From sequence record PV467748.1: a stretch of DNA of 64,000 nucleotides; one strand, written 5' to 3'. The position numbers and the translations under genes were made by a program. The notes under the pieces were generated by a model. It saw only the letters and a list, made by a program, of their open reading frames with translations, was not told where the DNA came from and did no database searches. Source of the stretch: a phage. This document shows, one piece after another, positions 1 to 64,000 of this stretch. Numbering within the stretch: position 1 is the first letter of the stretch; every line of letters starts with the position of its first letter.

Positions 1-1918
<1,918 letters not shown>

Positions 1919-1947
1919 ACAATAAAGCATAACCAAGAGGATTCAAA

Positions 1948-3930
1948 ATGTCTTTATTATCACCGGGCATTGAGCTCAAAGAAACGTCCGTACAGAGTAC
2001 TGTCGTTCGTAACGCAACGGGTCGTGCAGCGCTGGTTGGTAAATTCCAGTGGGGCCCTGCTTTCCAGGTAACTCAAATTACTAACGAAGTTGAACTGGTG
2101 GATTTGTTTGGAGGTCCTAACAACGAAGTGGCAGATTATTTTATGTCTGGTATGAACTTCCTCCAATATGGTAACGACCTTCGTACTGTTCGTGTTGTTA
2201 ACCGTGAATTCGCTAAAAACGCATCTCCTGTTGCAGGCAATATCGAAACCACTATTACTACGGCTGGTTCTAACTATGCAGTAGGCGATAAAATTAATAT
2301 CAAGCACAACCAAACTGTTGTTGAATCTGAAGGTCGTGTGACTTCTGTAGATACGGATGGTAAAATTCTTTCCGTGTTTATCCCATCAGCAAAAATTATT
2401 GCTTATGCACGTTCTTTAAACCAGTATCCTACCCTGGGCCCGGCTTGGACGGCTGAAGTTACTTCCGCTTCTTCTGGTGTTTCCGGTACTATTACCGTAG
2501 GTAAAATTGTTACGGATTCAGGTATTCTTTTAACTGAAGCAGAGAACAGTGAAGAAGCTATTACTTCCCTGGAATTCCAAGCATCTCTTAAGAAATTTGC
2601 TATGCCAGGCGTAGTTGCTCTTTATCCAGGCGAAATTGGTTCCACCTTAGAAGTAGAAATCGTTTCCAAAGCCGCTTATGATGTTGGTTCTTCTAAAATG
2701 CTGGATATTTATCCGGGCGGTGGTTCTCGTGCTTCTATTGCCAAGGCGGTATTTAATTACGGGCCACAAACAGATGACCAATACGCGATTATTGTTCGTC
2801 GTGATGGCGCTATCGTAGAATCTGTCGTACTTTCTACCAAAGAAGGTGAAAAAGACGTTTACGGTAATAACATTTATCTTGACGACTATTTCGCTAAAGG
2901 TACTTCTAACTATATTTTTGCTACCTCTTTGAACTGGCCTAAAGGCTTCAGCGGTATCATTAATCTGATGGGTGGTGTATCTGCTAACGATCAGGTTACT
3001 GCGAGTGATTTGATGCAGGGTTGGGATTTGTTCGCCGACCGTGAAGCCCTCCATATTAACCTTTTGATTGCCGGGGCCGTTGCCGGTGAAGGTGATGAAG
3101 TTGCTTCTACCGTCCAGAAACACGTTGTTAGTATTGCTGATGAACGTCAGGATTGCTTGGCATTTATTTCTCCTCCTAAAGGACTGTTGGTTAACGTTCC
3201 ATTGACTCGTGCAGTAGATAATCTTATCGACTGGCGTACCGGTGCAGGTACTTTCGATACCAACAACATGAACATTAGCACCACTTATGCTGCTATTGAC
3301 GGTAACTATAAATATCAGTATGACAAATATAATGACGTAAACCGTTGGGTGCCTCTGGCAGCTGATATGGCTGGTTTGTGTGCGCGTACAGATGATGTTT
3401 CTCAGCCTTGGATGTCTCCGGCCGGTTATAACCGTGGTCAGATTCTTAACGTTTTGAAATTGGCAATTGAACCCCGTCAAGCTCAACGCGACCGCATGTA
3501 CCAAGAAGCTATTAACCCGGTTGTTGGTTTTGCTGGTGGCGATGGTTTCGTATTGTTTGGTGATAAGACTGCAACTAAAGTTCCATCTCCGATGGACCAT
3601 ATTAACGTTCGCCGTCTGTTCAATATGCTTAAGAAAAATATCGGTGATGCCTCTAAATATAAACTGTTTGAATTGAACGATAACTTCACTCGTTCAAGCT
3701 TCCGTATGGAAGTTTCTCAGTACTTAGATGGTATTAAGGCACTTGGTGGGATTTATGAAGGACGTGTGGTTTGTGATACTACAGTGAACACCCCTGCGGT
3801 TATAGACCGTAATGAGTTTATTGCTAATATCTACGTTAAACCTTCTCGTTCCATTAACTACATCACGTTGAACTTCGTTGCAACGAGCACTGGTGCTGAT
3901 TTTGATGAATTGATTGGACCTTTAGTATAA
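1948..3930 (+). CDS. 18: contractile tail sheath protein
   Basis: 660 aa; N-terminus and length match T4 gp18; synteny. Confidence 0.95.
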   Translation: MSLLSPGIELKETSVQSTVVRNATGRAALVGKFQWGPAFQVTQITNEVELVDLFGGPNNEVADYFMSGMNFLQYGNDLRTVRVVNREFAKNASPVAGNIETTITTAGSNYAVGDKINIKHNQTVVESEGRVTSVDTDGKILSVFIPSAKIIAYARSLNQYPTLGPAWTAEVTSASSGVSGTITVGKIVTDSGILLTEAENSEEAITSLEFQASLKKFAMPGVVALYPGEIGSTLEVEIVSKAAYDVGSSKMLDIYPGGGSRASIAKAVFNYGPQTDDQYAIIVRRDGAIVESVVLSTKEGEKDVYGNNIYLDDYFAKGTSNYIFATSLNWPKGFSGIINLMGGVSANDQVTASDLMQGWDLFADREALHINLLIAGAVAGEGDEVASTVQKHVVSIADERQDCLAFISPPKGLLVNVPLTRAVDNLIDWRTGAGTFDTNNMNISTTYAAIDGNYKYQYDKYNDVNRWVPLAADMAGLCARTDDVSQPWMSPAGYNRGQILNVLKLAIEPRQAQRDRMYQEAINPVVGFAGGDGFVLFGDKTATKVPSPMDHINVRRLFNMLKKNIGDASKYKLFELNDNFTRSSFRMEVSQYLDGIKALGGIYEGRVVCDTTVNTPAVIDRNEFIANIYVKPSRSINYITLNFVATSTGADFDELIGPLV

Positions 3931-4055
3931 TCTATTATCCCAGGCTGTAATATAAAGAACCTAAAACCATTATACCATGAGTTTGGTTACAGCGTACATC
4001 ACGTAGAATTGCGCCTGGGATTGATTAACTATCAGGAATATGATTTATCAACTGT

Positions 4056-4063
4056 TATAAATA
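4056..4063 (+). promoter_or_regulatory. late promoter TATAAATA upstream of gene 19
   Basis: Exact TATAAATA. Confidence 0.55.
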
Positions 4064-4115
4064 AATTAATCAGAATGTTCCTGGTGGGTCCAGGAACTGA
4101 CTTATGAGGCATCCC

Positions 4116-4607
4116 ATGGAACTTACCGATATCACTAGGGCTTTTGAATCAGGTGACTTTGCACGCCCTAACCTTTTCGAAGTGGAAATTCCATTTCTTG
4201 GTAAAAACTTTAGCTTTAAATGTAAAGCAGCACCTATGCCGGCAGGCATTGTAGAAAAAGTACCGGTTGGCTACATGAACCGTAAAATTAACGTAGCTGG
4301 TGACCGTACGTTTGATGATTGGACAATTACCATTTATAACGATGATGCACATGACACTCGTCAAGCCATTGTTGATTGGCAGAATCTCTGTCATGGTATG
4401 ACCAATGAAATTACCGGTGCAGCACCTGCAGAATATAAGAAACAAGCAGTAGTTCGCCAGTTCCATCGTGACGGCAAGACTGTGACCAAAGAAGTTACAA
4501 TTTACGGCTTATGGCCTACTAACGTTGGTGAAGTCCAGATGGATTGGGATTCGAACAACGAAGTTGAAACGTTTGAAAGTACGTTCGCTATCGATTGGTG
4601 GGAATGA
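4116..4607 (+). CDS. 19: tail tube protein
   Basis: Start moved to internal Met (MELTDITRAFESGDFARPNLF) giving 163 aa as in T4 gp19; high similarity. Confidence 0.9.
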   Translation: MELTDITRAFESGDFARPNLFEVEIPFLGKNFSFKCKAAPMPAGIVEKVPVGYMNRKINVAGDRTFDDWTITIYNDDAHDTRQAIVDWQNLCHGMTNEITGAAPAEYKKQAVVRQFHRDGKTVTKEVTIYGLWPTNVGEVQMDWDSNNEVETFESTFAIDWWE

Positions 4608-4608
4608 G

Positions 4609-4616
4609 TATAAATA
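4609..4616 (+). promoter_or_regulatory. late promoter TATAAATA upstream of gene 20
   Basis: Exact TATAAATA, followed by a GGAGCTTCGGCTCC tetraloop hairpin at 4629-4642. Confidence 0.55.
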
Positions 4617-4664
4617 GAATTATCAAGGAGCTTCGGCTCCTTATCCCATTCATCGGAGACTCTA

Positions 4665-6239
4665 ATGGCAAACTTTAATACAATATTAAGTTTTCTTAAG
4701 CCATGGGCTAATGAAGACGAAAAAGAATATAAACAACAAATTAATAACAATTTAGAGTCTGTCACCGCACCTAAGCTTGATGATGGCGCTCGCGAAATTG
4801 AGACACAAGAGCAAAATATTCCTTATAATGCTCTTATGCAACAGATGTTTGGTAGTAATGAGCCTGAAGTTAAAAATACCAGGGAACTTATTGATACCTA
4901 CCGTAATTTAATGAACAACTATGAAGTCGACAACGCCGTACAGGAAATTGTGTCTGACGCTATTGTCTATGAGGATGATAAAGAAGTAGTTGCATTGAAT
5001 TTAGACGGGACAGAATTTAGTCAAGCAATTAAAGATAAAATCTTGGCCGAATTCAGTGAAGTTTTAAACCTTTTAAATTTCCAACGTAAAGGCACTGACC
5101 ATTTCCAACGCTGGTATGTAGACTCAAGAATTTTCTTTCATAAAATTATAAACCCTAAAAAAATGAAAGATGGCGTACAAGAGCTTCGTCGCTTAGACCC
5201 ACGCCAAGTCCAATATATTCGAGAAATCGTTACACGTATGGAAGATGGTGTTAAAGTTGTAGACGGATATCGCGAGTTTTTCGTTTATGATACAGGCCAT
5301 GAAAGTTATTGCGCTGATGGACGCATTTATTCGGCCGGGACTAAAGTTAAAATTCCTCGTGCTGCAGTGGTTTATGCACATTCTGGATTATTAGATTGTT
5401 GTGGTAAAAACATCATTGGCTATTTGCAACGTGCTATTAAGCCTGCAAACCAGCTTAAATTGATGGAAGACGCAATGGTCATTTACCGTATTACCCGTGC
5501 TCCCGACCGTCGTGTGTTTTATATCGATACTGGTAATATGCCTTCACGTAAGGCGGCAGCACAAATGCAACATATCATGAACACGATGAAAAACCGTGTT
5601 GTGTATGATGCTTCGACAGGTAAAATTAAAAACCAACAACACAATATGTCCATGACTGAAGACTATTGGTTGCAACGTCGTGATGGTAAAGCGGTAACAG
5701 AAGTTGATACAATGCCAGGTGCTACTGGTATGAGTGATATGGATGACGTTCTTTATTTCCGCACAGCACTTTACCGTGCGTTGCGTGTTCCTGAATCACG
5801 TATCCCTAGCGAGTCTAATTCTGGCGTTATGTTTGATGCTGGTACAGCAATCACTCGTGACGAATTAAAATTCTCTAAATGGATTCGTCAACTACAAAAC
5901 AAATTTGAAGAAATTTTCCTAGACCCGTTAAAAACAAACCTCATTCTTAAAAAGATTATTACAGAAGATGAGTGGGAAAAGGAAATAAATAATATTAAAG
6001 TTACGTTTAACCGTGATAGCTATTTCAGTGAAATGAAAGATGCTGAAATCATGGAACGCAGAATCAATATGCTAACGATGGCTGAACCATTTATTGGTAA
6101 GTATATTTCACATCAAACGGCTATGAAAGATTTCCTCCAAATGACCGACGAAGAAATTAATCAAGAAGCTAAGCAAATTGAAGAAGAGTCTAAAGAGGCT
6201 CGTTTCCAAAACCCAGATGAAGAAGAAGAGGATTTCTAA
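4665..6239 (+). CDS. 20: portal vertex protein
   Basis: 524 aa, same length as T4 gp20; synteny. Confidence 0.95.
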
Positions 6240-6484
6240 TGGAAGATTTAATCGAAGCTATTAAATCAAACGACCTCGTAGCAGTTCGTAAAGCAGCAGC
6301 CCCGCTTATCGAATCTCGAGTAACCGCTTTGATTGAAGCCCGTAAAGCAGAAATTGCTCGCTCCGTTATGATTGAAGGCGAAGAAGCTGACGAAGATGAC
6401 GAAGACGACGAAAAATCCGATAAAGCAGATAAGAAAGACAAAAAAGAATCTGACGATGCGGATGACGACGAGGACGACGAATAA
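6239..6484 (+). CDS. 67: prohead core protein
   Basis: 81 aa, acidic C-terminus; position between 20 and 68. Confidence 0.8.
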
Positions 6485-6912
6485 TGTTCCTTATCCCTGA
6501 TGATTACGAATTAACTCTAGAAAGTGTAGAGGCCAAAATTCCAGAAGCACAGGGACGTTTTGCTGCTCTTTCTGAAGCGCTCGAGAAAAGCGATATAAAT
6601 AATCTTGTAGAGAACATGATTGCTGAAGGCGATATCGAATGTGCTATCGCTCTTGGTTCTTTAAATGAATCAATGCCTCTTAACGAATTTATCGTTAAAC
6701 ACGTTTCCTCTAAAGGTGAGCTTACTCGTACTAAAGATATTAAAACCCGTCAACGTAACGCATTCCAAACGACCGGTTTATCTAAAGCAAAGCGCCGTCA
6801 GATTGCTCGCAAAGCATCTAAAACCAAACGTGCTAATCCATCTACTCAAGTGCGTGCTGAACGTAAGCGTAAGAAAGCCCGTTCTAAACGTAAAGCTTTT
6901 GGACTTAACTAA
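6484..6912 (+). CDS. 68: prohead core protein
   Basis: 142 aa, basic C-terminus; synteny. Confidence 0.8.
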
Positions 6913-7547
6913 TGAAACCTGAATTGCTCATCGAACATTGGGGACAACCAGGTGAAATTATCGATGGGGTTCCTATGTTGGAATCTCATGATGGAAAAAA
7001 TTCTGGGCTTGCTCCCGGCCTTTATATAGAAGGCATTTTCATGCAAGCAGAGGTAGTTAACCGTAATAAACGCCTTTACCCAAAACCTATTTTGGAAAAA
7101 GCCGTTGCCGATTATATGGCTGAACAGGTTGCTACTAAACAAGCTTTAGGAGAATTAAACCATCCACCTCGTGCTAACGTTGACCCTATGCAAGCTGCTA
7201 TCATTATTGAAGATATGTGGTGGAAAGGTAATGATGTTTATGGACGTGCACGTATCATCGAAGGTGACCATGGCCCGGGTGATAAACTAGCCGCAAATAT
7301 TCGAGCGGGTTGGGTTCCTGGTGTTAGTTCTCGTGGTCTTGGTTCTTTAACCGAAACCAATAAAGGATATAAGCGTGTAAACGAAGGTTATAAATTAACC
7401 GTCGGCGTTGATGCAGTATGGGGACCATCTGCTCCTGATGCTTATGTAACTCCGAAGCAAATTACAGAATCACAAACGGTAGAAACCGATACCAGTGCCG
7501 ATGACGCCTTTATGGCTCTCGCAGAGGCCATGAAAAAAGCGTTATAA
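6912..7547 (+). CDS. 21: prohead core protease
   Basis: 211 aa; synteny and similarity to T4 gp21. Confidence 0.9.
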   Translation: MKPELLIEHWGQPGEIIDGVPMLESHDGKNSGLAPGLYIEGIFMQAEVVNRNKRLYPKPILEKAVADYMAEQVATKQALGELNHPPRANVDPMQAAIIIEDMWWKGNDVYGRARIIEGDHGPGDKLAANIRAGWVPGVSSRGLGSLTETNKGYKRVNEGYKLTVGVDAVWGPSAPDAYVTPKQITESQTVETDTSADDAFMALAEAMKKAL

Positions 7548-7550
7548 ATA
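7543..7550 (+). promoter_or_regulatory. late promoter TATAAATA upstream of gene 22
   Basis: Exact TATAAATA. Confidence 0.55.
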
Positions 7551-7577
7551 TTATTATCTAAACAACAGGACTACAAA

Positions 7578-8393
7578 ATGCTTAAAGAACAACTAATCGC
7601 CGAAGCACAGAATATTGATGCTTCCGTTGCTCTTGACAGTATTTTCGAATCAGTTAATATTTCTCCGGAAGCAAAAGAAACTTTCGGCACTGTATTCGAA
7701 GCTACCGTCAAGCAACACGCCGTGAAACTGGCTGAATCTCACATCGCTGAAATCGCTGAAAAAGCGGAAGAAGAAGTCGAGAAAAATAAAGAAGAAGCTG
7801 AAGAAAAAGCCGATAAGAAAATCCAAGAAGCTGCCGGTCGTTTCCTTGACCACGTTGCTAAAGAATGGATGGCTGAAAACCAGCTGGCTGTTGATAAAGG
7901 TATTAAAGCCGAACTGTTCGAATCCATGTTGATGGGTATGAAAGAACTGTTTGTTGAACACAATGTGGTTGTTCCAGAAGAAGCAGTAGATGTTGTTGCT
8001 GAAATGGAAGAAGAGCTCCAAGAGCAGAAAGATGAAACCGCTCGTCTGTTCGAAGAAGTTGGTAAGCGCGATGCGTATATTAATTACGTACAGCGTGAAG
8101 TTGCTGTTACGGAAGCAACTAAAGACCTGACTGAATCTCAAAAAGAAAAAGTTAGTTCTCTGGTAGAAGGCATGGATTATTCCGATGCATTCGGTAAAAA
8201 AATTGGCGCTATTGTTGAAATGGTTAAAGGTCAGTCTGACGTTGAAAACCCAATCACTGAAGCCGCTATAAATAAAAATGTAGACGATGCTGCGGCACTG
8301 AATTACATTTCAGAAGCAGTTGAAGAAAAAGGCTCTAAGCCTACCCTGTCCTTCGCGGACCTGTCTGCAATCGCAGCATCACGAATTTCTTAA
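7578..8393 (+). CDS. 22: prohead core scaffold protein
   Basis: 271 aa, highly acidic coiled-coil-like; synteny. Confidence 0.9.
   Translation: MLKEQLIAEAQNIDASVALDSIFESVNISPEAKETFGTVFEATVKQHAVKLAESHIAEIAEKAEEEVEKNKEEAEEKADKKIQEAAGRFLDHVAKEWMAENQLAVDKGIKAELFESMLMGMKELFVEHNVVVPEEAVDVVAEMEEELQEQKDETARLFEEVGKRDAYINYVQREVAVTEATKDLTESQKEKVSSLVEGMDYSDAFGKKIGAIVEMVKGQSDVENPITEAAINKNVDDAAALNYISEAVEEKGSKPTLSFADLSAIAASRIS
8267..8274 (+). promoter_or_regulatory. late promoter TATAAATA inside the 3' end of gene 22, likely serving gene 23
   Basis: Exact TATAAATA about 140 nt upstream of the gene 23 ATG. Confidence 0.45.
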
Positions 8394-8414
8394 TTTAATA
8401 AGGTTATACAACAC

Positions 8415-9974
8415 ATGAAAAAGAATGCATTAGTTCAAAAATGGTCCGCTCTGCTGGAAAACGAAGCCCTTCCTGAAATCGTGGGTGCTTCTAAACAAGC
8501 TATCATCGCTAAAATTTTCGAAAACCAGGAACAAGACATCCTGACTGCTCCGGAATACCGTGATGAAAAAATCTCTGAAGCATTTGGTTCTTTCCTGACC
8601 GAAGCTGAAATTGGTGGTGACCACGGTTATGATGCTACCAATATCGCAGCTGGCCAGACTTCTGGTGCTGTAACTCAGATTGGGCCGGCAGTAATGGGTA
8701 TGGTTCGTCGTGCTATTCCTCATCTGATTGCTTTTGATATTTGTGGTGTTCAGCCTCTGAATAACCCTACCGGCCAGGTATTTGCCCTTCGTGCAGTTTA
8801 TGGTAAAGACCCTATCGCTGCTGGCGCTAAAGAAGCTTTCCATCCGATGTATTCTCCGGACGCTATGTTCTCTGGTCAGGGCGCTGCTCAGACTTTTGAA
8901 GCACTGGCTGCAAGCAAAGTTCTGGAAGTTGGTAAAATTTATTCTCACTTCTTCGAAGCTACCGGTGCTGCACACTTCCAGGCTGTTGAAGCTGTAACCG
9001 TTGATGCTGCTGCTACCGATGCCGCTAAACTGGATGCTGCTGTTACCGCTTTGATTGAAGCTGGTAAGTTGGCTGAATTGGCTGAAGGTATGGCTACTTC
9101 TATCGCTGAACTTCAGGAAGGCTTTAACGGTTCTACTGATAACCCGTGGAACGAAATGGGCTTCCGTATCGATAAACAAGTTATCGAAGCTAAATCTCGT
9201 CAGCTGAAAGCAAGCTACTCTATCGAACTGGCACAGGACCTTCGTGCAGTACACGGTATGGATGCAGATGCTGAACTGTCCGGTATCCTTGCTACCGAAA
9301 TTATGCTCGAAATCAACCGTGAAGTTATCGATTGGATTAACTACTCTGCACAGGTTGGTAAATCTGGTATGACCAACACCGTTGGCGCTAAAGCTGGTGT
9401 GTTTGACTTCCAGGACCCGATTGATATCCGTGGTGCTCGTTGGGCCGGTGAGAGCTTTAAAGCCCTTCTGTTCCAGATTGATAAAGAAGCAGCCGAAATC
9501 GCTCGTCAGACCGGTCGTGGTGCTGGTAACTTCATCATCGCTTCCCGTAACGTAGTTAACGTACTGGCTGCAGTTGATACTTCTGTAAGTTATGCAGCTC
9601 AAGGTCTGGGTCAGGGTTTCAACGTTGACACAACCAAAGCAGTATTTGCCGGTGTTCTTGGTGGTAAATATCGTGTTTACATCGACCAGTATGCTCGTTC
9701 CGATTACTTCACCATCGGTTATAAAGGTTCCAACGAAATGGACGCAGGTATCTACTATGCTCCGTACGTTGCACTGACTCCGCTGCGTGGTTCCGATCCG
9801 AAGAACTTCCAACCGGTAATGGGCTTCAAAACTCGTTACGGTATCGGTATTAACCCGTTCGCTGACCCAGCTGCTCAGGCGCCTACCAAACGTATTCAGA
9901 ATGGTATGCCTGACATCGTTAACAGCCTCGGTCTGAATGGTTACTTCCGTCGCGTATATGTTAAAGGTATCTAA
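8415..9974 (+). CDS. 23: major capsid protein
   Basis: 519 aa; strong similarity to T4 gp23. Confidence 0.97.
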   Translation: MKKNALVQKWSALLENEALPEIVGASKQAIIAKIFENQEQDILTAPEYRDEKISEAFGSFLTEAEIGGDHGYDATNIAAGQTSGAVTQIGPAVMGMVRRAIPHLIAFDICGVQPLNNPTGQVFALRAVYGKDPIAAGAKEAFHPMYSPDAMFSGQGAAQTFEALAASKVLEVGKIYSHFFEATGAAHFQAVEAVTVDAAATDAAKLDAAVTALIEAGKLAELAEGMATSIAELQEGFNGSTDNPWNEMGFRIDKQVIEAKSRQLKASYSIELAQDLRAVHGMDADAELSGILATEIMLEINREVIDWINYSAQVGKSGMTNTVGAKAGVFDFQDPIDIRGARWAGESFKALLFQIDKEAAEIARQTGRGAGNFIIASRNVVNVLAAVDTSVSYAAQGLGQGFNVDTTKAVFAGVLGGKYRVYIDQYARSDYFTIGYKGSNEMDAGIYYAPYVALTPLRGSDPKNFQPVMGFKTRYGIGINPFADPAAQAPTKRIQNGMPDIVNSLGLNGYFRRVYVKGI

Positions 9975-9989
9975 TATAAACCTTATTAT

Positions 9990-10007
9990 GGGAGACTTCG
10001 GTCTCCC
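9990..10007 (+). terminator. intrinsic terminator after gene 23
   Basis: GGGAGAC-TTCG-GTCTCCC hairpin followed by a T-rich tract. Confidence 0.7.
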
Positions 10008-10022
10008 ATTCTTGTTTCTATA

Positions 10023-10289
10023 CTATGCAATCTTAACACGATGGTTGATGATATCACGGAAGTCAATACGATTTTCTTGGATTTTCAGCCAGTTACCAGA
10101 TTTGTCTTTGGTATGGGTAGAGTATTCACCGTTCCACCAGAAGTCGGTAGCATAAGCCATGGCTTCGTATTTCTTAACTAGTGCATTCACTGCATTACCG
10201 TTAGGATTGGAACCATATTTTTCTACCAGGGCTTTGATGTCTTTATCAAGAGCGGAAAGAGTAGTACGAATAAAGTTTAACTTGTTCAT
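10023..10289 (-). CDS. hypothetical early protein in the 23/24 intergenic slot
   Basis: ORF with GAGGAG SD before the internal Met (MNKLNFIRTT...); own early-type promoter upstream; no recognisable domain. Confidence 0.5.
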   Translation of the reverse strand: MNKLNFIRTTLSALDKDIKALVEKYGSNPNGNAVNALVKKYEAMAYATDFWWNGEYSTHTKDKSGNWLKIQENRIDFRDIINHRVKIA

Positions 10290-10318
10290 TTTTAATCTCC
10301 TCATGTTTTGATAGGTCT

Positions 10319-10348
10319 ATAGTAACATGTGATAACCTTGCTGTAAAC
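10319..10348 (-). promoter_or_regulatory. early sigma70-type promoter (GTTTAC, spacer, TACTAT)
   Basis: Reverse complement reads GTTTAC...TACTATAGACCTATC; member of a repeated promoter/leader family. Confidence 0.5.
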
Positions 10349-10354
10349 AACTTT

Positions 10355-10362
10355 TATAAATA
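10355..10362 (+). promoter_or_regulatory. late promoter TATAAATA upstream of gene 24
   Basis: Exact TATAAATA. Confidence 0.55.
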
Positions 10363-10390
10363 AACATATACCCTCAATAAGGAAAGCGCA

Positions 10391-11674
10391 ATGGCAAAGA
10401 TTAACGAATTACTGCGCGAGTCAACAACTACTTCTAGCAACTCATTGGGTCGCCCTAATCTTGTTGCTTTGACCCGTGCTACAACCAAATTGATTTACCG
10501 TGATATTATTGCTGAACAACGTACTAGCCAGCCTATTGCTGCATTGTATGGTGTCAAATATCTTACTCCTGATAATGAATTTAGCTTCCAAACTGGTGCC
10601 GTTTATGGTGGTGAAGTTGGTTCTAAAGACCGTGAAACTATCCCGGAACTCACAGATAAGGCCCAGGCTATTGCCAAGGGTGAATATTTCAAGTATCAGA
10701 ACATAGTTTATAAGGCTCTTCAAGCAAGCCCACTCGCATCCACTAGCGCTACAGGATTGGCTGATGCTCTTCAAGAAGGTTTAGTGTCATTAACATGTCG
10801 TCTGGTTCCGGACGCTGCTCATACCACTAAATTCGAAGCGAGTGATGTAGAAATCTCTGATGCTGTATTCCAGGTAAATAAATGGAATGCTCCTGTTAAG
10901 ACTCGTAAATTGAAGACTGCTTTGACAGTAGAATTGGCACAGGATATGGAATCAAATGGATTCGACGCCCCTGCATTCTTAGAAGACCTCCTGGCTACAG
11001 TAATGGCAGATGAAATTAATAAAGACGTTCTGCAATCCTTGATTACGGTATCTAAACGTTATAAAGTTACCGGTGTATCTGATAACGGCATCATAGATTT
11101 GACTTATGATAGTGCTCCGGAATCTGCACGTAAACTTTATGAAATTGTTTGTGAGATGAATTCTGAAATCCAGAAAACTACTTCTTATTCTGGTACGTTT
11201 GTTGTGGCTTCAAGTCGTGTGGCTGCAATGCTTGCAGGTTCTGGCTGGTTAAAACATAAACCTGAAGATAATAATTGGCTCCCAGAAACCGCCTATGGGT
11301 ATTTGTTGAATGGATTACCTCTGTTCTGTGACGTTAACAGCCCGTTGGATTATGTTATCGTCGGTGTTAAAGAGAACTATGGTGGTAATGAAGTTGTCGG
11401 TTCTATTTTCTATGCCCCGTATACAGAAGGCCTGGATTTAGACGACCAAGAACACGTTGGCGCTTATAAGGTTATTGTCGACCCGGATTCATTACAGCCT
11501 TCTATTTCTCTGATGGTTCGTTATGCACTGTCCGCTAATCCATACACCGTAGCTAAAGACGATAAAGAAGCTCGTGTTATAGATGCAACTAATATGGATT
11601 TAATGGCGGGCCAGAGTAATATGTCTTATCTGCTTGGTGTTAAACTTCCAGCAATTATTTACGAGGCTGATTAA
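10391..11674 (+). CDS. 24: capsid vertex protein gp24 (ortholog copy)
   Basis: 427 aa; very close to T4 gp24. Confidence 0.95.
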   Translation: MAKINELLRESTTTSSNSLGRPNLVALTRATTKLIYRDIIAEQRTSQPIAALYGVKYLTPDNEFSFQTGAVYGGEVGSKDRETIPELTDKAQAIAKGEYFKYQNIVYKALQASPLASTSATGLADALQEGLVSLTCRLVPDAAHTTKFEASDVEISDAVFQVNKWNAPVKTRKLKTALTVELAQDMESNGFDAPAFLEDLLATVMADEINKDVLQSLITVSKRYKVTGVSDNGIIDLTYDSAPESARKLYEIVCEMNSEIQKTTSYSGTFVVASSRVAAMLAGSGWLKHKPEDNNWLPETAYGYLLNGLPLFCDVNSPLDYVIVGVKENYGGNEVVGSIFYAPYTEGLDLDDQEHVGAYKVIVDPDSLQPSISLMVRYALSANPYTVAKDDKEARVIDATNMDLMAGQSNMSYLLGVKLPAIIYEAD

Positions 11675-12954
11675 TGTCTAAGATTGTAGACCTAATTAAA
11701 GAATCCACATTGACGGCTGCCAACTCGGTTGGCCGTCCTGCTCTTCTTTCATACACCCAAGCAACTAATAAACGAATCTTTAAAGCCTTAGTTGCTGAAC
11801 AAAAAACAAGTCAACCTGTTGCCGCTCTGTACGGGGTTCGTGTACTTAATCCTGATGACAAAATGACTTATCTTGGTGGCGCTACATTTGCAGGCCAGAT
11901 TGGTATGTCGGAACGTGAAAATATTCCTGAATTTACCGATTCGTCTACAGCTTATGCAGCCGGCGATATGTTCCAGTTTGAAAGTGTAGTGTTTAAAGTT
12001 CTGGAAGCATCTCCTTTCGCCGGAACCACAGAAACTGACCTCGGTGAAGTTATTTCTGAAGCAGTGGCTGCTGGGCATATTCGTATGGTATCAGATGCGG
12101 CTATTACTTCTAAATTCGAACAGGGCCATCCTGAAATTGCTGAAGCAGGCTTCCGTATTGATAAGTGGCAGACTGAAGTTAAATCACGTAAACTGAAAAC
12201 TTCATTGACCGTCGAATTAGCCCAAGATCTAGAATCAAACGGGTTTAATGCTCCTAATTTCGTTGAAAACCTGCTAGGCATTCAAATGGCAGAAGAAATT
12301 AATAAGGACGTATTACAGTCATTAATTACGGTGAGTTCTCGTTTTAAAGTCCAGGGTGTTTCCGAAAAGGGTGTATTGGACCTTACCAACCCACGTTACG
12401 ATAATGCTCAGGACCGTGCTCGTACATTGTATTATTACATGTGTGAGATGAACTCTGCCGTACAACGCCAGACTTCTTTCGCTGGGACTTATGCAGTAGC
12501 TAGTTCTCGTTGTGCCGCTATTCTTGCCGCATCTGGTTGGGTTGAGAAAAAGGAAGACCAAGACGAACTGGCTTACGGTATATTAAAAAATGGCCTGCCT
12601 CTTTATGCCGATATGAATAGTCCGTGTGATTATGTTATTGTTGGTGTAAATGCTCAGATGGGTGAAGGACAGACGGTCGCATCTTTATATTATGCGCCTT
12701 ATACGGAAGGTTTGAATGAGGTTGATGAGGAAGGGGATACTTCAGTAGGTGAATTTAAGGTTATTGTTGACCCGGAAAGCTTACAACCTACAGTAGCATT
12801 GCTTGCTCGTTATGCATTGACTGCAAACCCTTATACCGTCGCTAAGGACGATAAAGAAGCCCGCATTATTGATGGTTCTGATATGGACAAAATGGCTAAT
12901 CAAAGTCAATTGAGTTCTTATCTCGGTGTAAAATTACCACCTTTAGAAAAATAA
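11674..12954 (+). CDS. capsid vertex protein paralog (second, divergent gp24-like copy)
   Basis: 426 aa; alignable over full length with the upstream gp24 (shared LQSLITVS, YAPYTEGL, KVIVDPxSLQP, ANPYTVAKDDKEAR blocks) at roughly half identity. Confidence 0.85.
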   Translation: MSKIVDLIKESTLTAANSVGRPALLSYTQATNKRIFKALVAEQKTSQPVAALYGVRVLNPDDKMTYLGGATFAGQIGMSERENIPEFTDSSTAYAAGDMFQFESVVFKVLEASPFAGTTETDLGEVISEAVAAGHIRMVSDAAITSKFEQGHPEIAEAGFRIDKWQTEVKSRKLKTSLTVELAQDLESNGFNAPNFVENLLGIQMAEEINKDVLQSLITVSSRFKVQGVSEKGVLDLTNPRYDNAQDRARTLYYYMCEMNSAVQRQTSFAGTYAVASSRCAAILAASGWVEKKEDQDELAYGILKNGLPLYADMNSPCDYVIVGVNAQMGEGQTVASLYYAPYTEGLNEVDEEGDTSVGEFKVIVDPESLQPTVALLARYALTANPYTVAKDDKEARIIDGSDMDKMANQSQLSSYLGVKLPPLEK

Positions 12955-12977
12955 AAGGGACCGTGAGGTCCCTTTTT
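12954..12977. terminator. bidirectional intrinsic terminator between the gp24 paralog and rnlB
   Basis: AAAAGGGACC-GTGA-GGTCCCTTTTT. Confidence 0.7.
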
Positions 12978-12980
12978 CAT

Positions 12981-13988
12981 TTATTTGGATACTAGGTCAA
13001 TCCATACTGCTCGTAGGGTATCTTTTACACACTCAACGAGCTGCTTTTTAACTTCAACAGGATTTTCAGCATCAGTTAATTCTAATTCTTCACGGGCAGC
13101 TTCTTCTAAGATATCTTGGACTGTCAAGCCCATTACCTTTCCAAAATCCTTCGGCGATACTTCACCAATCTTACTGATGACGTTGTTAATGCGGTTAACA
13201 GTCACATAATCAGTGAATTGCCACATCAAGTCCATATCGTCTTGGGATAAAACCACTGCAACTTTAATAGGCTTATCAGACTTTTTCTTCTCGCTGAATT
13301 TAGAGTTCTTACATTTAATCGCTACACGATTTCCGTTTGGAAGCCAGATAGGAACATCAGGTTTCAGTACAAAGCCTTCGGCGGTGAATACTTTACCTTC
13401 TACCTTAGGAATAAAATCTGTTGAGTTCGCAATAGTTAGGCCAGCATTATCCACTGCAAAATTATAATCAGGAACAACAGAATCAAAATCATTAGGAAGT
13501 TTAATAAGGTCTTCAAAGCTACCAGTGGCCAGACATGGCGCAACCTTAAACTTATGGATAATACAGAAGGCTTCCATCAATGTATCGGATAGAACAGATT
13601 CTGAGCCATCTTCCTTAGTAACTCGGATATCGAACACATAAAAGTCTTTATCACCGTAATCCACATTCTTCTGGATACCCGGCCCAGCGAATTCGCCGTA
13701 AATTTGATATGACTGATAATTAATCGATTCAATTAGATGTTGAACGGATTTAATAGAATCAGCATAATTCTTTAAAACAATTTCATAACCAAAGAAATCT
13801 TCAGCAGGGAGGATAGGGCCAGTGCGCTTGGCGCATGTGACTGCGTCACGTTCTATGATTAAACTAAAGTTGGTCCCATGAATCTTCTCACGTGCCACCC
13901 ATTCACCACCAGTCAAACCGTTAGTACGGAGTTTTTCGATAAACTTACTGTTGTAGTGGTTTTCGAGACTGCTATATTTCTTGAACAT
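12981..13988 (-). CDS. rnlB: RNA ligase 2
   Basis: 335 aa; near-identical N-terminus to T4 Rnl2, including the KIHG nucleotidyltransferase lysine motif. Confidence 0.95.
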
Positions 13989-14102
13989 AAATCACCATAA
14001 TAAATATAATTAAATAGAAGAGCTAGTAGTCTTCTGTCACCAAGCCAAATGGTTTAACGGAAGGACCTAGACCCATTATATCACACCTAAATTTAAAGCA
14101 TA

Positions 14103-14312
14103 TTACTTTGAACCAGAACGCGCTTTGCGCCGAACCTTGTTGTTCAATCTTTTACGATAAACAACCTTTTCTTTCGCTTTAAATTTGGCCTTGGCTTGTT
14201 CTACATCAACCCATGCTTTGGCCATGTCCTTAGCGGTCCCGCCCATTTTTTTAGCAATTTCTATAAAATTCAACCCAGATTCGTGTAAAAAATGTACTTT
14301 AACCTTGTCCAT
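14103..14312 (-). CDS. small basic protein with a predicted helix-turn-helix
   Basis: 69 aa; HTH-like segment LNFIEIAKKMGGTAKDMAKAW and a lysine/arginine-rich tail; sits in the T4 24.2/24.3 position. Confidence 0.45.
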   Translation of the reverse strand: MDKVKVHFLHESGLNFIEIAKKMGGTAKDMAKAWVDVEQAKAKFKAKEKVVYRKRLNNKVRRKARSGSK

Positions 14313-14397
14313 AACAATTCTCTCGTTGAGCCGGTAAAACTCATCTTAACATAGAATTTTTAACTTGTAAACAGGAATTTTGTACTTTAATGCAAAA

Positions 14398-14413
14398 TGG
14401 GCCTTGCGGCCCA
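14398..14413 (-). terminator. intrinsic terminator downstream of hoc
   Basis: TGGGCC-TTGC-GGCCCA hairpin with a T-tract on the - strand. Confidence 0.55.
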
Positions 14414-14416
14414 TAA

Positions 14417-15265
14417 TTAATAAACGTAATCGTATATAATACCAGCTTCTAAAGTGGTGCGATGAATAATTCGACCATTACGAGATTCTTGTACATCAAC
14501 CTCTGGATAGTCGGTAATCATTTTTTGAAGTGTATACCGGTGCAAATAATACGGGCTATCCGGGTCATCTGTTTTCCAGTCTTTGCCTTCAAGAGTCATT
14601 TTCTGGATTTCATCCATAACCCACCAACCGCACCAAATATAAGCTGAATTACGTACTGGCAATGGATGAACGTAAGGTAATTCGCCATCCGGAACCGGTG
14701 CGACTTTAGCCGTGACCGTTACATTACCGGTTTTTGTGACAGTCGCCTGGTTATAATCAGCCGCCGAAACCACAACAGAAACTTCAATAACCTGTGAACC
14801 TTCGGTGCTTGTGTCGATTGTTAGAGTATCCGTGGTGCCAACTACAGGAGAACCGTCTTTCTTCCAAGAATAGGCAAAAGTAGCGCCAGCAGGCGCGCCG
14901 ACTACATCCGCTTTAAAAGAAGCTGGAGTGCCTTCCGGAACATTAATTGATTCTGGGGTTAATGTCACAGAAACACCAGACATAGTTTTATTCTGGATAG
15001 TTAAAGTCGTCTCAGCTTCAGCAGTTTCCGGTTCGCCGTCCGCTGGTGTAGTTGTTGCAACAACTTTAATAGTCTTGCTGCCTGCTGGACCAACAGCAAC
15101 ATAATCCATTGCAGCAGTCACAGAAGATTGAGGAACGCCATCAACGGTCCAGACAAATGATTCAGTACCTTCAGCTGCAGCACCGGAACCGGTCGCAGTG
15201 AAATTGGTTGTTGCTCCAATAACGGCCGTAGCCGCCAAAGGAGAAATATCTACGGTATAAGCCAT
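14417..15265 (-). CDS. hoc: highly immunogenic outer capsid protein Hoc (short form)
   Basis: 282 aa; Ig-like repeats plus the conserved C-terminal capsid-binding segment (YIWCGWWVMDEIQKM...); about one Ig domain shorter than T4 Hoc. Confidence 0.9.
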   Translation of the reverse strand: MAYTVDISPLAATAVIGATTNFTATGSGAAAEGTESFVWTVDGVPQSSVTAAMDYVAVGPAGSKTIKVVATTTPADGEPETAEAETTLTIQNKTMSGVSVTLTPESINVPEGTPASFKADVVGAPAGATFAYSWKKDGSPVVGTTDTLTIDTSTEGSQVIEVSVVVSAADYNQATVTKTGNVTVTAKVAPVPDGELPYVHPLPVRNSAYIWCGWWVMDEIQKMTLEGKDWKTDDPDSPYYLHRYTLQKMITDYPEVDVQESRNGRIIHRTTLEAGIIYDYVY

Positions 15266-15274
15266 AATAAACCC

Positions 15275-15946
15275 TTATTTTAAAGTGACAAAAGATGAGT
15301 TACGAGTTTCTCGTACTAGAACAGACCCATTACGATTGATGTAATAAATCAAGCTGAATAGTGTTTGGTGTGCGGTAGGATGTTGGAAAGCAGTTGGACG
15401 TTCTTTCCAATCCGGAGTCTCAGAAATCCATTGGTAAATCCACCAAGGAACAGTGCAATAACCTGGGTTCTTACCGATAAGCAAAAGATTAGGACTGAAG
15501 TTTTCAGGTAAAGAGAATACAGGTTTTTCAGATTCAACAACCTTGGCTACAGCCTTTTTGAATTTCTCTTCGTCAAATGGAACATCCTCTTCGATAATCT
15601 CTACCTTAGGAAGTTCGGCTACCTCTATTACTTCAACAACTGCCTCAGGAGCATCGAACAACAGGGTTGCTTCTTCTTTAGCTGGTTCTACACCTTCGAT
15701 AAAATCATTATCACCAGTGAGTTCGTCAGCAGCATCAATCAAATCAGAAATAGACAACCCGTCTGTTTCCGGAAGTGGTTCGTCAGCCAAGGCTTTAAGG
15801 CCTTCAGAGATATCGATAATCAAATTATCAAACGAACGGGTTTTCTTAAGTTTTAAACCGAACTGTTCGCCGTATTCGATTAACTTAGCTTTAGCTTCTT
15901 TTTTGTCTTTGAGTGCACGAAGCTCTTCAATATATTGAGTATCCAT
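15275..15946 (-). CDS. inh: inhibitor of prohead protease
   Basis: 223 aa; N-terminus resembles T4 Inh; synteny hoc-inh. Confidence 0.8.
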   Translation of the reverse strand: MDTQYIEELRALKDKKEAKAKLIEYGEQFGLKLKKTRSFDNLIIDISEGLKALADEPLPETDGLSISDLIDAADELTGDNDFIEGVEPAKEEATLLFDAPEAVVEVIEVAELPKVEIIEEDVPFDEEKFKKAVAKVVESEKPVFSLPENFSPNLLLIGKNPGYCTVPWWIYQWISETPDWKERPTAFQHPTAHQTLFSLIYYINRNGSVLVRETRNSSFVTLK

Positions 15947-15965
15947 AATTAGTCTCTTGTTGGTG

Positions 15966-15973
15966 TATAAATA
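15966..15973 (+). promoter_or_regulatory. late promoter TATAAATA upstream of uvsW
   Basis: Exact TATAAATA. Confidence 0.5.
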
Positions 15974-15979
15974 TAACTA

Positions 15980-15987
15980 TATTTATA
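15980..15987 (-). promoter_or_regulatory. late promoter (TATAAATA on the - strand) upstream of inh
   Basis: Reverse complement is TATAAATA; divergent from the uvsW late promoter. Confidence 0.45.
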
Positions 15988-16001
15988 ACTGAGAATTACT
16001 T

Positions 16002-17498
16002 ATGCAAATTCAAGTACATTTTGATAATTTTAGTCATGTCCGTATCGAGTGTGATGAATCCACATTCTACGAACTCAGAGACTATTTTAGCTTTGAAGCT
16101 GATGGGTATAAATTCAACCCTAAATTTCGTTATGGGCAATGGGATGGACGTATTCGTCTTCTGGATTATAACCGTAAACTTCCTTATGGATTGGTTCCGC
16201 AAATTAAAAAGTTCGCCGAACAATTTGAATATTCTCTGTGGATTGACCCACGTATTCTTGAACAGGAAGATATTTCTCGTGAAGATTTTGACTCATGGGT
16301 AGCTTCTCAAGAAATTTATTCAGGGTCTACCAAGATTGAGCCTCATTGGTATCAGAATGAAGCTGTATACAACGGCCTGACAAAACGTCGCGCAATTCTG
16401 AATTTACCTACATCCGCAGGTAAATCATTGATTCAGGCGCTCCTGAGTCGATATTACGTTGAGAACTATGAAGGTAAAATTCTTATATTAGTTCCTACTA
16501 CTGCACTTGTCGACCAGATGATTAATGACTTCATCGATTATAGATTGTTCCCTAAAGCAGAAATGCTTGGTATTCGTTCAGGTACTGCTCGTGATTCTGA
16601 TGCAATGATTTACGTTTCAACTTATCAAACTGCTATCAAGCAACCTAAAGAATGGTTTGCTCAGTTTGGTATGTTTATGAACGATGAATGCCACTTGGCT
16701 ACAGGTAAATCTATTTCTACTATCATCGAAGGCCTAACCAACTGTATGTTTAAATTCGGTTTGTCTGGTTCTTTAAAAGATGGTAAAGCTAATTTAATGC
16801 AATATATGGGTTTGTTTGGTGATGTGTTTAAGCCAGTATCCACCTCCCAGTTAATGGAAGAAGGACAGGTTACCGACCTTAAAATCAACAGTATTTTCCT
16901 TCGATACCCAGACGAATTCACTGTTAAGATGAAAGGTAAAGATTACCAATCAGAAATCAAGGTCATTACTAAGGCTACTCGTCGTAATAAATGGGTTGCT
17001 AATTTAGCTGTTAAACTCGCTAAGAAAGAAGAGAACGTATTCCTGATGTTTAAAAACATCGAACACGGTAAAACTCTTTTTGAAATGGTTAAAGAGCAAC
17101 ATAAAGAAGTTTATTACGTATCAGGTGAAGTTAATACCGAAACGCGTAATGCTCTGAAAGTAATGGCGGAAAATGGTAAGGGTATTATTGTTGTTGCAAG
17201 TTATGGTGTGTTCTCTACTGGTATTTCCGTTAAGAACCTTCATCACGTTGTATTTGCCCACCCAGTAAAATCCAAAATCATTGTACTCCAGACAATTGGT
17301 CGTGTACTCCGTAAACATGCCTCTAAATCAACAGCACAGGTATGGGATATCATCGACGACATGGGTGTTAAGCCTAAATCAGCTACGGCTAAAAAGAAAT
17401 ATGTTCATTTGAACTACGCCCTCAAACACGCTTTAGAACGTATTCAACGTTATGCTGATGAGAAATTTAATTACGTAATGAAACAGGTGGATTTATGA
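16002..17498 (+). CDS. uvsW: UvsW DNA/RNA helicase (SF2)
   Basis: 498 aa; helicase motifs (LNLPTSAGKS, DECH); high similarity to T4 UvsW. Confidence 0.95.
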   Translation: MQIQVHFDNFSHVRIECDESTFYELRDYFSFEADGYKFNPKFRYGQWDGRIRLLDYNRKLPYGLVPQIKKFAEQFEYSLWIDPRILEQEDISREDFDSWVASQEIYSGSTKIEPHWYQNEAVYNGLTKRRAILNLPTSAGKSLIQALLSRYYVENYEGKILILVPTTALVDQMINDFIDYRLFPKAEMLGIRSGTARDSDAMIYVSTYQTAIKQPKEWFAQFGMFMNDECHLATGKSISTIIEGLTNCMFKFGLSGSLKDGKANLMQYMGLFGDVFKPVSTSQLMEEGQVTDLKINSIFLRYPDEFTVKMKGKDYQSEIKVITKATRRNKWVANLAVKLAKKEENVFLMFKNIEHGKTLFEMVKEQHKEVYYVSGEVNTETRNALKVMAENGKGIIVVASYGVFSTGISVKNLHHVVFAHPVKSKIIVLQTIGRVLRKHASKSTAQVWDIIDDMGVKPKSATAKKKYVHLNYALKHALERIQRYADEKFNYVMKQVDL

Positions 17499-17722
17499 AA
17501 ACCTTTAAAGAAGTTATTCAAGAAGCATCTATTGAAAGCTTCATGGCTAAAATTGGTTCTTGTCAGACTATGGATGGTCTGAAGGAATTAGAAAAGTATT
17601 ACAAAACTCGTAGTAAGGAAGCTGAACTTCGTGATTCGGACGATATTAGCGTGCGTGATGCATTGGCTGGTAAGAGAGCTGAATTGGAGTCGATGGACGA
17701 CGAGGAAGAGGAAGATTTCTAA
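17495..17722 (+). CDS. uvsW.1: UvsW.1 small acidic protein
   Basis: 75 aa; ATGA overlap with the uvsW stop; same position as in T4. Confidence 0.8.
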   Translation: MKTFKEVIQEASIESFMAKIGSCQTMDGLKELEKYYKTRSKEAELRDSDDISVRDALAGKRAELESMDDEEEEDF

Positions 17723-17730
17723 ACAAAAAA

Positions 17731-17752
17731 GGCCCAACCTTTCGGAAGGGCC
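17731..17752. terminator. stem-loop/terminator between uvsW.1 and uvsY.-2
   Basis: GGCCCAACCTT-TCGG-AAGGGCC imperfect hairpin with flanking A/T runs. Confidence 0.5.
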
Positions 17753-17781
17753 AATAACCATAAATGGCTATACACACTAGA

Positions 17782-17949
17782 CTAAAGTAGTAATTGGGTT
17801 TCGTTCAGCTGTTCTTCAGTGTTTTCCGTAACAGGCATGCTTTGAACGTAATTATAACATGAGCCCGGATGAACCGGACCTTTTTCTGTTTCAACAACCA
17901 ATGCAGCATCGATTGGAGTTTTACAGACAACGCAAATCTTATCTGACAT
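17782..17949 (-). CDS. uvsY.-2: UvsY.-2-like small cysteine-rich protein (below the ORF-track length cutoff)
   Basis: Hand translation: MSDKICVVCKTPIDAALVVETEKGPVHPGSCYNYVQSMPVTENTEEQLNETQLLL (55 aa), which I recall as close to T4 uvsY.-2. Confidence 0.7.
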   Translation of the reverse strand: MSDKICVVCKTPIDAALVVETEKGPVHPGSCYNYVQSMPVTENTEEQLNETQLLL

Positions 17950-17977
17950 GATTGTCTCCTTAGTTTAACTTACATAT

Positions 17978-18076
17978 CTATTTATTACTTGATAAAGCAG
18001 TATTAATGAATTCTTGAAGAAGTTTCATTTTATCGGCATCTACTTTAATGGGTTTGGTATTTTTAGTACGTCTCAT
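17978..18076 (-). CDS. possible small ORF (uvsY.-1 position)
   Basis: 32-codon ORF MRRTKNTKPIKVDADKMKLLQEFINTALSSNK; position only. Confidence 0.3.
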   Translation of the reverse strand: MRRTKNTKPIKVDADKMKLLQEFINTALSSNK

Positions 18077-18511
18077 TTATTTACCTGCCTCAAATTGTCT
18101 CATCTCATGCATGGTCTTAAGGTTAAAACCACGCGCCTTAATAGCATCAAGTGCTGAACTACAAAAGTCCTGTAATAAAGCCCAATACTGAATTGATGTG
18201 TCGATTTTAATTACACTAGAATCCGCAGCCATAACGGTCTTTAATTCAGACTTCTCATACTGGTCCATACAAACCTCATCACCAGGCTCTCCACGTCCCG
18301 TGTAGAAATCTAATCGCTTCTTAAGTGAGGTCTTTTTCTGGATTTCTAATCTCATTATTTCTTTCTTACAATTCGTATACAGCCTTAGCCATTTGCTGTG
18401 CAGCAAAACGTTGTTCTGTACTTCATATTGTAAACGAGTTCCATCAATCTTTAAATCCTCGTCTAATGCGTCCTGAAATGATTCTAATTTATATTCAATC
18501 TCTTTACTCAT
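18077..18511 (-). CDS. uvsY: recombination mediator UvsY
   Basis: Similarity to T4 UvsY across its length; start set to the internal Met (MSKEIEYKLE...). Confidence 0.9.
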   Translation of the reverse strand: MSKEIEYKLESFQDALDEDLKIDGTRLQYEVQNNVLLHSKWLRLYTNCKKEIMRLEIQKKTSLKKRLDFYTGRGEPGDEVCMDQYEKSELKTVMAADSSVIKIDTSIQYWALLQDFCSSALDAIKARGFNLKTMHEMRQFEAGK

Positions 18512-18569
18512 CGCATGTTTCCTGTGTAATAACCATAGGACCATTATACACTATTCATTTGAACAGCAA

Positions 18570-18959
18570 TTAACCACTCTGTGAGAGCTGGATTCTAATT
18601 TGCTCTAATGTATCCGGGTCATCAACTATACTAAACTGAACCGTCACTATAATCGAGTTATCATCATACACAGGTGTCACACCTACAGCCAGGGTAGAAA
18701 TTCTGGGTTCGAAGTTCCGCACAGCGGAAACTATATTACGCTTAATGGTATCCGTGATTAGTGGAGTAATATTCTCAAACAATTGGTTACTGATGTCACA
18801 ACCAAATTCAGGCATAAAAGGGCGTGAACCTTTGCGAGTAGTAATAATGCCTAACAAACTATTTTTTACTGCACGAGCGCCTGTGGCTTTAGCGACGTCT
18901 CTATTCCAAGACGTCCTCATTTCAGGGTCTAAATCTGAATACATTTTATTGATATTCAT
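18570..18959 (-). CDS. 25: baseplate wedge protein
   Basis: 129 aa; strong similarity to T4 gp25. Confidence 0.9.
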   Translation of the reverse strand: MNINKMYSDLDPEMRTSWNRDVAKATGARAVKNSLLGIITTRKGSRPFMPEFGCDISNQLFENITPLITDTIKRNIVSAVRNFEPRISTLAVGVTPVYDDNSIIVTVQFSIVDDPDTLEQIRIQLSQSG

Positions 18960-19582
18960 TACATCACCTTAAAGAACTCTTTAAGTCCCTCAATAACGTG
19001 GACGGTATGTTCACCACATTCACAAGAAATAGGTATAGCCAAAATAGGCTTAGGGGCGACTAGTGCATCATAAACTTCTTTTATGTCTTTTTCTGTTATC
19101 GCAGAATAAAGGTCATCAAGTTCCGCATCACTTAAATCGGAAAGAAAAAGCTTTTCGCCTGCAGAAGTTAAAATATAATCGATACACCCTGCGACCATCA
19201 TAGCCCTATTTTTATCTTCAAAGAGTTTAGGATATCTGAAAACAATTTTAAAGTTGCCAAAGTCTTTAATAACATCCGGCTCTTTACCTAATGTTGCGCG
19301 AGTTAGTGTCATAGGGACAACCTGTGAGCGACCGCAACTACAAACCCACTCACGTTCTATATTCACTTCAGCTAATGAATGGGCCCACAGGTTTATCACC
19401 AGGAGCTCAGATTCTTGCTTGTTTAAATCACGAGCATCTGTGCAATTCGAAATGAGTTCATTGATAAAGGACTCTATTCTGCCTTCTAATTTAGCTTGGA
19501 GCAAGTCCTTATACTCTCTGAGGGTAAATGCTCTGCATTTTATGGTTTTGTTTTTAATTTTTACGTCAAAAGTATAATTCAT
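18959..19582 (-). CDS. 26: baseplate hub subunit
   Basis: 207 aa; synteny 25-26. Confidence 0.85.
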   Translation of the reverse strand: MNYTFDVKIKNKTIKCRAFTLREYKDLLQAKLEGRIESFINELISNCTDARDLNKQESELLVINLWAHSLAEVNIEREWVCSCGRSQVVPMTLTRATLGKEPDVIKDFGNFKIVFRYPKLFEDKNRAMMVAGCIDYILTSAGEKLFLSDLSDAELDDLYSAITEKDIKEVYDALVAPKPILAIPISCECGEHTVHVIEGLKEFFKVM

Positions 19583-19604
19583 TGTCTTCTCCTTTAAGCT
19601 TATT

Positions 19605-19612
19605 TATAAATA
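19605..19612. promoter_or_regulatory. palindromic late promoter shared by divergent genes 26 and 51
   Basis: TATTTATAAATA reads TATAAATA on both strands. Confidence 0.5.
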
Positions 19613-19632
19613 CATCAATAAGAGGACACCCT

Positions 19633-20385
19633 ATGGCTAATATAGTACGTTGTGAAATGCCTGATGGAGTCCACCGATTTAAACCTTTTACAGTAGCTGA
19701 TTATCGTGATTTTATTTTGATTCGAAATGACATGAATAATAAATCACCTGAAGAGCAAAAACAAATTTTAGATGAGTTACTGGAAGAATACTTCGGTGAA
19801 TATCCTATGTCATGGCGCCCGTATATGTTCATTGAACTTTACACATCATCACTCGGCAAGACCAAAATTCCTATCCGATACACTTGTAGTAAGTGTGAAA
19901 AGGATAGACAAGTTTTATTCAATTTGAAACAGACCAAGTTAGATAATCCCACAATTGAAGTGGCCGGCTTGAAGCTAGCATTCAAATTTCCGGAAATAGA
20001 ATATCAAGACAAATCCGAATTGATTCTGAACACCCTCCAAACCGTGGAAGATGAAAACGGGAAATATAATTGGACTGACCTTTCTGAAGAAGACCAATTA
20101 GCCGTAATAGATGCTATAGACTTATCCACTTTAGAGGATATAGTCAAACAAACTAGCCCTATTAATTTTGAACTAAAATATGGATGCTGTAATCGTAGAA
20201 CAATTACGTATACCGATATTTTAGAGGTGTTTAAGCTTATAGTCAATCCGGATGAGATATTTTTATTTTACCAAATAAACCATTTATTGGTAAAGAACAA
20301 TTATTCATTAGAAAGCATTATGCAGATGATTCCAATCGAACGCGGTATTGCTTTGTCTTTGGTTGAAAAGGACCTTAAGAAATGA
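19633..20385 (+). CDS. 51: baseplate hub assembly catalyst
   Basis: Start at internal Met after AAGAGGA SD ([12 protein letters not shown]...); 250 aa vs 249 in T4. Confidence 0.85.
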
Positions 20386-21551
20386 GTTCAAAAACTATGC
20401 AACGTGAAGGCTTTCCTAATATTAGTATACGCCTTTACGAAGATTATGACGCCTGGTTAGAGCATCGTTTTGTTGAACTAGGCGCGACATTTACTACTCT
20501 AACAATGCGAGATGGACTTTACGGTAGTAATGAAGGATTGCTCCAGTTTTATGATGCAAAGAACCTTCATACTAAAATGGACGGTGAGCAGATTATTCAA
20601 ATTTCTGTTAAGAATGCTAACTCTGAGCGTACCCAATCAAGAATTTATGGAAGTAAGCACTTTGCTGTAGGAGTGGATTCTAAGGGCGACAATATCATAA
20701 CAATACAACTCGCCCCAATCCACTTTTTAGAAAATCTTAAATTCGGACGTATGTTCTTCCCTAGTGTTCAAGAAACATTAACTGAAATGATTGGTGTTAT
20801 TTATCAAGACCGTCCACTTCTTGCACCTCCATTGAACGGGATAAACGTTTACGTTCCTAATGTTCCTTGGTGCGATTCAATGGACCGTTATATGGAATTT
20901 GTACGAGAAGTAGGTATGGCTGTTGAATCTGATAAATTTGTATTTGTCTGGGAAGATATAGATGGTATTTCTATTATGGACTACGAATTTATGGTTAATC
21001 AAGAGCCAATTAATTTTGTGGTAGGTGAGCCGCGTTTAATAGGCCAATACGTTCAAGATATGGATACTCCTATCGCATTTGATTTTGAATGGTTAACTAA
21101 AGCCAACCAGCATTCCAGAAAGCCATATGAAAACGCTACTATATACGCCCACTCTTTCTTAGACAAAAACGCCACACGAATTACTTTTGGCGATGGGCAA
21201 AACAGTATATTGGTTTCTCGCTCTGGCGGATATTCCGATTATACCTATCGAAATGGATATGAAGAAGCTGATAGATTAGTTACAATGGCCCAATACGACG
21301 GCTACGCGCATTGTAAGGTATACGGTAACTTTGAACTAACTCCAGGCGATAAGATTAATTTCTATGACCCTAAAAACCAATTCCAATACGATTTTTATGT
21401 AGACGAAGTTATTCATGAAGTGAGTAACAATACATCAATTACAAACCTTTATATGTTTACTAATGGTAAGCCTATTAAGATTGAAGAACCACCGAAGGTT
21501 AAAAATGAACTTAAAACTGATACTCCCTATCAAGAAAATAACGCTGGGTGA
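20382..21551 (+). CDS. 27: baseplate hub subunit
   Basis: 389 aa; synteny and similarity. Confidence 0.9.
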
Positions 21552-22032
21552 TAAAGAGATTTCTATTCCTAAATTGGGTCTTAAACACCAGAAATTGGTT
21601 AAAGATGAAAAAGACCCTTACAAGGCTCTTCACATATTAATGAATTCCATTTATAAAGATTTATCCGCGGCAGAGACTGATTTTGCCGCTCTTCACCTTT
21701 TAGAATTCAATGGAAGATTAAAAAGTAAAGTAACCAAAGACGGGTTTACTTATAACTTAAATGACCTTTATATTTGCCAACGACTTGAATTCCAATTCCA
21801 AGGTAAAACATTTAAATTTAAATCACATGAACCATTTCAAACATTTGGGCCTGTTGATAGTGTATTACAGTCCCTTTACCTTGGTGATGATGTACCAGAT
21901 TTTCTGGATATGCCTGCCTTTGTTGCTACATGGGCCGACGATATAACTTCTACTATAGCTATCCCTGGTCCTAATGGTCCTATCAAAGGATTGCTTAAAA
22001 TCATGGATATCTTAAATGAAGAACGAATCTAA
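21505..22032 (+). CDS. 28: baseplate hub distal subunit (start uncertain)
   Basis: ORF overlapping the gene 27 end; about 175 aa from an internal Met vs 177 in T4. Confidence 0.75.
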
Positions 22033-23752
22033 TCAGAATAGTTTTCGTCGCAATAAACTGATTGAAGAAATGGCTCCTCAGCGTCGTGCTGAGGCGCTAG
22101 CCCAAACTCAGAACGACGAATTAGGAAATATATCAGATGTTTTATCCGATTCCCAGGCGGCGTCTGAATTGCTCTCTGAAGTGGTTGAGACAAAGTCCAA
22201 TCAGATTATTAGTTCTGTAGACCGAGTAGATAAAAGCGTCCAAGATGTTGTTGCTGGGACAGAATTAACGGCTGAAGCTATATCAGAACAAACTCAACAA
22301 TCTAAAGCTCTTTCGGATGCACTAAACGAAAAGATTAATAAGCTTTCTAATATGTTAGAGGCTAAATTTTCTGGTATTTCTATTCCACCGGAAGGGAGTT
22401 CATTAAAGGTTATTGAAGACTCTATTCCGGAAGAACCTAAGGCCGAAACTCCTAAAGTTCCTGCTGTTGTTGAAGATATTCTTCCGCCTGAAGATAATAA
22501 ACCTGACGCTGAATTTATGCCCGAGCCTCCTAAAAATTCAGATGAAGGTAAAGAAGGTGATAAGACTTCTCTTTCTGATAAAATTGAAGCCCTTACTAAA
22601 ATAACTGAAAAGGGATTTAAAGCTTCTATAGGCGTCGCTGATAGAATTTCAGGCATGCTTTTTAAGTATACCATTACCGCTGCCGCTGAAGCTGCTAAAC
22701 TCGCAGCAGGTTTAGTCCTTTTAATATTTGGTATAGATGCCATTCGCGTATACTTCCAATATTTCATGGACCAATTTGAGTCAGGGTGGAAAGAATTTAA
22801 CGATAAGTTTAAAGAGTGGGGACCATTACTTGAAGGGCTAATGACATGGGCCAAGAATGCTGAAGCCATGTTTAGTGAAGGAAACTGGTTAGGTCTGGCT
22901 GAAGCTATTATTCGTGGTATGGTTAATCTTACCAAAAATATGGCACAACTTTTAATGCTTGGTATTTCTAAGTTGATTTCTGCTATTTTAAGTAAAATAC
23001 CTGGTATGGGTGATTTAGCTGAAAACGTAGAGGCTTCTGCTTTAATGTCATATCAGCAAAATACCGGAGCCACTTTGGACGATGAAGACCAAACTAAAGT
23101 GGCCAAGTACCATGATAGACGTTCAGCCGAGGCTTTAGAAACAGCCGAGAAAATGAATAAGAAGTATAAGGATAAACCTGAGCTTATAAACCAGGCAGAG
23201 AAATACGGTAATCTTACTAAAGAACAAGCCGACCAATTACGCGCAGGTGGAATTGACACAAGCTTCCGTGACCTCCCTGAAGAAGAACGTTTAGAGTATT
23301 TCAAGAAACGTGATAAAGCTCAGGCTGATATTATTCGTTTGACACAAACCGCTGATAATATAATGAAGCCAGATTCTAAAGATATCGAAAATGCTAAAGC
23401 ATTTAAAGCTGATATCGAGAAACAATTGGCCGACCCTATTATGGCTAAAGGTGGGGCACCGAAAGACCTTAATATCCAGCAATTACTCGATAAGATGAAT
23501 AAATCTTTAGAGAAATTTAATGAAGCTGAAAAGCCTAAACCTGCTTCTGTAGCGGAATCTCCTGAAAATACCCAGGTTAAAAAGGTTGATGAGCAAATGA
23601 GAGCAAAGGAAAATGCTAAATATAGTCAGCAAGCTCCAACTCAAATAAATCAGCAAACGAATATCAAGAAAACGAGTAAGACAAGCTATAATATGCCTCC
23701 ACAGTCCTCTACTCCTGCTCCTGGTATGCGTCAAGCTACTAAAGTTAATTAG
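22016..23752 (+). CDS. 29: baseplate hub / tail length determinator
   Basis: 578 aa; synteny. Confidence 0.9.
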   Translation: MKNESNQNSFRRNKLIEEMAPQRRAEALAQTQNDELGNISDVLSDSQAASELLSEVVETKSNQIISSVDRVDKSVQDVVAGTELTAEAISEQTQQSKALSDALNEKINKLSNMLEAKFSGISIPPEGSSLKVIEDSIPEEPKAETPKVPAVVEDILPPEDNKPDAEFMPEPPKNSDEGKEGDKTSLSDKIEALTKITEKGFKASIGVADRISGMLFKYTITAAAEAAKLAAGLVLLIFGIDAIRVYFQYFMDQFESGWKEFNDKFKEWGPLLEGLMTWAKNAEAMFSEGNWLGLAEAIIRGMVNLTKNMAQLLMLGISKLISAILSKIPGMGDLAENVEASALMSYQQNTGATLDDEDQTKVAKYHDRRSAEALETAEKMNKKYKDKPELINQAEKYGNLTKEQADQLRAGGIDTSFRDLPEEERLEYFKKRDKAQADIIRLTQTADNIMKPDSKDIENAKAFKADIEKQLADPIMAKGGAPKDLNIQQLLDKMNKSLEKFNEAEKPKPASVAESPENTQVKKVDEQMRAKENAKYSQQAPTQINQQTNIKKTSKTSYNMPPQSSTPAPGMRQATKVN

Positions 23753-23760
23753 GATTAATA

Positions 23761-24849
23761 ATGAAAGTAAAAGAACTTGACTTTGATGTAGCCTCCTTGT
23801 TTAAAGGAGGTTCAAAGACCTCCGCAGGTCAATCTAAAACACCTCCAATAAAAACCACGGTAACCGCTCAGTATCCAGCTGAGCGGGCTTCAGGTAATGA
23901 TACCTCAACCGATATGGTATTAAACGACCTCTATAAAAATGGATTGCTTTTTACTGCATATAATTTTAGTTCTCGTGTATCTCCGGATTTGCGTAACGAC
24001 CGTTCGAGTCAAATGACTAAAAAGTTCTCAAGTGCAGCCAGCAAATTAACAGGTAATAGTGGAACATATAGTGCTGTTAAAAACTTGTTTAGTAATAACT
24101 CTAAGGGCGTTAAATTTGATAGCCAAGCCTTAGCCAATATTCTTTTACCTCGTTCTAAATCTGATGTGGATTCCGTGTCACATAAATTTAACGATGTAGG
24201 CGAATCATTGATTACTAAAGGTGGTGGTACTGCTACAGGTATTTTAAGTAACGTTGCAAGTACTGCGGTATTTGGTGCGTTGGAATCTGTGACTAATGGC
24301 GTAATGGCTGATTCAGGTGAACAGATATACACCACTGCCCGTAGTATGTACGCCGGCCCGGATAACCGTACTAAGGTATTTACTTGGGAAATGACTCCAC
24401 GAAACGCCCAAGACCTTATCCAGATTATTAAAATATATGAAATCTTTAATTACTATTCTTATGGTGAAACCGGCAACTCAGCCTTCGCAGGCGAATTAAA
24501 AGATAAGATTGATACTTGGTACCGTTCTACATTTAAAAAAGAAGCTATTGACAAGTTTGATGGTAAGCTATTAGGGGAAAGTATTACAAGCTTCCTTTCT
24601 AATGTTATTGTGGTAAGTAACCCTACCATTTGGTATATCCGAAACTTTGGCGATAGCAGTTCATATGATGGTCGTGAAGATATTTTCGGCCCGTGTCAAA
24701 TCCAAAGTATCCGTTTCGATAAAACTCCGGACGGGCATTTTAACGGATTGGCTATTGCTCCTAACTTACCATCTACATTTAGTTTAGAAGTTACTTTCCG
24801 TGAAATCATTACTTTGAACCGTGGCTCACTTTATACGGAAGGATTCTAA
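23761..24849 (+). CDS. 48: baseplate tail-tube junction protein
   Basis: 362 aa; synteny. Confidence 0.9.
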   Translation: MKVKELDFDVASLFKGGSKTSAGQSKTPPIKTTVTAQYPAERASGNDTSTDMVLNDLYKNGLLFTAYNFSSRVSPDLRNDRSSQMTKKFSSAASKLTGNSGTYSAVKNLFSNNSKGVKFDSQALANILLPRSKSDVDSVSHKFNDVGESLITKGGGTATGILSNVASTAVFGALESVTNGVMADSGEQIYTTARSMYAGPDNRTKVFTWEMTPRNAQDLIQIIKIYEIFNYYSYGETGNSAFAGELKDKIDTWYRSTFKKEAIDKFDGKLLGESITSFLSNVIVVSNPTIWYIRNFGDSSSYDGREDIFGPCQIQSIRFDKTPDGHFNGLAIAPNLPSTFSLEVTFREIITLNRGSLYTEGF

Positions 24850-25778
24850 TGTATACTTTACAAGAATTTCAGAACCAGGCAATTAATATTGACCTACAGA
24901 GGAATAACCTGTTTAGTGTAGTATTTGCTACAGTTCCTTCTTCTAAATCCCAAGCGCTCCTCGACCAGTTCGGTGGAGCTTTATTTAACAATATCCCATT
25001 GAATAGCGATTTGTTTGGTATTACACAAGGAGAGTTGACCCAAGGTGTTACGACATTAGTGACAGCGGGCACTCAGAAGTTGATTCGTAAGTCAGGCATA
25101 AGTAAATATCTGATTGGAGCTATGTCATCCAGGGTTGTGCAGAGCTTACTAGGAGAGTTTGAAGTAGGTACATATCTGATGGATTTTTTCAATATGGCCT
25201 ATCCTACGGCAGGTCTTTTAGTCCACGCCGTTAAAATCCCAGATAATACTTTGAGCTATGAAATGGATTTGAACCACAACTCGCCTAACATCAAAATTAC
25301 CGGAAGAGAATATTCTCCATTGGTATTAAGCTTCCGTATGGATTCTGAAGCTGCTAACTACCGTGCTTTTAATGATTGGGTCAATAGTGTTCAAGACCCT
25401 ATTACACAATTAAGAGCATTGCCTGAGGATGTTGAAGCCGACATTCAAGTCAACCTTCATTCTCGTAATGGATTGCCACATACGGTAGTAATGCTTAATG
25501 GTTGTGTTCCAATGAGCGTATCTTCCCCGGAATTATCTTACGACGGTGATAACCAAATTGCTTCGTTTGATGTTACATTTGCTTATAGAAGTGTACAGAC
25601 AGGCGCAGTCGGTAAACAGGCTGCTTACGAATGGCTGGAAGATAAGATTATTAAAGGCGTCGCTGGGCTAAGTGAGAATAATTCACTGAGTTCTTCAGTA
25701 GCTAAATTAAGTCGACTTTCAGGAGCGGCTAGTGGATTAACAGGATTGGTTAATAGTAGAATATCGAGGTTGCTATAG
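24849..25778 (+). CDS. 54: baseplate tail-tube initiator
   Basis: 309 aa; synteny. Confidence 0.9.
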   Translation: MYTLQEFQNQAINIDLQRNNLFSVVFATVPSSKSQALLDQFGGALFNNIPLNSDLFGITQGELTQGVTTLVTAGTQKLIRKSGISKYLIGAMSSRVVQSLLGEFEVGTYLMDFFNMAYPTAGLLVHAVKIPDNTLSYEMDLNHNSPNIKITGREYSPLVLSFRMDSEAANYRAFNDWVNSVQDPITQLRALPEDVEADIQVNLHSRNGLPHTVVMLNGCVPMSVSSPELSYDGDNQIASFDVTFAYRSVQTGAVGKQAAYEWLEDKIIKGVAGLSENNSLSSSVAKLSRLSGAASGLTGLVNSRISRLL

Positions 25779-25780
25779 CA

Positions 25781-25806
25781 AAAAAGGAGAGCGTACGCTC
25801 TCCTTT
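25781..25806. terminator. bidirectional intrinsic terminator between gene 54 and the alt-region operon
   Basis: AAAAAGGAGAGCG-TA-CGCTCTCCTTT. Confidence 0.7.
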
Positions 25807-25812
25807 AGGGGG

Positions 25813-26103
25813 TTATTTACGGAACGAAATGAAACCTGCTGCAGTCATTAGTGGTTGCTTTTTATCAAACACCGTAACTGAAATAGGAGCTTCAGATTCG
25901 AGTTGTCCTGTCACTACACCGTTAAAAATGTTTTCGGTTTGTTCTGGATGAGAAAAATTCTCAACAGGCCGGATATCAAACTGTTTGTCTTCACCGAAAA
26001 CTCGACGTAATTCATTACCCACTGCACTGTCAAACTCTTCAGAAGCAGGGATAACGTTTTCAACCACCAGTTCTTGACCATTAAAACGGAATGCAGATTT
26101 CAT
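25813..26103 (-). CDS. hypothetical protein downstream of the alt paralogs
   Basis: 96 aa; GAGGAG SD; early-type promoter upstream. Confidence 0.5.
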   Translation of the reverse strand: MKSAFRFNGQELVVENVIPASEEFDSAVGNELRRVFGEDKQFDIRPVENFSHPEQTENIFNGVVTGQLESEAPISVTVFDKKQPLMTAAGFISFRK

Positions 26104-26131
26104 AATGTTCTCCTCATGTTTGTGTAAGGTA

Positions 26132-26161
26132 ATAGTACCACATCCTTGTGGTGTTGTAAAC
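26132..26161 (-). promoter_or_regulatory. early sigma70-type promoter (GTTTAC ... TACTAT)
   Basis: Reverse complement GTTTAC, 18-nt spacer, TACTAT. Confidence 0.4.
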
Positions 26162-28284
26162 TACATTTTGAATTTATTTGATAAAGAAGAGATATCCAAA
26201 GACGCTGCAAGGATTTCCATAGCTTCGTTGCTTTCAGAAACGGATTCATTAACCAAGAATTGACTAAATCCATCCATCAGGCGAACTTCACCAGTTTCCA
26301 TCAAATGGTCACCATCGTAAACAGATTCGCTGAGCTCTGAAGGAGGTGTTACGGTAGCTTCCATAAGGTATTTGTGAGATACTCTATCATTCATGGCAAA
26401 AGCCGCTACTTTATCAACCTTCAACAATAATCCGCGCGGAAGGATAATTTCTGCTTCTTCGGCATATTCTGTAAGGTCACCAGGAGCGATAACTTTAACT
26501 GCTTCAGCACCTCGAATAACCATACCAATTTCAGCAATTCTATCTGCAGGACCTTCAGGTGCAATTGGATTACCAAACTCGTCTTCTTCCCATTCTACCT
26601 CTTCGTCATCGACTTCACCCACATCAGATGAACTACCACTAGCCAATTTAAACAACTCATCAGCTGAGGACAAAGAACCTTCACCACCAACAAAAACGGC
26701 TTGGTTGTCGAGGGCCATATAATTTTTACCGAATTCACCAAAGATGTTAGGCTTTAATGAGGCTGACACAAAGTTCTTAAAGTAAAATGTTTTGTTATCG
26801 ATATTATGGCGCAGAATTTTGTATGGCAAATCCTGACCACGATACAAAATAGTACCCTTAGGAAGTTTAATACCCTTAGTAAATGCTGAGTCTAAATCCT
26901 TAATCAATTTAATAGCCGTTGTATTGTTTTCGGATTCAGGTTTACCTAAAAGGAATAAGTTCATAGGAGCATATTCAGCCGCGCAATATTCAATAATAGC
27001 ATTGCTTTCGTCTTTGGTTAGGTCCTTAGGTTTAATGAGCTCGCCTGAATAAGCATATGCATCACTAATAGAATCGTTAACCAGTTTATAAACTGCTTCC
27101 ATAGCGAAAGCAATTCGAGAGGCCTTTTCTGAAGGGGAACCCTTAAAACGGGTACTCAGGTTATTAACAATTTTCTTAATAATATCCAGACTATTGGTTG
27201 TATTGATTTGCGAAAGACCACTTAAAAGTCTATCGACTTCTGTATTAAAAAATGCCATATTATTAGAGTAAATTTCAAACCCTTGTTTATCTCTATTAGC
27301 ATAATTTAGTTTAAATTTACTATCAGTCATTAAAGCGTGTGTGAGAGCAATAGTGTATCTAAAGTTGGCAAGGTCCTCGCTCTTAGATTTAAACTGAGAA
27401 GCCTGGCGCATTTTAGTAATAGCACCTTTTTTAAAGTTCTGGCTAATCTGTTCAATACCTTCATTCTCAGGGCCTTCAGCCGTGTGAACAGGTACAGAAG
27501 CTTCAAACTCATTATAAACCTGCAATTCTTTAGGGGACAAAGTTTCAGGTTCGGCAGTAGAATACTGCGCCGCTGCTGCCATACGACGGGAAATCTTAGT
27601 ACGGGTAATGACAGCCTTATCGGTACGTTTCTCTTCAACTTGTGCAATAGATGCCGCTACTGCTTCAACCTTACTTACGGCCTGGCCGGTTTTCTTAGAA
27701 ACATACACTTCGCCAACTTTAGACTCAACTTTAGTATAAAGATCGGCATTAATTTCAGGCATACCCTTGATATCTTCAATATTAGCACCACGACGTACTA
27801 AAAGAACGTAGGTATGTTTTCCGCTGAATTGGAACATGTCGTCAACAACTTTAAACTTACCACCGGTACGAGCCATAGCCAAACGAGCTAATACGCGCTG
27901 AACGGTAGGGCCCTTACCTTTCATTTTCTTAGTAGGGAAACGGAACAGAACTGCGTCCATTTTAAGTTTGTTTATTTGTTCGTATATGGTATCGAAAATG
28001 GTGTTCAGTGTACCAAGTGGATCGGTACCCAACCCGCCCTTGAGTTCTGCCGGAGCGCCTTTAGCTGACAAACTCATCAAAATAACATGAACATATTTGT
28101 CGCCCGGCTTAACCATTTTAATAGCGTCTCCTTGAGACGCATAAGATACCATACGAGCAACCAGATTATCATTACCTGGTGCTTGGATAGAGAAAATCTG
28201 TGGAATACCGGAACCCGGTTTAAGATTTGTTACTGGATAGTTTTTAGCGGAATCACTATCAAAAACCTCATTTAAATTTTCCAT
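26161..28284 (-). CDS. alt: Alt-like packaged mono-ADP-ribosyltransferase, paralog 1
   Basis: 707 aa; N-terminal LNE-V processing motif, PQIFS, KGGLG, RFPTKKMKG; C-terminal R/S/ExE elements (YRGQ, FVSASL, EAEIILPRG). Confidence 0.85.
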   Translation of the reverse strand: MENLNEVFDSDSAKNYPVTNLKPGSGIPQIFSIQAPGNDNLVARMVSYASQGDAIKMVKPGDKYVHVILMSLSAKGAPAELKGGLGTDPLGTLNTIFDTIYEQINKLKMDAVLFRFPTKKMKGKGPTVQRVLARLAMARTGGKFKVVDDMFQFSGKHTYVLLVRRGANIEDIKGMPEINADLYTKVESKVGEVYVSKKTGQAVSKVEAVAASIAQVEEKRTDKAVITRTKISRRMAAAAQYSTAEPETLSPKELQVYNEFEASVPVHTAEGPENEGIEQISQNFKKGAITKMRQASQFKSKSEDLANFRYTIALTHALMTDSKFKLNYANRDKQGFEIYSNNMAFFNTEVDRLLSGLSQINTTNSLDIIKKIVNNLSTRFKGSPSEKASRIAFAMEAVYKLVNDSISDAYAYSGELIKPKDLTKDESNAIIEYCAAEYAPMNLFLLGKPESENNTTAIKLIKDLDSAFTKGIKLPKGTILYRGQDLPYKILRHNIDNKTFYFKNFVSASLKPNIFGEFGKNYMALDNQAVFVGGEGSLSSADELFKLASGSSSDVGEVDDEEVEWEEDEFGNPIAPEGPADRIAEIGMVIRGAEAVKVIAPGDLTEYAEEAEIILPRGLLLKVDKVAAFAMNDRVSHKYLMEATVTPPSELSESVYDGDHLMETGEVRLMDGFSQFLVNESVSESNEAMEILAASLDISSLSNKFKM

Positions 28285-28287
28285 TAT

Positions 28288-30372
28288 TTACCCTTGGATG
28301 AATTTTTCTGGGATGTCATAGAGGTCTATGCATGAAGCCAAAAGAGGCAGTACATCAAACCGGGTAGATTTAACAAATGAATCAAAAGATACAGGGCTTT
28401 CGGAAGTATCGAAGTCATCTTGGTATACAACCAATTCACCAGTTTCCATTAGTACGTCACCATCATACACTACAGATTCTTGAAGCTCATCTGTTGTCAT
28501 AACTTCAGCTTGAATGAGTTTTGTATTATTAGATGTTGTTCCATCATTATTAGAAGCATCTGTTATTTTATTAACTTTGACCATTAATCCACGTGGTAGA
28601 ATAACTTCAGCTTCAGTTGCTATTCCGAGATTTCCTGGATATACAACATTAACTTTATGAGCACCGTCAATTGCCCATCCTATTTGAGCTTTAACGTAAT
28701 CAGGATTTTCCTTATACGCCCTTATTTCATTAGGGTTAATAGTTATTCCTTCTTCATTTTTATCGACTGTCAATTCATTGCGAACTTCCGGTTCTAAAAG
28801 ACCGATACCAGCGTGTGTAACACCAAATCGTCCAAAAATGATAGGGGTTAAAGAAGTAGATACAAAATTTCTGAAATAGAACACTTTATTTTTAACTAGT
28901 GCTTCGTATATAGGAGCAGTCATACTCTGGGCACGATAAACTGTGATGCCTTCTGGTATACGGTCGCCGTTTTCAAAAGCTGAATCTAAATTATTTATCG
29001 CAGATTCAATTTCTTTTTCACTCATTACCTCATATCGTTCTGGATTGTAGCGACCTAAAAGAAGATTATTGATGTCAGTATATCCTGAACCACAATATTC
29101 TCTGATACCACGCTTTTGTGATGGAGTATATTTAGAACCCTCACGAGCAATAGTAATATCAACCATAATACCGCCACCTACACCAGCAAAACTATAAACA
29201 CATTTTTTAATGAACTTGGTCTTAGTGGCTTTCCACTTGGACTCGGTTAATTCATTCCAGACGTCGTCAGGTTGACCTTTACGAGTTTTGTTATGCTTGG
29301 CCAACCATTTGGCTTTGTATTCTTCGAAAATGGTATTAATAGCAGAGGCATATTTTTCTAGAGCTTTAACAGATGTCAAAGGTTCGTTTTTGATGGCCGC
29401 AAGAATTTTATCTTTAATTTTCTCTTGGATTTCACCTATACCGTGAAGAGGAAACATTTTGTAATCGTAATGCAATTCTTCAGCAGTGCCTTCAGCTATT
29501 ATATTAGCAACCTTATTTTTAGCCGCAGGAGAATTGTTATTAGTAACCATTTCCTGGGCCTCAGGGATTAATGGAGCTGTTGCTGGTTTATTAAAATCCA
29601 CTGCAGTAGCTTCATATTTCTTAAACAGTTCACTTTCATTACGATAAGATTCTAACGATTGACTTGCTGCAATAGCACGACGCGAAATCTTAGTCTTGGT
29701 TATAACCATTTTATCAGTGCGACGTTCTTCAACTTTAGCAATACTGCCGGCAATAGCAGTTTCTTTAGTAACCTGCACACCTTCTTTTTTAGAAATATAA
29801 ACTTCACCGACATCAGAATCTACCTTAGTGTATAATTCGGAATTAATTCCAGGCATACCTTTGATATCTTCGATATCAGCTTGTTTACGAACTACTAGAA
29901 TATAAGTATGTTTACCAGTAAATTGGTACATAGCCGGAACTACTTTGAAGCGTCCACCTGTTTTTTGAGTTGCCAAACGTTGGATAATCCGTTGGACGAT
30001 AGGTCCTTGCCCTTTCATTTTCTTGGTTGGAAAACGGAACATCACAGCATCCATACGAAGCTTTTTAACTTGTTCGAATACTACGTCGAAAATGGTATTA
30101 ATAGCATCAATAGGAGTAGGGCCTAAGCCGCCTTTAAGTTCGGCTGGAGAACCTTTAGCTGAAAGGCTCATAAGGATAATGTGGGCGTATTTATCACCTA
30201 ATTTAACCTGTTTAATAGCATCGCCTTCAGAGGCATAAGATACCATACGAGCAACCAATTGGGATTCAGCATCGCCAATCTTCCAAATCTGGGGTACTTT
30301 AAGTTTTGGGTTTAAGTTTACAGTAGGCAGGGTGCCTTCGGACTCAAACACCTCATTCAATTGTTCGGTCAT
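28288..30372 (-). CDS. Alt-like packaged mono-ADP-ribosyltransferase, paralog 2
   Basis: 694 aa; same N-terminal module; C-terminal YRAQ, FVSTSL, EAEVILPRG. Confidence 0.85.
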   Translation of the reverse strand: MTEQLNEVFESEGTLPTVNLNPKLKVPQIWKIGDAESQLVARMVSYASEGDAIKQVKLGDKYAHIILMSLSAKGSPAELKGGLGPTPIDAINTIFDVVFEQVKKLRMDAVMFRFPTKKMKGQGPIVQRIIQRLATQKTGGRFKVVPAMYQFTGKHTYILVVRKQADIEDIKGMPGINSELYTKVDSDVGEVYISKKEGVQVTKETAIAGSIAKVEERRTDKMVITKTKISRRAIAASQSLESYRNESELFKKYEATAVDFNKPATAPLIPEAQEMVTNNNSPAAKNKVANIIAEGTAEELHYDYKMFPLHGIGEIQEKIKDKILAAIKNEPLTSVKALEKYASAINTIFEEYKAKWLAKHNKTRKGQPDDVWNELTESKWKATKTKFIKKCVYSFAGVGGGIMVDITIAREGSKYTPSQKRGIREYCGSGYTDINNLLLGRYNPERYEVMSEKEIESAINNLDSAFENGDRIPEGITVYRAQSMTAPIYEALVKNKVFYFRNFVSTSLTPIIFGRFGVTHAGIGLLEPEVRNELTVDKNEEGITINPNEIRAYKENPDYVKAQIGWAIDGAHKVNVVYPGNLGIATEAEVILPRGLMVKVNKITDASNNDGTTSNNTKLIQAEVMTTDELQESVVYDGDVLMETGELVVYQDDFDTSESPVSFDSFVKSTRFDVLPLLASCIDLYDIPEKFIQG

Positions 30373-30380
30373 AATAATTC

Positions 30381-32276
30381 CTATTTAAATAAATTTGATA
30401 ATTTTTCCATAGAATCTTCGTAAAGGATTTTATCATAACTTTCAAATGAAAGTACTGTGCTATACGAATTTTCTTCTGTGATTTGTTCAGAACCAATAAC
30501 TTCGCACTCCACCAATACGTACTTACCTATAGAACCCATAAGACCTTTAGAAGCACCATACACTTTATTAATTTTAAGCATTACGCCTCTAGGAAGAATA
30601 ACCTCAGTTTCTGTAGACCAATTTGCCAAATTACCTGGTACGATAACTTTAATTTTGTCCGCGCCTTTAATAATTAATCCAAGCTTAATTGTCTCTCTAG
30701 CACTTCCGGTTGCACTTTTAATTGTGTCTTCTAGATTATTATCTATATCGCTAGAAAGAGCTTCGGGATCTAAATTTGATTGAGCGTGTCCCATTTCGCC
30801 AAAAATATTAGGAGCTAATGAGGTAGATGCGAAAATAGGAAGATACATTACTTTATGTTTTATTGAATTCAAAGCCATTTCGGTGGGCATTATTTGAGAT
30901 CGATACACTATAGTTCCTTTAGGGAGCTTTGTACCGTTTTCAAAAGCAGAATCCATATCACCAATCATTTTTATCATTTCATCAGTAGTATCTGTTTTAC
31001 CTAATAAAAAGTTGTTAATGTGATTATATCCACCGCGAGTGTACTTTTTGATAGCCTCTTCTTGAGGTTTAGTTAAATTGGGATTGTCATCTATTTTAAA
31101 CAAAGGTTGTATAGATTTGGTATAGACTGCTACTAATGATTTTATTACTTCTTTTATTTTAGATTCTCTAGCCCATGTACCTTTAACTGAACCATCTAAA
31201 AGAGATGCGGCAACTAATCTAAGGACGTCCACATGTGTTTTACCTGATTTTAAAGCATTTATAACACCATTAGATTTATCTAAAGAATCTGATGATTCTA
31301 AAGCAAACTTTATATCTTTAATTAATTTAAGCCTATGCTCATCTATTTCAAACGACGGATTAACACCATTAAAAATATAATCTAAATATTCTGCCATTTC
31401 TTTAGAAGTATCTTTTAATACTTTAATACCGGCTGACGCTATTTGGCTTTCTTTAGAACCTTCAGAAGAATGCACTGAACTAGTAATAGATAAATCGGAG
31501 TAAACTTTTTTATGTTCTTCTGAAAATTTATTCAATCCTGACGGTTCTGATGTTGAGTATAGTGCATTTATTGCGGCTCGTTTAGAAACCTTTGTTTTGG
31601 TTATAACCATTTTATCTGAACGAGATTTTTCTATTTCATCTATAGATTTAGCTATGGCTTCTAGTTTAGTAACATCTTCACCTGTTTTCTTTGAAACATA
31701 TACATCACCAACTTCAGATTCAACTTTAGTATATAACTCAGCATTAATATTTGGGATGCCTTTTATAGATTCTATATTTTTATTTTTACGGTAGATAAAA
31801 ACATATGAATGTTTACCACTGAATTGGTACAAGGCGTCAAGGACCTTGAATTGTCCACCCGCTCTAGAAGCTATCAATTTGGCTAGGACTCTCTGTACGG
31901 TTTTTTCCTGCCCTTTCATTTTCTTGGTTGGAAAACGGAACATCACAGCATCCATACGAAGAGCTTTAATTTGTTCATAGACTATATCAAATATGGAACG
32001 AATAGCTGAAATAGGATTTGTGCCTAGCCCGCCTTTAAGTTCAGCCGGCGTACCTTTAGGAGATAGGCTCATTAAAATAACATGCACGTATTTATCACCC
32101 GGCTTAACTTGTCTAATGGCATCACCTTCTGAAGTATAAGAAACCATTCGCGCTACAAGGTTATCATTACCTTCTGCCTTTATATTCCAAATCTGTGGTA
32201 CTTTAAGTTTAGGGTTTAAATTAATAGCAGATAAATCTACATCCCCATCAAATATTTCATTTAGTTGTTCAGGCAT
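30381..32276 (-). CDS. Alt-like packaged mono-ADP-ribosyltransferase, paralog 3
   Basis: 631 aa; same N-terminal module; C-terminal YRSQ, FASTSL, ETEVILPRG. Confidence 0.85.
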   Translation of the reverse strand: MPEQLNEIFDGDVDLSAINLNPKLKVPQIWNIKAEGNDNLVARMVSYTSEGDAIRQVKPGDKYVHVILMSLSPKGTPAELKGGLGTNPISAIRSIFDIVYEQIKALRMDAVMFRFPTKKMKGQEKTVQRVLAKLIASRAGGQFKVLDALYQFSGKHSYVFIYRKNKNIESIKGIPNINAELYTKVESEVGDVYVSKKTGEDVTKLEAIAKSIDEIEKSRSDKMVITKTKVSKRAAINALYSTSEPSGLNKFSEEHKKVYSDLSITSSVHSSEGSKESQIASAGIKVLKDTSKEMAEYLDYIFNGVNPSFEIDEHRLKLIKDIKFALESSDSLDKSNGVINALKSGKTHVDVLRLVAASLLDGSVKGTWARESKIKEVIKSLVAVYTKSIQPLFKIDDNPNLTKPQEEAIKKYTRGGYNHINNFLLGKTDTTDEMIKMIGDMDSAFENGTKLPKGTIVYRSQIMPTEMALNSIKHKVMYLPIFASTSLAPNIFGEMGHAQSNLDPEALSSDIDNNLEDTIKSATGSARETIKLGLIIKGADKIKVIVPGNLANWSTETEVILPRGVMLKINKVYGASKGLMGSIGKYVLVECEVIGSEQITEENSYSTVLSFESYDKILYEDSMEKLSNLFK

Positions 32277-32311
32277 AATAATTCCTCTTAATACCTGTAT
32301 TTATGCCAGAA

Positions 32312-32329
32312 AAAGGCCCGAAGGCCTTT
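32312..32329 (-). terminator. intrinsic terminator upstream of alt paralog 3
   Basis: AAAGGCC-CGAA-GGCCTTT with a T-tract on the - strand. Confidence 0.6.
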
Positions 32330-32330
32330 A

Positions 32331-32516
32331 TTAAGGAAGTACTAGCAGAGTACGGTAAACTTCAAATTTAGGACCCTTTTCATAGCGGTCGAAATTATCT
32401 TTAAAATCAGCGAACGCGATTTCATTTTCAAATTCAAGGACAATTTGGGACACTGCGGTGGAGACATCGCCACCTTCTTTATATCCAATAACCACGGTTT
32501 CTAAATAAGCTTTCAT
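32331..32516 (-). CDS. hypothetical small protein (start uncertain)
   Basis: ORF abutting the ligase stop; internal Met start gives 61 aa. Confidence 0.4.
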   Translation of the reverse strand: MKAYLETVVIGYKEGGDVSTAVSQIVLEFENEIAFADFKDNFDRYEKGPKFEVYRTLLVLP

Positions 32517-32517
32517 A

Positions 32518-34023
32518 TTATAGTCCAGTTTGAGACCAATCGCCAAATACATCTTCAAATGTATCAGCTTCTGTTTTATCGAAACGCCAACCTTTAATAA
32601 TTGGAAGGAAAATACCTACAGTATCAGTACGTCCTTTAGAATGAACCCAACCATTACATTCGCAGTCAGCAATACGACCAATCAATTTACCTTCACGGGC
32701 TTGTTTCATAAGAAGTTCACGGTCTAAATCAGGACGGTCTTCTAATGGAATCAATACCTTTTTACCTGATTTATCTTTCTTATGGGTGGTATCTTTAAAG
32801 CCTGAGCCACAGTCACTTGTAATTCGACGACAACGTGATACCAATTCGACACCACCAAGTTTGTTAGGGTCCTTCGAGTGTTCATAATAACCCACTACTT
32901 CTAAAGCGATATCGATTACTTCTTTGAACTTGATAAGATTCTTAGAACGGCGGTTTTCCCAGTAGGAGTCCATGTTCTTAAGGATAATACCTTCCAGACC
33001 TTGGTCGACATATTTCTTATAAACGACTTTAGCTTCTTCAAGATTATTAACCCATTGCGTTTCAATAGGCTCGACACGTGTAAAGCCTTCAGCCATTTGT
33101 ACTAATGCAGCTAAACGAACATCGTATTTTTGACCTTTAATTTTGCCTTCAGAATAAACTTCATCTAACGGAACATAGTCCCATGCCTGCAATACCATAC
33201 CATCTGCTTCAGCTGGAGTAATAGTTCCTTGAAGAGCTTTATTAGCCAAACCATTTGAAGTAGAACGGTCGGCGACTGTCTGGAATTCCTTGGCTTTACT
33301 TAATTCCGGAAGTTCTTCATCAAACATACTAAACAAATCGTTAGATGCTTTAGGTTCAACTTTAGGGGTATGGTAAACTAATTCACCATCAATCATAACG
33401 CCATTAGGATGACGTTGACGAGCTTCTTCGGTCATTTTAATAAGTTCGGCTGCAAGCTTAGTAAGCCCTTGATATTCATTACCACCGCGAGTAAGGAATG
33501 TAACGCCCGAATCACGAACTTCAGCAAAACAACGAGCACCGTCAGCTTTTAATTGAGCAAACGCCGGCCATTTAATATTTTTCTTAATTAGAGCTTCGTC
33601 ATAAGAACTAGCCAACATCTGTGGTTGTTCAGGGATTAAACCTTTCCAAACCTTGTTAGCAATAGAAATCGATGCACCACATTCAAGGTCGCGCATCATT
33701 ACACGACGTAATACCTCGGCATCTGGTCCCTTAGCATCGGCAATGATTTGAGCCAGTTCTTCAATAGCAGCATTACCGGTAACCTTACGAGTAGCCAAAG
33801 TGAATTCAGCGAAATCAAGAAGGTCTTCAAGAGTAATCATACCAAAGGATTGGGACGTAAATCCAGGTTCAGGCCACTTTTTGATGCCGTAGTTCAGACG
33901 ACGGGTATACGCCATACGATAAACGCGTTTCAGAAGCTCATTGTCCTTTTCACGAGCAATAATAGCTTCTTTAGCTTTAGTAGAATCAATAGAAGCAATT
34001 TCGTTTAAAATATCTAAAATCAT
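32518..34023 (-). CDS. 30: ATP-dependent DNA ligase
   Basis: 501 aa; KADG adenylation motif (QLKADGARCF); similarity to T4 gp30. Confidence 0.95.
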   Translation of the reverse strand: MILDILNEIASIDSTKAKEAIIAREKDNELLKRVYRMAYTRRLNYGIKKWPEPGFTSQSFGMITLEDLLDFAEFTLATRKVTGNAAIEELAQIIADAKGPDAEVLRRVMMRDLECGASISIANKVWKGLIPEQPQMLASSYDEALIKKNIKWPAFAQLKADGARCFAEVRDSGVTFLTRGGNEYQGLTKLAAELIKMTEEARQRHPNGVMIDGELVYHTPKVEPKASNDLFSMFDEELPELSKAKEFQTVADRSTSNGLANKALQGTITPAEADGMVLQAWDYVPLDEVYSEGKIKGQKYDVRLAALVQMAEGFTRVEPIETQWVNNLEEAKVVYKKYVDQGLEGIILKNMDSYWENRRSKNLIKFKEVIDIALEVVGYYEHSKDPNKLGGVELVSRCRRITSDCGSGFKDTTHKKDKSGKKVLIPLEDRPDLDRELLMKQAREGKLIGRIADCECNGWVHSKGRTDTVGIFLPIIKGWRFDKTEADTFEDVFGDWSQTGL

Positions 34024-34283
34024 TTTACCGTCCTTACAGTTTGTGTACTTCTATTATAAGCTACTTCATCTAAAAGCTCATTTAAAGTTTTGTGATACGA
34101 TATAATACGCTTATCTTTAATATCGTATTCAGTAACATACATAAATCCGCGCCGAACACATTGGATAAAGATATCTTCATCTTTGGCTTGGAAATATACA
34201 GGGTTCAATCGAAGGAAATATCTAACGTTTCCATAATCATGGGATTTAGGCGTTCCATCAGTAATAGTATGAACTACAAACAT
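34020..34283 (-). CDS. hypothetical protein
   Basis: ORF between the HAD-like gene and ligase; start uncertain. Confidence 0.4.
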   Translation of the reverse strand: MFVVHTITDGTPKSHDYGNVRYFLRLNPVYFQAKDEDIFIQCVRRGFMYVTEYDIKDKRIISYHKTLNELLDEVAYNRSTQTVRTVK

Positions 34284-34284
34284 A

Positions 34285-34923
34285 TTAACCTCGAGCAATC
34301 CATTCAACTGCAGCGTTATTACGAAGGGATTCAATTGCTGCGATATCGTCCCATGAATTAACCTTTACGGCCAGATTAGGTTTAAAGTCACGTTCACCAC
34401 GGGCCAACCAATAAACTTGGATATCCATGAGAACATTAGATGCGGCATCACAGTGGTGAGCCAAATCATCGACATAAAACTTAATGCGTTTGCCGTATGT
34501 ATTTTTAGCTCTTATGAACAGGTCTTCTTTTGATTCTGAATGACCACACATCAGAATCTCCTTGAATGCGCCAGGGAACAAAGCATTCAAATTGAATTGT
34601 CTATTCAGCAGGGCGTCAATTGAGTCGCCTAGCGCAGTCACGGCTACAAAATCGAAGTCTTTTTTGAGCTTGTTGATGTGTTTTAATGCGTCCATGTAAG
34701 GAGACAGATAACGAATAAAATCCGACTGATTATATTTCTCAATTAAACGTGCGCCTAATTCGTCGTCACAATTAAACAGTTCGCCTGGAGATAAGAAACG
34801 TTCGTCCTGAATCATATTCAAAATATGTTCTAAAGGCAAATTATATTTCTGTGCGAAATAAGGCAAGCCGGACTGCCAACTTAAACACACTCCATCGATA
34901 TCTGTTAAGATAACTGGTTTCAT
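34285..34923 (-). CDS. HAD-superfamily hydrolase (nucleotidase/phosphatase-like)
   Basis: 212 aa; N-terminal DxDG motif (ILTDIDGV) typical of HAD phosphatases. Confidence 0.6.
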   Translation of the reverse strand: MKPVILTDIDGVCLSWQSGLPYFAQKYNLPLEHILNMIQDERFLSPGELFNCDDELGARLIEKYNQSDFIRYLSPYMDALKHINKLKKDFDFVAVTALGDSIDALLNRQFNLNALFPGAFKEILMCGHSESKEDLFIRAKNTYGKRIKFYVDDLAHHCDAASNVLMDIQVYWLARGERDFKPNLAVKVNSWDDIAAIESLRNNAAVEWIARG

Positions 34924-35387
34924 AATAAATCTCTCAATTTGTTTAGGATGTCGATAAACTCTTTTTCAGTTAGTATTGTATCACATTCTGTAAGGTGGCT
35001 TGCCATTGAATGCTTTAAAACCTTACCTTTAGCGGCTTGTAACGCATCTCGGAATCCTTTGTTCTGGAGCGCTGCTTCAAAATATGCATTTGTATACAAC
35101 TCTTTCCATGCTGCAGAGTATCTTGAAAAGGGAATTCCAAGCCAGAAAAGCGTCCCACGGTCCGCAGCTCTTGCATAAGCTCTTCCACTTTGCTGGGCGG
35201 CCAATCCGGACATCCCAAATATACGTTTTTGTTGTTCAATATTTTTCACCTTACACCCTTGGAGGAATCCTTCGAGTCCACCAAATTGGATACCATCCAT
35301 AACGAAAGGCCATTTAGCAAAGTTACTTAATGCGCATGATGGCCACGGAAAGTTACTTCTAATTTCTAACTCAGACATCTTTGACAC
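34920..35387 (-). CDS. NADAR (YbiA-like) domain protein, candidate ADP-ribose glycohydrolase
   Basis: 155 aa; LSNFAKWPFVMDGIQFGGLEGFLQGCK matches the YbiA/NADAR signature (SNFAAWP..DG....EHYFQAQK). Confidence 0.65.
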   Translation of the reverse strand: MSKMSELEIRSNFPWPSCALSNFAKWPFVMDGIQFGGLEGFLQGCKVKNIEQQKRIFGMSGLAAQQSGRAYARAADRGTLFWLGIPFSRYSAAWKELYTNAYFEAALQNKGFRDALQAAKGKVLKHSMASHLTECDTILTEKEFIDILNKLRDLL

Positions 35388-35583
35388 TTATAATTTCGAC
35401 ATCGGCCCAATGCCCGTAACCAGGCAGACGGTCTTTAATAGATAATCCACCGTCAGACTTCAGCATTTTAATTGTTTTGGTATACGGTTCATCTTGTGGT
35501 TGCACAGGAGATAAATCAGTTACACGATAAGTCACTTCGACCATTTCCGTACCTAATAATTTCTGAATCAGTTTCTTAAACAT
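35371..35583 (-). CDS. hypothetical protein
   Basis: 70-aa ORF in an operon-like array. Confidence 0.4.
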   Translation of the reverse strand: MFKKLIQKLLGTEMVEVTYRVTDLSPVQPQDEPYTKTIKMLKSDGGLSIKDRLPGYGHWADVEIISVKDV

Positions 35584-35584
35584 G

Positions 35585-35779
35585 TTATCCTCGCTTTAAA
35601 CATTTGATTACGGACAGTTCAGAACCCATACGAACGTCTTCAGTTCCATCGACCCATAGGACGGTGTAGGCTTCTTTAATAGTAGCATTACCTAATTTAA
35701 AAGCAGGTAGAACCTTTGAAATCATACCAGGAATACCTACACCTTTTAATTGGACTGTTTGTGATAAGAATAGTTGCAT
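35585..35779 (-). CDS. hypothetical protein
   Basis: 64-aa ORF, tightly packed. Confidence 0.4.
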   Translation of the reverse strand: MQLFLSQTVQLKGVGIPGMISKVLPAFKLGNATIKEAYTVLWVDGTEDVRMGSELSVIKCLKRG

Positions 35780-36066
35780 TAGAACCTCATCTGAAAGCCA
35801 TGGGATTTAACATTACCACCATAGATGTCAGAGGTATTGACTTCACGGGCGACACTTGGGTCGATGTTAATATCATGGTTGAGCTTAGTGATTGCTAGGG
35901 TGTCACGACCATTAACAGTACGGAATTCTACTGGACATACAACATCGGCATAAGCCTTAATGGATTCACGAGTAGGCTGTTTGTCAGCAGGAACATCTTT
36001 ACTTGCCTTAGAGAAAACAACTTCACAGAAATTTTTACGAGTATCGAAATAAGTGGTCATAAACAT
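35779..36066 (-). CDS. hypothetical protein
   Basis: Start moved to internal Met after GAGGAA SD (MFMTTYF...). Confidence 0.45.
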   Translation of the reverse strand: MFMTTYFDTRKNFCEVVFSKASKDVPADKQPTRESIKAYADVVCPVEFRTVNGRDTLAITKLNHDINIDPSVAREVNTSDIYGGNVKSHGFQMRF

Positions 36067-36081
36067 AATATTTTCCTCAAT

Positions 36082-36097
36082 GGAGGCCGAAGCCTCC
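36082..36097. other. stable stem-loop GGAGGC-CGAA-GCCTCC
   Basis: Perfect 6-bp stem with a CGAA loop between two - strand genes. Confidence 0.5.
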
Positions 36098-36107
36098 ATT
36101 TTTAAGA

Positions 36108-36473
36108 TTAGATATCGAATTCATTCAGAACTACATCAAAGATTGCTTCCAGGTGTTCAGGTTTAGCTCGGTTGCTCAGGATGTGACGAATCCAGGTTTT
36201 AACCAGAAGCTTACGATTAGAACCGTTCCAGCAAGGATGGGTACCTAAATCACGTTGACGGAAATCGTCATCTAAAGCGATTTTAAAAGTAGAACCTTCC
36301 ATAGTGATTGAAACCGTAATACCATTTTCAAAGCGCATGTAAACGTAGTTAGGAGTCATGCACTGTTCGATTTCACACACTGTACCGTTTTCGTGTTTCC
36401 ACAGGCAAATAACTTCGGAAGAACCAGCGATACCGTTAGAAACATATTTACGTTCGAAGTTGATGTAGTTCAT
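36108..36473 (-). CDS. hypothetical protein
   Basis: Start at MNYINFERK after GGAGAATAAAA SD; shares its leader with the next gene upstream. Confidence 0.5.
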   Translation of the reverse strand: MNYINFERKYVSNGIAGSSEVICLWKHENGTVCEIEQCMTPNYVYMRFENGITVSITMEGSTFKIALDDDFRQRDLGTHPCWNGSNRKLLVKTWIRHILSNRAKPEHLEAIFDVVLNEFDI

Positions 36474-36510
36474 TTTTATTCTCCAGTTTGTTTTCGTATT
36501 ATTTGGTACA
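36474..36510 (-). repeat. conserved promoter-proximal leader cassette, copy 1
   Basis: Near-identical to 36881-36917 (ttattctccagtttgttttcgtattatttggtaca). Confidence 0.7.
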
Positions 36511-36515
36511 GCTCT

Positions 36516-36545
36516 ATAATAACACAACCTGTACCAAAGTAAAAC
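36516..36545 (-). promoter_or_regulatory. early-type promoter with -10 inside the inverted repeat GGTACAG/CTGTACC
   Basis: Reverse complement GTTTTAC ... TATTAT; followed by the shared leader. Confidence 0.4.
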
Positions 36546-36547
36546 AT

Positions 36548-36880
36548 TTATTTCACAACATTCCAATTTTTCATATCAAGTTTACCAACTTTTTTCATCT
36601 GAGCAATCAGACGTTCAGCGCGTGTACGGGCATTAACGTAATAGAATTCACCAATTTTGTTTTCTTCAATACGACCAGTAATTACAGTTTTCAGTTCATA
36701 AATCCAACCTGTAAAGAAGTTGTGAAGCTCGATGGTAAATGTGAAATCAGTACCCATACCTTCAGTTGTTTCAACTTCGATGATATCACCTTCAACTGCA
36801 GTCAGGACCCACATGGTTTCTTGATATCCACCGTTGAAACATTTAGCTTTAACAGATGCATTCAGATTTACAGTTTTCAT
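36548..36880 (-). CDS. hypothetical protein
   Basis: 110 aa; leader identical to that of the 36108-36473 gene. Confidence 0.5.
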   Translation of the reverse strand: MKTVNLNASVKAKCFNGGYQETMWVLTAVEGDIIEVETTEGMGTDFTFTIELHNFFTGWIYELKTVITGRIEENKIGEFYYVNARTRAERLIAQMKKVGKLDMKNWNVVK

Positions 36881-36917
36881 TTTATTCTCCAGTTTGTTTT
36901 CGTATTATTTGGTACAT
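36881..36917 (-). repeat. conserved promoter-proximal leader cassette, copy 2
   Basis: Near-identical to 36474-36510. Confidence 0.7.
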
Positions 36918-36921
36918 GTCT

Positions 36922-36950
36922 ATAGTATCATGCCTACCGGAGATGTACAC
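36922..36950 (-). promoter_or_regulatory. early-type promoter (GTGTAC, 17-nt spacer, TACTAT)
   Basis: Directly downstream of a - strand terminator. Confidence 0.45.
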
Positions 36951-36978
36951 CTTTTTTTTAAGATTTAGAAACAAAAAT

Positions 36979-36996
36979 GGGACTCCGAAGAGTCCC
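36979..36996 (-). terminator. intrinsic terminator
   Basis: GGGACTC-CGAA-GAGTCCC followed by ATTTTTGTTTCT on the - strand. Confidence 0.65.
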
Positions 36997-37001
36997 ATAA
37001 C

Positions 37002-37163
37002 TTATGCCTGAGGCTTACCAAAGCAAGCAGCATCTGCACGCAATACTGCACGAGCACGAGCTTGAAGCTTATCAACTACCTGATTGATACGCTTGTTGGA
37101 CGCACGCTTGTAACCAGCGCGTTTAGAGGTACCGTCAACTACTTTAACTTCTTTCTTAGCCAT
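37002..37163 (-). CDS. small basic protein (53 aa), below the ORF-track cutoff
   Basis: Hand translation MAKKEVKVVDGTSKRAGYKRASNKRINQVVDKLQARARAVLRADAACFGKPQA; followed by a terminator. Confidence 0.4.
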   Translation of the reverse strand: MAKKEVKVVDGTSKRAGYKRASNKRINQVVDKLQARARAVLRADAACFGKPQA

Positions 37164-37319
37164 TTTTAAATCTCTTAAATTAGGATGCAGGACTTATTGG
37201 CGTTGCCTGCGCAAGCCCTCAAGGGGAACATAGGTTTTGGATATTTAACGACAGGATAACCATAAACCTCGTCATCATACCAACCACGACTTAGACAGAT
37301 AACCTTTTTCTGACGCGTG

Positions 37320-37348
37320 ATAGTACAAAATACATTCAAGAGGTACAC
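37320..37348 (-). promoter_or_regulatory. early-type promoter (GTGTAC, 17-nt spacer, TACTAT) with a long leader
   Basis: Reverse complement GTGTACCTCTTGAATGTATTTTGTACTAT; about 150 nt upstream of the 37163 start. Confidence 0.4.
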
Positions 37349-37426
37349 CGTAAAACTGTTGGGGTCTTAAAACTATAATGATTCGCAAATCATTAATCAA
37401 ACAGTTCGACGGCTCCTCGATTTAAT

Positions 37427-37675
37427 TTACTTCAGGGTAATAATAAAATGACGTACTGCTTTACGAGCTGCTGAAGCCAAAGGCTTAGCAAATTTCAGTT
37501 CATCTTTAGCTTCCAGTTCAGCAGCCAGAGTAGCCTGAGCAGGATTCAGATGTTTGAAATAACGCAGGATTTCCAGTGCTTCGGCTTCGACATCAATAGA
37601 TGCGCCGTAGTTTTCGTGACCGTTGTTCCAAGCGTTGCGTTGCAGTTCAAGAGCGTGATTCAATTGTTTGTTCAT
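37427..37675 (-). CDS. rIII: rIII lysis-inhibition accessory protein
   Basis: 82 aa; same length and position as T4 rIII, adjacent to gene 31. Confidence 0.8.
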   Translation of the reverse strand: MNKQLNHALELQRNAWNNGHENYGASIDVEAEALEILRYFKHLNPAQATLAAELEAKDELKFAKPLASAARKAVRHFIITLK

Positions 37676-37821
37676 TTTAGTTTCTCAATTCGAGATAAAG
37701 ATTGGTGGACACGTTCTTCTGAATTTCACTTCCTTTCGGCAAGTCTCTCAGTTGTAGTCCACCGCTTAGGATTCTCCGGTTAACTAACTAGTCCGGCAGC
37801 CAATCCATATTATTATTTATA

Positions 37822-38145
37822 TCACTTATAAAGACACGGAATAGCTTTATAGTGACAGGTAACGAATTTCTGTTTAATTTCTTTAGGTTGCTTAATACCG
37901 AGCGCAACTAAAGGATGAGGCACGTTAGCAATCTTACCAACAGGAAGTGGAGTCAAATCACCTACTTCACAAAAACCTTCAGGGACATCAGGTCCTACAG
38001 AATAAATTTCACAAAGTTCGGGGATTTCACCTTGATGAAGCTTGCCAATAACGATACCAGATGCAGTAGTTTCTTCATCGCCAGCTTGTTTTGGTTCGGA
38101 AACGAGAATAACATATTCTCCGACCGCTTTAATAGGAAGTTCCAT
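37822..38145 (-). CDS. 31: co-chaperonin (GroES-like) for capsid folding
   Basis: 107 aa; near-identical C-terminal half to T4 gp31 ([24 protein letters not shown]...[17 protein letters not shown]). Confidence 0.92.
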
Positions 38146-38176
38146 ATTTAATCCATATTGTTTTGTTGATAGATTA

Positions 38177-38203
38177 ATAATAACACGCTATTCTTAAAGC
38201 ATA
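38177..38203 (-). promoter_or_regulatory. candidate MotA-dependent middle promoter for gene 31
   Basis: Reverse complement ATGCTTTAAG (MotA-box-like TGCTTtA), 12 nt, TATTAT. Confidence 0.35.
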
Positions 38204-38503
38204 TTACAGGACAAGCAGAGTTTCAGTCTGAAGCCCGTTAATAGAAATCAGTTTATCGAAACGGAACGAGCGCCAGTCATTAACCTTGGTATCAAATACT
38301 CTGATGTAATTAACAGGTTCTTTATTGGCTTCAGGCCCAGGGGCCTGGACTTCTTTATATGGAAGCAGGTCTAAGTCACGTGTACAAGTCATACGACGGG
38401 CACTACCATCAGCCTTTTCAAACAGAACTTCGTGAAAGCCTACAGACAAAATAGTCTTGACTTTTTCACGCAGACGAATAGTTTCTTGTTCAGTTAAAAT
38501 CAT
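38204..38503 (-). CDS. hypothetical protein
   Basis: 99-aa ORF between 31 and cd. Confidence 0.5.
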   Translation of the reverse strand: MILTEQETIRLREKVKTILSVGFHEVLFEKADGSARRMTCTRDLDLLPYKEVQAPGPEANKEPVNYIRVFDTKVNDWRSFRFDKLISINGLQTETLLVL

Positions 38504-38505
38504 AA

Positions 38506-38739
38506 TTATTCCAGAATAGTTTTAATAGTGGTTGCATTACGCTCTTTTAGAGCTCTTAATAGGCTATGGCAATTTTCAAGAATAGGTACTGTTTTGTAAT
38601 TCATGTTGGCATAAACCCAATCAGATTTATAGTACGATTTCCAACGAGAGAAAAAGTACTTTTTGTATTCTACTGAATAGGCTACTAAGCTTTCACCTTT
38701 TGAATTCAGACCTGAAAACTTAACTAGACGAAATTTCAT
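38506..38739 (-). CDS. hypothetical protein
   Basis: 77-aa ORF. Confidence 0.45.
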   Translation of the reverse strand: MKFRLVKFSGLNSKGESLVAYSVEYKKYFFSRWKSYYKSDWVYANMNYKTVPILENCHSLLRALKERNATTIKTILE

Positions 38740-39284
38740 TATTCACCACAATAGTTTTGAATTGATTCCCAGTTCAGAGAACGGAGGCCAGTACGGTTAT
38801 ACTGGATAACCTCAATGCCTGATTCACGGAGGATATCGTCCCACCCTTCAGGATTTCGGTCATAGAGTTCAGCATAAACCAGTGTTTTAATTCCGGACTG
38901 CGCAATAGACTTAGCACAATCTGCACATGGGGACAGTGTCACATACATCGTAGCACCGTCAATAGAACTTCCTGTACGAGCTGCGAACAGGATAGCATTC
39001 AGTTCGGCATGGATTTCATTTTTAGATGACCATGCAGCGTGAGCCATACGGTGTTCTTTAAGAAGAACGGATTTGTGCGACATCCGAGTTGGGTCATACA
39101 CCACACGGGTCCAGTCCTGTTCCACAGCGTGGTCACAACAGTTAACACCACCGGACGGTGAACCATTATACCCTGTAGAGATAATGCGACCATTCTTTTC
39201 AATAACCGCGCCCACTTTCCATGAACAACATTTTGATTCTTGAGAAATCAGATATGCAATCTGAAGGTATGTGCTTGCTTTCAT
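38739..39284 (-). CDS. cd: dCMP deaminase
   Basis: 181 aa; zinc-binding cytidine/dCMP deaminase motifs (HAELNA, SPCADCA). Confidence 0.9.
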   Translation of the reverse strand: MKASTYLQIAYLISQESKCCSWKVGAVIEKNGRIISTGYNGSPSGGVNCCDHAVEQDWTRVVYDPTRMSHKSVLLKEHRMAHAAWSSKNEIHAELNAILFAARTGSSIDGATMYVTLSPCADCAKSIAQSGIKTLVYAELYDRNPEGWDDILRESGIEVIQYNRTGLRSLNWESIQNYCGE

Positions 39285-39622
39285 TACATCACCATGATAT
39301 AGGCAGATTTAGCAGTTTCAACACGATATAATTCATGTCGCAATTTCGTGATTGATTTTACACGTGAGGTTAATATACCATAACCATCTTTAAAGCGTTT
39401 TTTCTTATCAAAAAATACTACACCCGCTAATGAACTACCAATTTCAACTGGTAACATAGTCAGCAGCACACCGTCATAATCAGCCGGGTTAATGCTTTTG
39501 AACAGGGTATCATTCATCAACAAAGATCGGATAAATTGTATAGCGCCATCAGAGAGACCGCGATGGTCTCCATCCTTATCTTCTTGTAATGCGGTGGTAA
39601 TAGCTTCTACTAAACTAATCAT
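39284..39622 (-). CDS. hypothetical protein
   Basis: 112-aa ORF, coupled to cd. Confidence 0.45.
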   Translation of the reverse strand: MISLVEAITTALQEDKDGDHRGLSDGAIQFIRSLLMNDTLFKSINPADYDGVLLTMLPVEIGSSLAGVVFFDKKKRFKDGYGILTSRVKSITKLRHELYRVETAKSAYIMVM

Positions 39623-39849
39623 TGATATACCCGCTGTGCTTCAACCAAACCGTCTGAACCTAGTTTTAACTGGGTAATCTGGTCGCCATCTTTAGGATTA
39701 ACGATAACCAATACCGCACGTGGTGTTTCCTGGATTACTCGAAGAGTTGCATCAGGAAAACGTACAGAAACCTTATTAATCAGGGCCTGAGCAAATTCTT
39801 TAACTTTAACGTGGAACTGCTCTACAGTAATAGGTTGTTCGCTCAGCAT
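39619..39849 (-). CDS. hypothetical protein
   Basis: 76-aa ORF. Confidence 0.4.
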   Translation of the reverse strand: MLSEQPITVEQFHVKVKEFAQALINKVSVRFPDATLRVIQETPRAVLVIVNPKDGDQITQLKLGSDGLVEAQRVYQ

Positions 39850-40400
39850 TAGATGGTCTCCAACTTAAGTTGTTTGGTAGTGGTAGCTTGGGTAACATCG
39901 CCTTTAACAATATAACACACTTGTTGGAACGACTTAGTCAAAAGCTCTTCGGCTTGACGATCGGCTTGTTCCTTTGTGTTATGGCGAGAATGAACTTCAA
40001 TCTTACCATTTTTAACGATAAGCACTTTCCAATCCGCAGTGGCTTTTACTGGTTTAGGCTCATTTTCAGGAATACTCACCGAGGCCAGTGGACGTACTAC
40101 TTCAATAAAGTAATCGAATTCATGGCCAAAAAAGCCTGAGGAATTAAAAAGAACAGCATTTGCATCATCAGGATTACCTGTGATTTTGCTCAGGTCAACA
40201 AACCTCAACTCATCGTATACACGAATTCGGCTTACACGTTCACGCCCATTATGGTAATCAATTTCAACTTCAAACGGATTCATACCTACATACTTGGCAA
40301 AAGCTGTATTGAGGCCATAAGCGCCGTTATTAGTGAATTTGTTTTTAGTGTATTCACTACCGAACTTATAAAACTTACGCTCTTCAAAGAACTTGCTCAT
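39849..40400 (-). CDS. hypothetical protein
   Basis: Start at MSKFFEERKF after GAGGAAATCGAA SD; early promoter upstream. Confidence 0.5.
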   Translation of the reverse strand: MSKFFEERKFYKFGSEYTKNKFTNNGAYGLNTAFAKYVGMNPFEVEIDYHNGRERVSRIRVYDELRFVDLSKITGNPDDANAVLFNSSGFFGHEFDYFIEVVRPLASVSIPENEPKPVKATADWKVLIVKNGKIEVHSRHNTKEQADRQAEELLTKSFQQVCYIVKGDVTQATTTKQLKLETI

Positions 40401-40430
40401 TTCGATTTCCTCATTTGTTTCGGTAGGACT

Positions 40431-40460
40431 ACTATACCACAGTCCTACCATGATGTAAAC
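40431..40460 (-). promoter_or_regulatory. early-type promoter (GTTTAC ... TATAGT) with -10 in the loop of a 9-bp hairpin
   Basis: GGTAGGACT / AGTCCTACC stem at 40422-40449 flanks the -10. Confidence 0.45.
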
Positions 40461-40462
40461 AC

Positions 40463-40741
40463 TTAAATTGCTTCGACAACTACCGTTTGTTTCTGGAAGT
40501 CCATTTTGCATGAAATAGCCAAAATGTGGTTATCAATTTTAAATGGAACGATTGCAAATGCTGCACCAGACGTGAGTTGGACAGTGATTGCATCAACTGC
40601 ATCTGGGAACATGATTTCCAGAATAGCAGACAAACGGCCGTGAACTTTTAATTCAATCGACGTGTCGACAGGTTCGTATAGGTAATCAGATACAATCTGA
40701 CTAAAAACTACTTTAACAATTTCAGAATAAGTAGGGAACAT
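40463..40741 (-). CDS. hypothetical protein
   Basis: 92-aa ORF. Confidence 0.45.
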   Translation of the reverse strand: MFPTYSEIVKVVFSQIVSDYLYEPVDTSIELKVHGRLSAILEIMFPDAVDAITVQLTSGAAFAIVPFKIDNHILAISCKMDFQKQTVVVEAI

Positions 40742-40748
40742 AATTACC

Positions 40749-40964
40749 TCAGTGTACTGTATGGACCTTCACGTTAACAATAAACCGGTCAACGACTTCA
40801 GTCAGAGGAACGAACTCAACATAGTACTCACCTTTGTAACGTTCATTCAAATCGTTACGGAGAGCGGCAAGCGAGTTAATGAGAGCAGGAGACATATTCT
40901 GTCCTACCAGTTTCTGAAGCTCTTTATAAGCTTCTTCTTCAACTTCATGGTGTTTGTTATACAT
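40749..40964 (-). CDS. hypothetical protein (start uncertain)
   Basis: N-terminus trimmed to avoid overlap with the well-supported upstream ORF. Confidence 0.35.
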   Translation of the reverse strand: MYNKHHEVEEEAYKELQKLVGQNMSPALINSLAALRNDLNERYKGEYYVEFVPLTEVVDRFIVNVKVHTVH

Positions 40965-41153
40965 AATGTTTTTCCAAGAAGGCAAGGAGTTCTGGCGCTG
41001 ATTTAAAAATACCACCATCGACCCTGTCTTCATCTTTATAGTCCATAACATCCAGGCCAATACGTCCATCAGTTAAAGGCCATACGCCGAAGAAAAAGCA
41101 TTTACGTTTTTCAATTTCTTCGATTGTACGAAAAATCTTTTCGATATTATTCA

Positions 41154-41154
<1 letters not shown>
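40957..41154 (-). CDS. hypothetical protein
   Basis: 65 aa; AGGTGA SD; start overlaps the pseT stop by one base. Confidence 0.5.
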
Positions 41155-42379
<1,225 letters not shown>

Positions 42380-42414
42380 AATAATTTCCTCAAATTTTAT
42401 AATCCGTAGGAGCA

Positions 42415-42443
42415 TTATACTCTGCTCCCAAGAGTTTGTAAAC
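42415..42443 (-). promoter_or_regulatory. early promoter GTTTAC-17-TATAAT
   Basis: Consensus-like hexamers on the - strand. Confidence 0.5.
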
Positions 42444-42550
42444 TACTTTCCAAAAAGACCATGCATACACATGCTGAACACAATCCCAAAACAAAAGAAT
42501 GCGGCGCCAAATCTAACGGCATCCCAACCGCAAACACATGTCTCAATCAT
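42443..42550 (-). CDS. candidate 35-aa single-pass membrane peptide, translationally coupled to Rz1
   Basis: Hand translation MIETCVCGWDAVRFGAAFFCFGIVFSMCMHGLFGK; GAGGAG SD; ATGA overlap with the Rz1 stop. Confidence 0.4.
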   Translation of the reverse strand: MIETCVCGWDAVRFGAAFFCFGIVFSMCMHGLFGK

Positions 42551-42837
42551 TTGCACTTCTCCTCTTTTAGTCCAGAACGATAATAACATAACATAGATTT
42601 CTGGTCTTGTACATATCTTTTTACGTCATTCAACCAAATGCGATGTTCTTGAGAGTCTTCAAATGGCATACCGACCCAAGCCTTACCATCGATTACCTTA
42701 ACCTGCCACTTAACATTATGTTCGGCAATAGGTTGTGGCCATGAAGGGTGGAGTTGTTGTTTAGGCGCTACAGGAACATCCTGGGCACATCCAACTAGCA
42801 ATCCAATAGATAACATTACAACAGCCAATTTAATCAT
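42547..42837 (-). CDS. o-spanin (Rz1-like outer-membrane lipoprotein)
   Basis: Signal peptide with lipobox (LLVGC); pseT.2 position of T4. Confidence 0.7.
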   Translation of the reverse strand: MIKLAVVMLSIGLLVGCAQDVPVAPKQQLHPSWPQPIAEHNVKWQVKVIDGKAWVGMPFEDSQEHRIWLNDVKRYVQDQKSMLCYYRSGLKEEKCK

Positions 42838-43187
42838 TCTGTGATGCTCCTGAAGTCTTCTGTAAAGGAATCGAAGGACTTGTTGATTTGTTTTTCGACC
42901 AATCCTGGCTTACTTGCCACCACGTGCGCCTTCTTCGAATCTTTACGGAGCTTTTCATTTTCTACCTTAATTTTATCCATTCGGGCATTCATTTCAGTAG
43001 TGCGGAATTCAATATCAGAGTATTGACCACGAAGGTCCTCTACAGCTTCAGCGTTCTGTTTAGCTGTTTGCTGGGTTGTTTTCAGTTCTTCAGTAAGGGT
43101 ATCAATACGGCTTGATTGATACGAAATAAGACTGTACGCGCCTACTGCAATGGCTCCGGCTAAAAGGTAAATACTTAATTTAGACAT
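42834..43187 (-). CDS. i-spanin (Rz-like)
   Basis: N-terminal TM helix then charged coiled-coil; pseT.3 position. Confidence 0.7.
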   Translation of the reverse strand: MSKLSIYLLAGAIAVGAYSLISYQSSRIDTLTEELKTTQQTAKQNAEAVEDLRGQYSDIEFRTTEMNARMDKIKVENEKLRKDSKKAHVVASKPGLVEKQINKSFDSFTEDFRSITE

Positions 43188-43675
43188 TTGGTAATAATCT
43201 CGATGATGTCATCACGTGACAGGGAATTAATAAGAACCGTTTTAGGATTTTCACACTGAATTTTATACGTTTCAAACATGAAACACAATTCTTCAGCGGT
43301 ATGGTAAGGACTTGAAATGCCAAGGCGATTAAACTTGTCGCTTAATGGGTCACAAATCAAATAGAACGTGATGCCTGAGATTTTAACATTAGGCTGGCTG
43401 ATGTTAATGAATACCTCGGCATCGTATTTGGAAAGGTTGTTTTGGAGAAACTCGACCATAGAGTTAACAGCTTCCGGCATGGCTTCACGCTTTTCTTCTG
43501 CATAACGGGTAGAGTATTCTTTTTGCTTAATTTTCTTTTTAGCATTTTTGGCTAAAGTAACACGAAGATCGGTCAGGTAACCTACTGCACGAGAACCTTT
43601 AAAAACTTGGATGCCGTCAGTAGAGTCACCAAAAGCCTTAACAACCATTTCGTTAGTAATCATTTGCATATTCAT
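43175..43675 (-). CDS. alc: Alc-like protein (host transcription inhibitor), assigned by synteny
   Basis: About 166 aa from an internal Met after AGGAG SD; sits between the spanins and rnlA as T4 alc does. Confidence 0.55.
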   Translation of the reverse strand: MNMQMITNEMVVKAFGDSTDGIQVFKGSRAVGYLTDLRVTLAKNAKKKIKQKEYSTRYAEEKREAMPEAVNSMVEFLQNNLSKYDAEVFINISQPNVKISGITFYLICDPLSDKFNRLGISSPYHTAEELCFMFETYKIQCENPKTVLINSLSRDDIIEIITKCLN

Positions 43676-43704
43676 TTGTTTTCTCCTCATTAGTTGGTAA
43701 GTCT

Positions 43705-43733
43705 ATACTAACACATCATGAGGAGATGTAAAC
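43705..43733 (-). promoter_or_regulatory. early promoter (GTTTAC-17-TAGTAT)
   Basis: Member of the repeated cassette family. Confidence 0.45.
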
Positions 43734-44881
43734 TACTCTACCACAATTTCTTTCAAATATTTTTCAGGGATTTGGGCTTTGTGGTTTTTCAAGAACACAG
43801 AGTTAATCTGGTCTACAACCATATCATAATTAATACCGCCTACGTACGCCTGCATAAGAATAGAGAACAGCCCTGGGAAGTCCTTAAGGATTAATTGACC
43901 TGTAACGGCGTAGTCCTTACGGTCACGACCCTTGAGCTGAGAATATGCTGCTTCTAACAAGGCCAATGATTGTTCTAGGTAATCTAAATGGATACGTTCA
44001 AAGGCATCGATTTTCTCGATAGCAAACGAATCCGTACTGAACAATCCACGAAGGTCATCGGTTCCACCTGCAACTACAACTTCAAACAAACGTTCGTTAT
44101 TGTTAATGGAATCCTTGGTATGATGCAGTGCACTGTACCAGGCCGTTTTGAGTTTAAAGAACGTACCATCTTTCAGTACAAAGATGAAACCTTCAATACC
44201 CTCTTGTTTACGGATGTTTTCTACGAAATCACCCTCAGTAAGGTCATAACTTTCAACCAAATGCTTACGCAACGCAGCGTCCTTAAACAGTTCAGCATAC
44301 GGAATATATTCACCTGTTTCATTATTACGAACGTTCAACAGGATAAGATTTGTTTCTTGGTAAGCCAGCACGATACGGTTGGTAGGTGCTACATATTCAA
44401 GGTTGCAGGTGTACCCTGCTTTGGTGATTTCTTCCAGTCGAGCAGCGAAGGCCTCGTTTTCAGGGAGACGAAGGAAACGTAAAGAATCATGTACCATTGA
44501 TGAATGGATAGAACCTTTAGATTTAACAGAAAGATACTGTCGGTCCATGAATGTAGAAATCAGAGAACCGTCTTCCTTAGCCATTACGAGGTCGATATTT
44601 TCCGGCGACAAATCCAGACCGATAGTCATAGGGTTTTCGTCGAGGTTAAAGAACTTTTGCATAGGACGAGCAGCAATACGTACCGGACCGTTCTCGTCCA
44701 TTTCAAACATAATGCCTCGGCACTCTAGTGCGCCGTCTTCCAACCAATCACTGTACGATGCATAGTTATAACTAAAGATGCGATAGTTGACTCCTAGCGC
44801 ACTCTGAAAGTCTTTAAAGAAGAACTTAGATTTAGTCGAGTTTTTAACCAGGGCCATCAAGTTATCATATAATTCAATCAT
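43733..44881 (-). CDS. rnlA: RNA ligase 1
   Basis: 382 aa; strong similarity to T4 Rnl1 (YRIFSYNYASYSDW, ALECRGIMFEMD). Confidence 0.92.
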   Translation of the reverse strand: MIELYDNLMALVKNSTKSKFFFKDFQSALGVNYRIFSYNYASYSDWLEDGALECRGIMFEMDENGPVRIAARPMQKFFNLDENPMTIGLDLSPENIDLVMAKEDGSLISTFMDRQYLSVKSKGSIHSSMVHDSLRFLRLPENEAFAARLEEITKAGYTCNLEYVAPTNRIVLAYQETNLILLNVRNNETGEYIPYAELFKDAALRKHLVESYDLTEGDFVENIRKQEGIEGFIFVLKDGTFFKLKTAWYSALHHTKDSINNNERLFEVVVAGGTDDLRGLFSTDSFAIEKIDAFERIHLDYLEQSLALLEAAYSQLKGRDRKDYAVTGQLILKDFPGLFSILMQAYVGGINYDMVVDQINSVFLKNHKAQIPEKYLKEIVVE

Positions 44882-45291
44882 TGCTTTATCCTATGTTGAG
44901 TATTCCAAGGTGGATTAAATTTCTTTATGAACATTGGCTCTTCAAGAGACATGGTCTCAACTGACATAGTTCCAAGTTCGTTAGTCATCGACAGATTAAA
45001 GCACTGCCGTGCATAGAACTCCACCTTTTTACCTGCCATTAATGCTTCATGAATCAGAATGGACTTAGTCGAATCTGACGTTTGGTCCTTACGATTAATA
45101 GCTGTACGGTAGTAGTTGATGCGCTTACGAAGATTTTTAGTCTTCCCGACGTAGACTAGTATATCATCAACCGCTATAGCATATATGACATTTTGTTTAT
45201 TTGGTACTGTGAGTGGAGCTATGGTGGCGTCATCTTGGAGTTCTAGGGTGACGTACTTGATAAAGCTAAATTCGTCTGCGATTTCTTTCAT
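44878..45291 (-). CDS. denA: endonuclease II (GIY-YIG)
   Basis: Start at MKEIADEFSFIKY; near-identical to T4 EndoII (VIYAIA...YVGKTKNLRKRINYYR). Confidence 0.9.
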   Translation of the reverse strand: MKEIADEFSFIKYVTLELQDDATIAPLTVPNKQNVIYAIAVDDILVYVGKTKNLRKRINYYRTAINRKDQTSDSTKSILIHEALMAGKKVEFYARQCFNLSMTNELGTMSVETMSLEEPMFIKKFNPPWNTQHRIKQ

Positions 45292-45299
45292 AGCAATAA

Positions 45300-45313
45300 G
45301 GGGCCGAAGCCCC
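45300..45313 (-). terminator. stem-loop / putative terminator after nrdB
   Basis: GGGGCC-GA-AGCCCC. Confidence 0.45.
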
Positions 45314-45318
45314 ATTCC

Positions 45319-46497
45319 TTAAAAATATTTCTTGTACGATGCCATTACTTTTTCATCGACATCGTTATCAATTTGTGCTACAAGGTAAGAACTGATTTCC
45401 ACTTCCTGAGGAGCAGCCTGTACAGCATCAGAGTTCAGGTATTCTCGAATCCAAGGATAAGGATGGCGAGTAGGGGCATCAGTAATAGGACATGGTAAGC
45501 CACATTGCTTCATACGAGAAACTGTCAGGTAATCGACAAAAGCACCCATGTTCTGAGTATTTAATCCAGGGCAAGTACCATCTTTGAACAGGTGAGTGGC
45601 CCATTCTTTTTCTTGACGGTTAACTTCCATGAAAATATCAACGGCTTCTTGTTCGCACTCTTGAGCAATTTTAACCCATTCATCCCCATCAGTACCAAGT
45701 TGGAGTTGACGAATAATGTACTGAGTACCCTTAAGGTGAAGCTGTTCATCACGTGCAATGAACTTCATAATCTTAGCATTACCTTCCATGATTTCCATGT
45801 TTTTATGGAAGTTAAAGGTGCATGCGAAAGATACATAAAAACGAATAGCTTCCAACGCGTTGATTACATGAAGGCAAAGGTAAAGGGATTTCATTAGCTC
45901 ACGCTTCCAATACATCTCATGCTCAATAGCATCTTCAATATCGTCTTCGTCTGCATTAATTTCTTTTTGGTATTCGATATCAGCTTTAGCATTCTGCCAA
46001 TAGCGAGTTTTCTCAATAACGTCATCATAGTAACGACCAATGGACTCGGCACGTTTCATGATAGCGTCGTCTAACAGAATTTCATCAAATACCTTAGATG
46101 GGTCTGTATAGAGGTTACGCATGATATGGGTATACGAACGAGAGTGAATGGTTTCACTAAAGGTCCATGTAGCCACCCATGTATCAAGGCTAGGGTCTGA
46201 AATCAAGGCTTGAAGTGCAGCAGAAGGAGCACGTCCCTGGATACTGTCCAGAAGTGATTGATACTTCAGATTATTGGTAAAAATATTTTGCTGGAATTGT
46301 GGAAGCTTATTAAACTGGGCAGCATCCATCATCAAGTTAACTTCCTCTGGACGCCAGAAAAAACTCAACTGCTTCTCACAAAGCTCTTCGAATACTTTAT
46401 GGCGTTGGATATCATAACGAGCAATACCCAATCCTGAACCAAAGAACATCGGTTCGACTAAAACATTAACTGGGGTAGTATTAAAAACTGTAGACAT
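45319..46497 (-). CDS. nrdB: ribonucleotide reductase small subunit (uninterrupted)
   Basis: Continuous ORF; di-iron ligand motifs; start at MSTVFNTTPV. Confidence 0.93.
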   Translation of the reverse strand: MSTVFNTTPVNVLVEPMFFGSGLGIARYDIQRHKVFEELCEKQLSFFWRPEEVNLMMDAAQFNKLPQFQQNIFTNNLKYQSLLDSIQGRAPSAALQALISDPSLDTWVATWTFSETIHSRSYTHIMRNLYTDPSKVFDEILLDDAIMKRAESIGRYYDDVIEKTRYWQNAKADIEYQKEINADEDDIEDAIEHEMYWKRELMKSLYLCLHVINALEAIRFYVSFACTFNFHKNMEIMEGNAKIMKFIARDEQLHLKGTQYIIRQLQLGTDGDEWVKIAQECEQEAVDIFMEVNRQEKEWATHLFKDGTCPGLNTQNMGAFVDYLTVSRMKQCGLPCPITDAPTRHPYPWIREYLNSDAVQAAPQEVEISSYLVAQIDNDVDEKVMASYKKYF

Positions 46498-46550
46498 GTT
46501 ATTCTCATTTGTTAGTGACTCATCCATGAGTCAATTATAATCAGATTTTA

Positions 46551-48806
46551 TTAAAGCTTACAAGCTGCGCAATCATCGGCTTTAGGAGTTTCTAATTCAT
46601 AATCATCAGTACCAGAGCCATCACGGGTATTGTGGTAGTAAAAATTCTTGAGCCCATAATACCATCCGTACAGCAGGTCATCAAGCATTACCGACATAGG
46701 AACTTTTCCTTTTGGGAAAATCTGTGGGTCGTAATATGTATTAGCTGATGCTGATTGACACACCCATTTCAACGCTATTGCCACTTGGGTAAGATAAGGT
46801 TTATTACCTTTCTTAGCAAGGGTCCAAGCATAATCATACAACCCTAGGTTATGTTCTACATTAGGAACTACCTGACGGAAGTTACCTTCTTTAGATTCTT
46901 TAATACTTACCGGGCCACGTGGAGGTTCGATACCGTTTGTAGAGTTGGAAACCTGGCTGCTTGATTCACACGGCATAAGTGCTGATAATGTGCTATTACG
47001 GATGCCATGTTTAGCCAAGTCTTCCCGCAACGACGTCCAGTCACAAACATAGTTAGGGGCTGCGATTTGGTCAATCTTTTTATTGTACCAGTCGATAGGT
47101 AATTCGCCTCGAGACCATTTAGTGTCTGAATAATACTCGCAAGGTCCTTTTTCTTCGGCCAACTTGATGGATGCTCGGATAAGTCCATATTGTAATCTCT
47201 CAAACAATTCATGAGTTAAATCGTTAGCGTCTTCATAAGAAGCAAAGTTGCTTGCTAACCAAGCGGCATAGTTCGTAACACCAACGCCCAGGTTACGACG
47301 TTTCTTAGCCTTCAGAGCTTCAGGAACAGGATAATCTTGGTAGTCTAACAAGTTATCAAGTGCACGGACTTGTACTTCAGCAAGCTCGTTAATTTTGTCT
47401 TGGTCCTGCCAATCGAAATTATCCAGCACAAATGCAGACAACGTACACAATCCGATTTCAGCGTCCGGACTATTCACATCAGTAGTCGGGATAGCAATTT
47501 CACAACACAAGTTGCTCTGGCGAATAGGAGCTTTTTCACGAATAAATGGTGTGAAGTTGTTAGTGTTATCAACGAACTGAGGATAAATTCGTGCAGTGCC
47601 TGAACGTTCAGTCATGAACAATTCAAAGAGGTCACGTGCTTTAATACGTTTCTTACGAATACTAGGGTCTTTTTCTGCGGCTTCATACAATTCACGGAAA
47701 CGGTCTTGGTCTTCGAAATAAGAATGGTAAAGCTCACCACCCATTTCATGAGGACTAAACAGGGTAATATAATCATTTTTACCGAAACGTTCCATCATAA
47801 GGTCGTTCATCTGGATTCCGTAGTCCATATGGCGAATACGGTTCTCATCGACTCCTTTGTTGTTTTTCAGAACGAGCAGATTTTCAACTTCCAAATGCCA
47901 AATAGGATAATAAGCAGTAGCAGCGCCGCCACGGATTCCACCTTGTGAACATGATTTAACAGCAGTCTGGAAATGTTTCCAGAATGGAATAACGCCTGTA
48001 TGTTTGACTTCACCCATGCCAATACGAGAACCTTCAGCACGAATCATACCAACGTTGATACCAATACCTGCACGTTTAGAAATGTATTCAATTATTGAGT
48101 TAGCAGTTTTGTTAATAGATTTCAGTGAGTCGCCTGCTTCAATAACCACACAAGAACTAAATTGACGGGTAGGTGTACGTGCTCCAGCCATAATAGGAGT
48201 CGGTAATGAAACCTGACGGGTACTTACAGCATCATAAAAACGAATAATATGGGCTAAACGATTACCCGGCTCGTCTTGGTGTAAGGCCATGCCAATACAC
48301 ATGATAGCGAACTGAGGGGTTTCGTAGATTTTACCGGTTGTTTTATCTTTAACCAGATATTTCTCTTTAAGCTGCATCGCCCCAGCATAAGTCAATTCGA
48401 AATCGCGTTCATGCTTTATATGAGATTCTAAGAAAGTAATTTCTTCTGCAGAATATCGAGACAGCAATTCGGGGTCATATTTACCTTCGTTAACACAATA
48501 GGAAATATGGTCAATAAAACTACGTGGTTCGAACTGGCCATAAACTTCTTTACGCAGTGCAAACATCAATTCTTTTGCAGCCACATATTGGTAATCAGGC
48601 TCTTCAACCGAGATAAGGTTGGCTGCTACCTTAACAGTCAGATTCTGGATATCTTTGGTAGTCATACCATCACGAAGATGAGATTTGATTTCTTCATATA
48701 ATTTATAGGGGTCGATTTGGGTTCCTTCACAGCCCCAAGTCAGAACTTTAATAATTTTTTGTGCGTCAAAATCTTGGGATACACCACTACTTTTTTGTAC
48801 TTGCAT
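46551..48806 (-). CDS. nrdA: ribonucleotide reductase large subunit
   Basis: 751 aa; active-site NLCCEI motif; C-terminal CxxC. Confidence 0.95.
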   Translation of the reverse strand: MQVQKSSGVSQDFDAQKIIKVLTWGCEGTQIDPYKLYEEIKSHLRDGMTTKDIQNLTVKVAANLISVEEPDYQYVAAKELMFALRKEVYGQFEPRSFIDHISYCVNEGKYDPELLSRYSAEEITFLESHIKHERDFELTYAGAMQLKEKYLVKDKTTGKIYETPQFAIMCIGMALHQDEPGNRLAHIIRFYDAVSTRQVSLPTPIMAGARTPTRQFSSCVVIEAGDSLKSINKTANSIIEYISKRAGIGINVGMIRAEGSRIGMGEVKHTGVIPFWKHFQTAVKSCSQGGIRGGAATAYYPIWHLEVENLLVLKNNKGVDENRIRHMDYGIQMNDLMMERFGKNDYITLFSPHEMGGELYHSYFEDQDRFRELYEAAEKDPSIRKKRIKARDLFELFMTERSGTARIYPQFVDNTNNFTPFIREKAPIRQSNLCCEIAIPTTDVNSPDAEIGLCTLSAFVLDNFDWQDQDKINELAEVQVRALDNLLDYQDYPVPEALKAKKRRNLGVGVTNYAAWLASNFASYEDANDLTHELFERLQYGLIRASIKLAEEKGPCEYYSDTKWSRGELPIDWYNKKIDQIAAPNYVCDWTSLREDLAKHGIRNSTLSALMPCESSSQVSNSTNGIEPPRGPVSIKESKEGNFRQVVPNVEHNLGLYDYAWTLAKKGNKPYLTQVAIALKWVCQSASANTYYDPQIFPKGKVPMSVMLDDLLYGWYYGLKNFYYHNTRDGSGTDDYELETPKADDCAACKL

Positions 48807-48869
48807 AATTTCCTCAATATGTTAGGTTCTACAATTATTCTATCATAGAACCTGTTAAGCATGGACTGA

Positions 48870-48877
48870 TATTTATA
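48870..48877 (-). promoter_or_regulatory. possible late promoter (TATAAATA on the - strand) upstream of nrdA
   Basis: Reverse complement is an exact TATAAATA. Confidence 0.3.
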
Positions 48878-48934
48878 GAATGAAATTCAGTCCGACCATA
48901 ATAACCAAAAACAGAGTACAGATTATTTGAATTT

Positions 48935-48938
<4 letters not shown>
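48873..48938 (-). CDS. possible 21-aa hydrophobic leader peptide coupled to td
   Basis: MKIQIICTLFLVIMVGLNFIL; ATGA overlap with the td stop; may be chance. Confidence 0.2.
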
Positions 48939-50620
<1,682 letters not shown>

Positions 50621-50645
50621 TTTATTCTCCTTAGTTGACAAGGCT

Positions 50646-50675
50646 ATAGTATCACTACCATAGCCTGATGTAAAC
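50646..50675 (-). promoter_or_regulatory. early promoter (GTTTAC ... TACTAT) inside inverted repeat AGGCTAT/ATAGCCT
   Basis: Cassette family member. Confidence 0.45.
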
Positions 50676-50903
50676 TTATTTTTGAATTAAGCCCATATAA
50701 AATTTAGCGTCTTCCGGGTGCATACCGTCACAATACTCGCCAGCCATAAAGCGGGTAAGGTCTTCAAGAGGACCTTGAACTTCAATTTGCATACTACAGA
50801 ATTGTGTGTCTTTGATATAAGTCATAGTCAAAGAAGGATAACTATTACGGATAACTTCGTAAGTGTATTCAAAATCAACGATATCAATATTAACTTTAGC
50901 CAT
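50676..50903 (-). CDS. hypothetical protein
   Basis: 75 aa; GAGGAAAATAAAATG initiation region. Confidence 0.45.
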
Positions 50904-50932
50904 TTTATTTTCCTCATGTAGTTGATAGGTCT

Positions 50933-50961
50933 ATAGTATCATGACTACAGACCTTGTAAAC
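50933..50961 (-). promoter_or_regulatory. early promoter GTTTAC-17-TACTAT
   Basis: Cassette family member; leader nearly identical to 51616-51652. Confidence 0.5.
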
Positions 50962-50963
50962 AC

Positions 50964-51224
50964 TTATTTTTGAATTTTATCGAGCCACTTACCGAGTTTA
51001 ATCATTTCTTTGGTAGCTTTTTCCATACTTCTGAATTTAACCAGTAAAGGTTGGGCATCAACACCCATAACTAAGCTGGTTACAAGACTATGTTCACCTA
51101 CAAGCCATAAAGAATACGTTTGAATATCGAGCCCGTAATTTCGGTCTTTATGGACCCGTACACCCATCACTTCAAATTTCTCACTGGCTTTTTCTACTGC
51201 ATCCAGGAAATCATCTTTAGTCAT
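50964..51224 (-). CDS. hypothetical protein (start uncertain)
   Basis: ORF downstream of the 129-aa gene. Confidence 0.4.
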   Translation of the reverse strand: MTKDDFLDAVEKASEKFEVMGVRVHKDRNYGLDIQTYSLWLVGEHSLVTSLVMGVDAQPLLVKFRSMEKATKEMIKLGKWLDKIQK

Positions 51225-51225
51225 A

Positions 51226-51615
51226 TTAGGCCTTAAAAGTTTTTTGCAAAAGTTCAATGATTTGGTCAACGTTCTGTTCGGTGACAATGCAATGGATTTG
51301 AGTCACACCTGCCTTAGCAATAGGCGCATCGATTTCTTTATCTTCCACAACATATTCACGGAAGCAATAGAACTCATCTTCGTGCAATTCAAAATAATTT
51401 GGCGCTAACCCAACTTCATTATAAATCTCGCCGTTAGCGCATTCGATTTCAGTCACAAATTTGTCGCCATCCATGGTCAACATATCCTTTACTTCAAACC
51501 AACCGCCGTTGTCTTGGATAAGGTCGACCATGCTTTTATTATTTTCATATTCGTCCATTTCAATAAAGTCTTTAATGCATTCAGGGCGAAGTTCGTATTT
51601 TTTACCGATTTCCAT
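51226..51615 (-). CDS. hypothetical acidic protein
   Basis: 129 aa; cassette promoter/leader upstream. Confidence 0.5.
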   Translation of the reverse strand: MEIGKKYELRPECIKDFIEMDEYENNKSMVDLIQDNGGWFEVKDMLTMDGDKFVTEIECANGEIYNEVGLAPNYFELHEDEFYCFREYVVEDKEIDAPIAKAGVTQIHCIVTEQNVDQIIELLQKTFKA

Positions 51616-51644
51616 TTTTATTTCCTCATGTAGTTGATAGGTCT

Positions 51645-51673
51645 ATAGTATCATGTTTAAAGGCATTGTAAAC
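51645..51673 (-). promoter_or_regulatory. early promoter GTTTAC-17-TACTAT
   Basis: Cassette family member. Confidence 0.5.
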
Positions 51674-51725
51674 CATTAAGTGCCAAAAAGGGAAGACCGA
51701 AGTCTTCCCATTATAAATCAATAAC

Positions 51726-52631
51726 TTATAGACCAGCTAACAAATCGTCCAGGCCGTCGTCATCAGAAGGACTTACTGATGGTTCAGGAGTAGTGGAACG
51801 AGTTGGTGTAGACGGTTTGGAATCATAGGCATCAAGGTCTGCACTGAATGCGTCCAGGTCATCACCAATCTTATCAGCAGCTGCAGAAGCTTTAGCGGCA
51901 GCACCACCAAGAGCAGCAGTACCAACAACTTTCTTAAACTTGGCTTCGTTAGTTTCGAACGATTTGAACTCGAGCAGTTTAGAAAGGTCGTGCATTTCTT
52001 CCATCAATTTGGCTTGGTAAGCTTCATCATTGATGTTAGGAATTTCAGACTGGCCCATGAATTTGGAATCGTCGTAGTTTTTGAAGTCGCCAACTTTCTT
52101 AGATTTCAGTACGAAGTTCGCACCATCAAACGGACATGTTACGTCAACCGGCACTTCACCGATATCAGTATCAACTTCAACCATCTGGTTGATTTTATCC
52201 ATAATTTTCTGACCGAAACGGAATTTAAACACTTTACCTTCGTTAGCAGGCACTGCACTATCCTTAATAACAAGGATGTTAGCCCAGAAGGAAGTTTTAC
52301 GTTTCATCAGCTTGTATTCGGCATTATTAGTATTATACGTATCGTTCTGGTTCATGTATTTACATACAGGACAAGAATCGAAATCACCGTGAGTAGACGT
52401 ACAGTTTTCAATATACCATTGACCATTTTTCTTAAAGCCGTGGTTAACGAGCTTAATGAATGGAGATGGATTTTCTTCGTTTTTCGAAGGTAGGAAACGA
52501 ATTACCGCAGTACCAACACCGTTGTCATCTTTCAATTTCCATTCAGCTTTATCATCGGAAGAGAAAGAAGAACCACCTTTCATTGCAGACAGTTGAGCAG
52601 CCAGTTGGGAAGGGTCTTTACGTTTAAACAT
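51726..52631 (-). CDS. 32: single-stranded DNA-binding protein
   Basis: 301 aa; near-identical N-terminus and zinc-binding region vs T4 gp32; acidic C-terminal tail. Confidence 0.95.
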
Positions 52632-52695
52632 ATTATTTACCTTAGCAGATTTAGCAGTTGTATTTTATTGACAGTTTTTAACAGATTGAGTTAGT

Positions 52696-52720
52696 ATATT
52701 AACACAGTTGATTTGAAGCA
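52696..52720 (-). promoter_or_regulatory. candidate MotA-dependent middle promoter for gene 32
   Basis: Reverse complement ATGCTTCA (MotA-box-like), 11 nt, TAATAT. Confidence 0.35.
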
Positions 52721-53374
52721 TTAAAACTTGCAAGATTTGATAGTTTCAATGAACAATTTACGAGCTTCTAAATTATCGATTATAAGAATTTTCTTATAAG
52801 CATTTAATTTAGTCGAATACTTAGACCACACCAAATCGTTGGTCTGTTCATCATGTTTATTTATTATGTCCATAAATGAATCAAGCAAAATAAACGTTTC
52901 GAATGAAATAACATTCGATTGAAGGAGCTTAAAAATATAGCTCGAATTAACTTTTTTATTATAATCAAAAATTTCAGAAAGCGCTTGAACTTCCACTTTC
53001 TTACTGAAATAATAGATGTTTTTGATATCGTCCTCAAAAACTTGTTTTATTCTTTTAAGTCTACCGATATATTCTCGGTAAAAGACTAAGGCGTCAGCAT
53101 CACTGATGTCGCCAATCCATGCGTCTTGGTTAGCCACCAAGTTACTCATGAAGATAAGAGCAAGCTCTTTCAAAGTGTATTTATCACTCAATTTCTCGAA
53201 GAAATATTTGTCACGACGTTTTTGGTAAGCCGTATCAGAGATTCGCATGACCCAGTTATATTTTATAACGTCGTATTTGGCGTTGAAGTGATGTTTGAGC
53301 ATTAAGTATAGTGAATATACGCTCTTACCATTCACCATACGGTTATTGTTTGGTGGCATGCGAATCTTAATCAT
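52721..53374 (-). CDS. 59: helicase loader
   Basis: 217 aa; very high similarity to T4 gp59. Confidence 0.92.
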   Translation of the reverse strand: MIKIRMPPNNNRMVNGKSVYSLYLMLKHHFNAKYDVIKYNWVMRISDTAYQKRRDKYFFEKLSDKYTLKELALIFMSNLVANQDAWIGDISDADALVFYREYIGRLKRIKQVFEDDIKNIYYFSKKVEVQALSEIFDYNKKVNSSYIFKLLQSNVISFETFILLDSFMDIINKHDEQTNDLVWSKYSTKLNAYKKILIIDNLEARKLFIETIKSCKF

Positions 53375-53673
53375 AACAAGAAATCCAGGGTATTAGTTTT
53401 TTGCGTTCGTGCCATTGAAGGACGAAGCAAGTTATCATCAATGGCCTCGTTCATAATTTTATCAATAATTCCTGCAGGCAAATAACGGGCAAAGTTACCT
53501 TCAGGGATGCTGTTCTCTTCCAACCATGCGGTAGCCGCTTCGAGATAGCTACATCCTTCGGCCTCAACAAAGGCCTCAATATCAAGGCCATTCTGTTGTT
53601 TATTTACCAATACATGGACGGGTTCAGAAGCGGTATTAACCGCTCCATCAAAATCATTCAAAGATTGTGTCAT
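53371..53673 (-). CDS. 33: late-transcription accessory protein
   Basis: 100 aa; C-terminus ...LLRPS...TLDFLL as in T4 gp33. Confidence 0.75.
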   Translation of the reverse strand: MTQSLNDFDGAVNTASEPVHVLVNKQQNGLDIEAFVEAEGCSYLEAATAWLEENSIPEGNFARYLPAGIIDKIMNEAIDDNLLRPSMARTQKTNTLDFLL

Positions 53674-53932
53674 ACAGTTCTACCACTTCAGTTTTTTCGT
53701 CTTCGAAACGTTCACGAGTGCCTTTATGATACAGGGAGAACAGCTGGTTAAACATTTTACCGTCGACACCAAGTTCAGTCTTAGCACGGTCTTTGATATC
53801 TTTAATTTCATCGCCATAGGCTTCCATTTTTAATTTAGTATCGGAAGCAGTTTTAATCAACTGGGCTAGGGTATTACCATGTTCTTCTTGATTGAATTCA
53901 ACTTTCACTTTTTCTTTAGCCATTATATTCAC
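53654..53932 (-). CDS. dsbA: dsDNA-binding protein
   Basis: 92 aa; position between 33 and rnh. Confidence 0.75.
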   Translation of the reverse strand: MNIMAKEKVKVEFNQEEHGNTLAQLIKTASDTKLKMEAYGDEIKDIKDRAKTELGVDGKMFNQLFSLYHKGTRERFEDEKTEVVELYDTIFE

Positions 53933-53933
53933 C

Positions 53934-54881
53934 TTAATAGAAATCAGCTACTGTAGCAGTTAGTTTAGACAAACCAGATTTAACGAAATAAGGATAAACT
54001 TTAGATTTCGAAGGTTTGTTATACGTATTATATCTTTCAGTAATTAAAGCAACAATATCATCTGGAATAAAGTCCATATCAATTAAGATTTGGTTTTCAC
54101 AGAAACGTTCATATTGTTCCTCAGTAAGAAGTGTTTTAATTATATCATGGTCATAATAATTCAGAGCAATTGCTTCAAGTTCCTTGGCACGAGTGCTAGG
54201 AGTACGTTCGCCTTCAACCATAGTCAACCAATAATCACCACGAACTTTAATACTCGCAACGTTATCCTTGCGGTCGCCTTTAACAACCTTAGTCACGCAA
54301 TCAAGCAGAGCATCGCCAGATTTTGTTTTGACGAATTTTTTCTGCATTGGAGACCATTGTTTTACACCAGGGAATTTATGAAGTTGGGTAAAGTCACCAT
54401 CCGAAGAACCGATCATAACAGGATGACCTAAAGCCGTAAGGATACGAGTCAATACAGCAATATGGTCATCAGCCTCGATTGTATCGATATTCATAACAAT
54501 ATAAGGCATATTATGTTCAAGCTCATCAACAATAATATGCATTGCCGTAAATAAGCCTTCCCAATCAAATGGTGATTCGTCACGAGCCTTAGCACGGTTT
54601 TTCTTATAATAAGAAGAATAACGACGACGCCAATAACCTGATTTAGAGTTATCAACACAAATGATTAGTTGGTTGTAACCTTGTTTTTTAAAGTCTTTAA
54701 TATTTTTCTTAATCGAATTCAGCACGAGGTGTCGAAGCATTGCTGTAGTTACTTTAGGAAATCCAGCGTTTTCACCAAATTCTTGGAAGGCTGCAGCCAT
54801 AATGATTTGGCTGAAATCTAGGAGTAAAAACCCGTCTTTTTGTTGGTCTTCTTCAGGAAGTAAAAAATCTAAATCGTTCAT
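53934..54881 (-). CDS. rnh: RNase H (5'-3' exonuclease, FEN family)
   Basis: Start at MNDLDFLL; acidic metal-binding residues typical of FEN; synteny. Confidence 0.9.
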   Translation of the reverse strand: MNDLDFLLPEEDQQKDGFLLLDFSQIIMAAAFQEFGENAGFPKVTTAMLRHLVLNSIKKNIKDFKKQGYNQLIICVDNSKSGYWRRRYSSYYKKNRAKARDESPFDWEGLFTAMHIIVDELEHNMPYIVMNIDTIEADDHIAVLTRILTALGHPVMIGSSDGDFTQLHKFPGVKQWSPMQKKFVKTKSGDALLDCVTKVVKGDRKDNVASIKVRGDYWLTMVEGERTPSTRAKELEAIALNYYDHDIIKTLLTEEQYERFCENQILIDMDFIPDDIVALITERYNTYNKPSKSKVYPYFVKSGLSKLTATVADFY

Positions 54882-54912
54882 ATGAACCTCTGTCCAATTA
54901 GTGTAGAGGTTC

Positions 54913-54941
54913 ATTATATCATGACCCTAGAAGAAGTAAAC
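54913..54941 (-). promoter_or_regulatory. early promoter GTTTAC-17-TATAAT for rnh
   Basis: Consensus hexamers; overlaps a 10-bp inverted repeat spanning the rnh start. Confidence 0.5.
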
Positions 54942-54948
54942 ACTTTGC

Positions 54949-54956
54949 TATAAATA
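54949..54956 (+). promoter_or_regulatory. late promoter TATAAATA upstream of gene 34
   Basis: Exact TATAAATA about 30 nt before the ATG. Confidence 0.55.
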
Positions 54957-54988
54957 GTTCTATACCCTGAAAACGAAAAGGAAATAAA

Positions 54989-57900
54989 ATGGCCGATATT
55001 TTAAAACCTGCATTCCGTGCTACATCCGGACTCGATGCTGCGGGCGAGAAAGTTATCAATGTTGCCAAAGCCGATTACAATGTATTAGATGATGGCGTCA
55101 ACGTTGAATTCTTTATAGATGAGAACACCATCCAGGCGTACGACGAGACGCGCGGATATAAGAAAGGGTTTGCAGTAATCCATGACCAACGTATCTGGGT
55201 TGCTCAACGTGATATCGATGCTCCAGCAGGAACCTTTGTACCTGGTTATTGGACTGCTACCCGTACTGACCCTAAATGGATTACTGTAGCATCTCCTACA
55301 CGCCAGCTGGCTTCCGGTGAATATATTGCTGTGGATTCCGCTGCTAGCTTTACCACATTTACCCTGCCTCCTAACCCTACTGATGGCGATACCGTTGTAA
55401 TTAAAGATATCGGCGGTCGTGTAGGTTATAATGAAATCAAGGTCCAATCTAGTTCTGCTCCAGGTGGTGGTAATCAGAAAATTGTCCGTTTTGGTAACCA
55501 GTTCACTGAGACCTTAATTACGAAGCCTTTTTCCTATAATATGATTATCTTTGCCAACCGTCTTTGGCATTTCTGGGAATCAGGTAATGAAGAACGTGGT
55601 ATCCGTGTAGAACCTAACACCGCTCAGTTCCAAGCTCAAGCAGGCGATAATGTTCTCCGTCGTTATACTTCAGGTGCAGTAATTAAGTTTACTCTTCCTA
55701 AGTATGCGAACCAAGGTGATATTATTAAAACCGCTGATATCGATGGTTTAGGAAGTAAGTTCCACTTAATTGTTGAAACGTTTGATGCTTCATCTTCATT
55801 AGGTAAGCTTGGTCAGCATAGCATGGAATTCCGTACCTCCGGCGATGGATTCTTTGTTTATAACTCTACCGAAAAATTATGGTACGTTTGGGACGGCGAC
55901 CTTAAAACCCGTTTACGTGTAATTCGCGATGATGTTGAGCTCTTGGCTAACGAAAGTGTTATTGTTTTTGGCCCTAATAATACAACACCACAGACGATTA
56001 ATATCACATTACCTACAGGCGTAGCCCAGGGTGATGTCGTTAAGATTGCTCTGAACTATCTCCGTAAAGCTCAGACGGTAAATATTAAGGCTGCCGTAGG
56101 AGATAAAATAGCTTCTTCGGTTCAATTGCTCCAGTTCCCTAAACGTTCTGAATATCCGCCAGATACTGAATGGGTTCTGAATGACGTATTGACCTTCAAT
56201 GGCAACTTAAGTTATACTCCGGTTATTGAACTTAGCTATATAGAAGACACCGCTACAGGTGGCAAATATTGGGTTGTTGCTCAGAACGTTCCTACTATAG
56301 AACGTGTGGATTCTAAGGACGATTTAACCCGTGCTCGCCTCGGTGTTATTGCTCTGGCGTCACAAACGCAAGCAAACGTCGACCATGAAAATAATCCTGA
56401 AAAAGAACTTGCAATTACTCCACAGACTTTAGCTAATCGTGTAGCGACTGAATCTCGTCGTGGTATTGCTCGTATTGCTACTACTGCTCAGGTGAACCAG
56501 GATACAACCTTCGCATTCCAGGACGATTTAATTATTTCTCCTAAGAAATTAAACGAACGTACTGCAACCGAAACTCGTCGTGGTGTTGCTGAAATTGCTA
56601 CGCAAGTTGAAACTGATGCCGGCATAGATGATACCACAATCATCACTCCTAAGAAGCTACAAGCGCGCCAGGGTTCGGAAAGTCTTTCAGGTATTGTAAC
56701 ATATACCTCTACCGTAGGAACCACTCCTGCGACTGCTAGAGACACTGTAGGTACTAACGTTTATAATAAGAACGTAGGCAATTTGGTTATTTCTCCTAAA
56801 GCACTTGACCAGTATAAAGCTACTCAAGTTCAACAGGGTACAGTATATCTTTCTAACCAATCCGAAGTTAACGCAGGTCAATCTGCAAGTGGATTTGCTA
56901 ACAGTGCTGTTTCTCCTGAAACATTACATGCTCGTGTGGCTCTTGATACTCGTACAGGGTTAATTGAAATTGCTACGCAACAGGAAACTGATACCGGAAC
57001 AGATTATACTCGTGCAGTAACGCCTAAAACGTTAAATGATAGGAAAGCTACGGAAGGATTGACTGGTATTGCTAGAATTGCAACACAGGTAGAATTTGAT
57101 GCAGGTACGTTAGATAATGTTATTTCAACTCCGTTGAAAATTAAAACAAGATTTAATGATACTGCTAGAACTTCTGTCTCAGCAGCCAGTGGTTTGGTTG
57201 AATCAGGAACCTTATGGAACCATTATACACTAGATATTAGAGAAGCAAATGAGACTCAACGTGGTACTGCTCGCCTGGCGACCCAGACCGAAGTCAACGT
57301 TGGTACCGATGATAAAACCATCATCACTCCTTTGAAATTACACTCTAAAAAATCTACTGAAAGCTCTGAAGGTATTATTCGTGTTGCAACGAATACCGAA
57401 ACAACCGCAGGAACTTCTAAAGTTTTGGCTGTAAGCCCTTCTGGTTTAAAATATGTAGTACAGACCGAAACCACTTGGGAAGCTACTGCACTTCGTCGTG
57501 GATTTGTTAAACTAACCGAAGGTGCTTTAACCCATTCAGGAAATAAAGTTACCGGTTCCGGTGTTAAATTTAACTCAGGTACAGGCCTTTATGAGAACGA
57601 TGATACTGTTCTGAACGCAGCGAACTATCCTAAAACGGGTTATGCGGTTTCATCTTACGAGATGAATAAAACCTTACAGAACTTTTTACCTATAAATGCT
57701 ACGGCTGTGAACTCCGAGAAATTAGATGGCCTAGATTCACTCCAGTTCATTCGTAGAGACGTCGACCAAACGGTTAATGGTTCTTTAACCCTGGCCAAAC
57801 AATTGAACCTGGCGGCTCCTCTGGTGTCTTCTAGTACTGCTAATATTACCGGCAACACTATTTTAGGTTCTCTGGAAGTAACCGGGAATTCTACTTTTAA

Positions 57901-59032
57901 AAATGATGTATCTGTTAGCTCAGGTAAATCTATTAAATTTGTAGGACCCCAGTCTGGCGCAGGTTCTTGGGATTCTCAGGCAACTAATTTTGCACCTATT
58001 TTCTCTGAGATAAATTCTACTGTTGATGCTAGTTATCACCCTATTGTTAAGCAACGACTAGGGCAAGGTACTTTCTCTTTAGGTACTTTAAATGACGGCT
58101 CCGGCGATTTTAAAATCCATCATATCAGCGGTGCTTTAAAATCTTCCTACTGGACCTTTAATACGACTGGTGACTTTGCTGTTAATAGTGGTTCCATTAG
58201 TATTTCTAAGAATGCTAATATCACAGGTATAACCACTTCTAACGGTGTTTCTACAACCACACTAAATGCTTCTGCTCTGTCTTCATTACAAAACGTAACT
58301 ACTTCAGGTACTATCGTTTCTACCGGACAGGTATCGGCAAATAATGGTTTGGTTGCTCAAAAATACGTTCGTTCTGTTGGTGTTAAACCTACATTAGCAT
58401 CCCAGGCCCCTACTGCAGAAACAGTTGGCTTCTGGTCTGTTGATATCAATGATTCGGCTACATTTAACCTGTTCCCTGGTTATTGGACGATGAAAACTAA
58501 ACGCCAGGTTAATATCGATACGGTCCAAACTAAACCTGCCGGTGTTTCTGATGAGATATGGAATGCTTCTGGTTGGTTGACAGAAACGGGTGCATTTAGT
58601 TCCCCGGCCATTCGTTATCGTAACGAAGACGGTAGTTTTGGTGACGAGGTTCTCGGTACATCAGGTCAGAAATTACGTGGTACTTGGTTTGATTATTCTG
58701 TTCGTGATAAGGAAGTTAAATATCCTGGTACGTTAACTCAGTTTGGTAATACTCTGGATTCATGTTATCAGGATTGGGTGTGCTATCCTACAGGATTGAA
58801 TGGCGGTACTATTCGTTATACTCGCACCTGGCAGAAGAATAAAAACGCATGGACTACGTTCTCTATGGTCTATACCGCAGATAACCCTCCTTCTGCGGAA
58901 GAGGTTGGTGCATTACCTGCTGATAACGCTACAATGGGTAACATTACAATCCTTGATTGGTTACGTATTGGTAACGTTCGTATTATTCCTGACCCGGTCA
59001 CTAAATCCGTTAAGTTTGAGTGGATTGAATAA
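54989..59032 (+). CDS. 34: long tail fiber proximal subunit
   Basis: 1347 aa; extensive similarity to T4 gp34, including the C-terminal NATMGNxTIxDxLRIGNVRI block. Confidence 0.95.
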   Translation: MADILKPAFRATSGLDAAGEKVINVAKADYNVLDDGVNVEFFIDENTIQAYDETRGYKKGFAVIHDQRIWVAQRDIDAPAGTFVPGYWTATRTDPKWITVASPTRQLASGEYIAVDSAASFTTFTLPPNPTDGDTVVIKDIGGRVGYNEIKVQSSSAPGGGNQKIVRFGNQFTETLITKPFSYNMIIFANRLWHFWESGNEERGIRVEPNTAQFQAQAGDNVLRRYTSGAVIKFTLPKYANQGDIIKTADIDGLGSKFHLIVETFDASSSLGKLGQHSMEFRTSGDGFFVYNSTEKLWYVWDGDLKTRLRVIRDDVELLANESVIVFGPNNTTPQTINITLPTGVAQGDVVKIALNYLRKAQTVNIKAAVGDKIASSVQLLQFPKRSEYPPDTEWVLNDVLTFNGNLSYTPVIELSYIEDTATGGKYWVVAQNVPTIERVDSKDDLTRARLGVIALASQTQANVDHENNPEKELAITPQTLANRVATESRRGIARIATTAQVNQDTTFAFQDDLIISPKKLNERTATETRRGVAEIATQVETDAGIDDTTIITPKKLQARQGSESLSGIVTYTSTVGTTPATARDTVGTNVYNKNVGNLVISPKALDQYKATQVQQGTVYLSNQSEVNAGQSASGFANSAVSPETLHARVALDTRTGLIEIATQQETDTGTDYTRAVTPKTLNDRKATEGLTGIARIATQVEFDAGTLDNVISTPLKIKTRFNDTARTSVSAASGLVESGTLWNHYTLDIREANETQRGTARLATQTEVNVGTDDKTIITPLKLHSKKSTESSEGIIRVATNTETTAGTSKVLAVSPSGLKYVVQTETTWEATALRRGFVKLTEGALTHSGNKVTGSGVKFNSGTGLYENDDTVLNAANYPKTGYAVSSYEMNKTLQNFLPINATAVNSEKLDGLDSLQFIRRDVDQTVNGSLTLAKQLNLAAPLVSSSTANITGNTILGSLEVTGNSTFKNDVSVSSGKSIKFVGPQSGAGSWDSQATNFAPIFSEINSTVDASYHPIVKQRLGQGTFSLGTLNDGSGDFKIHHISGALKSSYWTFNTTGDFAVNSGSISISKNANITGITTSNGVSTTTLNASALSSLQNVTTSGTIVSTGQVSANNGLVAQKYVRSVGVKPTLASQAPTAETVGFWSVDINDSATFNLFPGYWTMKTKRQVNIDTVQTKPAGVSDEIWNASGWLTETGAFSSPAIRYRNEDGSFGDEVLGTSGQKLRGTWFDYSVRDKEVKYPGTLTQFGNTLDSCYQDWVCYPTGLNGGTIRYTRTWQKNKNAWTTFSMVYTADNPPSAEEVGALPADNATMGNITILDWLRIGNVRIIPDPVTKSVKFEWIE

Positions 59033-59040
59033 GAGGTATT

Positions 59041-60162
59041 ATGGAAAGATTTATGGCAGAATTTGGACAAGGATATGTCCAGGTTCCTACATTATCTGAA
59101 AACAATGCTGTAAGGTATAAACTTAGTATAGCTGGTAGTTGTACTAAGTCTACCACAAAAGCATATGTTAAATTTCAAGATGGGAACTTCGGTTCCCAGA
59201 ATTTTCAAAATGGATTAAACCTTATAGAAATCGATGTTAGTGCCGAACCTAAAATCGTTGCTAACAAAACTTATAGTTTTACAAAAGATTTTGATGTTAT
59301 TTCTGAAGCTTTTATAACGTATATAAACTCTATACCAGCCAATAGAATAGTTTGTTTAGTATCTTCCGGTAGATTAAATGCTTCACAAAAACTTATCGAT
59401 TGGTTCCGTGCAGCAGGAAGTACTGCATTTCCATCTAAATGGCTAATAGACCGCTTCGAGCCGTCTTATTCAGCGTTTTATGTTTCAGGAAGGAATGCTA
59501 TAGTAATGGAACATGTGCTTTATAATGATGGGGTATTGGTCGAAGATGTTTCTACCCCATTAGAAGTCGTTTTTGACGACATCAGTGATGTCGGTGGTAC
59601 AGGATATCCTGTCAGAATTGTTGAAGACGAAAGCACTTATCTAAGCAATGATGGAGATGAAATTAAGCGATTTCCTACCGAATCTCCTACTACCCCATTA
59701 ACAGATTATAATATGAAACCAGGTGAATTCTTTTACCTTAAGTTTCAATTAATGTGCGACCAGGCTTTAAAAGACGTCGGGACTTCTCAGATGTCTGTTA
59801 GATTTTTTAATGCCTCAGGTGCTTTAACTGGGACAGTTAATATGGACGTTCCTTCCAACGTTCCTGCCGGTGCATGGATGACATTTGAACGGGTAGTAAT
59901 GGTTCCTGAAGGTACTACAGACTTTACCCTTTATGCCAGAAAAACAGCTTCGGCTGGCCAAGGTGGAGTTCGAAATGTTATGTTCGGTGAGATATCTGAA
60001 TCAGAACCTCAGCCAAAACCTGCCGAATTTGGTGTTAACGGTATTCGTATGAACTTTGGTACAGAAACTAAAAATATGGGTACTACCATAGCCCAGCTAT
60101 ATGATAAAACAGGCACTAAACCTGGACAGGTTTGGGTCGCCGAATTTAGAGAAAAATATTAA
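59041..60162 (+). CDS. 35: long tail fiber hinge connector
   Basis: 373 aa; synteny 34-35-36-37. Confidence 0.9.
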   Translation: MERFMAEFGQGYVQVPTLSENNAVRYKLSIAGSCTKSTTKAYVKFQDGNFGSQNFQNGLNLIEIDVSAEPKIVANKTYSFTKDFDVISEAFITYINSIPANRIVCLVSSGRLNASQKLIDWFRAAGSTAFPSKWLIDRFEPSYSAFYVSGRNAIVMEHVLYNDGVLVEDVSTPLEVVFDDISDVGGTGYPVRIVEDESTYLSNDGDEIKRFPTESPTTPLTDYNMKPGEFFYLKFQLMCDQALKDVGTSQMSVRFFNASGALTGTVNMDVPSNVPAGAWMTFERVVMVPEGTTDFTLYARKTASAGQGGVRNVMFGEISESEPQPKPAEFGVNGIRMNFGTETKNMGTTIAQLYDKTGTKPGQVWVAEFREKY

Positions 60163-60189
60163 GGAACCTTCGGGTTCCTTTTTCGTTTT
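60161..60189 (+). terminator. intrinsic terminator after gene 35
   Basis: AAGGAACC-TTCG-GGTTCCTT followed by TTTCGTTTTC. Confidence 0.65.
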
Positions 60190-60237
60190 CTACAGCCATA
60201 AATATATAAAAGGCTATAACTCCCAAAGGAAACTCAA

Positions 60238-60885
60238 ATGGCAGATTTAAAATTAGGTTCTACAGCAGGAGGTTCGGTATTATGGCACCAAGGTAATTTC
60301 CCCTTAACGCCTGTATCAAATGACCTTCTTTACAAAACATATAAGGTTTATACCGAGTATAATAAACCACAAGCAGCTGATAATGATTTCGTTTCAAAAG
60401 CTAACGGTGGTAATTATAAGAATACCGTGTATTTTGAAAAAGGTTTGACCTTTAATGATACTAATGGATATGGTATTAAATTAGGAGCAAGAACTGGCGG
60501 AGCACCGTTCACAGCTTCTTTCCGTATTAAAGGCGCTTTTGGATATGAAACGGAAGATGGTACACCGTTCGTTATATTTGACCCGAATACGGCAGTTGGT
60601 GCTAAACGCCTCACAGTAATGGGTGATTCATTATTCCGCCAAGTATATGATGAATCAGGTCGTGTATTCAGCCCCGGCAACACCCCTACTAAAGCTCAAG
60701 TTGGATTGTCATTAGTAGATAACGCAAAACAGGTCCAAATAAATAATACTAATATGCAAACAATGACTGGGGTACTTGCGGCTCCTAACTTCATTTCATT
60801 AAATCCGGCCTCTGACGCAGGACATGTTCCGCGTTTCGACCAGATTGTTATTAAAGATTCTATCCAAGATTTTGGTTATTATTAA
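60238..60885 (+). CDS. 36: long tail fiber distal connector
   Basis: 215 aa; synteny. Confidence 0.9.
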   Translation: MADLKLGSTAGGSVLWHQGNFPLTPVSNDLLYKTYKVYTEYNKPQAADNDFVSKANGGNYKNTVYFEKGLTFNDTNGYGIKLGARTGGAPFTASFRIKGAFGYETEDGTPFVIFDPNTAVGAKRLTVMGDSLFRQVYDESGRVFSPGNTPTKAQVGLSLVDNAKQVQINNTNMQTMTGVLAAPNFISLNPASDAGHVPRFDQIVIKDSIQDFGYY

Positions 60886-60893
60886 GAGGCATT

Positions 60894-63800
60894 ATGGCTA
60901 CTTTAAAACAGATACAATTTAAAAGAAGTAAAGTAGCTGGTGTACGTCCTACGCCAGCGCAGTTGGCTGAAGGCGAGCTGGCTATTAACTTAAAAGACCG
61001 TTTGTTATTTACCAAAGATGACACTGGAGCGATTATCGACCTTGGCTTTGCTAAAGGTGGTAATATTGACGGTAACGTTATTCATAATGGTAATTACAAT
61101 CAAACCGGTGATTATACCCTGAATGGTACTTTTACCCAAACTGGTGATTTTAATTTAACAGGTATTGCTCGTGTAACTCGCGATATTATTGCCGCAGGTC
61201 AGATAATGACTGAAGGTGGAGAACTTATTTCTAAGAGTACCTCAACTTCTCACCTTCGTTTCTTTGATGGCAATGACCGTGAACGTGGCATTATCTTTTC
61301 TCCTAATAATGCAGGGGCAACCAACCAAGTAGTTAATATTCGTGTACAAGATTATTCTACCGCAAGCGAAAGCACTTATGCATTTTCAGGCGCCGGTGTA
61401 TTTTCTTCTCCTGTAGTTTTTGGATGGAAATCTGTATCAACTCCCGTAATTTATACTAATAAAGTTATTACAAATGGTAAAGTTGCCGGCGATTATGATA
61501 TCTATTCATTGGCCGATAATACCCCATTGGCAGAAAGTGAAACAGCTATTAACCATCTCCGTGTTATGCGAAATGCTGTAGGCGCGGGTATATTTCACGA
61601 AGTTAAAGATAATGACGGAATAACCTGGTATGCTGGAGATGGATTGGACGCTTATCTTTGGTCATTTACATGGTCAGGTGGATTGAAAGCCGGTCATTCT
61701 ATTTCCGTAGGCACCCCAGGTAACTCTAAAGGATATTCTGAATTAGGAAATGCTTCAATTGCTCTTGGCGATAATGACACCGGGCTAAAATGGCATCAGG
61801 ATGGATATTTCCATACAGTAAACAACGGCACGAGAACTTTCCTGTACAGCCCAGCAGAAACCACCAGTCTTAGAAAAATGGTTATGGGGTATTCTACTAA
61901 CGGAACCGATTTAACTACTCCTCCTACTGAAAACTATGCTCTTGCTACTGTTGTTACTTACCATGATAATAACGCGTACGGTGACGGTCAAACTCTTTTA
62001 GGGTATTATCAAGGCGGTAATTATCACCACTATTTCCGTGGTAAGGGCACTACAAACGTTAACACCGCTGGCGGTTTGTTAGTTACTCCTGGTAATATTG
62101 ATGTTGTAGGTGGTTCGGTTAATATTGATGGTCGCAACAACGCTTCGACTCTTTTGTTCAGAGGAAATACAACAGGAAGTAGTTCAGTTGATAATATGAC
62201 TATCAGCGTTTGGGGTAACACCTTTACTAATGTCGCCGGTGACCGCAAAAACGTAATGGAAATATCTGATGCCGTTGGTTGGATGCATTATATTCAGCGT
62301 AAGACTGATAATACAGTCGAAGCCCATTTAAATGGCGGCATGAATGTAAACGAAAGCATCAACGTCGGCAGAGAAGTTAACGCCTCCGGCACTATTGCTG
62401 GTAATGCTGTCAATGCCCTTAGAATTTGGAACGACGACTACGGTGCCATTTTCCGCCGTTCAGAAAACAGTCTTCATATTATTCCTACTGCTTTTGGTGA
62501 AGGTAAAACCGGTGATATTGGCCCACTTCGTCCATTTAGTTTGGCTTTAGATACAGGTAAGGTCGTTATTCCTGACCTAGATTTGAGTTATGCTTCTTTT
62601 GCAGCAAACGGCTATATTAAATTCGGTGGCCATGGTGCAGGCGCTGGTGGTTATGATATTCAATATGCACAAGCAGCTCCTGTTTTCCAAGAAATTGACG
62701 ATGACGCGGTAAGTAAATATTATCCTATTGTCAAGCAGAAATTCTTACAAGGAAAAGCTGTTTGGTCTTTAGGTACTGAAATTAATTCCGGTACTTTTGT
62801 TTTGCATCATTACAAAGAAGACGGGACCCAAGGTCATACATCAAGATTTAATGCCGATGGTACAGTTAACTTCCCGGATAACGTACAGGTTGGTGGCGGT
62901 GAAGCTACTATTGGCAAAAATGGTAACATCTGGTCTGATATCTGGAAAACGTTTACTTCTGCCGGTGATGTAACCAATCTTCTTGGTGCTGTCTATAGCC
63001 GTGTTTCTAAAGAAGGCGACACGATGACCGGCCGCTTAACTCTTAAAACCAACTCAGATGCTGTGGTTATTGATTATCCAGCAGATGAAGCGGGTTATGT
63101 TAAGGGTAAAAAAGGTGGTGCTGATAACTGGTATGTCGGTAACGGTGGTGCTGATAATGGTTTAGCCTTCTGGAGCTTCCAATCCCAAGGTGGTATTAAT
63201 ATTAACCCTAATGGCGAGGTTATTTTAGCCCCACAAGGTGTTGCAATGTTCAATATAAACCGCGACCGTATTCATATGAACGGTGCTAACTGGATTGCAC
63301 ATAAATCTGGTGCATGGGGTGACCAATGGGGTTTAGAAGCACCTTATTTCCTTGAGTTTGGTAGTGTGGGTGAAGACACTTATTATCCCATTATTAAAGG
63401 CCGATCTTTAATTAGTGGTCAGGGTTATACTACTTCTGTTGATTTAGGCATGCGTCGTACTCCACAAACATGGGGACAAGCGATAATTCGAGTAGGTAAT
63501 GCCGAGGGTGGCGACGGTCCTGTAGGTATTTTCGAATTCCACTCTAGCGGTTTATTTTACGCCCCGACTTTAGTCCAGACTCCTGCCATTGGTGTTGGTA
63601 CTGTTAACGGATTAGGCTCTCCTAGTATTGCTATCGGTGATAATGACACAGGATTATCACATGGTGGCGATGGACGAATTAATATGGTTGCCAATGGTAT
63701 GCATATTGCATCTTGGGCTAGCTCTTACCATATCCATGAAGGTCTTTGGGATACCACTGGGGCCTTGTGGACTGAAACAGGAAGAGCTATTATTTCTTTT

Positions 63801-64000
63801 GGTCATTTAGTCCAACAAAACGATAGCTATTCAACATTTGTTCGTGACGTTTATGTTCGTTCTGATATTCGTGTTAAAAAAGACCTTGTTAAATTTGAAA
63901 ATGCTTCACAGACACTTTCAAAAATTAACGGTTACACTTATATGCAGAAACGTGGCCTAGATGAAGAAGGTAATCAGAAATGGGAACCTAACGCCGGTTT
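60894..64000 (+). CDS. 37: long tail fiber distal subunit, 3'-truncated by the window end
   Basis: Open frame from ATG 60894 to the window end (absent from the ORF track because there is no stop); N-terminus MATLKQIQFKRSKVAGVRPT typical of gp37. Confidence 0.9.
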   Translation, partial: MATLKQIQFKRSKVAGVRPTPAQLAEGELAINLKDRLLFTKDDTGAIIDLGFAKGGNIDGNVIHNGNYNQTGDYTLNGTFTQTGDFNLTGIARVTRDIIAAGQIMTEGGELISKSTSTSHLRFFDGNDRERGIIFSPNNAGATNQVVNIRVQDYSTASESTYAFSGAGVFSSPVVFGWKSVSTPVIYTNKVITNGKVAGDYDIYSLADNTPLAESETAINHLRVMRNAVGAGIFHEVKDNDGITWYAGDGLDAYLWSFTWSGGLKAGHSISVGTPGNSKGYSELGNASIALGDNDTGLKWHQDGYFHTVNNGTRTFLYSPAETTSLRKMVMGYSTNGTDLTTPPTENYALATVVTYHDNNAYGDGQTLLGYYQGGNYHHYFRGKGTTNVNTAGGLLVTPGNIDVVGGSVNIDGRNNASTLLFRGNTTGSSSVDNMTISVWGNTFTNVAGDRKNVMEISDAVGWMHYIQRKTDNTVEAHLNGGMNVNESINVGREVNASGTIAGNAVNALRIWNDDYGAIFRRSENSLHIIPTAFGEGKTGDIGPLRPFSLALDTGKVVIPDLDLSYASFAANGYIKFGGHGAGAGGYDIQYAQAAPVFQEIDDDAVSKYYPIVKQKFLQGKAVWSLGTEINSGTFVLHHYKEDGTQGHTSRFNADGTVNFPDNVQVGGGEATIGKNGNIWSDIWKTFTSAGDVTNLLGAVYSRVSKEGDTMTGRLTLKTNSDAVVIDYPADEAGYVKGKKGGADNWYVGNGGADNGLAFWSFQSQGGININPNGEVILAPQGVAMFNINRDRIHMNGANWIAHKSGAWGDQWGLEAPYFLEFGSVGEDTYYPIIKGRSLISGQGYTTSVDLGMRRTPQTWGQAIIRVGNAEGGDGPVGIFEFHSSGLFYAPTLVQTPAIGVGTVNGLGSPSIAIGDNDTGLSHGGDGRINMVANGMHIASWASSYHIHEGLWDTTGALWTETGRAIISFGHLVQQNDSYSTFVRDVYVRSDIRVKKDLVKFENASQTLSKINGYTYMQKRGLDEEGNQKWEPNAG

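Follow-up and report, generated by a model that had tools for sequence, protein, structure and literature searches.

The spacer between genes 18 (tail sheath) and 19 (tail tube) of a T4-type phage holds a long-range inverted repeat, a perfect hairpin and a late promoter, which raises the question whether these structures form a regulatory device of the tail-tube transcript or belong to the ordinary makeup of this gene junction. The analysed DNA (64,000 nucleotides, PV467748.1; hereafter the window) was determined to be from a Dhakavirus, a JS98-like T4-type phage, and the 1.3 kb around the spacer share 95–98% identity with Dhakavirus genomes (JS98, JS10, IME08, fDHCT2 and others). Gene 18 was located on the plus strand at 1948-3930, with its stop codon TAA at 3928-3930, from the list of open reading frames; the 95–98% identical DNA is annotated as tail sheath in Dhakavirus records. 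Gene 19 (4116-4607, plus strand, 163 aa) is 100% identical to Dhakavirus gp19 and was assigned by the T4 gp19 annotation. It starts with the ATG at 4116; at 4104 there is a further in-frame ATG, in place of which many relatives have AAG. The Shine-Dalgarno sequence (SD) of the gene, GAGG, is at 4106-4109 of the plus strand.

The spacer itself (3931-4115) is 185 nt long. The corresponding spacers were 116 nt in T4, 102–127 nt in most of its close relatives and 24–96 nt in distant T4-like phages, and because they are mostly shorter, the region had been called extended correctly. By sequence comparison, the spacer represents the Dhakavirus form of the gene 18/19 junction that is standard in T4 and closely related phages, where the gene 18 stop is followed by a first stem-loop (SL1), an A+T-rich linker, a second stem-loop (SL2), the late promoter, SD and gene 19. 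The T4 region (NC_000866, 100516-100631) has the same flanking genes, two stem-loops, A+T-rich linker, TATAAATA and SD. Its spacer consists of the hairpin GGCCUGU-UUCG-GCAGGCC, ATATAAATA, the linker, the hairpin CCCUAGG...AUAGGG, ATATAAATA and SD, and the same pair of modules was observed in the other close relatives of T4 that were examined; two hairpin-promoter modules are the usual state of this spacer in T4 and the phages close to it. In contrast to T4, in which a late promoter stands directly 3' of each hairpin, the window has one intact promoter, placed 5' of SL2, and an 85-nt branched domain replaces the 19-nt UUCG hairpin of T4. The Dhakavirus layout, in which the promoter has shifted to a site upstream of the hairpin, is probably a case of the ordinary T4-like combination of hairpin and late promoter rather than a new regulatory device.

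SL2 was determined at 4077-4097 of the plus strand as GUUCCUGG, loop UGGGU and CCAGGAAC, with a folding energy of -13.4 kcal/mol. The arms GTTCCTGG (4077-4084) and CCAGGAAC (4090-4097) are perfectly complementary over 8 bp, 5 of them G-C; the pairing reported in the preliminary description was thus real, but its loop is TGGGT (5 nt) and not TGGG. A perfect 8-bp hairpin with a loop of 3–8 nt occurred in 2.5% of 2000 dinucleotide shuffles of the spacer, and the isolated SL2 had a folding z of -2.9. In an alignment of 17 Dhakavirus spacers (A1; 16 distinct rows), all 16 stem positions were invariant. In contrast to the stem, the 5-nt loop is the most variable spot of the spacer and exists in four forms, TGGGT, TGTGT, TGTGG and ACACA. 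The last form is carried by Salmonella phage ABTNLS3 (ACACA instead of TGTGT), in which the 21-nt element is the exact reverse complement of the common form. Since the stem is invariant and the loop is hypervariable or, in ABTNLS3, inverted, the stem seems to matter, and the sequence of the loop and the orientation do not.

The conservation of SL2 across genera was studied with an alignment of 13 sequences from five lineages (A2), comprising the window, three other Dhakaviruses, one Tegunavirus (L032), three members of the CC31/PG7 lineage (L024, L026, L037) and the five members of the L018-L022 group, which includes Citrobacter phage Moon (L021). At the position of SL2, 93.1% of the cells were paired compared with 78.1% in shuffles, and registers slid along the alignment all paired 57% of the cells or fewer. 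Both sides had changed at 4 of the 8 pairs (17 cells), giving a covariation score that none of 500 shuffles reached; a comparison of L024 with CC31 also showed a U-A pair changed to C-G. CTGG at the top of the 5' arm is common to the A2 sequences. The Tegunavirus row is off register by one column in A2, and when aligned by hand it has 13 pairs, three of which are G.U. The G.U pairs in the Tegunavirus, Moon-type and Marfa helices fit plus-strand RNA and not DNA or the minus strand. It had been proposed that a lack of conserved pairing in relatives would speak against the structures of this spacer; for SL2 this objection fails, because the paired positions do not vary in Dhakavirus and show covariation between genera. 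The comparative evidence demonstrates that SL2 is a conserved hairpin of the plus-strand RNA and under selection. Its homologues stand right beside the proximal TATAAATA in T4, in the CC31/PG7 lineage, in Moon with its relatives and in further lineages. SL2 is not essential, because it was lost in Bp7, vB_EcoM_005 and IME540, where the similarity to the window spacer ends after 4065. Bp7-type Dhakaviruses have no SL2 at all. In vB_EcoM_005, an ORF cassette that brings a hairpin and a late promoter of its own has replaced everything from the promoter to SD, and in Bp7 an annotated hypothetical-protein ORF between genes 18 and 19 stands in its place.

The late promoter of gene 19, TATAAATA at 4056-4063 of the plus strand, has the exact T4-type consensus and is invariant in the 17 Dhakavirus sequences. 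The octamer lies 52 nt upstream of the gene 19 ATG and ends 13 nt 5' of the SL2 stem; together with the absence of a -35 element and the late virion gene downstream, it has the sequence features of a T4-type late promoter. The T4 late octamer is placed at -13 to -6 from the transcription start (PMC1524935), and the start of gene 19 transcription is predicted near A4069, about 6 nt downstream of the octamer. Promoters of this type require gp55, gp33 and gp45 for initiation. Counted from this predicted start, SL2 extends from about +9 to +29 and SD from +38 to +41.

The reason for the unusual order of promoter and hairpin was found in the alignment of the last 88 nt before gene 19 across genera (A3), in which the T4 counterpart of SL2 is homologous to that of the window by position and partly by sequence. 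The window promoter (TATAAATAAATTAATC) was aligned with the A+T-rich non-promoter linker of L012 (ATTAATAAATTAATC) and L007, and TGACTTATGAGG of the window with the proximal TATAAATA of the same two relatives. The promoter of Dhakavirus now lies 5' of SL2 because the proximal TATAAATA is absent, TGACTTATGAGG being there instead, and the linker holds a perfect TATAAATA. The octamer is located at -60, ahead of the hairpin, in Dhakavirus, Tegunavirus (fHe-Yen9-01, TG1) and Gaprivervirus VR20, and the proximal promoter was lost independently in the T4-like metagenomic contig L039. A gp19 search of viral contigs resulted in 79 loci across the T4 superfamily (from the best 80 of roughly 400). Among the gp19 loci listed, the spacers of which were all folded, the last hairpin before gene 19 usually ends 0–2 nt before the late promoter, which is TATAAATA or, in the Aeh1 and KVP40 types, CTAAATA. 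When the loci were reduced to 60 non-redundant junctions and a late-promoter motif could be recognised, the best hairpin ended 0–2 nt before this motif in most cases, and most of the hairpins abutting the promoter had z values below -2.

The description of SL2 as a leader hairpin is accordingly correct for the window, where it lies 3' of the promoter, but this arrangement is lineage-specific, as the homologue is immediately upstream of the proximal promoter in T4 and most genera. Because A3 shows promoter turnover, the leader position of SL2 appears to be a by-product of where the promoter was placed. The conserved role of SL2 is more likely tied to the RNA that comes from gene 18 than to a leader function specific to gene 19, since its homologue precedes the promoter in most genera. 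The initial interpretation of the two structures is supported in part. The hairpin after gene 18 is kept in nearly all T4-like phages sampled and the late promoter moves to either side of it; it can be argued from this that the hairpin serves the upstream message.

The opposite reading, in which the hairpin controls gene 19 from within its leader by gating translation or by sensing, alone or by switching with upstream partners, is very unlikely. SL2 does lie between an intact late promoter and SD, as had been noted initially, and in the fold of a longer RNA CAGGAAUAU (4033-4041) pairs with AUGUUCCUG (4075-4083) in competition with SL2. However, this partner is in the most variable block of the spacer, and most Dhakaviruses carry variants (TTCTTTAGG and TTCTCTCAG) that weaken or abolish it; both a switch of 4033-4041 with 4075-4083 and sequestration of SD were rejected, as the partner block is not conserved. 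SD at 4106-4109 and the AUG are outside SL2 and essentially unpaired; since SD is left free, SL2 seems not to gate translation. The location of the homologous hairpin upstream of the gene 19 promoter in most genera is also against leader-specific control. No Rfam family was matched: the scan of 3600-4500 at E <= 10 returned only three chance-level snoRNA matches with 15–18 bits, compared with gathering scores of 47–100.

Ribosome-binding sites sequestered by structures are familiar from T4 genes e, soc and I-TevI. The hairpins of T4 genes e, I-TevI and segB resemble the window in having a late promoter, a hairpin and SD within about 60 nt, and they interact with late promoters in a way that would favour leader control here as well (PMC3014915, PMC2988022). 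In these genes SD is inside the stem and the late promoter is in the 5' arm, so that transcription from it removes that arm (PMC3014915, PMC2988022). In contrast, SD of the window is 8 nt 3' of the SL2 stem and the promoter is upstream of the whole hairpin, before both arms and not within the 5' one, which places SL2 outside the e/I-TevI type. The order promoter, hairpin, SD was found once more in the window at the 19/20 junction, with TATAAATA at 4609-4616, the hairpin AAGGAGC-UUCG-GCUCCUU at 4625-4642 and then SD; in T4 the hairpins of the 19/20 junction stand before the promoter. The late promoters of the window other than those of the 18/19 and 19/20 junctions have no leader hairpin.

The second structure, SL1, is closed by the long-range repeat. 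The arms ATCCCAGGC and GCCTGGGAT are 9 nt long, 100% complementary and separated by 67 nt; the 3' arm had been placed correctly at 4013-4021, but the 5' arm is at 3937-3945 instead of 3936-3944. A perfect inverted repeat of at least 9 bp anywhere in the spacer occurred in 8% of 2000 dinucleotide shuffles, and since shuffles reach the same that often, the repeat alone is only borderline. The 100-nt stretch closed by the repeat folds to -26.3 kcal/mol, which is below all 200 shuffles, with z = -3.27 on the plus strand compared with z = -2.45 on the minus strand. The outer helix is predicted by MFE and centroid folds to be extended by the pairing of GUAAU (3947-3951, plus strand), which is invariant in the genus, with AUUGC (4008-4012). 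It encloses the inner hairpin AACC..AAACCAU / AUG.GUUUGGUU (3958-3988, plus strand) with the apical loop UAUACC (3971-3976), and a small side hairpin is also present in the fold. A late-promoter-like octamer with one mismatch, TATAAAGA, is located inside the domain (3951-3958, plus strand); the corresponding first structure of VR20 and Tegunavirus phages contains a perfect TATAAATA.

The substitutions within Dhakavirus fit a plus-strand RNA helix. The 5' arm of the outer helix was invariant in the 16 distinct rows except for C3945T in IME341, where C-G becomes U.G with 4013 and the pairing is kept. In the 3' arm, GCCUGGGAU, A4020G in 5 of the 16 distinct rows converts U-A to U.G at 3938/4020, and the replacement of T4021 by G or C breaks only the terminal pair with A3937. 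With three more one-sided changes inside the domain, 5 of the 5 remaining variable pairs of SL1 stay standard by G.U or G-C changes. No compensatory double change of the long-range repeat was detected within Dhakavirus, where the shuffle control is powerless at 97% identity. The support for SL1 and the long-range repeat is weaker than that for SL2.

The proposed comparison with relatives gave a divided result for the long-range repeat: it is kept in the genus with wobble-compatible changes, but the exact 9-bp pairing is not kept outside it. The SL1 domain (3937-4021) corresponds to the first hairpin after gene 18 and replaces the short SL1 of other genera; its core is common only to the lineages with long spacers, which measure 185 nt in the window, 180 nt in Klebsiella phage Marfa and 204 nt in VR20, and L015 has it too. 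Marfa retains the inner hairpin with arms of another sequence, two of the pairs being G.U, and its domain is closed by CCUAC/GUAGG. The homologous domain of VR20 is closed by GAAUUAAUCA/UGGUUGAUUC. Judged from these comparisons, the exact 9-bp pairing is genus-specific and the long-range closure recurs in other lineages. Related phages have a short first hairpin with a stem similar to the repeat arms (GGCGCCTAGG/CCTAGGCGCC in L013), and the simplest reading is that the SL1 domain is the ancestral first hairpin, which would have acquired an insert in its loop.

Such an origin could also mean that the extra approximately 85 nt are what is left of a cassette that entered this ancestral loop and is now decaying. 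They would then be a DNA-level relic without RNA function, and recombination or gene conversion would maintain the palindromes. The restriction of the core module to the long-spacer lineages, the borderline statistics of the 9-bp repeat and the exact flip of the hairpin in ABTNLS3, a DNA-level event, are consistent with this possibility. ORFs of PHROG 5104 were inserted repeatedly in the spacer, at two sites in Dhakavirus and in other genera too, and cassettes of stem-loop and promoter are known recombination substrates in T4-like phages (PMC4122927). Nevertheless, a relic without RNA function is unlikely, as the SL1 domain folds better than 200 of 200 shuffles, its internal substitutions all keep plus-strand pairing, the pairing persists in Marfa and VR20 despite differing arm sequences, and SL2 covaries across genera. 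Unlike a repeated mobile element, it was found only once in each genome of 51 records, and the window has no second copy of its arms; for the same reason, with no further paired copies in the window, a MITE-like element bounded by the 9-bp arms was rejected. A duplication of the gene 18 3' end through the direct repeat TACATCACGT.GAA (16 of 19 matches) was considered but not retained, because the segment aligns with CCGTAGGA of Marfa and belongs to the shared module. The PeSL/PmSL cassettes (Arbiol 2010, PMC2839356; Comeau 2014, PMC4122927) are similar in combining a stem-loop and promoter with SD and start codon and in the insertions and replacements nearby. In PeSL, a sigma-70-type early promoter (or a MotA middle promoter in PmSL) follows the stem-loop, and many copies are present, mainly in hyperplastic regions (PMC4122927). 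The window differs in having a late TATAAATA in a single-copy arrangement within a conserved structural block, with the promoter preceding the hairpin, and was not assigned to these cassettes.

As plus-strand RNA elements, both structures most likely serve mRNA stability or 3'-end formation in the ordinary intercistronic manner, a reading that we consider probable. Late transcripts would read through from gene 18, with SL1 and SL2 acting there as intercistronic stability elements that block 3'-to-5' exonucleases or cause weak termination, resulting in stable gene 18 mRNA ends. The late promoter at 4056-4063 would then renew transcription for gene 19, and on the transcript starting from about 4069, SL2 may protect the 5' end to some degree. 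A precedent of an intercistronic hairpin blocking 3' exonucleases is the REP element that separates malE and malF in E. coli, and stable C(UUCG)G hairpins were reportedly described in T4 intercistronic regions by Tuerk et al. in 1988. Like these, the spacer has a stable stem-loop right after an abundant cistron of a polycistronic late transcript. UUCG tetraloops were found in several relatives and at the 19/20 junction of the window, whereas the UGGGU loop of SL2 is no special tetraloop. A 5'-terminal stabilising stem-loop is said to have been described in the ompA 5' UTR by Emory, Bouvet and Belasco in 1992, and stabilisation of this kind classically depends on a hairpin that is only a few nucleotides away from the 5' end. 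SL2 is comparable as a stable hairpin near the predicted 5' end, but about 8 unpaired nt precede it, if transcription starts at 4069 as inferred, compared with approximately 0–4 nt in the classical stabilisers; the hairpin of the 19/20 junction follows after only about 3 nt.

A stronger version of 3'-end formation, in which the structures are true terminators or attenuators that halt late transcription between genes 18 and 19 at a fixed frequency and tune the sheath:tube ratio in this way, has a low probability. G+C-rich stems directly after a highly expressed gene would suit such a role, and the stem of SL2 is of the intrinsic-terminator kind (8 bp, 5 G-C, 5-nt loop). Hairpins followed by a U/A-rich run were found in distant relatives, e.g. 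GGCCGAAAGGCCUUUAAU in L035 and GGGGCUUCGGCCCCUUAU in L038, and the all-A/U TATAAATA abutting the hairpin in most genera may give a weak RNA-DNA hybrid. However, a U-tract is absent 3' of either structure on the plus strand; the 0–2 nt position after the SL2 stem, where an intrinsic terminator has its U-tract, is taken by UGACUUAUGAGG. The stretch 3600-4500 contains no terminator-like site on the plus strand, and the SL2 palindrome was flagged on the minus strand only. Since TransTerm calls no 18-to-19 terminator in RB69, RB49 and RB43, termination at this junction is probably weak, if any. With the promoter upstream of SL2, efficient termination at SL2 would defeat the expression of gene 19. 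Moreover, gp18 and gp19 are required in equal copy number, which argues against tuning of their ratio.

In the T4 GenBank and RefSeq records, regulatory features are absent at the gene 18/19 locus, and nothing specific was found in the literature on mapped T4 gene 18/19 transcripts, late-region antisense promoters or a hairpin abutting a late promoter. The gene 18/19 hairpin element of Dhakavirus is thus unannotated so far and of a familiar kind, and the current understanding of T4 late gene expression is unchanged by these findings. The gene 19 start at 4116 and the late promoter of gene 19 are useful to annotators of JS98-like therapeutic phages, and the two structured elements should not be annotated as ORFs. 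A 32-codon TTG ORF annotated in CLB_P2 (4009-4107 of the window) was rejected, because a stop interrupts it in the majority form of the variant block and AAG replaces the ATG at 4104 in many of the relatives.

The apical part of SL1 contains a promoter-like motif on the minus strand (3969-3994), consisting of TATAAT (the reverse complement of 3969-3974), TGG (3975-3977) and a degenerate MotA-box-like CGCTGTA (3988-3994). The CGCTGTA box is 13 nt upstream of TATAAT, the same spacing as in a consensus-like middle promoter at 14075 of the window. Across four lineages (Dhakavirus, Marfa, VR20 with its relative L016, and L015), the blocks CATTATAC, TG two bases on and AGC are invariant and have fixed spacing, and the sequence between them has diverged throughout. 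When read on the minus strand, CATTATAC corresponds to the -10 element TATAAT and AGC to GCT 16 nt upstream, which is the spacing of MotA-dependent middle promoters. As MotA-type box, the window has CGCTGTA and Marfa TGCTAAA, whereas VR20 and L015 both have TGCTTTT. A T4 middle promoter has the -10 element TAtaaT and a MotA box, (a/t)(a/t)(a/t)TGCTTtA, 12 +/- 1 bp upstream (PMC2988021); compared with this consensus, the window has a perfect -10 TATAAT, a spacing of 13 and a degenerate box.

The late block of T4 at 75–110 kb contains no known middle promoter (PMC2988021, Table 1). It is doubtful that the apical part of SL1 carries a functional minus-strand promoter, which would be an extended -10 promoter in the window and a near-consensus MotA-dependent middle promoter in VR20 and L015, and from which the 3' end of gene 18 would be transcribed in antisense ahead of the late phase. 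If such a promoter were active, its RNA could be an anti-late antisense RNA, or it could serve as the primer of an R-loop origin like those of the oriF/oriG type, in which a middle promoter is combined with an A+T-rich unwinding region. A 317-aa ORF antisense to gene 18 (2647-3600) was considered as a target of this promoter and rejected, being broken in JS98 and absent in T4 and the other lineages examined. As it is broken or absent in relatives and long antisense ORFs are common in codon-permuted gene 18 (the longest having a mean of 171 codons), its presence is attributed to chance.

The gene 18/19 spacer was also observed to be a hotspot for inserted homing-endonuclease-like genes; this hotspot and the minus-strand motif are better leads for experiments than the hairpin finding with which the analysis began. 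Related ORFs of 194–227 aa are located between genes 18 and 19 in QL01, vB_EcoM_005, L008, L015 and L034, and those of QL01 and vB_EcoM_005 match PHROG 5104. Their endonuclease nature is putative, since the Pfam search of the inserted ORFs resulted only in sub-threshold matches to HNH_4 (L034) and SegE GIY-YIG. The gene 18/19 spacers of L023 and L027 are as long as those bearing ORFs. In QL01, the last approximately 100 nt of gene 18 are synonymously recoded.

The spacer between gene 18 (tail sheath) and gene 19 (tail tube) was found to be a recurrent insertion site among the compared T4-like loci. Additional ORFs were detected between the two genes in QL01 (L001, 640-1296), vB_EcoM_005 (L002, 814-1497) and Bp7 (L093, 1182-1853), and the further cases are L008, L015, L023, L027 and L034. 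The 18/19 spacers of L023 and L027 are as long as those of the other cases. The related spacer ORFs, 194-227 aa long, have the GAYQLDH...NLE.I.WE.N motif in common. The inserted ORFs of QL01 and vB_EcoM_005 matched PHROG 5104, a family of unknown function, and the sole Pfam match among the inserted ORFs was a sub-threshold one to HNH_4 in L034. These ORFs look like putative free-standing homing endonucleases.

Two distinct insertion sites were identified inside Dhakavirus. In QL01, the ORF is located immediately 3' of the gene 18 stop codon, and in Bp7 and vB_EcoM_005 the insertion site is the late promoter, the second hairpin of the spacer being replaced by the insert. The last ~100 nt of QL01 gene 18 (L001, about 510-611), which adjoin the inserted ORF, show synonymous recoding. 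Identity to the window is 18-25 of 30 bases in this part compared with 28-30 of 30 elsewhere, with no change in the 23 C-terminal residues. Endonuclease target-site immunity or co-conversion would be expected to leave such a pattern. QL01 and vB_EcoM_005 also carry a 193-aa ORF between genes 19 and 20 (2060-2641 in both L001 and L002), which is missing from the window. Its match to the SegE GIY-YIG domain was weak and sub-threshold, 17.6 bits with a cut-off of 25, and the ORF is probably a second free-standing endonuclease.

The promoter-first order recurs at the gene 19/20 junction (window 4609-4664). The promoter TATAAATA (4609-4616) lies just 3' of the gene 19 stop codon. Next come a hairpin with a UUCG tetraloop, AAGGAGC-UUCG-GCUCCUU (4625-4642), beginning at approximately +4 of the predicted transcript, and then the SD and gene 20. 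In contrast, the hairpins at the T4 19/20 junction are 5' of the promoter. In the T4-like metagenomic contig L039 (1389-1500), the proximal gene 19 late promoter is gone, with CCCATATTACTACAGAGG in place of GGGATATAAATACTACAGAGG of T4, and this loss is an independent event. Since only the distal late promoter, at -80, is retained, the second hairpin of L039 is located in the leader as in the window.

In Salmonella phage ABTNLS3 (L083, 297-317), all 21 nt of the hairpin element are inverted relative to the common Dhakavirus form, of which the sequence is the exact reverse complement, with the loop ACACA instead of TGTGT. The palindrome was presumably flipped by template switching or by recombination at the inverted repeat. 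In CLB_P2 (L094), a spurious 32-codon 'hypothetical protein' is annotated across the promoter and the hairpin. The annotated gene 19 starts of AnYang (L087) and IME08 (L088) are 12 nt too early, at a non-conserved ATG equivalent to that at window position 4104.

A candidate minus-strand promoter was detected within the structured upstream domain of the spacer (window 3969-3994), with equivalents in L029, L030, L014, L016 and L015. The TATAAT of the motif is perfect and, in the window and in Klebsiella phage Marfa, is closely preceded by TGG; a GCT lies 16 nt upstream (window CGCTGTA, Marfa TGCTAAA, VR20 and L015 TGCTTTT). The spacing is that of a consensus-like middle promoter at window position 14075. 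Transcription from this candidate would be antisense to gene 18.

A 317-aa ORF on the minus strand within gene 18 (window 2647-3600) was rejected as a chance ORF. It is broken in JS98 and missing from T4 and the other lineages examined. When the codons of gene 18 were permuted, the longest antisense ORF averaged 171 codons, and 317 was reached in 1% of the permutations. Gene 18 of ESCO10 (L091) is mislabelled as 'deoxynucleoside monophosphate kinase'.

Follow-up and report, generated by a model that had tools for sequence, protein, structure and literature searches.

A conserved small gene behind an early-type promoter lies antisense between capsid genes 23 and 24 of Dhakavirus and related T-even phages

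Main

[quoted passage not shown] The ORF was analysed in a 64,000-nucleotide stretch of phage DNA (sequence record PV467748.1; hereafter the window, the whole of that stretch, to which coordinates refer unless another record is named). It is already known as JS98 orf173, related to RB69ORF188c/189c and VR7ORF190c.

The ORF and its genomic surroundings

Near position 10 kb, the gene order is that of the head region of a T-even phage, with prohead protease and scaffold genes, gene 23, two gene 24 paralogues and, on the − strand, rnlB. The gap between gene 23 and the first gene 24 paralogue (24a) spans 416 bp and contains a single − strand ORF (Table 1). An initial annotation had described an 88-aa − strand ORF with a GAGGAG Shine–Dalgarno sequence and an early-type promoter, flanked by the terminator of gene 23 and the late promoter of gene 24; all of these elements were located in the sequence. 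Taken mechanically, the ORF extends from 10023 to 10304 and encodes 93 aa from an in-frame upstream ATG at 10304; the 88-aa start is preferred on sequence grounds, as it has a ribosome-binding site and is common to the homologues in other genera (at the corresponding position, PhAPEC2 has GAGGAG and VR7 has GGAG).

On the − strand, the hairpin that forms the gene 23 terminator lies 13 nt past the ORF stop codon, where its RNA folds at −22.5 kcal/mol (z −5.1) and is not followed by a U-tract. The hairpin is conserved in relatives, with a changed stem sequence in VR7; on the ORF strand, it is followed by a good T-tract in VR7 and by no U-tract in the window or PhAPEC2. Since the − strand hairpin lacks a U-tract, transcripts may run antisense into gene 23. 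Downstream of the gap, the tandem paralogues 24a and 24b are 56% identical over their full length; the gene 24 duplication occurs in Dhakavirus, Gaprivervirus and two uncultured T-even phages, and a single copy is present in Mosigvirus PhAPEC2 and T4.

Table 1 Positions of the ORF, its predicted signals and neighbouring features in the window, with the corresponding T4 promoter.
Feature	Position	Strand	Basis and details
Gene 23, major capsid protein	8415-9974	+	ORF list, JS98 annotation
Hairpin, 9 bp, UUCG/CGAA loop	9988-10009	both	Terminator scan; gene 23 terminator on the + strand
88-aa protein CDS	10023-10289	−	ORF list and translation; ATG 10289-10287, stop codon 10025-10023
Shine–Dalgarno GAGGAG	10302-10297	−	Read from the sequence; 7 nt before the ATG
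Sigma-70/T4-early-type promoter (predicted)	10319-10348	−	Promoter scan; −35 GTTTACA 10348-10342 (GTTTAC 10348-10343, TTTACA 10347-10342), extended −10 TG-n-TACTAT 10327-10319 (TACTAT 10324-10319)
A/T-rich stretch 5′ of the −35 element, in UP-element position	10349-10362	−	DNA shared with the gene 24 late promoter on the opposite strand
Gene 24 late promoter TATAAATA	10355-10362	+	Pattern search; divergent, 6 bp from the −35 element
Gene 24a, the first head vertex protein paralogue	10391-11674	+	ORF list, JS98 annotation
Gene 24b, second gene 24 paralogue	11674-12954	+	ORF list
T4 segD promoter (predicted)	3254-3282 of the examined T4 stretch; ~107,253-107,281 of T4 record NC_000866	−	Scan

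Conservation, selection and distribution

The window comes from a JS98-like Dhakavirus: this region is 99.6–99.8% identical to JS98, EcWhh-1, NC-G and MN04, all members of the genus Dhakavirus, and the ORF corresponds to JS98 orf173 (EpJS98_0173, AAU29301.2; annotated as a hypothetical protein), which is 98.9% identical, occupies the same slot and strand behind the same promoter and differs by one amino acid (H84 versus R84). VR7ORF190c (~62% identical) and the Mosigvirus copies (~34% identical) likewise share slot, strand and promoter. By tblastn, approximately 240 phage records carry the ORF, nearly all as full-length matches at 34–99% identity (90–99% in Dhakavirus, ~60% in Gaprivervirus and ~34% in Mosigvirus). 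The profile hidden Markov model (HMM) of phrog_6003, a family of unknown function, matched residues 1–88 of the protein along positions 1–88 of its 90 (E = 1.6e-49, 166.8 bits), and the named members of three 90%-identity clusters are all hypothetical or uncharacterised proteins. A literature search with the ORF names and accessions returned nothing relevant, and no paralogue of the ORF was found within the window.

The 23–24 slot and the orientation of the ORF are the same in Dhakavirus, Gaprivervirus, Mosigvirus and two uncultured T-even contigs. This stable synteny over three Tevenvirinae genera, down to 34% identity, contradicts a reading of the gene, raised as possible cargo in the initial annotation, as a recent insertion: as judged from its distribution, the ORF has long resided in the slot in three genera. 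Among seven Dhakavirus copies (20 pairwise comparisons), dN/dS was 0.05–0.19, with dS up to 0.69 and dN no higher than 0.057, and residues M1, K3, F6, G31, N32, N35 and Q71 were invariant in a 14-sequence alignment reaching down to ~30% identity. By these substitution patterns, the ORF truly codes for protein and evolves under purifying selection, and this selection, together with long vertical inheritance, indicates that its function matters in nature, a poor fit with a throw-away accessory gene.

Some copies are broken. In the RB69 reference (NC_004928), the orthologue is split into RB69ORF188c (41 aa) and RB69ORF189c (29 aa), reflecting either a laboratory-strain pseudogene or old sequencing errors; the split copy, at 5292-5532 (−) of the examined RB69 stretch, differs from PhAPEC2 by a cluster of substitutions and by indels. 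The copy in phage mogra is frameshifted, and one further record holds a 64-aa truncated version. The broken copies in the RB69 reference and mogra, along with the 64-aa version, imply that the ORF is not indispensable.

A profile search covering 1.84 billion representative proteins recovered a handful of true relatives, all of 84–90 aa, three of them beyond the query set (P0016, P0018 and P0019). P0018 and a 61%-identical counterpart in the Vequintavirinae phage ABPH49 are each surrounded by small genes that form a long array on one strand and mostly match no family. The P0018 copy is preceded by a sigma-70-like promoter of its own and followed by a hairpin; P0019 sits between tail genes and converging replication genes on a siphovirus-like contig. 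By these genomic contexts, the family is small and confined to phages, it occupies non-core positions on the three or more genome backbones that carry it, and its hosts are probably all enterobacterial. Three long candidates with 3–9 matched stretches each (P0017, P0020 and P0022) were rejected as internally repetitive sequences, spurious on inspection. Also rejected was P0021, a 160-aa metagenomic protein with an unrelated N-terminal part and a piece of the family at its C-terminus; its C-terminal 30 residues are identical to family residues 36-62 (ALVKKYETMAYATDFWWNGEYSTHTKD), and it resembles a chimera made during assembly or gene calling.

An early-type promoter in front of the ORF

The predicted promoter has the hexamers (9 of 12 positions matching) and the 17-bp spacing, counted from TTTACA, of T4-type early promoters, with a TG before the −10 hexamer; its orthologous position is kept, and it is correctly placed for the downstream ORF, with a transcript start predicted near 10312. 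The A-rich, UP-like feature of such promoters is also present, with ATAAAAG directly upstream of GTTTACA. Early promoters of T4-type phages commonly have an A-rich region at −40 to −44 and GTTTAC as the −35 consensus (PMC1524935). Within the A/T-rich stretch upstream of the −35 element, the TATTTATAAA block was invariant in a four-phage alignment, and the stretch may work as an UP element. Neither a MotA box (middle promoter) nor a late promoter TATAAATA was seen by eye on the ORF strand. Elsewhere in the window, paired TATAAATA motifs on opposite strands were observed at 15966-15987 (within 22 bp) and at 19601-19612 (overlapping), and may be divergent late promoters.

The promoter scan returned one promoter-like match in 1 kb against 2.5 expected, which is not significant alone. 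The T4-early pattern GTTTAC-N18-TANNNT occurs eight times in the window against 1.05 expected, a count reached in none of 100 shuffles, and seven of the eight occurrences are on the − strand. Five of the other − strand matches (14343-14372, 26132-26161, 40431-40460, 42414-42443 and 50646-50675) read GTTTACA, four of them with a TG close before the −10 hexamer. Two more matches lie at 11106-11135 (−) and 29883-29912 (+). These further sites are probably other early promoters of the phage; the one at 11106, inside gene 24a, may be a chance occurrence.

Comparison among genera supports the promoter assignment. In an alignment of the intergenic region from Dhakavirus (the window and IME08), Gaprivervirus VR7, Mosigvirus PhAPEC2 and T4, GTTGTTTACA (ATTTACA in T4), the −10 hexamer (TAnnnT/CATAAT) and the 17-bp spacing are kept, and the sequence of the spacer diverges; the T4 promoter was placed by local alignment, as a global IME08–T4 alignment misplaces it. 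At the corresponding RB69 site, an HMM had predicted an early promoter on the − strand (Pe:109605), together with the gene 24 late promoter Pl:109573 and a '23-><-RB69ORF188c' terminator (Nolan et al. 2006, PMC1524935). The early-type promoter proposed in the initial annotation is thus borne out by hexamers and spacing that are conserved across genera and by an independently predicted counterpart in RB69. The early timing of ORF expression is itself a prediction, drawn from the promoter type and from the orthologous T4 slot, which is occupied by a different gene.

A variable slot between genes 23 and 24

Across T-even phages, the 23–24 slot was found in four states: empty, promoter with segD, promoter with the ORF, and promoter with both the ORF and segD. 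The initial annotation had remarked that the slot is variable and that T4 carries a seg gene there, and both remarks agree with this comparison, T4 having segD between genes 23 and 24 on the same strand as the ORF. In most Tequatroviruses (T2, RB27, RB9 and hundreds of others) the slot is empty, promoter and ORF both being absent; in RB27, for example, an 83-bp spacer carries the terminator of gene 23 and the late promoter of gene 24 alone, and the − strand has no promoter (312-396 of the examined RB27 stretch). Most of a T4 query containing segD was carried by 53 of the 807 matching records. Wherever the early promoter was present, a gene followed it in the slot.

The T4 segD cassette resembles that of the ORF in its slot, its antisense orientation and its orthologous promoter, which points away from the adjoining late promoter of gene 24, but the proteins are unrelated, SegD being a 223-aa GIY-YIG homing endonuclease. 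Local alignment and a scan placed the T4 segD promoter at TTTACA, 17 bp, TG-n-TATTAT, with 10 of 12 matches. A 2010 review found no segD-specific promoter and considered that the segD transcript is perhaps vanishingly low (Edgell et al. 2010, PMC2988022); contrary to that review, segD gains a plausible promoter from the slot comparison. Time-resolved omics of T4 list segD as 'early-RNA_middle-Protein' and give SegD protein intensities (supplements of PMC9697503). The early segD RNA in that dataset, combined with the orthologous T4 promoter, implies that the slot promoter is active early in T4, and we infer the same early activity for the promoter in JS98-type phages.

In IME08-type Dhakaviruses, segD begins 3 nt past the ORF stop codon, with no promoter between the two. 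The ORF of IME08 ends in ...RRVKAA (examined IME08 stretch, 1634-2590, −), and copies without segD end in ...RVKIA or ...RVKIV; from these endings, the segD insertion junction or a co-converted tract seems to reach the last ORF codons. With the two genes this close, they would share promoter and transcript, and the T4 slot consists of the promoter plus segD, both of which would suit an ORF that is part of a segD mobile element, whether it helps the element, provides its target site or is left over from it. We regard that relationship as highly improbable: most carriers have the ORF without segD, no endonuclease gene is annotated or called adjoining the ORF in Mosigvirus, Gaprivervirus or the non-T-even homologues, T4 segD is present and expressed without the ORF, and Pfam and NCBIfam scans of the ORF protein revealed no GIY-YIG or other nuclease motif.

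The slot comparison also bears on whether the transcript, instead of the protein, could be what is maintained. An early 'anti-late' RNA might enter the 3′ end of gene 23 and damp premature capsid expression, or affect the terminator; the promoter is kept in T4 despite the different ORF behind it, and the absence of a U-tract after the − strand hairpin, here and in PhAPEC2, makes read-through into gene 23 plausible. However, the dN/dS values of 0.05–0.19 and protein conservation to ~30% identity reflect selection on the amino-acid sequence, the T-tract on the ORF strand in VR7 means that read-through is not conserved, the promoter is absent altogether from most Tequatroviruses, and none of the homologues in other phages runs antisense to capsid genes. 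An antisense role is, in our assessment, very unlikely.

Position alone might point to a head-assembly accessory factor, the ORF having the major capsid gene on one side and the vertex protein gene on the other in every T-even phage that carries it. This idea we consider scarcely credible, given that the ORF is on the opposite strand behind an early rather than a late promoter, that T4, T2 and most other Tequatroviruses lack it and have homologous capsid genes, that it occurs with either one or two gp24 genes and that its homologues elsewhere lie among non-structural small genes.

Protein properties and predicted fold

The product is a soluble, basic protein of 88 aa (~10 kDa, pI 9.4; pI 8.0–9.65 across the family). 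AlphaFold2 models of the window protein (pLDDT 84, pTM 0.67) and of a Mosigvirus orthologue (pLDDT 89, pTM 0.76) agree in topology: helix 3-25, an invariant N-G-N-x-x-N loop, helix 31-48, an aromatic-rich β-hairpin (strands 56-60 and 66-70 in the better model) and helix 76-88. Scans of the protein against Pfam, NCBIfam and PADLOC gave no meaningful match (the one NCBIfam line scored 12.7 bits, far short of the 600-bit cut-off, and is noise), no match in a PDB sequence-profile search had an E value below 0.13, and comparison of the fold with characterised proteins gave no informative match. Foldseek against BFVD returned one 88-aa protein without a name, 40% identical. The α-α-β-β-α order, the length of ~90 aa and the charge had suggested an HU/IHF-type identity, which was rejected, hhalign detecting no similarity to a HupA profile. 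The statement in the initial annotation that the protein has no recognisable motif held when homology scans and structure prediction were run, which yielded only phrog_6003 and the unnamed match.

Proposed role

Together, these observations suggest the following sequence of events. Host sigma-70 RNA polymerase would initiate at the GTTTACA-17 bp-TG-n-TACTAT promoter and produce a short monocistronic mRNA of ~300 nt from the strand opposite genes 23 and 24, and translation from the strong GAGGAG site would yield the basic 88-aa protein. This protein would be made only in the first minutes of infection and would probably bind a host protein or nucleic-acid target stoichiometrically, a mode of action proposed because the protein has no catalytic motif. 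Such binding would aid host takeover or fitness in a way that is not needed under laboratory conditions, and would not be a capsid or core function.

Small early proteins that serve host takeover or anti-defence are well represented in T-even phages and include AsiA, Arn, Dmd and Acb2/vs.4. The ORF product resembles them in its size (~10 kDa), early sigma-70 promoter, lack of a catalytic motif and non-core status.

A narrower version of the early-binding reading is counter-defence, in which the protein would be made early and inhibit a host anti-phage system. Several features suit it: the protein is small and has no enzymatic motif, its gene has an early promoter and a variable slot, and its occurrence is patchy across unrelated phages, with occasional loss; moreover, T4 has no homologue, such that screens of early Mosigvirus genes based on T4 homology would miss the family. 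But no characterised protein was matched by sequence (PDB profile, Pfam) or by fold, the basic protein is no DNA mimic, and the high conservation within genera (dN/dS ~0.1) differs from the rapid diversification often seen in arms-race genes. On this balance we hold counter-defence to be unlikely. The anti-defence role suggested in the initial annotation fared similarly, with no match to any characterised protein and no hit among the PADLOC defence-system models, and stays a guess based on position and gene type.

A still more specific proposal is that phrog_6003 represents a new early-effector family with an undescribed α-α-β-hairpin-α fold, exchanged among coliphage lineages (T-evens, Vequintavirinae and a siphovirus-like phage) and neutralising an Escherichia coli defence or host factor, with the N-G-N-x-x-N loop and the aromatic hairpin as the putative binding surface. 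We advance this only tentatively and think it doubtful as it stands.

Significance

The ORF is an ordinary feature: a conserved early gene, entered as a hypothetical protein in some 240 phage records, that occupies a variable slot within the late region. The early promoter type at this slot had already been predicted for RB69 in 2006 (PMC1524935), and the slot comparison presents the 23–24 slot as carrying a portable early-promoter cassette. A screen in Mosigvirus AV110 covered 45 early proteins chosen by homology to T4 early proteins and concerns a different protein, Gp94/Emp; phrog_6003 falls outside that screen because T4 lacks a homologue. The ORF is one of the uncharacterised accessory genes found in therapeutic-type coliphages, and should its protein prove to inhibit a host process or a defence system, the catalogue of such proteins would gain a new small fold.

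Follow-up and report, generated by a model that had tools for sequence, protein, structure and literature searches.

In the window studied here (the whole stretch of phage DNA that was analysed, 64,000 nucleotides), which is a Dhakavirus of the JS98/JS10 group, two adjoining genes encode capsid vertex proteins of the gp24 type, and they very probably constitute a functional, ancient pair of structural paralogs. The explanation preferred for them, to which we give as a whole a probability of roughly 0.45, is that this old and coupled pair would supply two vertex proteins that form separate homopentamers on different vertices of the head. The pair is not a discovery, because it is already annotated in public records, where it is known by name only: "capsid/head vertex protein I and II" in VR26, CGG4-1, S16 and F48, and 24a/24b in JS98 and JS10. 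A "gene 24 duplication in JS98" is reportedly mentioned in the abstract of Chibani-Chennoufi et al., from 2004 (J Bacteriol 186:8276).

The two genes and their surroundings are laid out as follows.
9988-10009, + strand: terminator-like hairpin after gene 23, at the upstream edge of the gene 24 unit (9-bp stem, 5 GC pairs, T-rich tail)
10355-10362, + strand: T4-type late promoter motif TATAAATA, 29 nt 5' of the c1 ATG
10379-10383, + strand: Shine-Dalgarno sequence AAGGA for c1, read off the sequence
10391-11674, + strand: copy 1 (c1), 427 aa, canonical gp24 capsid vertex protein ortholog, JS98 "24a"
11663-11666, + strand: Shine-Dalgarno sequence GAGG for c2, within the 3' end of c1, likewise from the sequence
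11674-12954, + strand: copy 2 (c2), 426 aa, divergent gp24 paralog, JS98 "24b", "capsid vertex protein II"
12953-12976, both strands: bidirectional terminator hairpin (10-bp stem), common to the c1-c2 operon and the convergent rnlB
12981-13988, minus strand: rnlB (Pfam RNA_ligase and T4_Rnl2_C)

The first-pass annotation had described two adjacent, full-length gp24-like genes, which was borne out to the exact coordinates: both ORFs give full-length matches to Pfam PF07068, the Gp23 family (covering 2/3-376 of the 376 profile positions; E = 6.5e-98 for c1 and 3.6e-97 for c2) as well as phrog_138 (E = 3e-131 and 2.5e-123, respectively), and NCBIfam had no model for either. The two proteins share about 57% amino acid identity (BLASTP: 56% over 428 columns, E = 1e-179), a sequence similarity well outside chance, and the second gene had rightly been called a divergent gp24 paralog, being 56-57% identical to c1 and 57.9% to T4 gp24. 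The first gene, however, is not "nearly identical" to T4 gp24 as was stated; the identity is 70.4%, and near-complete agreement is limited to the first ~30 residues. Identity of the two copies to gp23 (28-32%) is far lower than to gp24, their 427 and 426 aa compare with 519 aa for the gp23 of the window, and both are without the ~65-residue N-terminal delta-piece of gp23. The fold of c1 is beyond doubt because of its 70% identity to PDB 1YUE. The c2 sequence also matched 1YUE over its full length (E = 1.4e-151, against only ~1e-11 for gp23 chains), and its AlphaFold model (mean pLDDT 73.6, pTM 0.68, with pLDDT < 50 in the N-terminal 32 residues) found its best structural match in mature T4 gp24* (5VF3_a, TM 0.81), followed by 7VRT gp24* and 1YUE, with gp23 chains at a TM of about 0.57. 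As in solved gp24, the structure predicted for c2 combines an HK97-like fold of A and P domains with an I domain.

The gene order 21-22-23-(orf93)-c1-c2-rnlB-hoc-inh places both copies in the head-morphogenesis cluster, 3' of gene 23, whose ORF ends at 9974. Motifs of the TATAAATA type were found 16 times in the window against 6.5 expected, and 9 of the 10 late promoter motifs before position 16000 are on the + strand, within the block of late head and tail genes. A sequence scan from the motif at 10355-10362 to c2 revealed no second late promoter motif. The stop codon of c1 (TAA, 11672-11674) shares one base with the ATG of c2 (11674-11676) in a TAATG overlap, which together with the Shine-Dalgarno sequence inside c1 suggests translational coupling; the junction was abutting or overlapping in all seven lineages checked. 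With a promoter and a terminator on the flanks and no signal between, the arrangement is consistent with one bicistronic late operon. Composition and codon use of c2 resemble those of the neighbouring late genes (CAI 0.43 vs 0.48 in c1). T4 gp24 (PDB 1YUE, 5VF3, 7VRT/7VS5) is like the two copies in length (427 aa) and Pfam family, is encoded 3' of gene 23 with a late promoter in front, and carries a 10-residue propeptide motif ending in Glu. The window has in the same operon a further paralog (57% identity) that bears a signature of its own in the N-terminal arm and I-domain linker, whereas T4 has one gene 24; it is followed, as had been noted, by rnlB, which is convergent and lies 29 bp beyond it. 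The direct orthologs of the pair are 24a and 24b of JS98 and JS10 (c1 96% identical to JS98 24a, c2 91% to JS98 24b), with the same order and the same junction, and nothing essential differs.

Judged by divergence, distribution and tree topology, c1 and c2 are an old, stable and co-inherited gene pair. Nucleotide identity between them is 61%, dS is saturated at 2.46, the longest identical run is 14 nt and no gene conversion tracts between the two were found; amino acid identity within a genome was 52-57% in 13 of 13 pairs. A survey of related T4-like genomes, proposed in the first-pass annotation, showed the pair in about 117 phage records. Roughly 8% of T4-like genomes in the phage collection carry it, among them therapeutic coliphages and Salmonella phage S16. 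The tandem arrangement is shared by Dhaka-, Gapriver-, Gelderland- and Marfavirus, by contigs like Erwinia phage FBB1 and by metagenomic lineages, and every c2 ortholog examined (12 GenBank and Logan loci; 16 of 16 IMG/VR loci) had c1 directly upstream. A recent, lineage-specific tandem duplication is ruled out by the nucleotide identity, the saturated dS, the spread over several genera and the tree topology, and recent gene conversion by the same identity and the short longest run. The earlier suggestion of a duplicate still heading for a new function misreads this history: the pair is old, occurs in at least four genera and has a second member that evolves more slowly than the first.

In the NJ analyses with Kimura distances, c2 formed its own clade (98-99% bootstrap), and c1 grouped with the gp24 of T4 and other single-copy gp24s in a clade with 98% bootstrap support. 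The c1 and c2 trees largely mirror one another, with the FBB1-like group basal in both subtrees, and a sister relation between c2 and the c1 of the same genomes appeared in none of the bootstraps (100 or 200). Because the two trees mirror each other and the single-copy gp24s, that of T4 included, nest in the c1 clade, T4 probably lost c2, and its single-gene state is probably derived. The same nesting of single-copy lineages makes it seem that c2 was lost repeatedly and is dispensable in some backgrounds. The c2 stem branch is long (0.177 vs 0.050 substitutions per site), and its attachment point had supports of only 26-54%. The c2 clade is about equidistant (54-59% identity) from most sampled core gp24s, the nearest being the Jiaodavirus-type gp24 (63-64%). 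That c2 was lately acquired by horizontal transfer from one of the sampled single-copy lineages was rejected, no donor being evident and c2 being monophyletic; an old capture from an unsampled lineage is indistinguishable from an ancient duplication.

The substitution pattern indicates strong purifying selection on both copies, with median pairwise dN/dS values of 0.057 (c1) and 0.055 (c2) among seven Dhakavirus genomes. Across 15 genomes, mean pairwise identity was 71.5% for c1 and 76.2% for c2, the latter being the more conserved and slower evolving, and the divergences of the two were correlated (r = 0.79). The frameshift or premature stop that would have spoken against a second gene was not seen, as the c2 ORF was intact in all loci examined. 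A pseudogene or relaxed duplicate is ruled out for c2 by its intactness, its dN/dS and its conservation above that of c1. With tandem gp24 paralogs that are both intact, the earlier proposal of a second vertex-type protein is reasonable.

Both copies carry the sequence motif predicted for cleavage by gp21 (after Glu in L/I-x-E) and a putative 10-residue propeptide, MAKINELLRE/ST in c1 and MSKIVDLIKE/ST in c2, and [LI]-x-E-S at residues 8-11 was kept in 16 of 16 c2 sequences inspected. In T4, the prohead protease removes 10 N-terminal residues of gp24 (PMC9546572). The c2 clade is marked by 12-13 specific fixed substitutions, of which seven fall within residues 26-68 (A26S, T32N, L34R, Y36F, K56R, Y57V and T68G) and cluster, in a pattern spotted post hoc, in two elements, the N-terminal arm (26-36 in T4 numbering) and the first part of I-domain linker 1 (56-68). 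Differences that tell the two copies apart include, again in T4 numbering, 34 (Leu/Arg), 57 (Tyr/Val), 415 (Leu/Tyr) and insertions of 2-3 residues after 239 and 350. The ancestral residues are retained by c1 at these signature positions, and c1 differs from the nested single-copy gp24s at only three near-fixed positions, all conservative. Within a T4 pentamer, residues 26-29 of one gp24* are paired with one of the I-domain linkers (which one is unstated) of its neighbour; residues 11-20 extend to a neighbouring hexamer (PMC9546572). A shortened AP-loop was also considered as a hallmark of c2 and discarded; it is no clade signature, because c2 of the FBB1 group lacks the 4-residue deletion (around T4 residues 293-297) and loop length varies in c1 too.

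From the conservation, the cleavage motif and the position of these substitutions, we infer that c2 is a specialised second vertex protein. Both proteins would enter the prohead and be cleaved by gp21. The changes in c2 would sit in the elements which in T4 contact neighbouring gp24* subunits of one pentamer and the adjacent hexamers. The 11 non-portal vertices of the prolate head are non-equivalent, comprising an apical one and two rings of five, distal and portal-proximal. On a subset of these vertices c2 could form homopentamers of its own, with c1 pentamers filling the remaining ones, and in lineages such as T4, where c2 was apparently lost, one protein would occupy every vertex. Homopentamers of c2 appear the most likely form because the contact-region changes are on c2 and the ancestral residues in c1; this division of vertices is nevertheless offered tentatively, at somewhat less than even odds. 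That the homopentamers belong to different geometric classes of vertices, e.g., the apical one vs the two rings of five, is unlikely on what is at hand. The need for such a specialisation is not obvious, because all 55 gp24* subunits of T4 were reported to be conformationally alike (PMC9546572). In the searchable literature we found neither a proteomic, structural or genetic report on c2 in the virion nor a functional study of a second gp24 copy; the virion proteomes found were from single-copy phages (Jiaodavirus and Morganella MP1), a transposon-mutagenesis preprint dealt with PhiKZ, and no solved capsid from a two-copy phage was found.

The tight translational coupling in all lineages and the lack of any c2 without c1 are what would be expected of subunits of one complex, and could thus point to heteropentamers, in which c1 and c2 co-assemble in the same vertex pentamer at a fixed or variable ratio and each vertex is mixed. 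The correlated divergence of c1 and c2 agrees with this as well, but is equally explained by plain co-inheritance. Moreover, two types of subunit cannot alternate around a ring of five, which means that at least three types of interface would be needed, and the concerted changes in the interface region are confined to c2, with no compensatory signature in c1 relative to single-copy gp24 beyond the three conservative differences. Mixed pentamers are for these reasons considered unlikely.

Apparent repeated loss of c2 would fit an accessory role, in which either paralog builds all vertices and two are kept for robustness. The benefit could lie in capsid stability across temperature, osmolarity or gut conditions, or in tolerance of host factors or defences acting on the vertex protein. 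The requirement for gp24 in T4 is plastic, being bypassed by single mutations in gp23, and the presence of gp24 alters the resistance of the capsid to environmental stress (PMC10580926; PMC3012670). In addition, T6 gp24 is required to trigger type IV Thoeris, from which A380V escapes (PMC13243611). However, the Thoeris trigger would still be exposed as long as c1 is kept, and c2 is no obvious escape variant, because position A380 is Ala in both copies. Separate regulation was not seen in the sequence, where the two genes appear to be co-transcribed and translationally coupled, and redundant genes rarely both keep a dN/dS near 0.06 at such depth. An alternative or conditional vertex protein is accordingly regarded as doubtful.

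Since c2 is a putative virion protein, and its long stem branch leaves room for a change of function, c2 might instead be expressed without being a stable shell subunit, acting as a transient assembly factor or lying near the portal or inside the prohead core. Against this, c2 has the full length of gp24 and is collinear with it, both clades share 144 identical positions, the model matches mature gp24* at TM 0.81, the cleavage motif is kept and there is no gp23 delta-piece, so that a non-shell role is quite improbable. A decaying or silent duplicate, or an artefact of sequencing or assembly, has nothing in its favour beyond the duplication itself and is hardly credible given the intact ORF in about 117 independent phage records and many metagenome contigs, the low dN/dS, and a CAI and composition like those of neighbouring late genes.

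The preferred reading, separate pentamers of c1 and c2, has a parallel in gp23 and gp24 of T4, which go back to a single HK97-fold ancestor and have specialised in hexamers and pentamers, respectively; the likeness lies in the duplication of a shell gene with subsequent positional specialisation, and the pair may represent a second round of it. The two cases differ in that gp23 and gp24 share about 25-30% identity and are unlike in the N-terminal delta-piece and in chaperone dependence, whereas c1 and c2 share 57% and one architecture, and a positional split between the latter two is what we infer from their sequences. Two-component HK97-fold shells, for example those of Family 2B two-component encapsulins, reportedly likewise consist of two paralogous shell proteins that are encoded together and may co-assemble into one shell (PMC11071501). 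They belong to another lineage with another function and variable tiling, and serve as an analogy for shells of mixed composition only.

T4 is the reference for how prolate capsids assemble, and a single protein, gp24, is described as the building block of its vertices; a sizeable group of close relatives has long kept two distinct vertex proteins, both under strong selection. Should c1 and c2 mark different vertices, there would be implications for the way prolate heads tell cap from midsection and for the stability of the capsid. As alternatives, they would be informative on how a phage deals with a host able to sense its vertex protein. The role of c2 is a fairly well-posed experimental question and cheap to address. 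Should the assignment to geometric classes be true, vertex identity would have been genetically encoded in the ancestral T-even-type capsid, the one-protein state of T4 would be a secondary simplification, and the pair would offer a handle on how cap and midsection geometry is specified.

The region between gene 23 and rnlB of the window contains two adjacent gp24-like genes, copy 1 and copy 2, with the following features:

9988-10009, terminator-like hairpin after gene 23
10355-10362, T4 late-promoter motif TATAAATA, 29 nt ahead of the copy 1 ATG
10391-11674, plus strand, copy 1, ORF of 427 aa, full-profile match to Pfam PF07068 (Gp23/Gp24 family), E 6.5e-98
11674-12954, plus strand, copy 2, ORF of 426 aa, full-profile match to Pfam PF07068 (Gp23/Gp24 family), E 3.6e-97
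GAGG, 7 nt ahead of the copy 2 ATG, which overlaps the copy 1 stop
12953-12976, bidirectional hairpin closing the copy 1-copy 2 unit against the convergent rnlB

The first-pass annotation had recognized a full-length pair at exactly these coordinates, which the ORFs and whole-profile matches confirmed. The gene order follows the head cluster of T4 (genes 21, 22 and 23, then a small ORF on the reverse strand, copy 1, copy 2, and the convergent rnlB, hoc and inh), except that T4, as had been noted, has a single gene 24 directly before rnlB (gap of 29 bp), whereas two gp24-like genes precede rnlB here. The two proteins align end to end (56-57% identity, E 1e-179). Copy 1 had been described as nearly identical to T4 gp24; however, the identity is 70.4%, with near-sameness confined to the N-terminal ~30 residues. 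The second gene, described as a divergent paralog, has 57.9% identity to T4 gp24 and falls in its own clade (98-99% bootstrap) in a family tree rooted on gp23. No second late-promoter motif was found between 10355-10362 and copy 2, and the pair reads as a single, putatively bicistronic late operon with translational coupling.

Between genes 23 and 24, T4 carries the homing endonuclease segD, whereas the window has a 93-aa ORF (10023-10304, minus strand), which matched phrog_6003 (unknown function, E 1.9e-49), gave no match in a Pfam search and is "hypothetical" in every Dhakavirus record seen. The hoc homolog (14417-15265, minus strand) encodes 282 aa in the window and in JS98 (849 nt), whereas T4 hoc (1131 nt) encodes 376 aa; this gives a shorter outer capsid fibre, presumably with fewer Ig-like domains.

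The 3.1-kb region aligned along its entire length with Dhakavirus genomes (NC-G, 95.6%; JS10, 94.8%; JS98, 87.4%). The pair is named 24a and 24b ("gp24 head vertex protein") in the JS98 GenBank record, "capsid vertex protein I/II" in dhaeg and VR26 and "head vertex protein I/II" in CGG4-1, so it is already annotated in many relatives, as a member of a well-known family. A gene 24 duplication is reportedly mentioned in the abstract of a 2004 JS98 paper. Full-text searches of the accessible literature found no study on the function of the second copy, and what this second vertex protein does appears to be unstudied.

The proposed survey of related T4-like genomes found the paralog in at least four genera. 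Searches with copy 2 (tblastn) located gp24-like genes at 1580 places in 1453 phage records, which implies roughly 127 records with two. A full-length copy 2 ortholog was present in 117 records (blastn) from Dhakavirus, Gaprivervirus (VR26, Yersinia P8), Gelderlandvirus (S16, STML-198, CGG4-1) and Marfavirus (F48, PWKp16/18), and protein searches also brought in Erwinia phage FBB1, along with numerous metagenomic contigs. At every locus opened (JS98, five further Dhakavirus genomes, S16, PWKp16, five Logan contigs and 16/16 copy 2-bearing IMG/VR loci) a copy 1-type gene lay directly upstream, and no genome with copy 2 but without copy 1 was seen among them. The stop of copy 1 overlapped or abutted the start of copy 2 in each of the seven lineages compared (TAATG, TAAATG, ATGA-type overlaps and TAATATG). 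Somewhere from the gene 24 pair to rnlB, IME08 (HM071924/NC_014260, about 105271-109751) has a ~1.4 kb insertion annotated "tail fiber-like protein". S16 has a DprA-like gene between copy 2 and rnlB, and in Marfavirus and several of the metagenomic contigs copy 2 is followed by one or two additional plus-strand ORFs of 165-352 aa without Pfam match; the copy 2-rnlB junction looks like a hotspot for insertions.

Seven Dhakavirus genomes compared in pairs gave a median NG86 dN/dS of 0.057 for copy 1 and 0.055 for copy 2, and among 15 genomes with both genes copy 2 was the more conserved (mean pairwise identity of 76.2% versus 71.5%). Twenty-two alignment columns were conserved in copy 2 yet variable in other gp24s, and none showed the reverse. 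By these sequence measures copy 2 is a constrained functional gene, and a decaying copy is ruled out by the low dN/dS and the higher conservation. Both genes are alike in base composition and codon adaptation, and typical of nearby late genes.

A recent duplication or gene conversion is likewise ruled out, since the two genes of the window share 61% nucleotide identity with saturated dS (dN 0.37, dS 2.46) and a longest in-register identical run of 14 nt. Identity within one genome was 52-57% in 13/13 pairs. In NJ trees computed from Kimura-corrected distances, with the root on gp23 and distant gp24s from Krisch-, Slopek-, Biquarta- and Ceceduovirus added, all copy 2 sequences formed one clade (bootstrap 99/100 and 98% in two trees). 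Copy 1 fell in a separate clade (98%), which also takes in the single-copy gp24s of T4, AV111, CC31, Merlin, PEi20, PM2, Serratia 4S and EcS1. Both subtrees had the FBB1-like group at their base and recovered the Dhaka/Gapriver/Gelderland group, and copy 1 and copy 2 divergences were correlated (r=0.73-0.79). The best account of this mirrored pattern is a single old duplication, or an old capture, predating the radiation that includes T4's gp24. Copy 2 would afterwards have been co-inherited with copy 1 and repeatedly lost, the T4 lineage being among the losers. PWKp16, ctg80268 and ctg20182 were placed differently in the two subtrees, which indicates recombination in the head module and makes the number of losses uncertain. 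The attachment point of the copy 2 stem had 26-54% support only. The long stem and shallow crown of copy 2 (0.177 and 0.175 substitutions per site; copy 1 clade, 0.050 and 0.256) could reflect a rapid early change in copy 2 or an older origin.

Between the window (8415-12954) and JS98 (locus L001), dS was 0.08 for gp23, 0.53 for copy 1 and 1.14 for copy 2, which suggests recombination breakpoints close to where copy 1 meets copy 2, a strong constraint on codon usage in gene 23, or a combination of the two; against NC-G and Bp7 the two copies had similar dS (0.2-0.45). The single gp24 of Jiaodavirus-type phages was mosaic in its similarity: in the Klebsiella phage RCIP0032 (locus L009, 301-1581) it was copy 1-like at residues 1-60 (83% versus 57%) and 301-390, and nearer copy 2 (58-68%) than copy 1 (37-43%) over the I-domain stretch 91-180. 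The same trend held for gp24s of Tegunavirus and of some Acinetobacter phages, and the I domain seems to be the fast-evolving part of Dhakavirus copy 1.

Copy 2 matched T4 gp24 (PDB 1YUE) over its full length (E 1.4e-151; gp23 chains, ~1e-11), and its AlphaFold model (mean pLDDT 73.6) was closest to 5VF3_a, the mature gp24* of the T4 capsid (TM 0.81; gp23, ~0.57). All copy 2 sequences keep [L/I]-x-E|S at residues 8-11, the site at which the T4 prohead protease removes 10 N-terminal residues from gp24 (PMC9546572). Twelve to 13 fixed positions set copy 2 apart from every other gp24 group; seven fall within T4 residues 26-68 (A26S, T32N, L34R, Y36F, K56R, Y57V and T68G), and the canonical motif LVALTRATTKLIY becomes LLS[YF]T[QK]ATNKRIF. 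Residues 11-59 hold six such sites versus ~1.5 of 13 expected by length, a clustering that is only suggestive because the region was chosen post hoc. In gp24* of the expanded T4 head, residues 11-20 reach onto the neighbouring hexamer, residues 26-29 make a parallel beta interaction with an I-domain linker belonging to the next subunit of their own pentamer, and residues 60-81 form I-domain linker 1 (PMC9546572). Copy 2 also tends to have insertions of 2-3 residues after T4 positions 239 and 350. Copy 1 of two-copy genomes retains the canonical residues at the copy 2-specific sites and has just three differences, conservative and near-fixed, from the nested single-copy gp24s.

Copy 1 is well supported as the canonical ortholog and copy 2 as a distinct, derived paralog. 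We favour an arrangement in which copy 2 would form homopentamers, separate from copy 1, that occupy some of the vertices of the prolate head, which are not all equivalent, since the concerted changes are on copy 2 alone, in elements contacting neighbouring subunits, and since a five-membered ring cannot alternate two subunit types. Mixed pentamers would be less probable, as would a conditional or alternative role, which could lie in capsid robustness or in coping with host systems sensing gp24. T6 gp24 is required for triggering type IV Thoeris, with escape position A380 (PMC13243611); however, this residue is Ala in both copies and ~95% conserved (T4 numbering) in the copy 1/single-copy and copy 2 sets. 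Two facts argue that vertex specialisation is no geometric necessity: the 55 gp24* subunits of T4 are reported to be conformationally alike (PMC9546572), and copy 2 was seemingly lost repeatedly.

It is well supported that the window encodes two gp24-type vertex proteins as an ancient pair, inherited together and presumably expressed together, each under strong purifying selection. The earlier suggestion of a duplicate still acquiring a new function does not fit; the pair is better described as long-standing and stable, with T4 as a lineage in which it was probably lost.

Follow-up and report, generated by a model that had tools for sequence, protein, structure and literature searches.

The 64,000-nucleotide stretch of phage DNA analyzed here (sequence record PV467748.1, hereafter the window) carries on its minus strand a hoc gene, flanked on both sides by genes that are familiar from T4 and its relatives. 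The genes and signals assigned at and around this locus are the following:

10391-11674 and 11674-12954, plus strand: gp24, in two tandem copies (PHROGs)
12981-13988, minus strand: rnlB (PHROGs)
14103-14312, minus strand: 24.3-like open reading frame (PHROGs)
14397..14414, minus strand: terminator-like hairpin ATGGGCC-GCAA-GGCCCAT, then TTTGCATT (terminator scan)
14417..15265, minus strand: hoc (open reading frame, matches to T4 Hoc and PHROG 1149, 96% identity to the annotated JS98 Hoc)
15266..15277, minus strand: inh-hoc spacer of 9 bp, given here with the inh stop codon TAA (15275-15277); the strand reads TAAGGGTTTATTATG
15275-15946, minus strand: inh, inhibitor of prohead protease (PHROG 1051, E = 2.9e-90)
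15980..15987, minus strand: T4-type late promoter box TATAAATA, an exact match, upstream of inh-hoc
16002-17498, plus strand: uvsW (PHROGs)
17495-17722, plus strand: uvsW.1 (PHROGs)

The order gp24-rnlB-24.3-hoc-inh-uvsW matches that of T4 and JS98, and the hoc-inh order around the gene is also kept in JS10 and IME341. At the DNA level, a 7-kb piece around hoc is 95% identical to ABTNLS3, E33, LQ5, and WG01 and 91.5% identical to JS98, a member of the Straboviridae, Tevenvirinae, genus Dhakavirus, and the identity of this neighborhood to any deposited phage is at most ~95%. The best matches of the window DNA are Dhakavirus records, and the same Hoc is also found in phages filed under Gaprivervirus. 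Judged by these matches, the window is from a JS98-like T4-type phage.

Several features of the neighborhood are worth recording in their own right. The tandem gp24 paralogs, i.e., capsid vertex proteins of 427 and 426 aa, are 56% identical to each other; T4 has one gp24, and the pair is also annotated in JS98, JS10, and IME341. In the window, as in JS98, uvsW.1 is a separate open reading frame of 75 aa with a 4-nt overlap with the uvsW stop, and in the T4 RefSeq record uvsW is one longer CDS, in a region for which that record flags sequence discrepancies. In T4, the homing endonuclease genes segD and segE lie between genes 23 and 24 and between inh and uvsW, respectively; no counterpart of segD was found at window positions 9975-10390 (T4 record 2562-3233), nor one of segE at 15947-16001 (T4 record 8058-8675). 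The interval between the 24.3-like open reading frame and hoc (14313-14416, 104 bp) does not hold the two-gene insert that JS10 carries at this place on the opposite strand (4259-6138 of the retrieved JS10 piece). One gene of that insert encodes a protein of 335 aa, annotated as a tail fiber, which contains a collagen repeat and matches CBM_5_12 below threshold, and the other encodes another, diverged Hoc-like protein of 286 aa (29% identity) that keeps the capsid-binding motifs WxGWWV and ESRNG.

The hoc open reading frame runs for 282 codons from ATG to TAA (stop at 14417-14419), with no N and no frameshift. It is preceded by a Shine-Dalgarno-like AAGGG that overlaps the TAA stop of inh, and the 9-bp gap between the two genes leaves no room for a further upstream domain. 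The inh gene, immediately upstream, is probably co-transcribed with hoc. From what is known of T4 late promoters, the TATAAATA box, which occurs 16 times in the window where chance would give 6.5, may serve as the late promoter for inh-hoc. Two such boxes lie back to back in the 55-bp intergenic region between inh and uvsW, one (15966-15973, plus strand) facing uvsW and the other (15980-15987, minus strand) facing inh-hoc. On the other side of the gene, 2 nt past the hoc stop, lies the putative terminator, recognized by its consensus match only, with a 7-bp stem that includes 5 GC pairs and a T-rich tail. Spacing, Shine-Dalgarno sequence, late box, and hairpin mark hoc as a compact and complete member of a late transcription unit.

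A preliminary description of this DNA, made from the letters alone, had named the product Hoc and had contrasted its 282 aa with the 376 aa of the T4 protein, and both the name and the lengths hold. In a phmmer search of PDB sequences the 282-aa protein matched T4 Hoc (5vf3_Z, 376 aa) with E = 6.2e-124, and it matched PHROG 1149, "Hoc-like head decoration", with E = 1.6e-109; T4 hoc is annotated as a CDS of 1131 nt, or 376 aa. The identity of the protein is established by these matches, and its shortfall of 94 aa equals one Ig-like module. The 282 residues divide into three modules, all encoded on the minus strand:

14990..15265, minus strand: Ig-like domain 1, residues 1-92, the distal tip module, ortholog of T4 Ig1
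14705..14989, minus strand: Ig-like domain 2, residues 93-187, capsid-proximal, with the KTM linker at its start, ortholog of T4 Ig3
14420..14704, minus strand: C-terminal capsid-binding domain, residues 188-282, 85% identical to the T4 C-domain

This division rests on an alignment, on pairwise module identities, and on a structural model. The MAFFT alignment of the window Hoc with those of JS98, T4, JS10, and IME341 contains a single contiguous gap of 94-96 residues in the window protein, opposite T4 residues ~93-188. When the proteins were divided at their repeated [N/K]-K-[T/P]-x linker and the modules compared pairwise, the first module of the window was 55% identical to T4 Ig1, 26% to T4 Ig2, and 31% to T4 Ig3, and 95% identical to Ig1 of IME341. 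The second was 64% identical to T4 Ig3 and 34% to T4 Ig2, and 82-83% identical to Ig4 of JS10 and IME341, while the two Ig modules of the window share 24% protein identity with each other. The orthology of the modules is established by these values, and by the same comparison the module absent relative to T4 is the internal Ig2 (T4 93-188), for which the best value in the window was 34%. This T4 Ig2 is the domain that carries weak PKD-type Pfam matches in T4 Hoc.

The AlphaFold2 model, built from an alignment of 33 sequences that are all close relatives (74-97% identical), has a mean pLDDT of 88.6 and consists of two all-beta modules and an alpha/beta C-domain. The beta strands span residues 4-91 (pLDDT 87-96) and 99-185 (pLDDT 90-96), and they are followed by a linker of lower confidence and by an alpha/beta unit at 202-273. 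The top Foldseek match of the model is 8t1x_X, the C-domain of T4 Hoc in complex with the gp23* capsomer (E = 7e-11, TMt 0.83, 86% identity), and over the first ~190-215 residues the matches are the two-Ig tandems of NCAM (1epf), JAM (1f97), and PECAM-1 (5gni), plus the RB49 Hoc (3shs). The N-terminal domains of the latter form a linear Ig-like string, as in the window protein (E = 1e-7 over 193 columns), but the two proteins share 21% sequence identity and RB49 Hoc has three Ig domains against two. Within the C-domain, both the ESRNG motif (E260-S261-R262-N263-G264) and the aromatic cluster W211/W214/W215/W230 are invariant in the alignment, and Fokine et al. (2023, PMC10385173) single out ESRNG for its high conservation in the domain by which Hoc binds the capsid.

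Sequence profiles were less informative. On the window Hoc, Pfam returned Ig_3, I-set, and Ig_2, all below the gathering score and all on domain 2 (Ig_3 and I-set at residues 99-158), the best being Ig_3 with 21.1 bits where 30 are required. The hits on T4 Hoc itself lie close to the threshold on either side, most of them below it. Pfam is a poor domain counter here, and for this reason the domain count was taken from the alignment and the AlphaFold2 model; likewise, the assignment of domain 1 as Ig-like draws on its homology to T4 Ig1 and on the model. The single weak Ig-like stretch seen by Pfam could be read differently, namely as a sign that the protein has the same number of domains as T4 Hoc and that one of them, compact or highly diverged, was missed by the alignment. 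We give this almost no chance of being true, because the 187 residues ahead of the C-domain suffice for two modules of 92-95 aa but could not hold three, the model contains two beta-sandwiches with a boundary at ~92-98, and the gap relative to T4 is one contiguous block of module length.

A count of two Ig-like domains is in this way established, and the claim of the preliminary description that this Hoc has one Ig-like domain fewer than T4 Hoc is borne out jointly by alignment, AlphaFold2, and Foldseek. Its statement that the capsid-binding C-terminus is conserved agrees with the 85% identity to the T4 C-domain and the retention of ESRNG. The further statement that the N-terminal Ig region is shorter needs a refinement: the region is indeed one module short, but the missing module is the internal Ig2 of T4 and not an N-terminal one. 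As for the means of checking suggested there, alignment to T4 Hoc gave the expected module-length gap (~93-188), and domain prediction with Pfam was uninformative, with sub-threshold Ig_3, I-set, and Ig_2 hits on one domain, the two beta-sandwiches being seen in the AlphaFold2 model.

By alignment and model, the protein has what characterizes the Hoc family: a non-Ig C-domain of ~95 aa that is homologous to residues 281-376 of T4 Hoc and contains ESRNG, an N-terminal string of at least one Ig-like domain and, judging by the gene order and predicted signals, a late head-gene position between inh and 24.3/rnlB. It shares with T4 Hoc (NP_049793.1; PDB 5vf3, 8t1x) the family, the C-domain, the genomic position, and the late signals, and its two Ig domains are orthologous to the first and last of T4. 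It departs from the four-domain plan of T4 (Ig1-Ig2-Ig3-C) in having two Ig domains before the C-domain, with no counterpart of the third, internal Ig/PKD-like domain (93-188), and hence 282 rather than 376 aa.

The closest named systems have the same length. The Hoc proteins of JS98 (YP_001595307.1), Bp7, MX01, WG01, QL01, SP18, CJ20, fDHCT2, and others are of 282 aa with 92-97% full-length identity to that of the window, have the same neighbors (inh upstream and 24.3 downstream), and differ from it by point substitutions only, as in the case of JS98 with 96% identity. About 50 phage records are at least 90% identical to the window hoc, and among the matches listed every full-length one of at least 92% identity is a single piece of 846 nt; JS98 hoc is annotated at 849 nt. 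A sequencing gap hiding a T4-like domain count, which the preliminary description had raised as the finding that would overturn it, was rejected together with a frameshift, given that the open reading frame is continuous, contains no N, is packed against inh at 9 bp, and has the same length in JS98 and other records. The intactness of the gene is established on these grounds, together with its Shine-Dalgarno sequence, late promoter box, and terminator and the dN/dS values given below.

Not all close relatives have this length. By length, the 120 best homologs in the database form three groups, with 282 aa in 12, 377 aa in 24, and 467-472 aa in 84 cases. In the 377-aa proteins, P0014, VR20, and UPEC01 among them, the end modules are 97-99% (Ig1), 88-95% (last Ig), and 94-97% (C-domain) identical to those of the window, with values of 99%, 95%, and 97% for P0014. 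More broadly, the relatives with three or four Ig domains (P479, VR20, and UPEC01 with 377 aa, IME341 with 472 aa, and JS10 with 469 aa) are 95-99% identical to the window in Ig1, 81-95% in the last Ig, and 91-97% in the C-domain, the exception being the diverged Ig1 of JS10 at 49%. They differ from the window in one or two extra internal cassettes of 95 aa, located exactly at the KTM linker. The extra module of the 377-aa proteins is 82-87% identical to Ig2 of IME341 and ~30% (28-31%) identical to T4 Ig2, of which it is not an ortholog, and in the 472-aa form a second internal module is added. At the DNA level, the hoc genes of the window and P479 differ by one clean block of 285 nt, whose flanks, AAAACAATG and AAAACTATG, are the codons of the K-T-M linker (a short microhomology, matching at 8/9 positions), and a second 285-nt block, with a longer imperfect repeat at its flanks, separates the gene of P479 from that of IME341. 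Insertion or deletion of whole cassettes among these phages is established by this pattern.

The same modular construction could suggest an assembly artifact, in which a gene with at least three Ig repeats was made falsely short when one tandem repeat collapsed during short-read assembly. Hoc is built from tandem modules of ~95 aa, relatives with one or two more exist, and repeat collapse is a known failure mode. Nevertheless, we hold such an artifact to be extremely unlikely, because the modules are too diverged to collapse: Ig1 and Ig2 of the window, with their 24% protein identity, share no long DNA repeat, and the internal cassettes of the relatives are 25-38% (IME341 Ig2) and 25-62% (IME341 Ig3) identical to the two Ig domains of the window. 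The DNA repeated at the cassette junction amounts to only ~9 nt, the hoc reading frame is exactly kept, and the coding length of 846 nt recurs in JS98 and other separately sequenced genomes (the ~50 records of at least 90% identity).

The form of selection that acts on the gene was estimated as dN/dS (Nei-Gojobori) against JS98, P479, and IME341, with values of 0.05-0.10 for Ig1, 0.11-0.22 for Ig2, and 0.06-0.07 for the C-domain, and with dS of 0.18-0.82 in the same comparisons. The overall range of 0.05-0.22 establishes purifying selection on all three modules. These values bear on the possibility that the shorter hoc is a decaying, non-functional remnant, a gene shortened by deletion and in the course of being lost, whose product no longer sits on capsids. 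The hoc gene is non-essential for T4 in the laboratory, and a dispensable protein whose gene is here shorter than in some close relatives might be taken for such a remnant, yet we consider this very unlikely. Low dN/dS is seen in every module, the alignment shows no change in ESRNG or in the tryptophan cluster, the gene has kept its expression signals (Shine-Dalgarno sequence, late promoter, and terminator), and the form persists across many isolates filed under at least two genera. Our reading of the sequence comparisons, to which we assign a probability of about 0.93, is that the window has an intact, functional hoc gene encoding the ordinary two-Ig Hoc of a JS98-like T4-type phage.

How common this length is in the wider family was addressed with the C-domain alone, which was searched against 1.84 billion cluster representatives at 50% identity and retrieved 134 proteins. 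The number of N-terminal domain units was calculated as the length ahead of the C-domain divided by 94 aa, a measure of length that stands in for a count of folds, in a set that may include fragments. By this proxy, 10 proteins have no unit, 18 have one, 44 have two, 21 have three, 6 have four, and 32 have five or more, with the C-domain at the N-terminus in the other 3; the two-domain length is the mode of the set, and the three-Ig form of T4 is not the norm. In the literature, Hoc is described, over 650 homologs, as a conserved C-domain joined to Ig-like domains in a string that varies, including one Ig in PG7 (233 aa), two in the second Hoc of Muldoon (314 aa), and ten in Muldoon (1174 aa), and JS98 is part of the C-domain alignment of that study (Fokine et al. 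2023, PMC10385173). The window Hoc is therefore already known, being the standard annotated Hoc of JS98-like phages, and variation in Ig number (1-10) is published.

Another two-Ig protein, the "variant" Hoc of PNJ-9, has been reported to bind MUC2 through its second domain (J Virol 2024, PMC11853027). The PNJ-9 Hoc (Mosigvirus, PQ100635, 1162-2013 of the retrieved piece) resembles that of the window in having two Ig domains, 283 aa, and the conserved C-domain, but it keeps T4 Ig1 and Ig2 (82% each) without Ig3, while the window keeps Ig1 and the Ig3 ortholog without Ig2. The window protein was for this reason rejected as an instance of the published variant, whose architecture is Ig1 + Ig2. 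Since the two phages keep different Ig domains, two-Ig forms have arisen at least twice, and since the MUC2-binding residues S183/L184/T185 of PNJ-9 lie in the domain absent from the window, the ligand result is not transferable.

We read the differences in length among the JS98-like phages as follows: the number of domains in this lineage changes when whole cassettes of 95 codons (285 nt) are gained or lost in frame. The breakpoints fall at the short repeated linker AAAACWATG (K-T-M), which opens each internal domain, and near-identical end modules with 0, 1, or 2 internal cassettes give proteins of 282, 377, or ~470 aa. Clean 285-nt blocks are the expected product of in-register recombination, or of slippage, between linker repeats.

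On the virion, the 282-aa Hoc would be a fiber of three modules, with the alpha/beta C-domain docking at the center of each gp23 hexamer and the two Ig-like beta-sandwiches projecting outward from it as a short fiber. Given the 85% identity of its C-domain to that of T4, we infer that it binds as a monomer at the center of gp23* hexamers on the mature capsid. The T4 Hoc fiber is 180 Å long and has four domains (PMC10385173), and by proportion that of the window would measure ~135 Å. A shorter fiber would differ in the Ig surfaces available for weak attachment to glycans or mucus and for the dispersion of capsids, the latter a role that has been proposed for the Hoc of T4 and RB49 (PMC10385173). 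The calculated pI of the window Hoc is 4.40, more acidic than the 4.74 of T4, and this acidity is consistent with the capsid-dispersing role. Occupancy of the capsid, fiber length, and ligand binding are thus given here as expectations from the T4 protein and its relatives.

As a discovery the gene has little value, since its product has the expected size and is orthologous to an already annotated protein, but it has some practical relevance because Hoc is a display platform and a mediator of mucus adherence in phage therapy settings. For users of JS98-like phages, it means a shorter fiber composed of Ig1 and the Ig3 ortholog, and a protein that lacks domains in which part of the published MUC2-binding residues of T4 and PNJ-type Hoc are located. 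The 285-nt cassette indels among near-identical relatives offer a tidy case of modular evolution, with no new principle. A broader idea, which we put forward tentatively and regard as possible rather than probable, is that the length of Hoc in JS98-like phages may be a fast-switching and selectable trait. Ig cassettes would be gained, lost, and exchanged through recombination at the KTM linker, the 2-, 3-, and 4-Ig fibers of near-identical phages would be tuned to different surfaces, and two-Ig forms would have arisen independently by the loss of different domains (Ig2 here and Ig3 in PNJ-9). What has been observed of this are the pattern of cassettes and two separate architectures with two Ig domains each, while adaptive switching is the conjectural part.

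Follow-up and report, generated by a model that had tools for sequence, protein, structure and literature searches.

Alt is the textbook case of an enzyme that is packed in the phage head, injected with the DNA and used to reprogram the host; in T4 about 40 copies are packaged per capsid and injected along with the DNA. Cleavage of T4 Alt takes place at ITE-6 and LTE-619 (PMC5694885), and many host proteins are reported to be modified by this enzyme alone (PMC5512222); the Alt of an RB69-like phage has been reported in virions (PMC6563131), this being the sole such report found. Duplication of alt was already reported in 2006 and 2014 (PMC1524935, PMC4177764), and a conserved terminator has been noted upstream of the gene (PMC1524935). 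Comparison can also be made with the R-S-E mono-ADP-ribosyltransferase toxins (C3, VIP2, iota, Vis and Certhrax), which differ in that they are secreted bacterial toxins lacking the N-terminal module of Alt (termed here the N module), gp21 processing and delivery by a phage head, and with MuF-ART fusions and polyvalent proteins (PMC5512222, PMC9503650), which likewise join a head-associated N-terminal domain to an ADP-ribosyltransferase (ART) and are delivered with the DNA.

Described here is an array of three alt genes within a 64,000-nucleotide stretch of phage DNA (record PV467748.1; termed the window). The array is real and intact, and the locus very probably constitutes one late operon in which all three T4 Alt-family genes are functional, in a Dhakavirus, that is, a JS98-like T-even phage. 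An initial inspection of the letters alone (termed the sequence-only reading) described three back-to-back, co-oriented genes of 707, 694 and 631 aa, and the ORF list gives exactly those limits: on the minus strand, 32276..30381, 30372..28288 and 28284..26161 (termed P3, P2 and P1, respectively), with intergenic gaps of 8 nt (P2/P3) and 3 nt (P1/P2). The genes and their parts are as follows:

30381..32276, minus strand: P3, 631 aa, the first gene in the array and a rare Alt type; residues 1-7 N-propeptide (LNE followed by I), 8-235 N module, 236-400 central helical domain, 401-601 ART, 602-631 C-propeptide
28288..30372, minus strand: P2, 694 aa, by sequence the T4 Alt orthologue (Pfam PF03496, E 2.2e-36); residues 1-7 N-propeptide (LNE followed by V), 8-234 N module, 235-414 central region, 415-632 ART, 633-694 C-propeptide
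26161..28284, minus strand: P1, 707 aa, the last gene, equivalent to AltB of JS98, JS10 and IME08; residues 1-6 N-propeptide (LNE followed by V), 7-236 N module, 237-421 central region, 422-652 ART, 653-707 C-propeptide
31572..32255 (P3), 29671..30351 (P2) and 27577..28266 (P1), minus strand: N module, a conserved basic alpha/beta domain

The proposed location at the T4 alt locus is confirmed by synteny comparison: DNA ligase/alt.1 flank the array on one side and alt.-3/gp54(/gp48) on the other, just as T4 alt lies between gene 30/alt.1 and alt.-3/gp54. T4 was said to carry a single alt gene there; it does have one intact copy, but a second survives as a decayed 5' half, annotated in T4 as the ORFs alt.-1 and alt.-2, whereas the window has three intact copies. 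Shared with T4 are the same four parts of the protein (N module, helical central region, R-S-E ART and C-terminal tail), both the N- and C-terminal gp21 motifs, and an upstream hairpin and late box; the window differs in the acidic ART insertion of its P1 and in the shorter, different C-propeptide of its P3. In ART residues, N module, gp21 motifs and locus, all three proteins conform to the T4 Alt family (the Alt/VIP2 clade of R-S-E ARTs; PHROG 802). P2 is 46, 35, 62 and 57% identical to T4 Alt (NP_049811, 682 aa) in the N module, central region, ART and tail, as against 16-21, 38-40 and 20-37% identical to P1 and P3 in the central region, ART and tail; P1 and P3 are 13-14% (central) and 38-41% (ART) identical to T4 Alt. 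Judged by such comparisons, P2 is the T4 Alt orthologue, and P1 and P3 are old, divergent paralogues.

Pfam PF03496 matches all three proteins, whose ART regions are 38-43% identical to one another. The R, S-x-S and E-x-E residues are kept in each--R459, S484-T-S486 and E556-T-E558 in P3; R480, S505-T-S507 and E587-A-E589 in P2; and R482, S507-A-S509 and E610-A-E612 in P1--which bears out both the assignment of all three to the Alt family and the expectation of a C-terminal ART fold with its catalytic glutamate. The catalytic strings first given for P1, P2 and P3 (YRGQ/YRAQ/YRSQ, FVSASL/FVSTSL/FASTSL and EAEIILPRG/EAEVILPRG/ETEVILPRG) are exact. The acidic insertion ascribed to P1 is likewise present, but sits inside the ART domain rather than in the central region:

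26551..26694, minus strand: acidic insertion of P1, about residues 531-578 (also given as 30 residues), core DVGEVDDEEVEWEEDEF, between S-x-S and E-x-E

The spacing from S-x-S to E-x-E is 103 residues in P1 versus 71-82 in P2, P3 and T4 Alt, this stretch of P1 contains 23 D+E and 6 K+R, and in P1 the Pfam ART match falls into two stretches.

Motifs for the gp21 prohead protease occur at both ends of each protein. LNE followed by V or I had been placed at residues 4-7; it is found in all three, the exact positions being 4-6 in P1 and 5-7 in P2 and P3. Candidate C-terminal sites aligned with T4 LTE-619 are LSE-652 (P1), LQE-632 (P2) and ITE-601 (P3). Among 124 aligned family members the N-terminal L-x-E is present in essentially all, and [LIVM]-x-E is aligned to T4 LTE-619 in about 110. 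A terminal L-x-x-F motif is kept in P1, P2 and P3, and the C-propeptide of P3 is short (30 aa) and differs from the others except in its last residues. By analogy with T4, the three proteins would be packaged, cleaved and injected, with the motifs being what suggests packaging and cleavage. Each would be incorporated in the prohead core; gp21 would trim it after L-N-E, at residue 6 or 7, and again after the C-terminal [L/I]-x-E, 30-62 residues from the C terminus; and the mature 65-71 kDa proteins would be retained in the head beside the DNA and delivered along with it into the next host. Once there, they would carry out NAD+-dependent mono-ADP-ribosylation of arginines on host proteins, as expected for R-S-E ARTs of the E-x-E type, the arginine specificity and NAD+ substrate again being supposed from T4.

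The central regions, which are 16-22% identical between paralogues, had been described as unrelated domains. This agrees with hhalign, which detects no similarity among them beyond a 40-residue linker common to P1 and P3, but not with two other comparisons: PHROG 802 profile positions 237-410 match the central regions of P1, P2 and P3 collinearly, and the predicted central helices and ART of P3 can be superposed, along all 396 aa, on the split Alt of Acinetobacter phage ZZ1 (24% identity, TMq 0.75). These two comparisons, on which different folds were rejected, favour a single strongly diverged helical domain, which the central regions probably are, the direct structural basis being the P3 model. 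The variable region also proves shorter than the roughly 200 aa first estimated: about 145-185 aa of it lie outside the Pfam ART match. The central domain is proposed as the specificity element; we know of no function for the central domain of T4 Alt.

The N module (~235 aa) is 65-66% identical between P1, P2 and P3, in keeping with the common N-terminal module with a gp21-type L-x-E motif that had been recognized, and 42-46% identical to that of T4 Alt (46% for P2). The blocks PQIF/PQIW, KGGLG and RFPTKKMKG occur in all three as listed, but ITKTKISRR is exact only in P2 (ITRTKISRR in P1, ITKTKVSKR in P3). The sequence-only reading took the module for a packaging signal, a view that is not fully supported: the T4 targeting peptide comprises ~10 residues, which is far exceeded by this well-folded, strongly basic domain of ~25 kDa (net charge +12 to +14; pI 9.6-9.8; pLDDT 89.4 for the model of the P2 N module). 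PHROG 802 profile positions 1-236 match it (E 1.8e-119), and the homologues found carry PF26846 together with PF03496. Searches of Pfam, NCBIfam and PDB sequences gave no matches, on which ground its assignment to MuF or to any family in those collections was rejected; Pfam gave no match to Phage_Mu_F even at E up to 10. Foldseek matches to the P3 model include MuF-ART fusions, from which the Alt proteins differ both in this respect and in the narrow occurrence of their N module--that is, in 70 clusters (50% identity) among 1.84 billion representatives. Because the partner of the module is nearly always an ART, the notion of a general carrier of many effector classes was rejected; nor is the architecture like that of polymorphic toxins, with one N-terminal domain and varied effector classes, as only alleles of the ART and central cassette are swapped.

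Two elements lie just upstream of the array:

32310..32326, minus strand: hairpin GGCCTTCGGGCC followed by a T run, intrinsic-terminator-like, closing the ligase/alt.1 transcript
32298..32305, minus strand: late-promoter-like box CATAAATA, 22 nt upstream of the P3 ATG

The same hairpin stands before the first alt gene in T4, RB69, SP18, JS98, JS10, QL01, WG01, CLB_P2 and IME08, and its combination with (T/C)ATAAATA at this position is common to T4, RB69, SP18 and Dhakavirus. The box departs from the T4 late consensus TATAAATA by a single mismatch, having C in place of T at position 1; TATAAATA is the aligned box in T4 and SP18, and CATAAATA that of RB69 and all Dhakavirus loci examined. Within the array no consensus late box is found ahead of P2 or P1, the nearest being TTTAAATA over the P3 stop codon, and internal late promoters for these two genes were rejected, one-mismatch boxes such as this being all that occur. 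The array has one conserved predicted late promoter, upstream of P3, from which all three genes would be transcribed late.

Similar arrays occur in relatives. Three-gene alt arrays are present in at least 11 Dhakavirus genomes, WG01 and QL01 among them, and in most of these records the genes already bear the label Alt-like or ADP-ribosyltransferase; the caveat that triple arrays might be the known state in relatives was well placed (they are annotated in WG01, E33, PSD9, QL01, MX01 and AnYang), and novelty is low. WG01 (YP_009323398-400), PSD2002, vB_EcoM-E33, PSD9, LQ5, vB_SalD_ABTNLS3 and 04086 have the same order, [631 aa][693/694 aa][707 aa], with 91-92% nucleotide identity across the whole 6.1 kb and three annotations as 'Alt-like RNA polymerase ADP-ribosyltransferase'. 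Differences from this WG01-type array are allelic only, with amino-acid identities across modules of 98-100% for P1, 92-98% for P2 and 77-94% for P3 (in the comparison with WG01, 84% in the central region and 77% in the 30-residue C-propeptide of P3). JS98, JS10, IME08, CLB_P2 and Bp7 (altA/altB) have a P2-type gene and then a P1-type gene between the same flanks, but no P3-type gene; JS98 AltA differs further in having another central and ART cassette within a P2-type frame (N module 97, C tail 96, central 38 and ART 61% identical to P2). QL01-type arrays (QL01, C6, MX01, AnYang and fDHCT2) also have three Alt genes at the same locus, P2-type first and P1-type last, but their extra gene is of a fourth type (681 aa) and follows P2, ahead of P1, instead of preceding P2; in QL01 its N module is 93% identical to that of P1 and its C part is unrelated. 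P1 itself matches the final alt gene of JS98, JS10, IME08, CLB_P2, QL01 and WG01 at 96-100% identity in each module. As read from these alignments, the relatives show exchange of the central and ART cassette, and alt copy number in related phages is 1 to 3. Relative to WG01, dN/dS lies between 0 and 0.18 in each module of P1, P2 and P3, all of which are under purifying selection; among the large modules it is highest for the central region (0.10-0.13, versus 0.03-0.06 for N and ART). The dS relative to WG01 climbs from 0.06 to 1.1 along the array, a steep rise that indicates recombination.

As the T4 Alt orthologue, P2 would most likely modify RNA polymerase alpha together with other Alt substrates; P1 and P3, going by their divergence alone, would most likely modify other host proteins. 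Because T4 Alt is reported to modify a large number of host proteins, overlapping substrates are possible among the paralogues. The searchable literature yielded no experiments (function or virion proteomics) on P1-P3 or any Dhakavirus Alt paralogue, and no functional study of any non-T4-type Alt paralogue. That all three instead share one set of substrates, RNA polymerase alpha among them, with the array only raising the injected dose or buffering loss, is unlikely: this would fit the shared catalytic motifs and N module, the report that T4 Alt alone modifies several host proteins (PMC5512222) and the range of copy number in related phages with no obvious consequence; yet the ARTs and, still more, the central regions have diverged to the low identities given above, each type is nearly unchanged across phages (96-100% for the P1 type, dN/dS about 0), and redundancy should lead the copies to homogenise or decay, the latter as in the T4 alt.-1/alt.-2 remnant. 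Possible, though doubtful, is that P1, P3 and the exchangeable central and ART cassettes of relatives are directed not against housekeeping machinery but against variable defence or toxin proteins of the host. Turnover in an arms race would account for the mosaicism--the cassettes swapped inside conserved frames (JS98 AltA, the QL01 middle gene) and the different slot of the extra gene in WG01-type and QL01-type arrays--and the elevated central dN/dS and the recombination indicated along the array point the same way; dN/dS is, however, far below 1 everywhere, the P1 type is invariant across Dhakavirus, unlike an arms-race locus, and a defence-protein target of any Alt paralogue was not found in searchable literature.

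It is highly improbable that not all three are virion proteins and that one or two work late within the cell that produces the phage, in the way that ModA and ModB do after infection. The short C-propeptide of P3, unlike the others save in its last residues, might be taken in this sense, but L-N-E, the N module, the C-terminal [L/I]-x-E and the terminal L-x-x-F are kept in all three, and one predicted late operon holds all three genes; to our knowledge, ModA and ModB lack the Alt N module. That the N module, besides serving in packaging or ejection, has an activity of its own--GNAT-like ligand-binding or enzymatic activity, or nucleic-acid binding in the head--is quite unlikely, and it is very unlikely, more specifically, that it is a second functional domain for GNAT-like ligand-binding or acyl-transfer, with its invariant G-x-G loop at the GNATs' CoA-pyrophosphate site. 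Were this so, every Alt, including T4 Alt, would be a bifunctional injected effector, and the array would deliver three different central and ART cassettes on a common active chassis.

The window brings no new kind of system, since GenBank and RefSeq already contain these arrays. The existence of divergent Alt arrays of two or three genes suggests that what T-even phages inject is a small set of ADP-ribosyltransferases differing in their substrates. The module-level picture--a basic N module, exchangeable central and ART cassettes, a C-terminal propeptide site and one late promoter--is useful for experiments, and suggests that the Alt frame could serve to package foreign cargo.

Recent gene conversion homogenising the N modules was rejected, synonymous differences being present throughout the DNA alignment (~70% nucleotide identity) and the N module of P2 being nearer to those of RB69 (75%) and Enterobacter phage Entb_45 (82%), single-copy Alts from other genera, than to those of P1 or P3; the lone exception is a 53-nt tract identical in P2 and P3. 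An Rfam search across the region for structured RNA gave no family above threshold. A direct-repeat search found a 286-nt stretch in three DNA copies, 69-72% identical and spaced 2094 and 1901 nt apart.

The window, whose source is a Dhakavirus (a JS98-like T-even phage), carries three tandem Alt-family genes, termed here P3, P2 and P1 in their order of transcription. The array proposed in the sequence-only reading is real and was correctly classified. It occupies the T4 alt locus, preceded by DNA ligase (gene 30) and a small homologue of alt.1 and followed by a homologue of alt.-3 and then, on the opposite strand, by gp54 and gp48. Gaps of 8 nt (P3-P2) and 3 nt (P2-P1) separate the genes.

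Features of the array and its flanks
32331-32516, minus strand: alt.1 homologue (PHROG 1976, E 1.5e-30)
32276..30381, minus strand: P3, 631 aa, first in transcription order
30372..28288, minus strand: P2, 694 aa, second in transcription order
28284..26161, minus strand: P1, 707 aa, third in transcription order
26132-26160, minus strand: T4-early-type promoter of alt.-3 (GTTTAC, 17 nt, TACTAT, with an upstream TG)
25813-26103, minus strand: alt.-3 homologue, 96 aa (PHROG 1739, E 8e-43), directly downstream of the array
25783-25806, minus strand: strong terminator of alt.-3

Over its full length the 6.1-kb array is 91-92% identical to Escherichia phages PSD2002, vB_EcoM-E33, WG01 and LQ5, and likewise to Shigella phage PSD9 and Salmonella phage vB_SalD_ABTNLS3. 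The alt.1 homologue probably starts at the ATG giving MKAYLET..., rather than at the upstream TTG chosen by the ORF finder, from which the frame would run into the last part of the ligase gene. Extension of the Alt.-3 C terminus enables T4 to escape the CmdTAC defence system (PMC11618068).

The three genes most likely form one late operon, a reading that is based on the placement of their expression signals. P3 is preceded by a GGCCTTCGGGCC hairpin that carries a T run and then, 22 nt short of its ATG, by the box CATAAATA; no consensus late box was found ahead of P2 or P1; and P3 and P2 have in common the ribosome-binding region GGAATTATTATG. At the loci examined, hairpin and box are kept before the first alt gene regardless of which paralogue comes first, the box being TATAAATA in T4 and SP18 (a Gaprivervirus) and CATAAATA in RB69 and all Dhakavirus loci.

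Each protein consists of an N-terminal (N) module, a central region, an ADP-ribosyltransferase (ART) region and a C tail, which differ in their degree of conservation. The N modules of all three paralogues are 42-46% identical to that of T4 Alt.

Sequence identity by module (among the paralogues; P2 versus T4 Alt)
N module (~235 aa): 65-66%; 46%
Central region: 16-22%; 35%
ART region: 38-43%; 62%
C tail: 20-37%; 57%

The Pfam profile PF03496 (ADP-ribosyltransferase exoenzyme) matches all three proteins (E 2.6e-17, 2.2e-36 and 2.5e-15). The motifs quoted in the sequence-only reading are found in every copy, albeit with slight variation in the ITKTKISRR block. The acidic insertion attributed to the central region of P1 does exist, but sits instead within the ART domain, where the stretch from S-x-S to E-x-E spans 103 residues, 23 of them D or E, as against 71-82 residues in P2, P3 and T4 Alt.

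Catalytic residues (R / S-x-S / E-x-E), putative C-terminal processing sites and predicted C-propeptides
P1: 482 / 507-509 / 610-612; LSE-652; 55 residues
P2: 480 / 505-507 / 587-589; LQE-632; 62 residues
P3: 459 / 484-486 / 556-558; ITE-601; 30 residues

Whether the central domains are unrelated, as had been claimed, depends upon the level at which they are compared. By sequence and profile the claim stands: hhalign of the central regions gives probabilities of 6% for P1-P2 and 0.1% for P2-P3, the one similarity between P1 and P3 being a 40-residue linker. Despite this, PHROG 802 (the Alt family profile) matches all three central regions collinearly over its positions 237-410 (E 6e-19, 9e-24 and 1.6e-4). 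Moreover, a model of P3 residues 236-631, in which an all-helical central domain packs on a canonical ART (pLDDT 85.6, pTM 0.85), superposes as a whole on the C-terminal half of the split Alt of Acinetobacter phage ZZ1, central helices included (TMq 0.75, 399 columns, 24% identity). Based on these two observations, the central regions are read here as one helical domain, modelled for P3 and presumed for P1 and P2, that would have diverged beyond sequence recognition.

Judged by sequence, P2 is the T4 Alt orthologue, because its central, ART and tail modules are far closer to T4 Alt than to P1 or P3; in the N module it shares 75% identity with the Alt of RB69 and 82% with that of Enterobacter phage Entb_45, each the only Alt of its phage. 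P1 corresponds to the AltB of JS98, JS10 and IME08, a type that keeps 96-100% identity module by module in six Dhakavirus genomes. P3 is a rare type: in a protein search it was matched at full length only by one cluster (90%) and by AltA of Shigella phage SP18 (63%), the remaining 118 matches covering the N module and ART only; P3-type genes also occur in WG01 and phage 04086.

Array composition, in order of transcription
Window, WG01, 04086: P3, P2, P1
QL01: P2, a fourth type (681 aa), P1
JS10, IME08, CLB_P2: P2, P1
JS98: P2 frame with another cassette, P1
SP18: P3 type, a divergent 686-aa gene
RB69: a single gene
T4: one gene and the decayed 5' half of a second copy

By nucleotide comparison, the arrays of C6, MX01 and AnYang resemble that of QL01; the nearest relative of the T4 remnant is T4's own Alt. 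The N module of the QL01 middle gene is 93% identical to that of P1, and JS98 AltA matches P2 closely in the N module (97%) and tail (96%) while differing in the central (38%) and ART (61%) regions. These module identities argue that recombination reshuffles central-plus-ART cassettes inside a conserved N module and C tail. Relative to WG01, purifying selection is seen in all modules of all three paralogues (dN/dS 0-0.18), the values being higher for the central regions (0.10-0.13) than for the N and ART modules (0.03-0.06); dS climbs from P1 (0.06-0.21) to P3 (0.6-1.1), which points to a mosaic ancestry of the array. In Escherichia phage 04086, a relative of the WG01 kind, the P1-type gene is broken (locus 1009-3575) into ORFs of 269 and 608 aa, with ~740 unannotated nt between the two annotated genes, through either an insertion or a frameshift.

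The prohead protease cuts T4 Alt at ITE-6 and LTE-619, removing 63 C-terminal residues (PMC5694885). Among 124 aligned family members, essentially all have the N-terminal L-x-E motif (most commonly LNE|VF) and ~110 have [LIVM]-x-E aligned to LTE-619. The C termini of the three paralogues and of T4 Alt bear a similar short motif with an invariant Phe (NKFKM, EKFIQG, NLFK and YKFVQG), and the predicted mature masses of the three paralogues are 71, 69.5 and 65 kDa.

The sequence-only reading had cautioned that triple arrays might already be known from close relatives, and so they are: in GenBank/RefSeq, at least 11 Dhakavirus genomes carry a trio of alt-type genes here, and the annotation of most reads Alt-like or ADP-ribosyltransferase. 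Duplication of alt was described for 44RR, RB49 and T4 alt.-1/alt.-2 in 2006 (PMC1524935) and for JS98, Bp7, Ac42 and ZZ1 in 2014 (PMC4177764), and the general model, in which Alt/VIP2-type ARTs are made late, packed into the head and injected, is likewise published (PMC5512222, PMC9503650). The mechanistic reading is the standard one and the array is of low novelty. The searchable literature yielded no functional study of any non-T4-type Alt paralogue.

The P2 N module is modelled confidently as an alpha/beta domain (pLDDT 89.4, pTM 0.87) and matches no Pfam, NCBIfam or PDB sequence profile. Among 1.84 billion representative proteins no more than 70 clusters contain it; its place in them is invariably the extreme N terminus, and an ART nearly always follows. 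Rare oddities of this family are P0173 (1142 aa), with a degenerate ART-like stretch and then ~650 additional residues; P0175 (541 aa), without a Pfam ART match; and its relative P0176 (786 aa), with an insert ahead of the ART. The N modules of all three paralogues are strongly basic (net +12 to +14, pI 9.6-9.8); the ART domains of P1 and P2 are acidic (pI 4.6-5.0), as is each of the propeptides (pI 4.1-4.4), and the ART domain of P3 is close to neutral (pI 6.0).

Compared in each case with the window's three paralogues rather than with each other, the SP18 N modules (locus 5001-8945) are 64-71% (altA) and 41-43% (altB) identical, in contrast to 65% among the three Dhakavirus copies; the N modules of one genome may thus not resemble one another as a general rule. 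Within the N modules, P2 (30008-30060) and P3 (31909-31961) share an identical 53-nt tract, encoding LRMDAVMFRFPTKKMKGQ, in a background of ~70% nucleotide identity, which could reflect a small gene conversion or a nucleotide-level constraint; the longest exact P1-P2 match is 25 nt.
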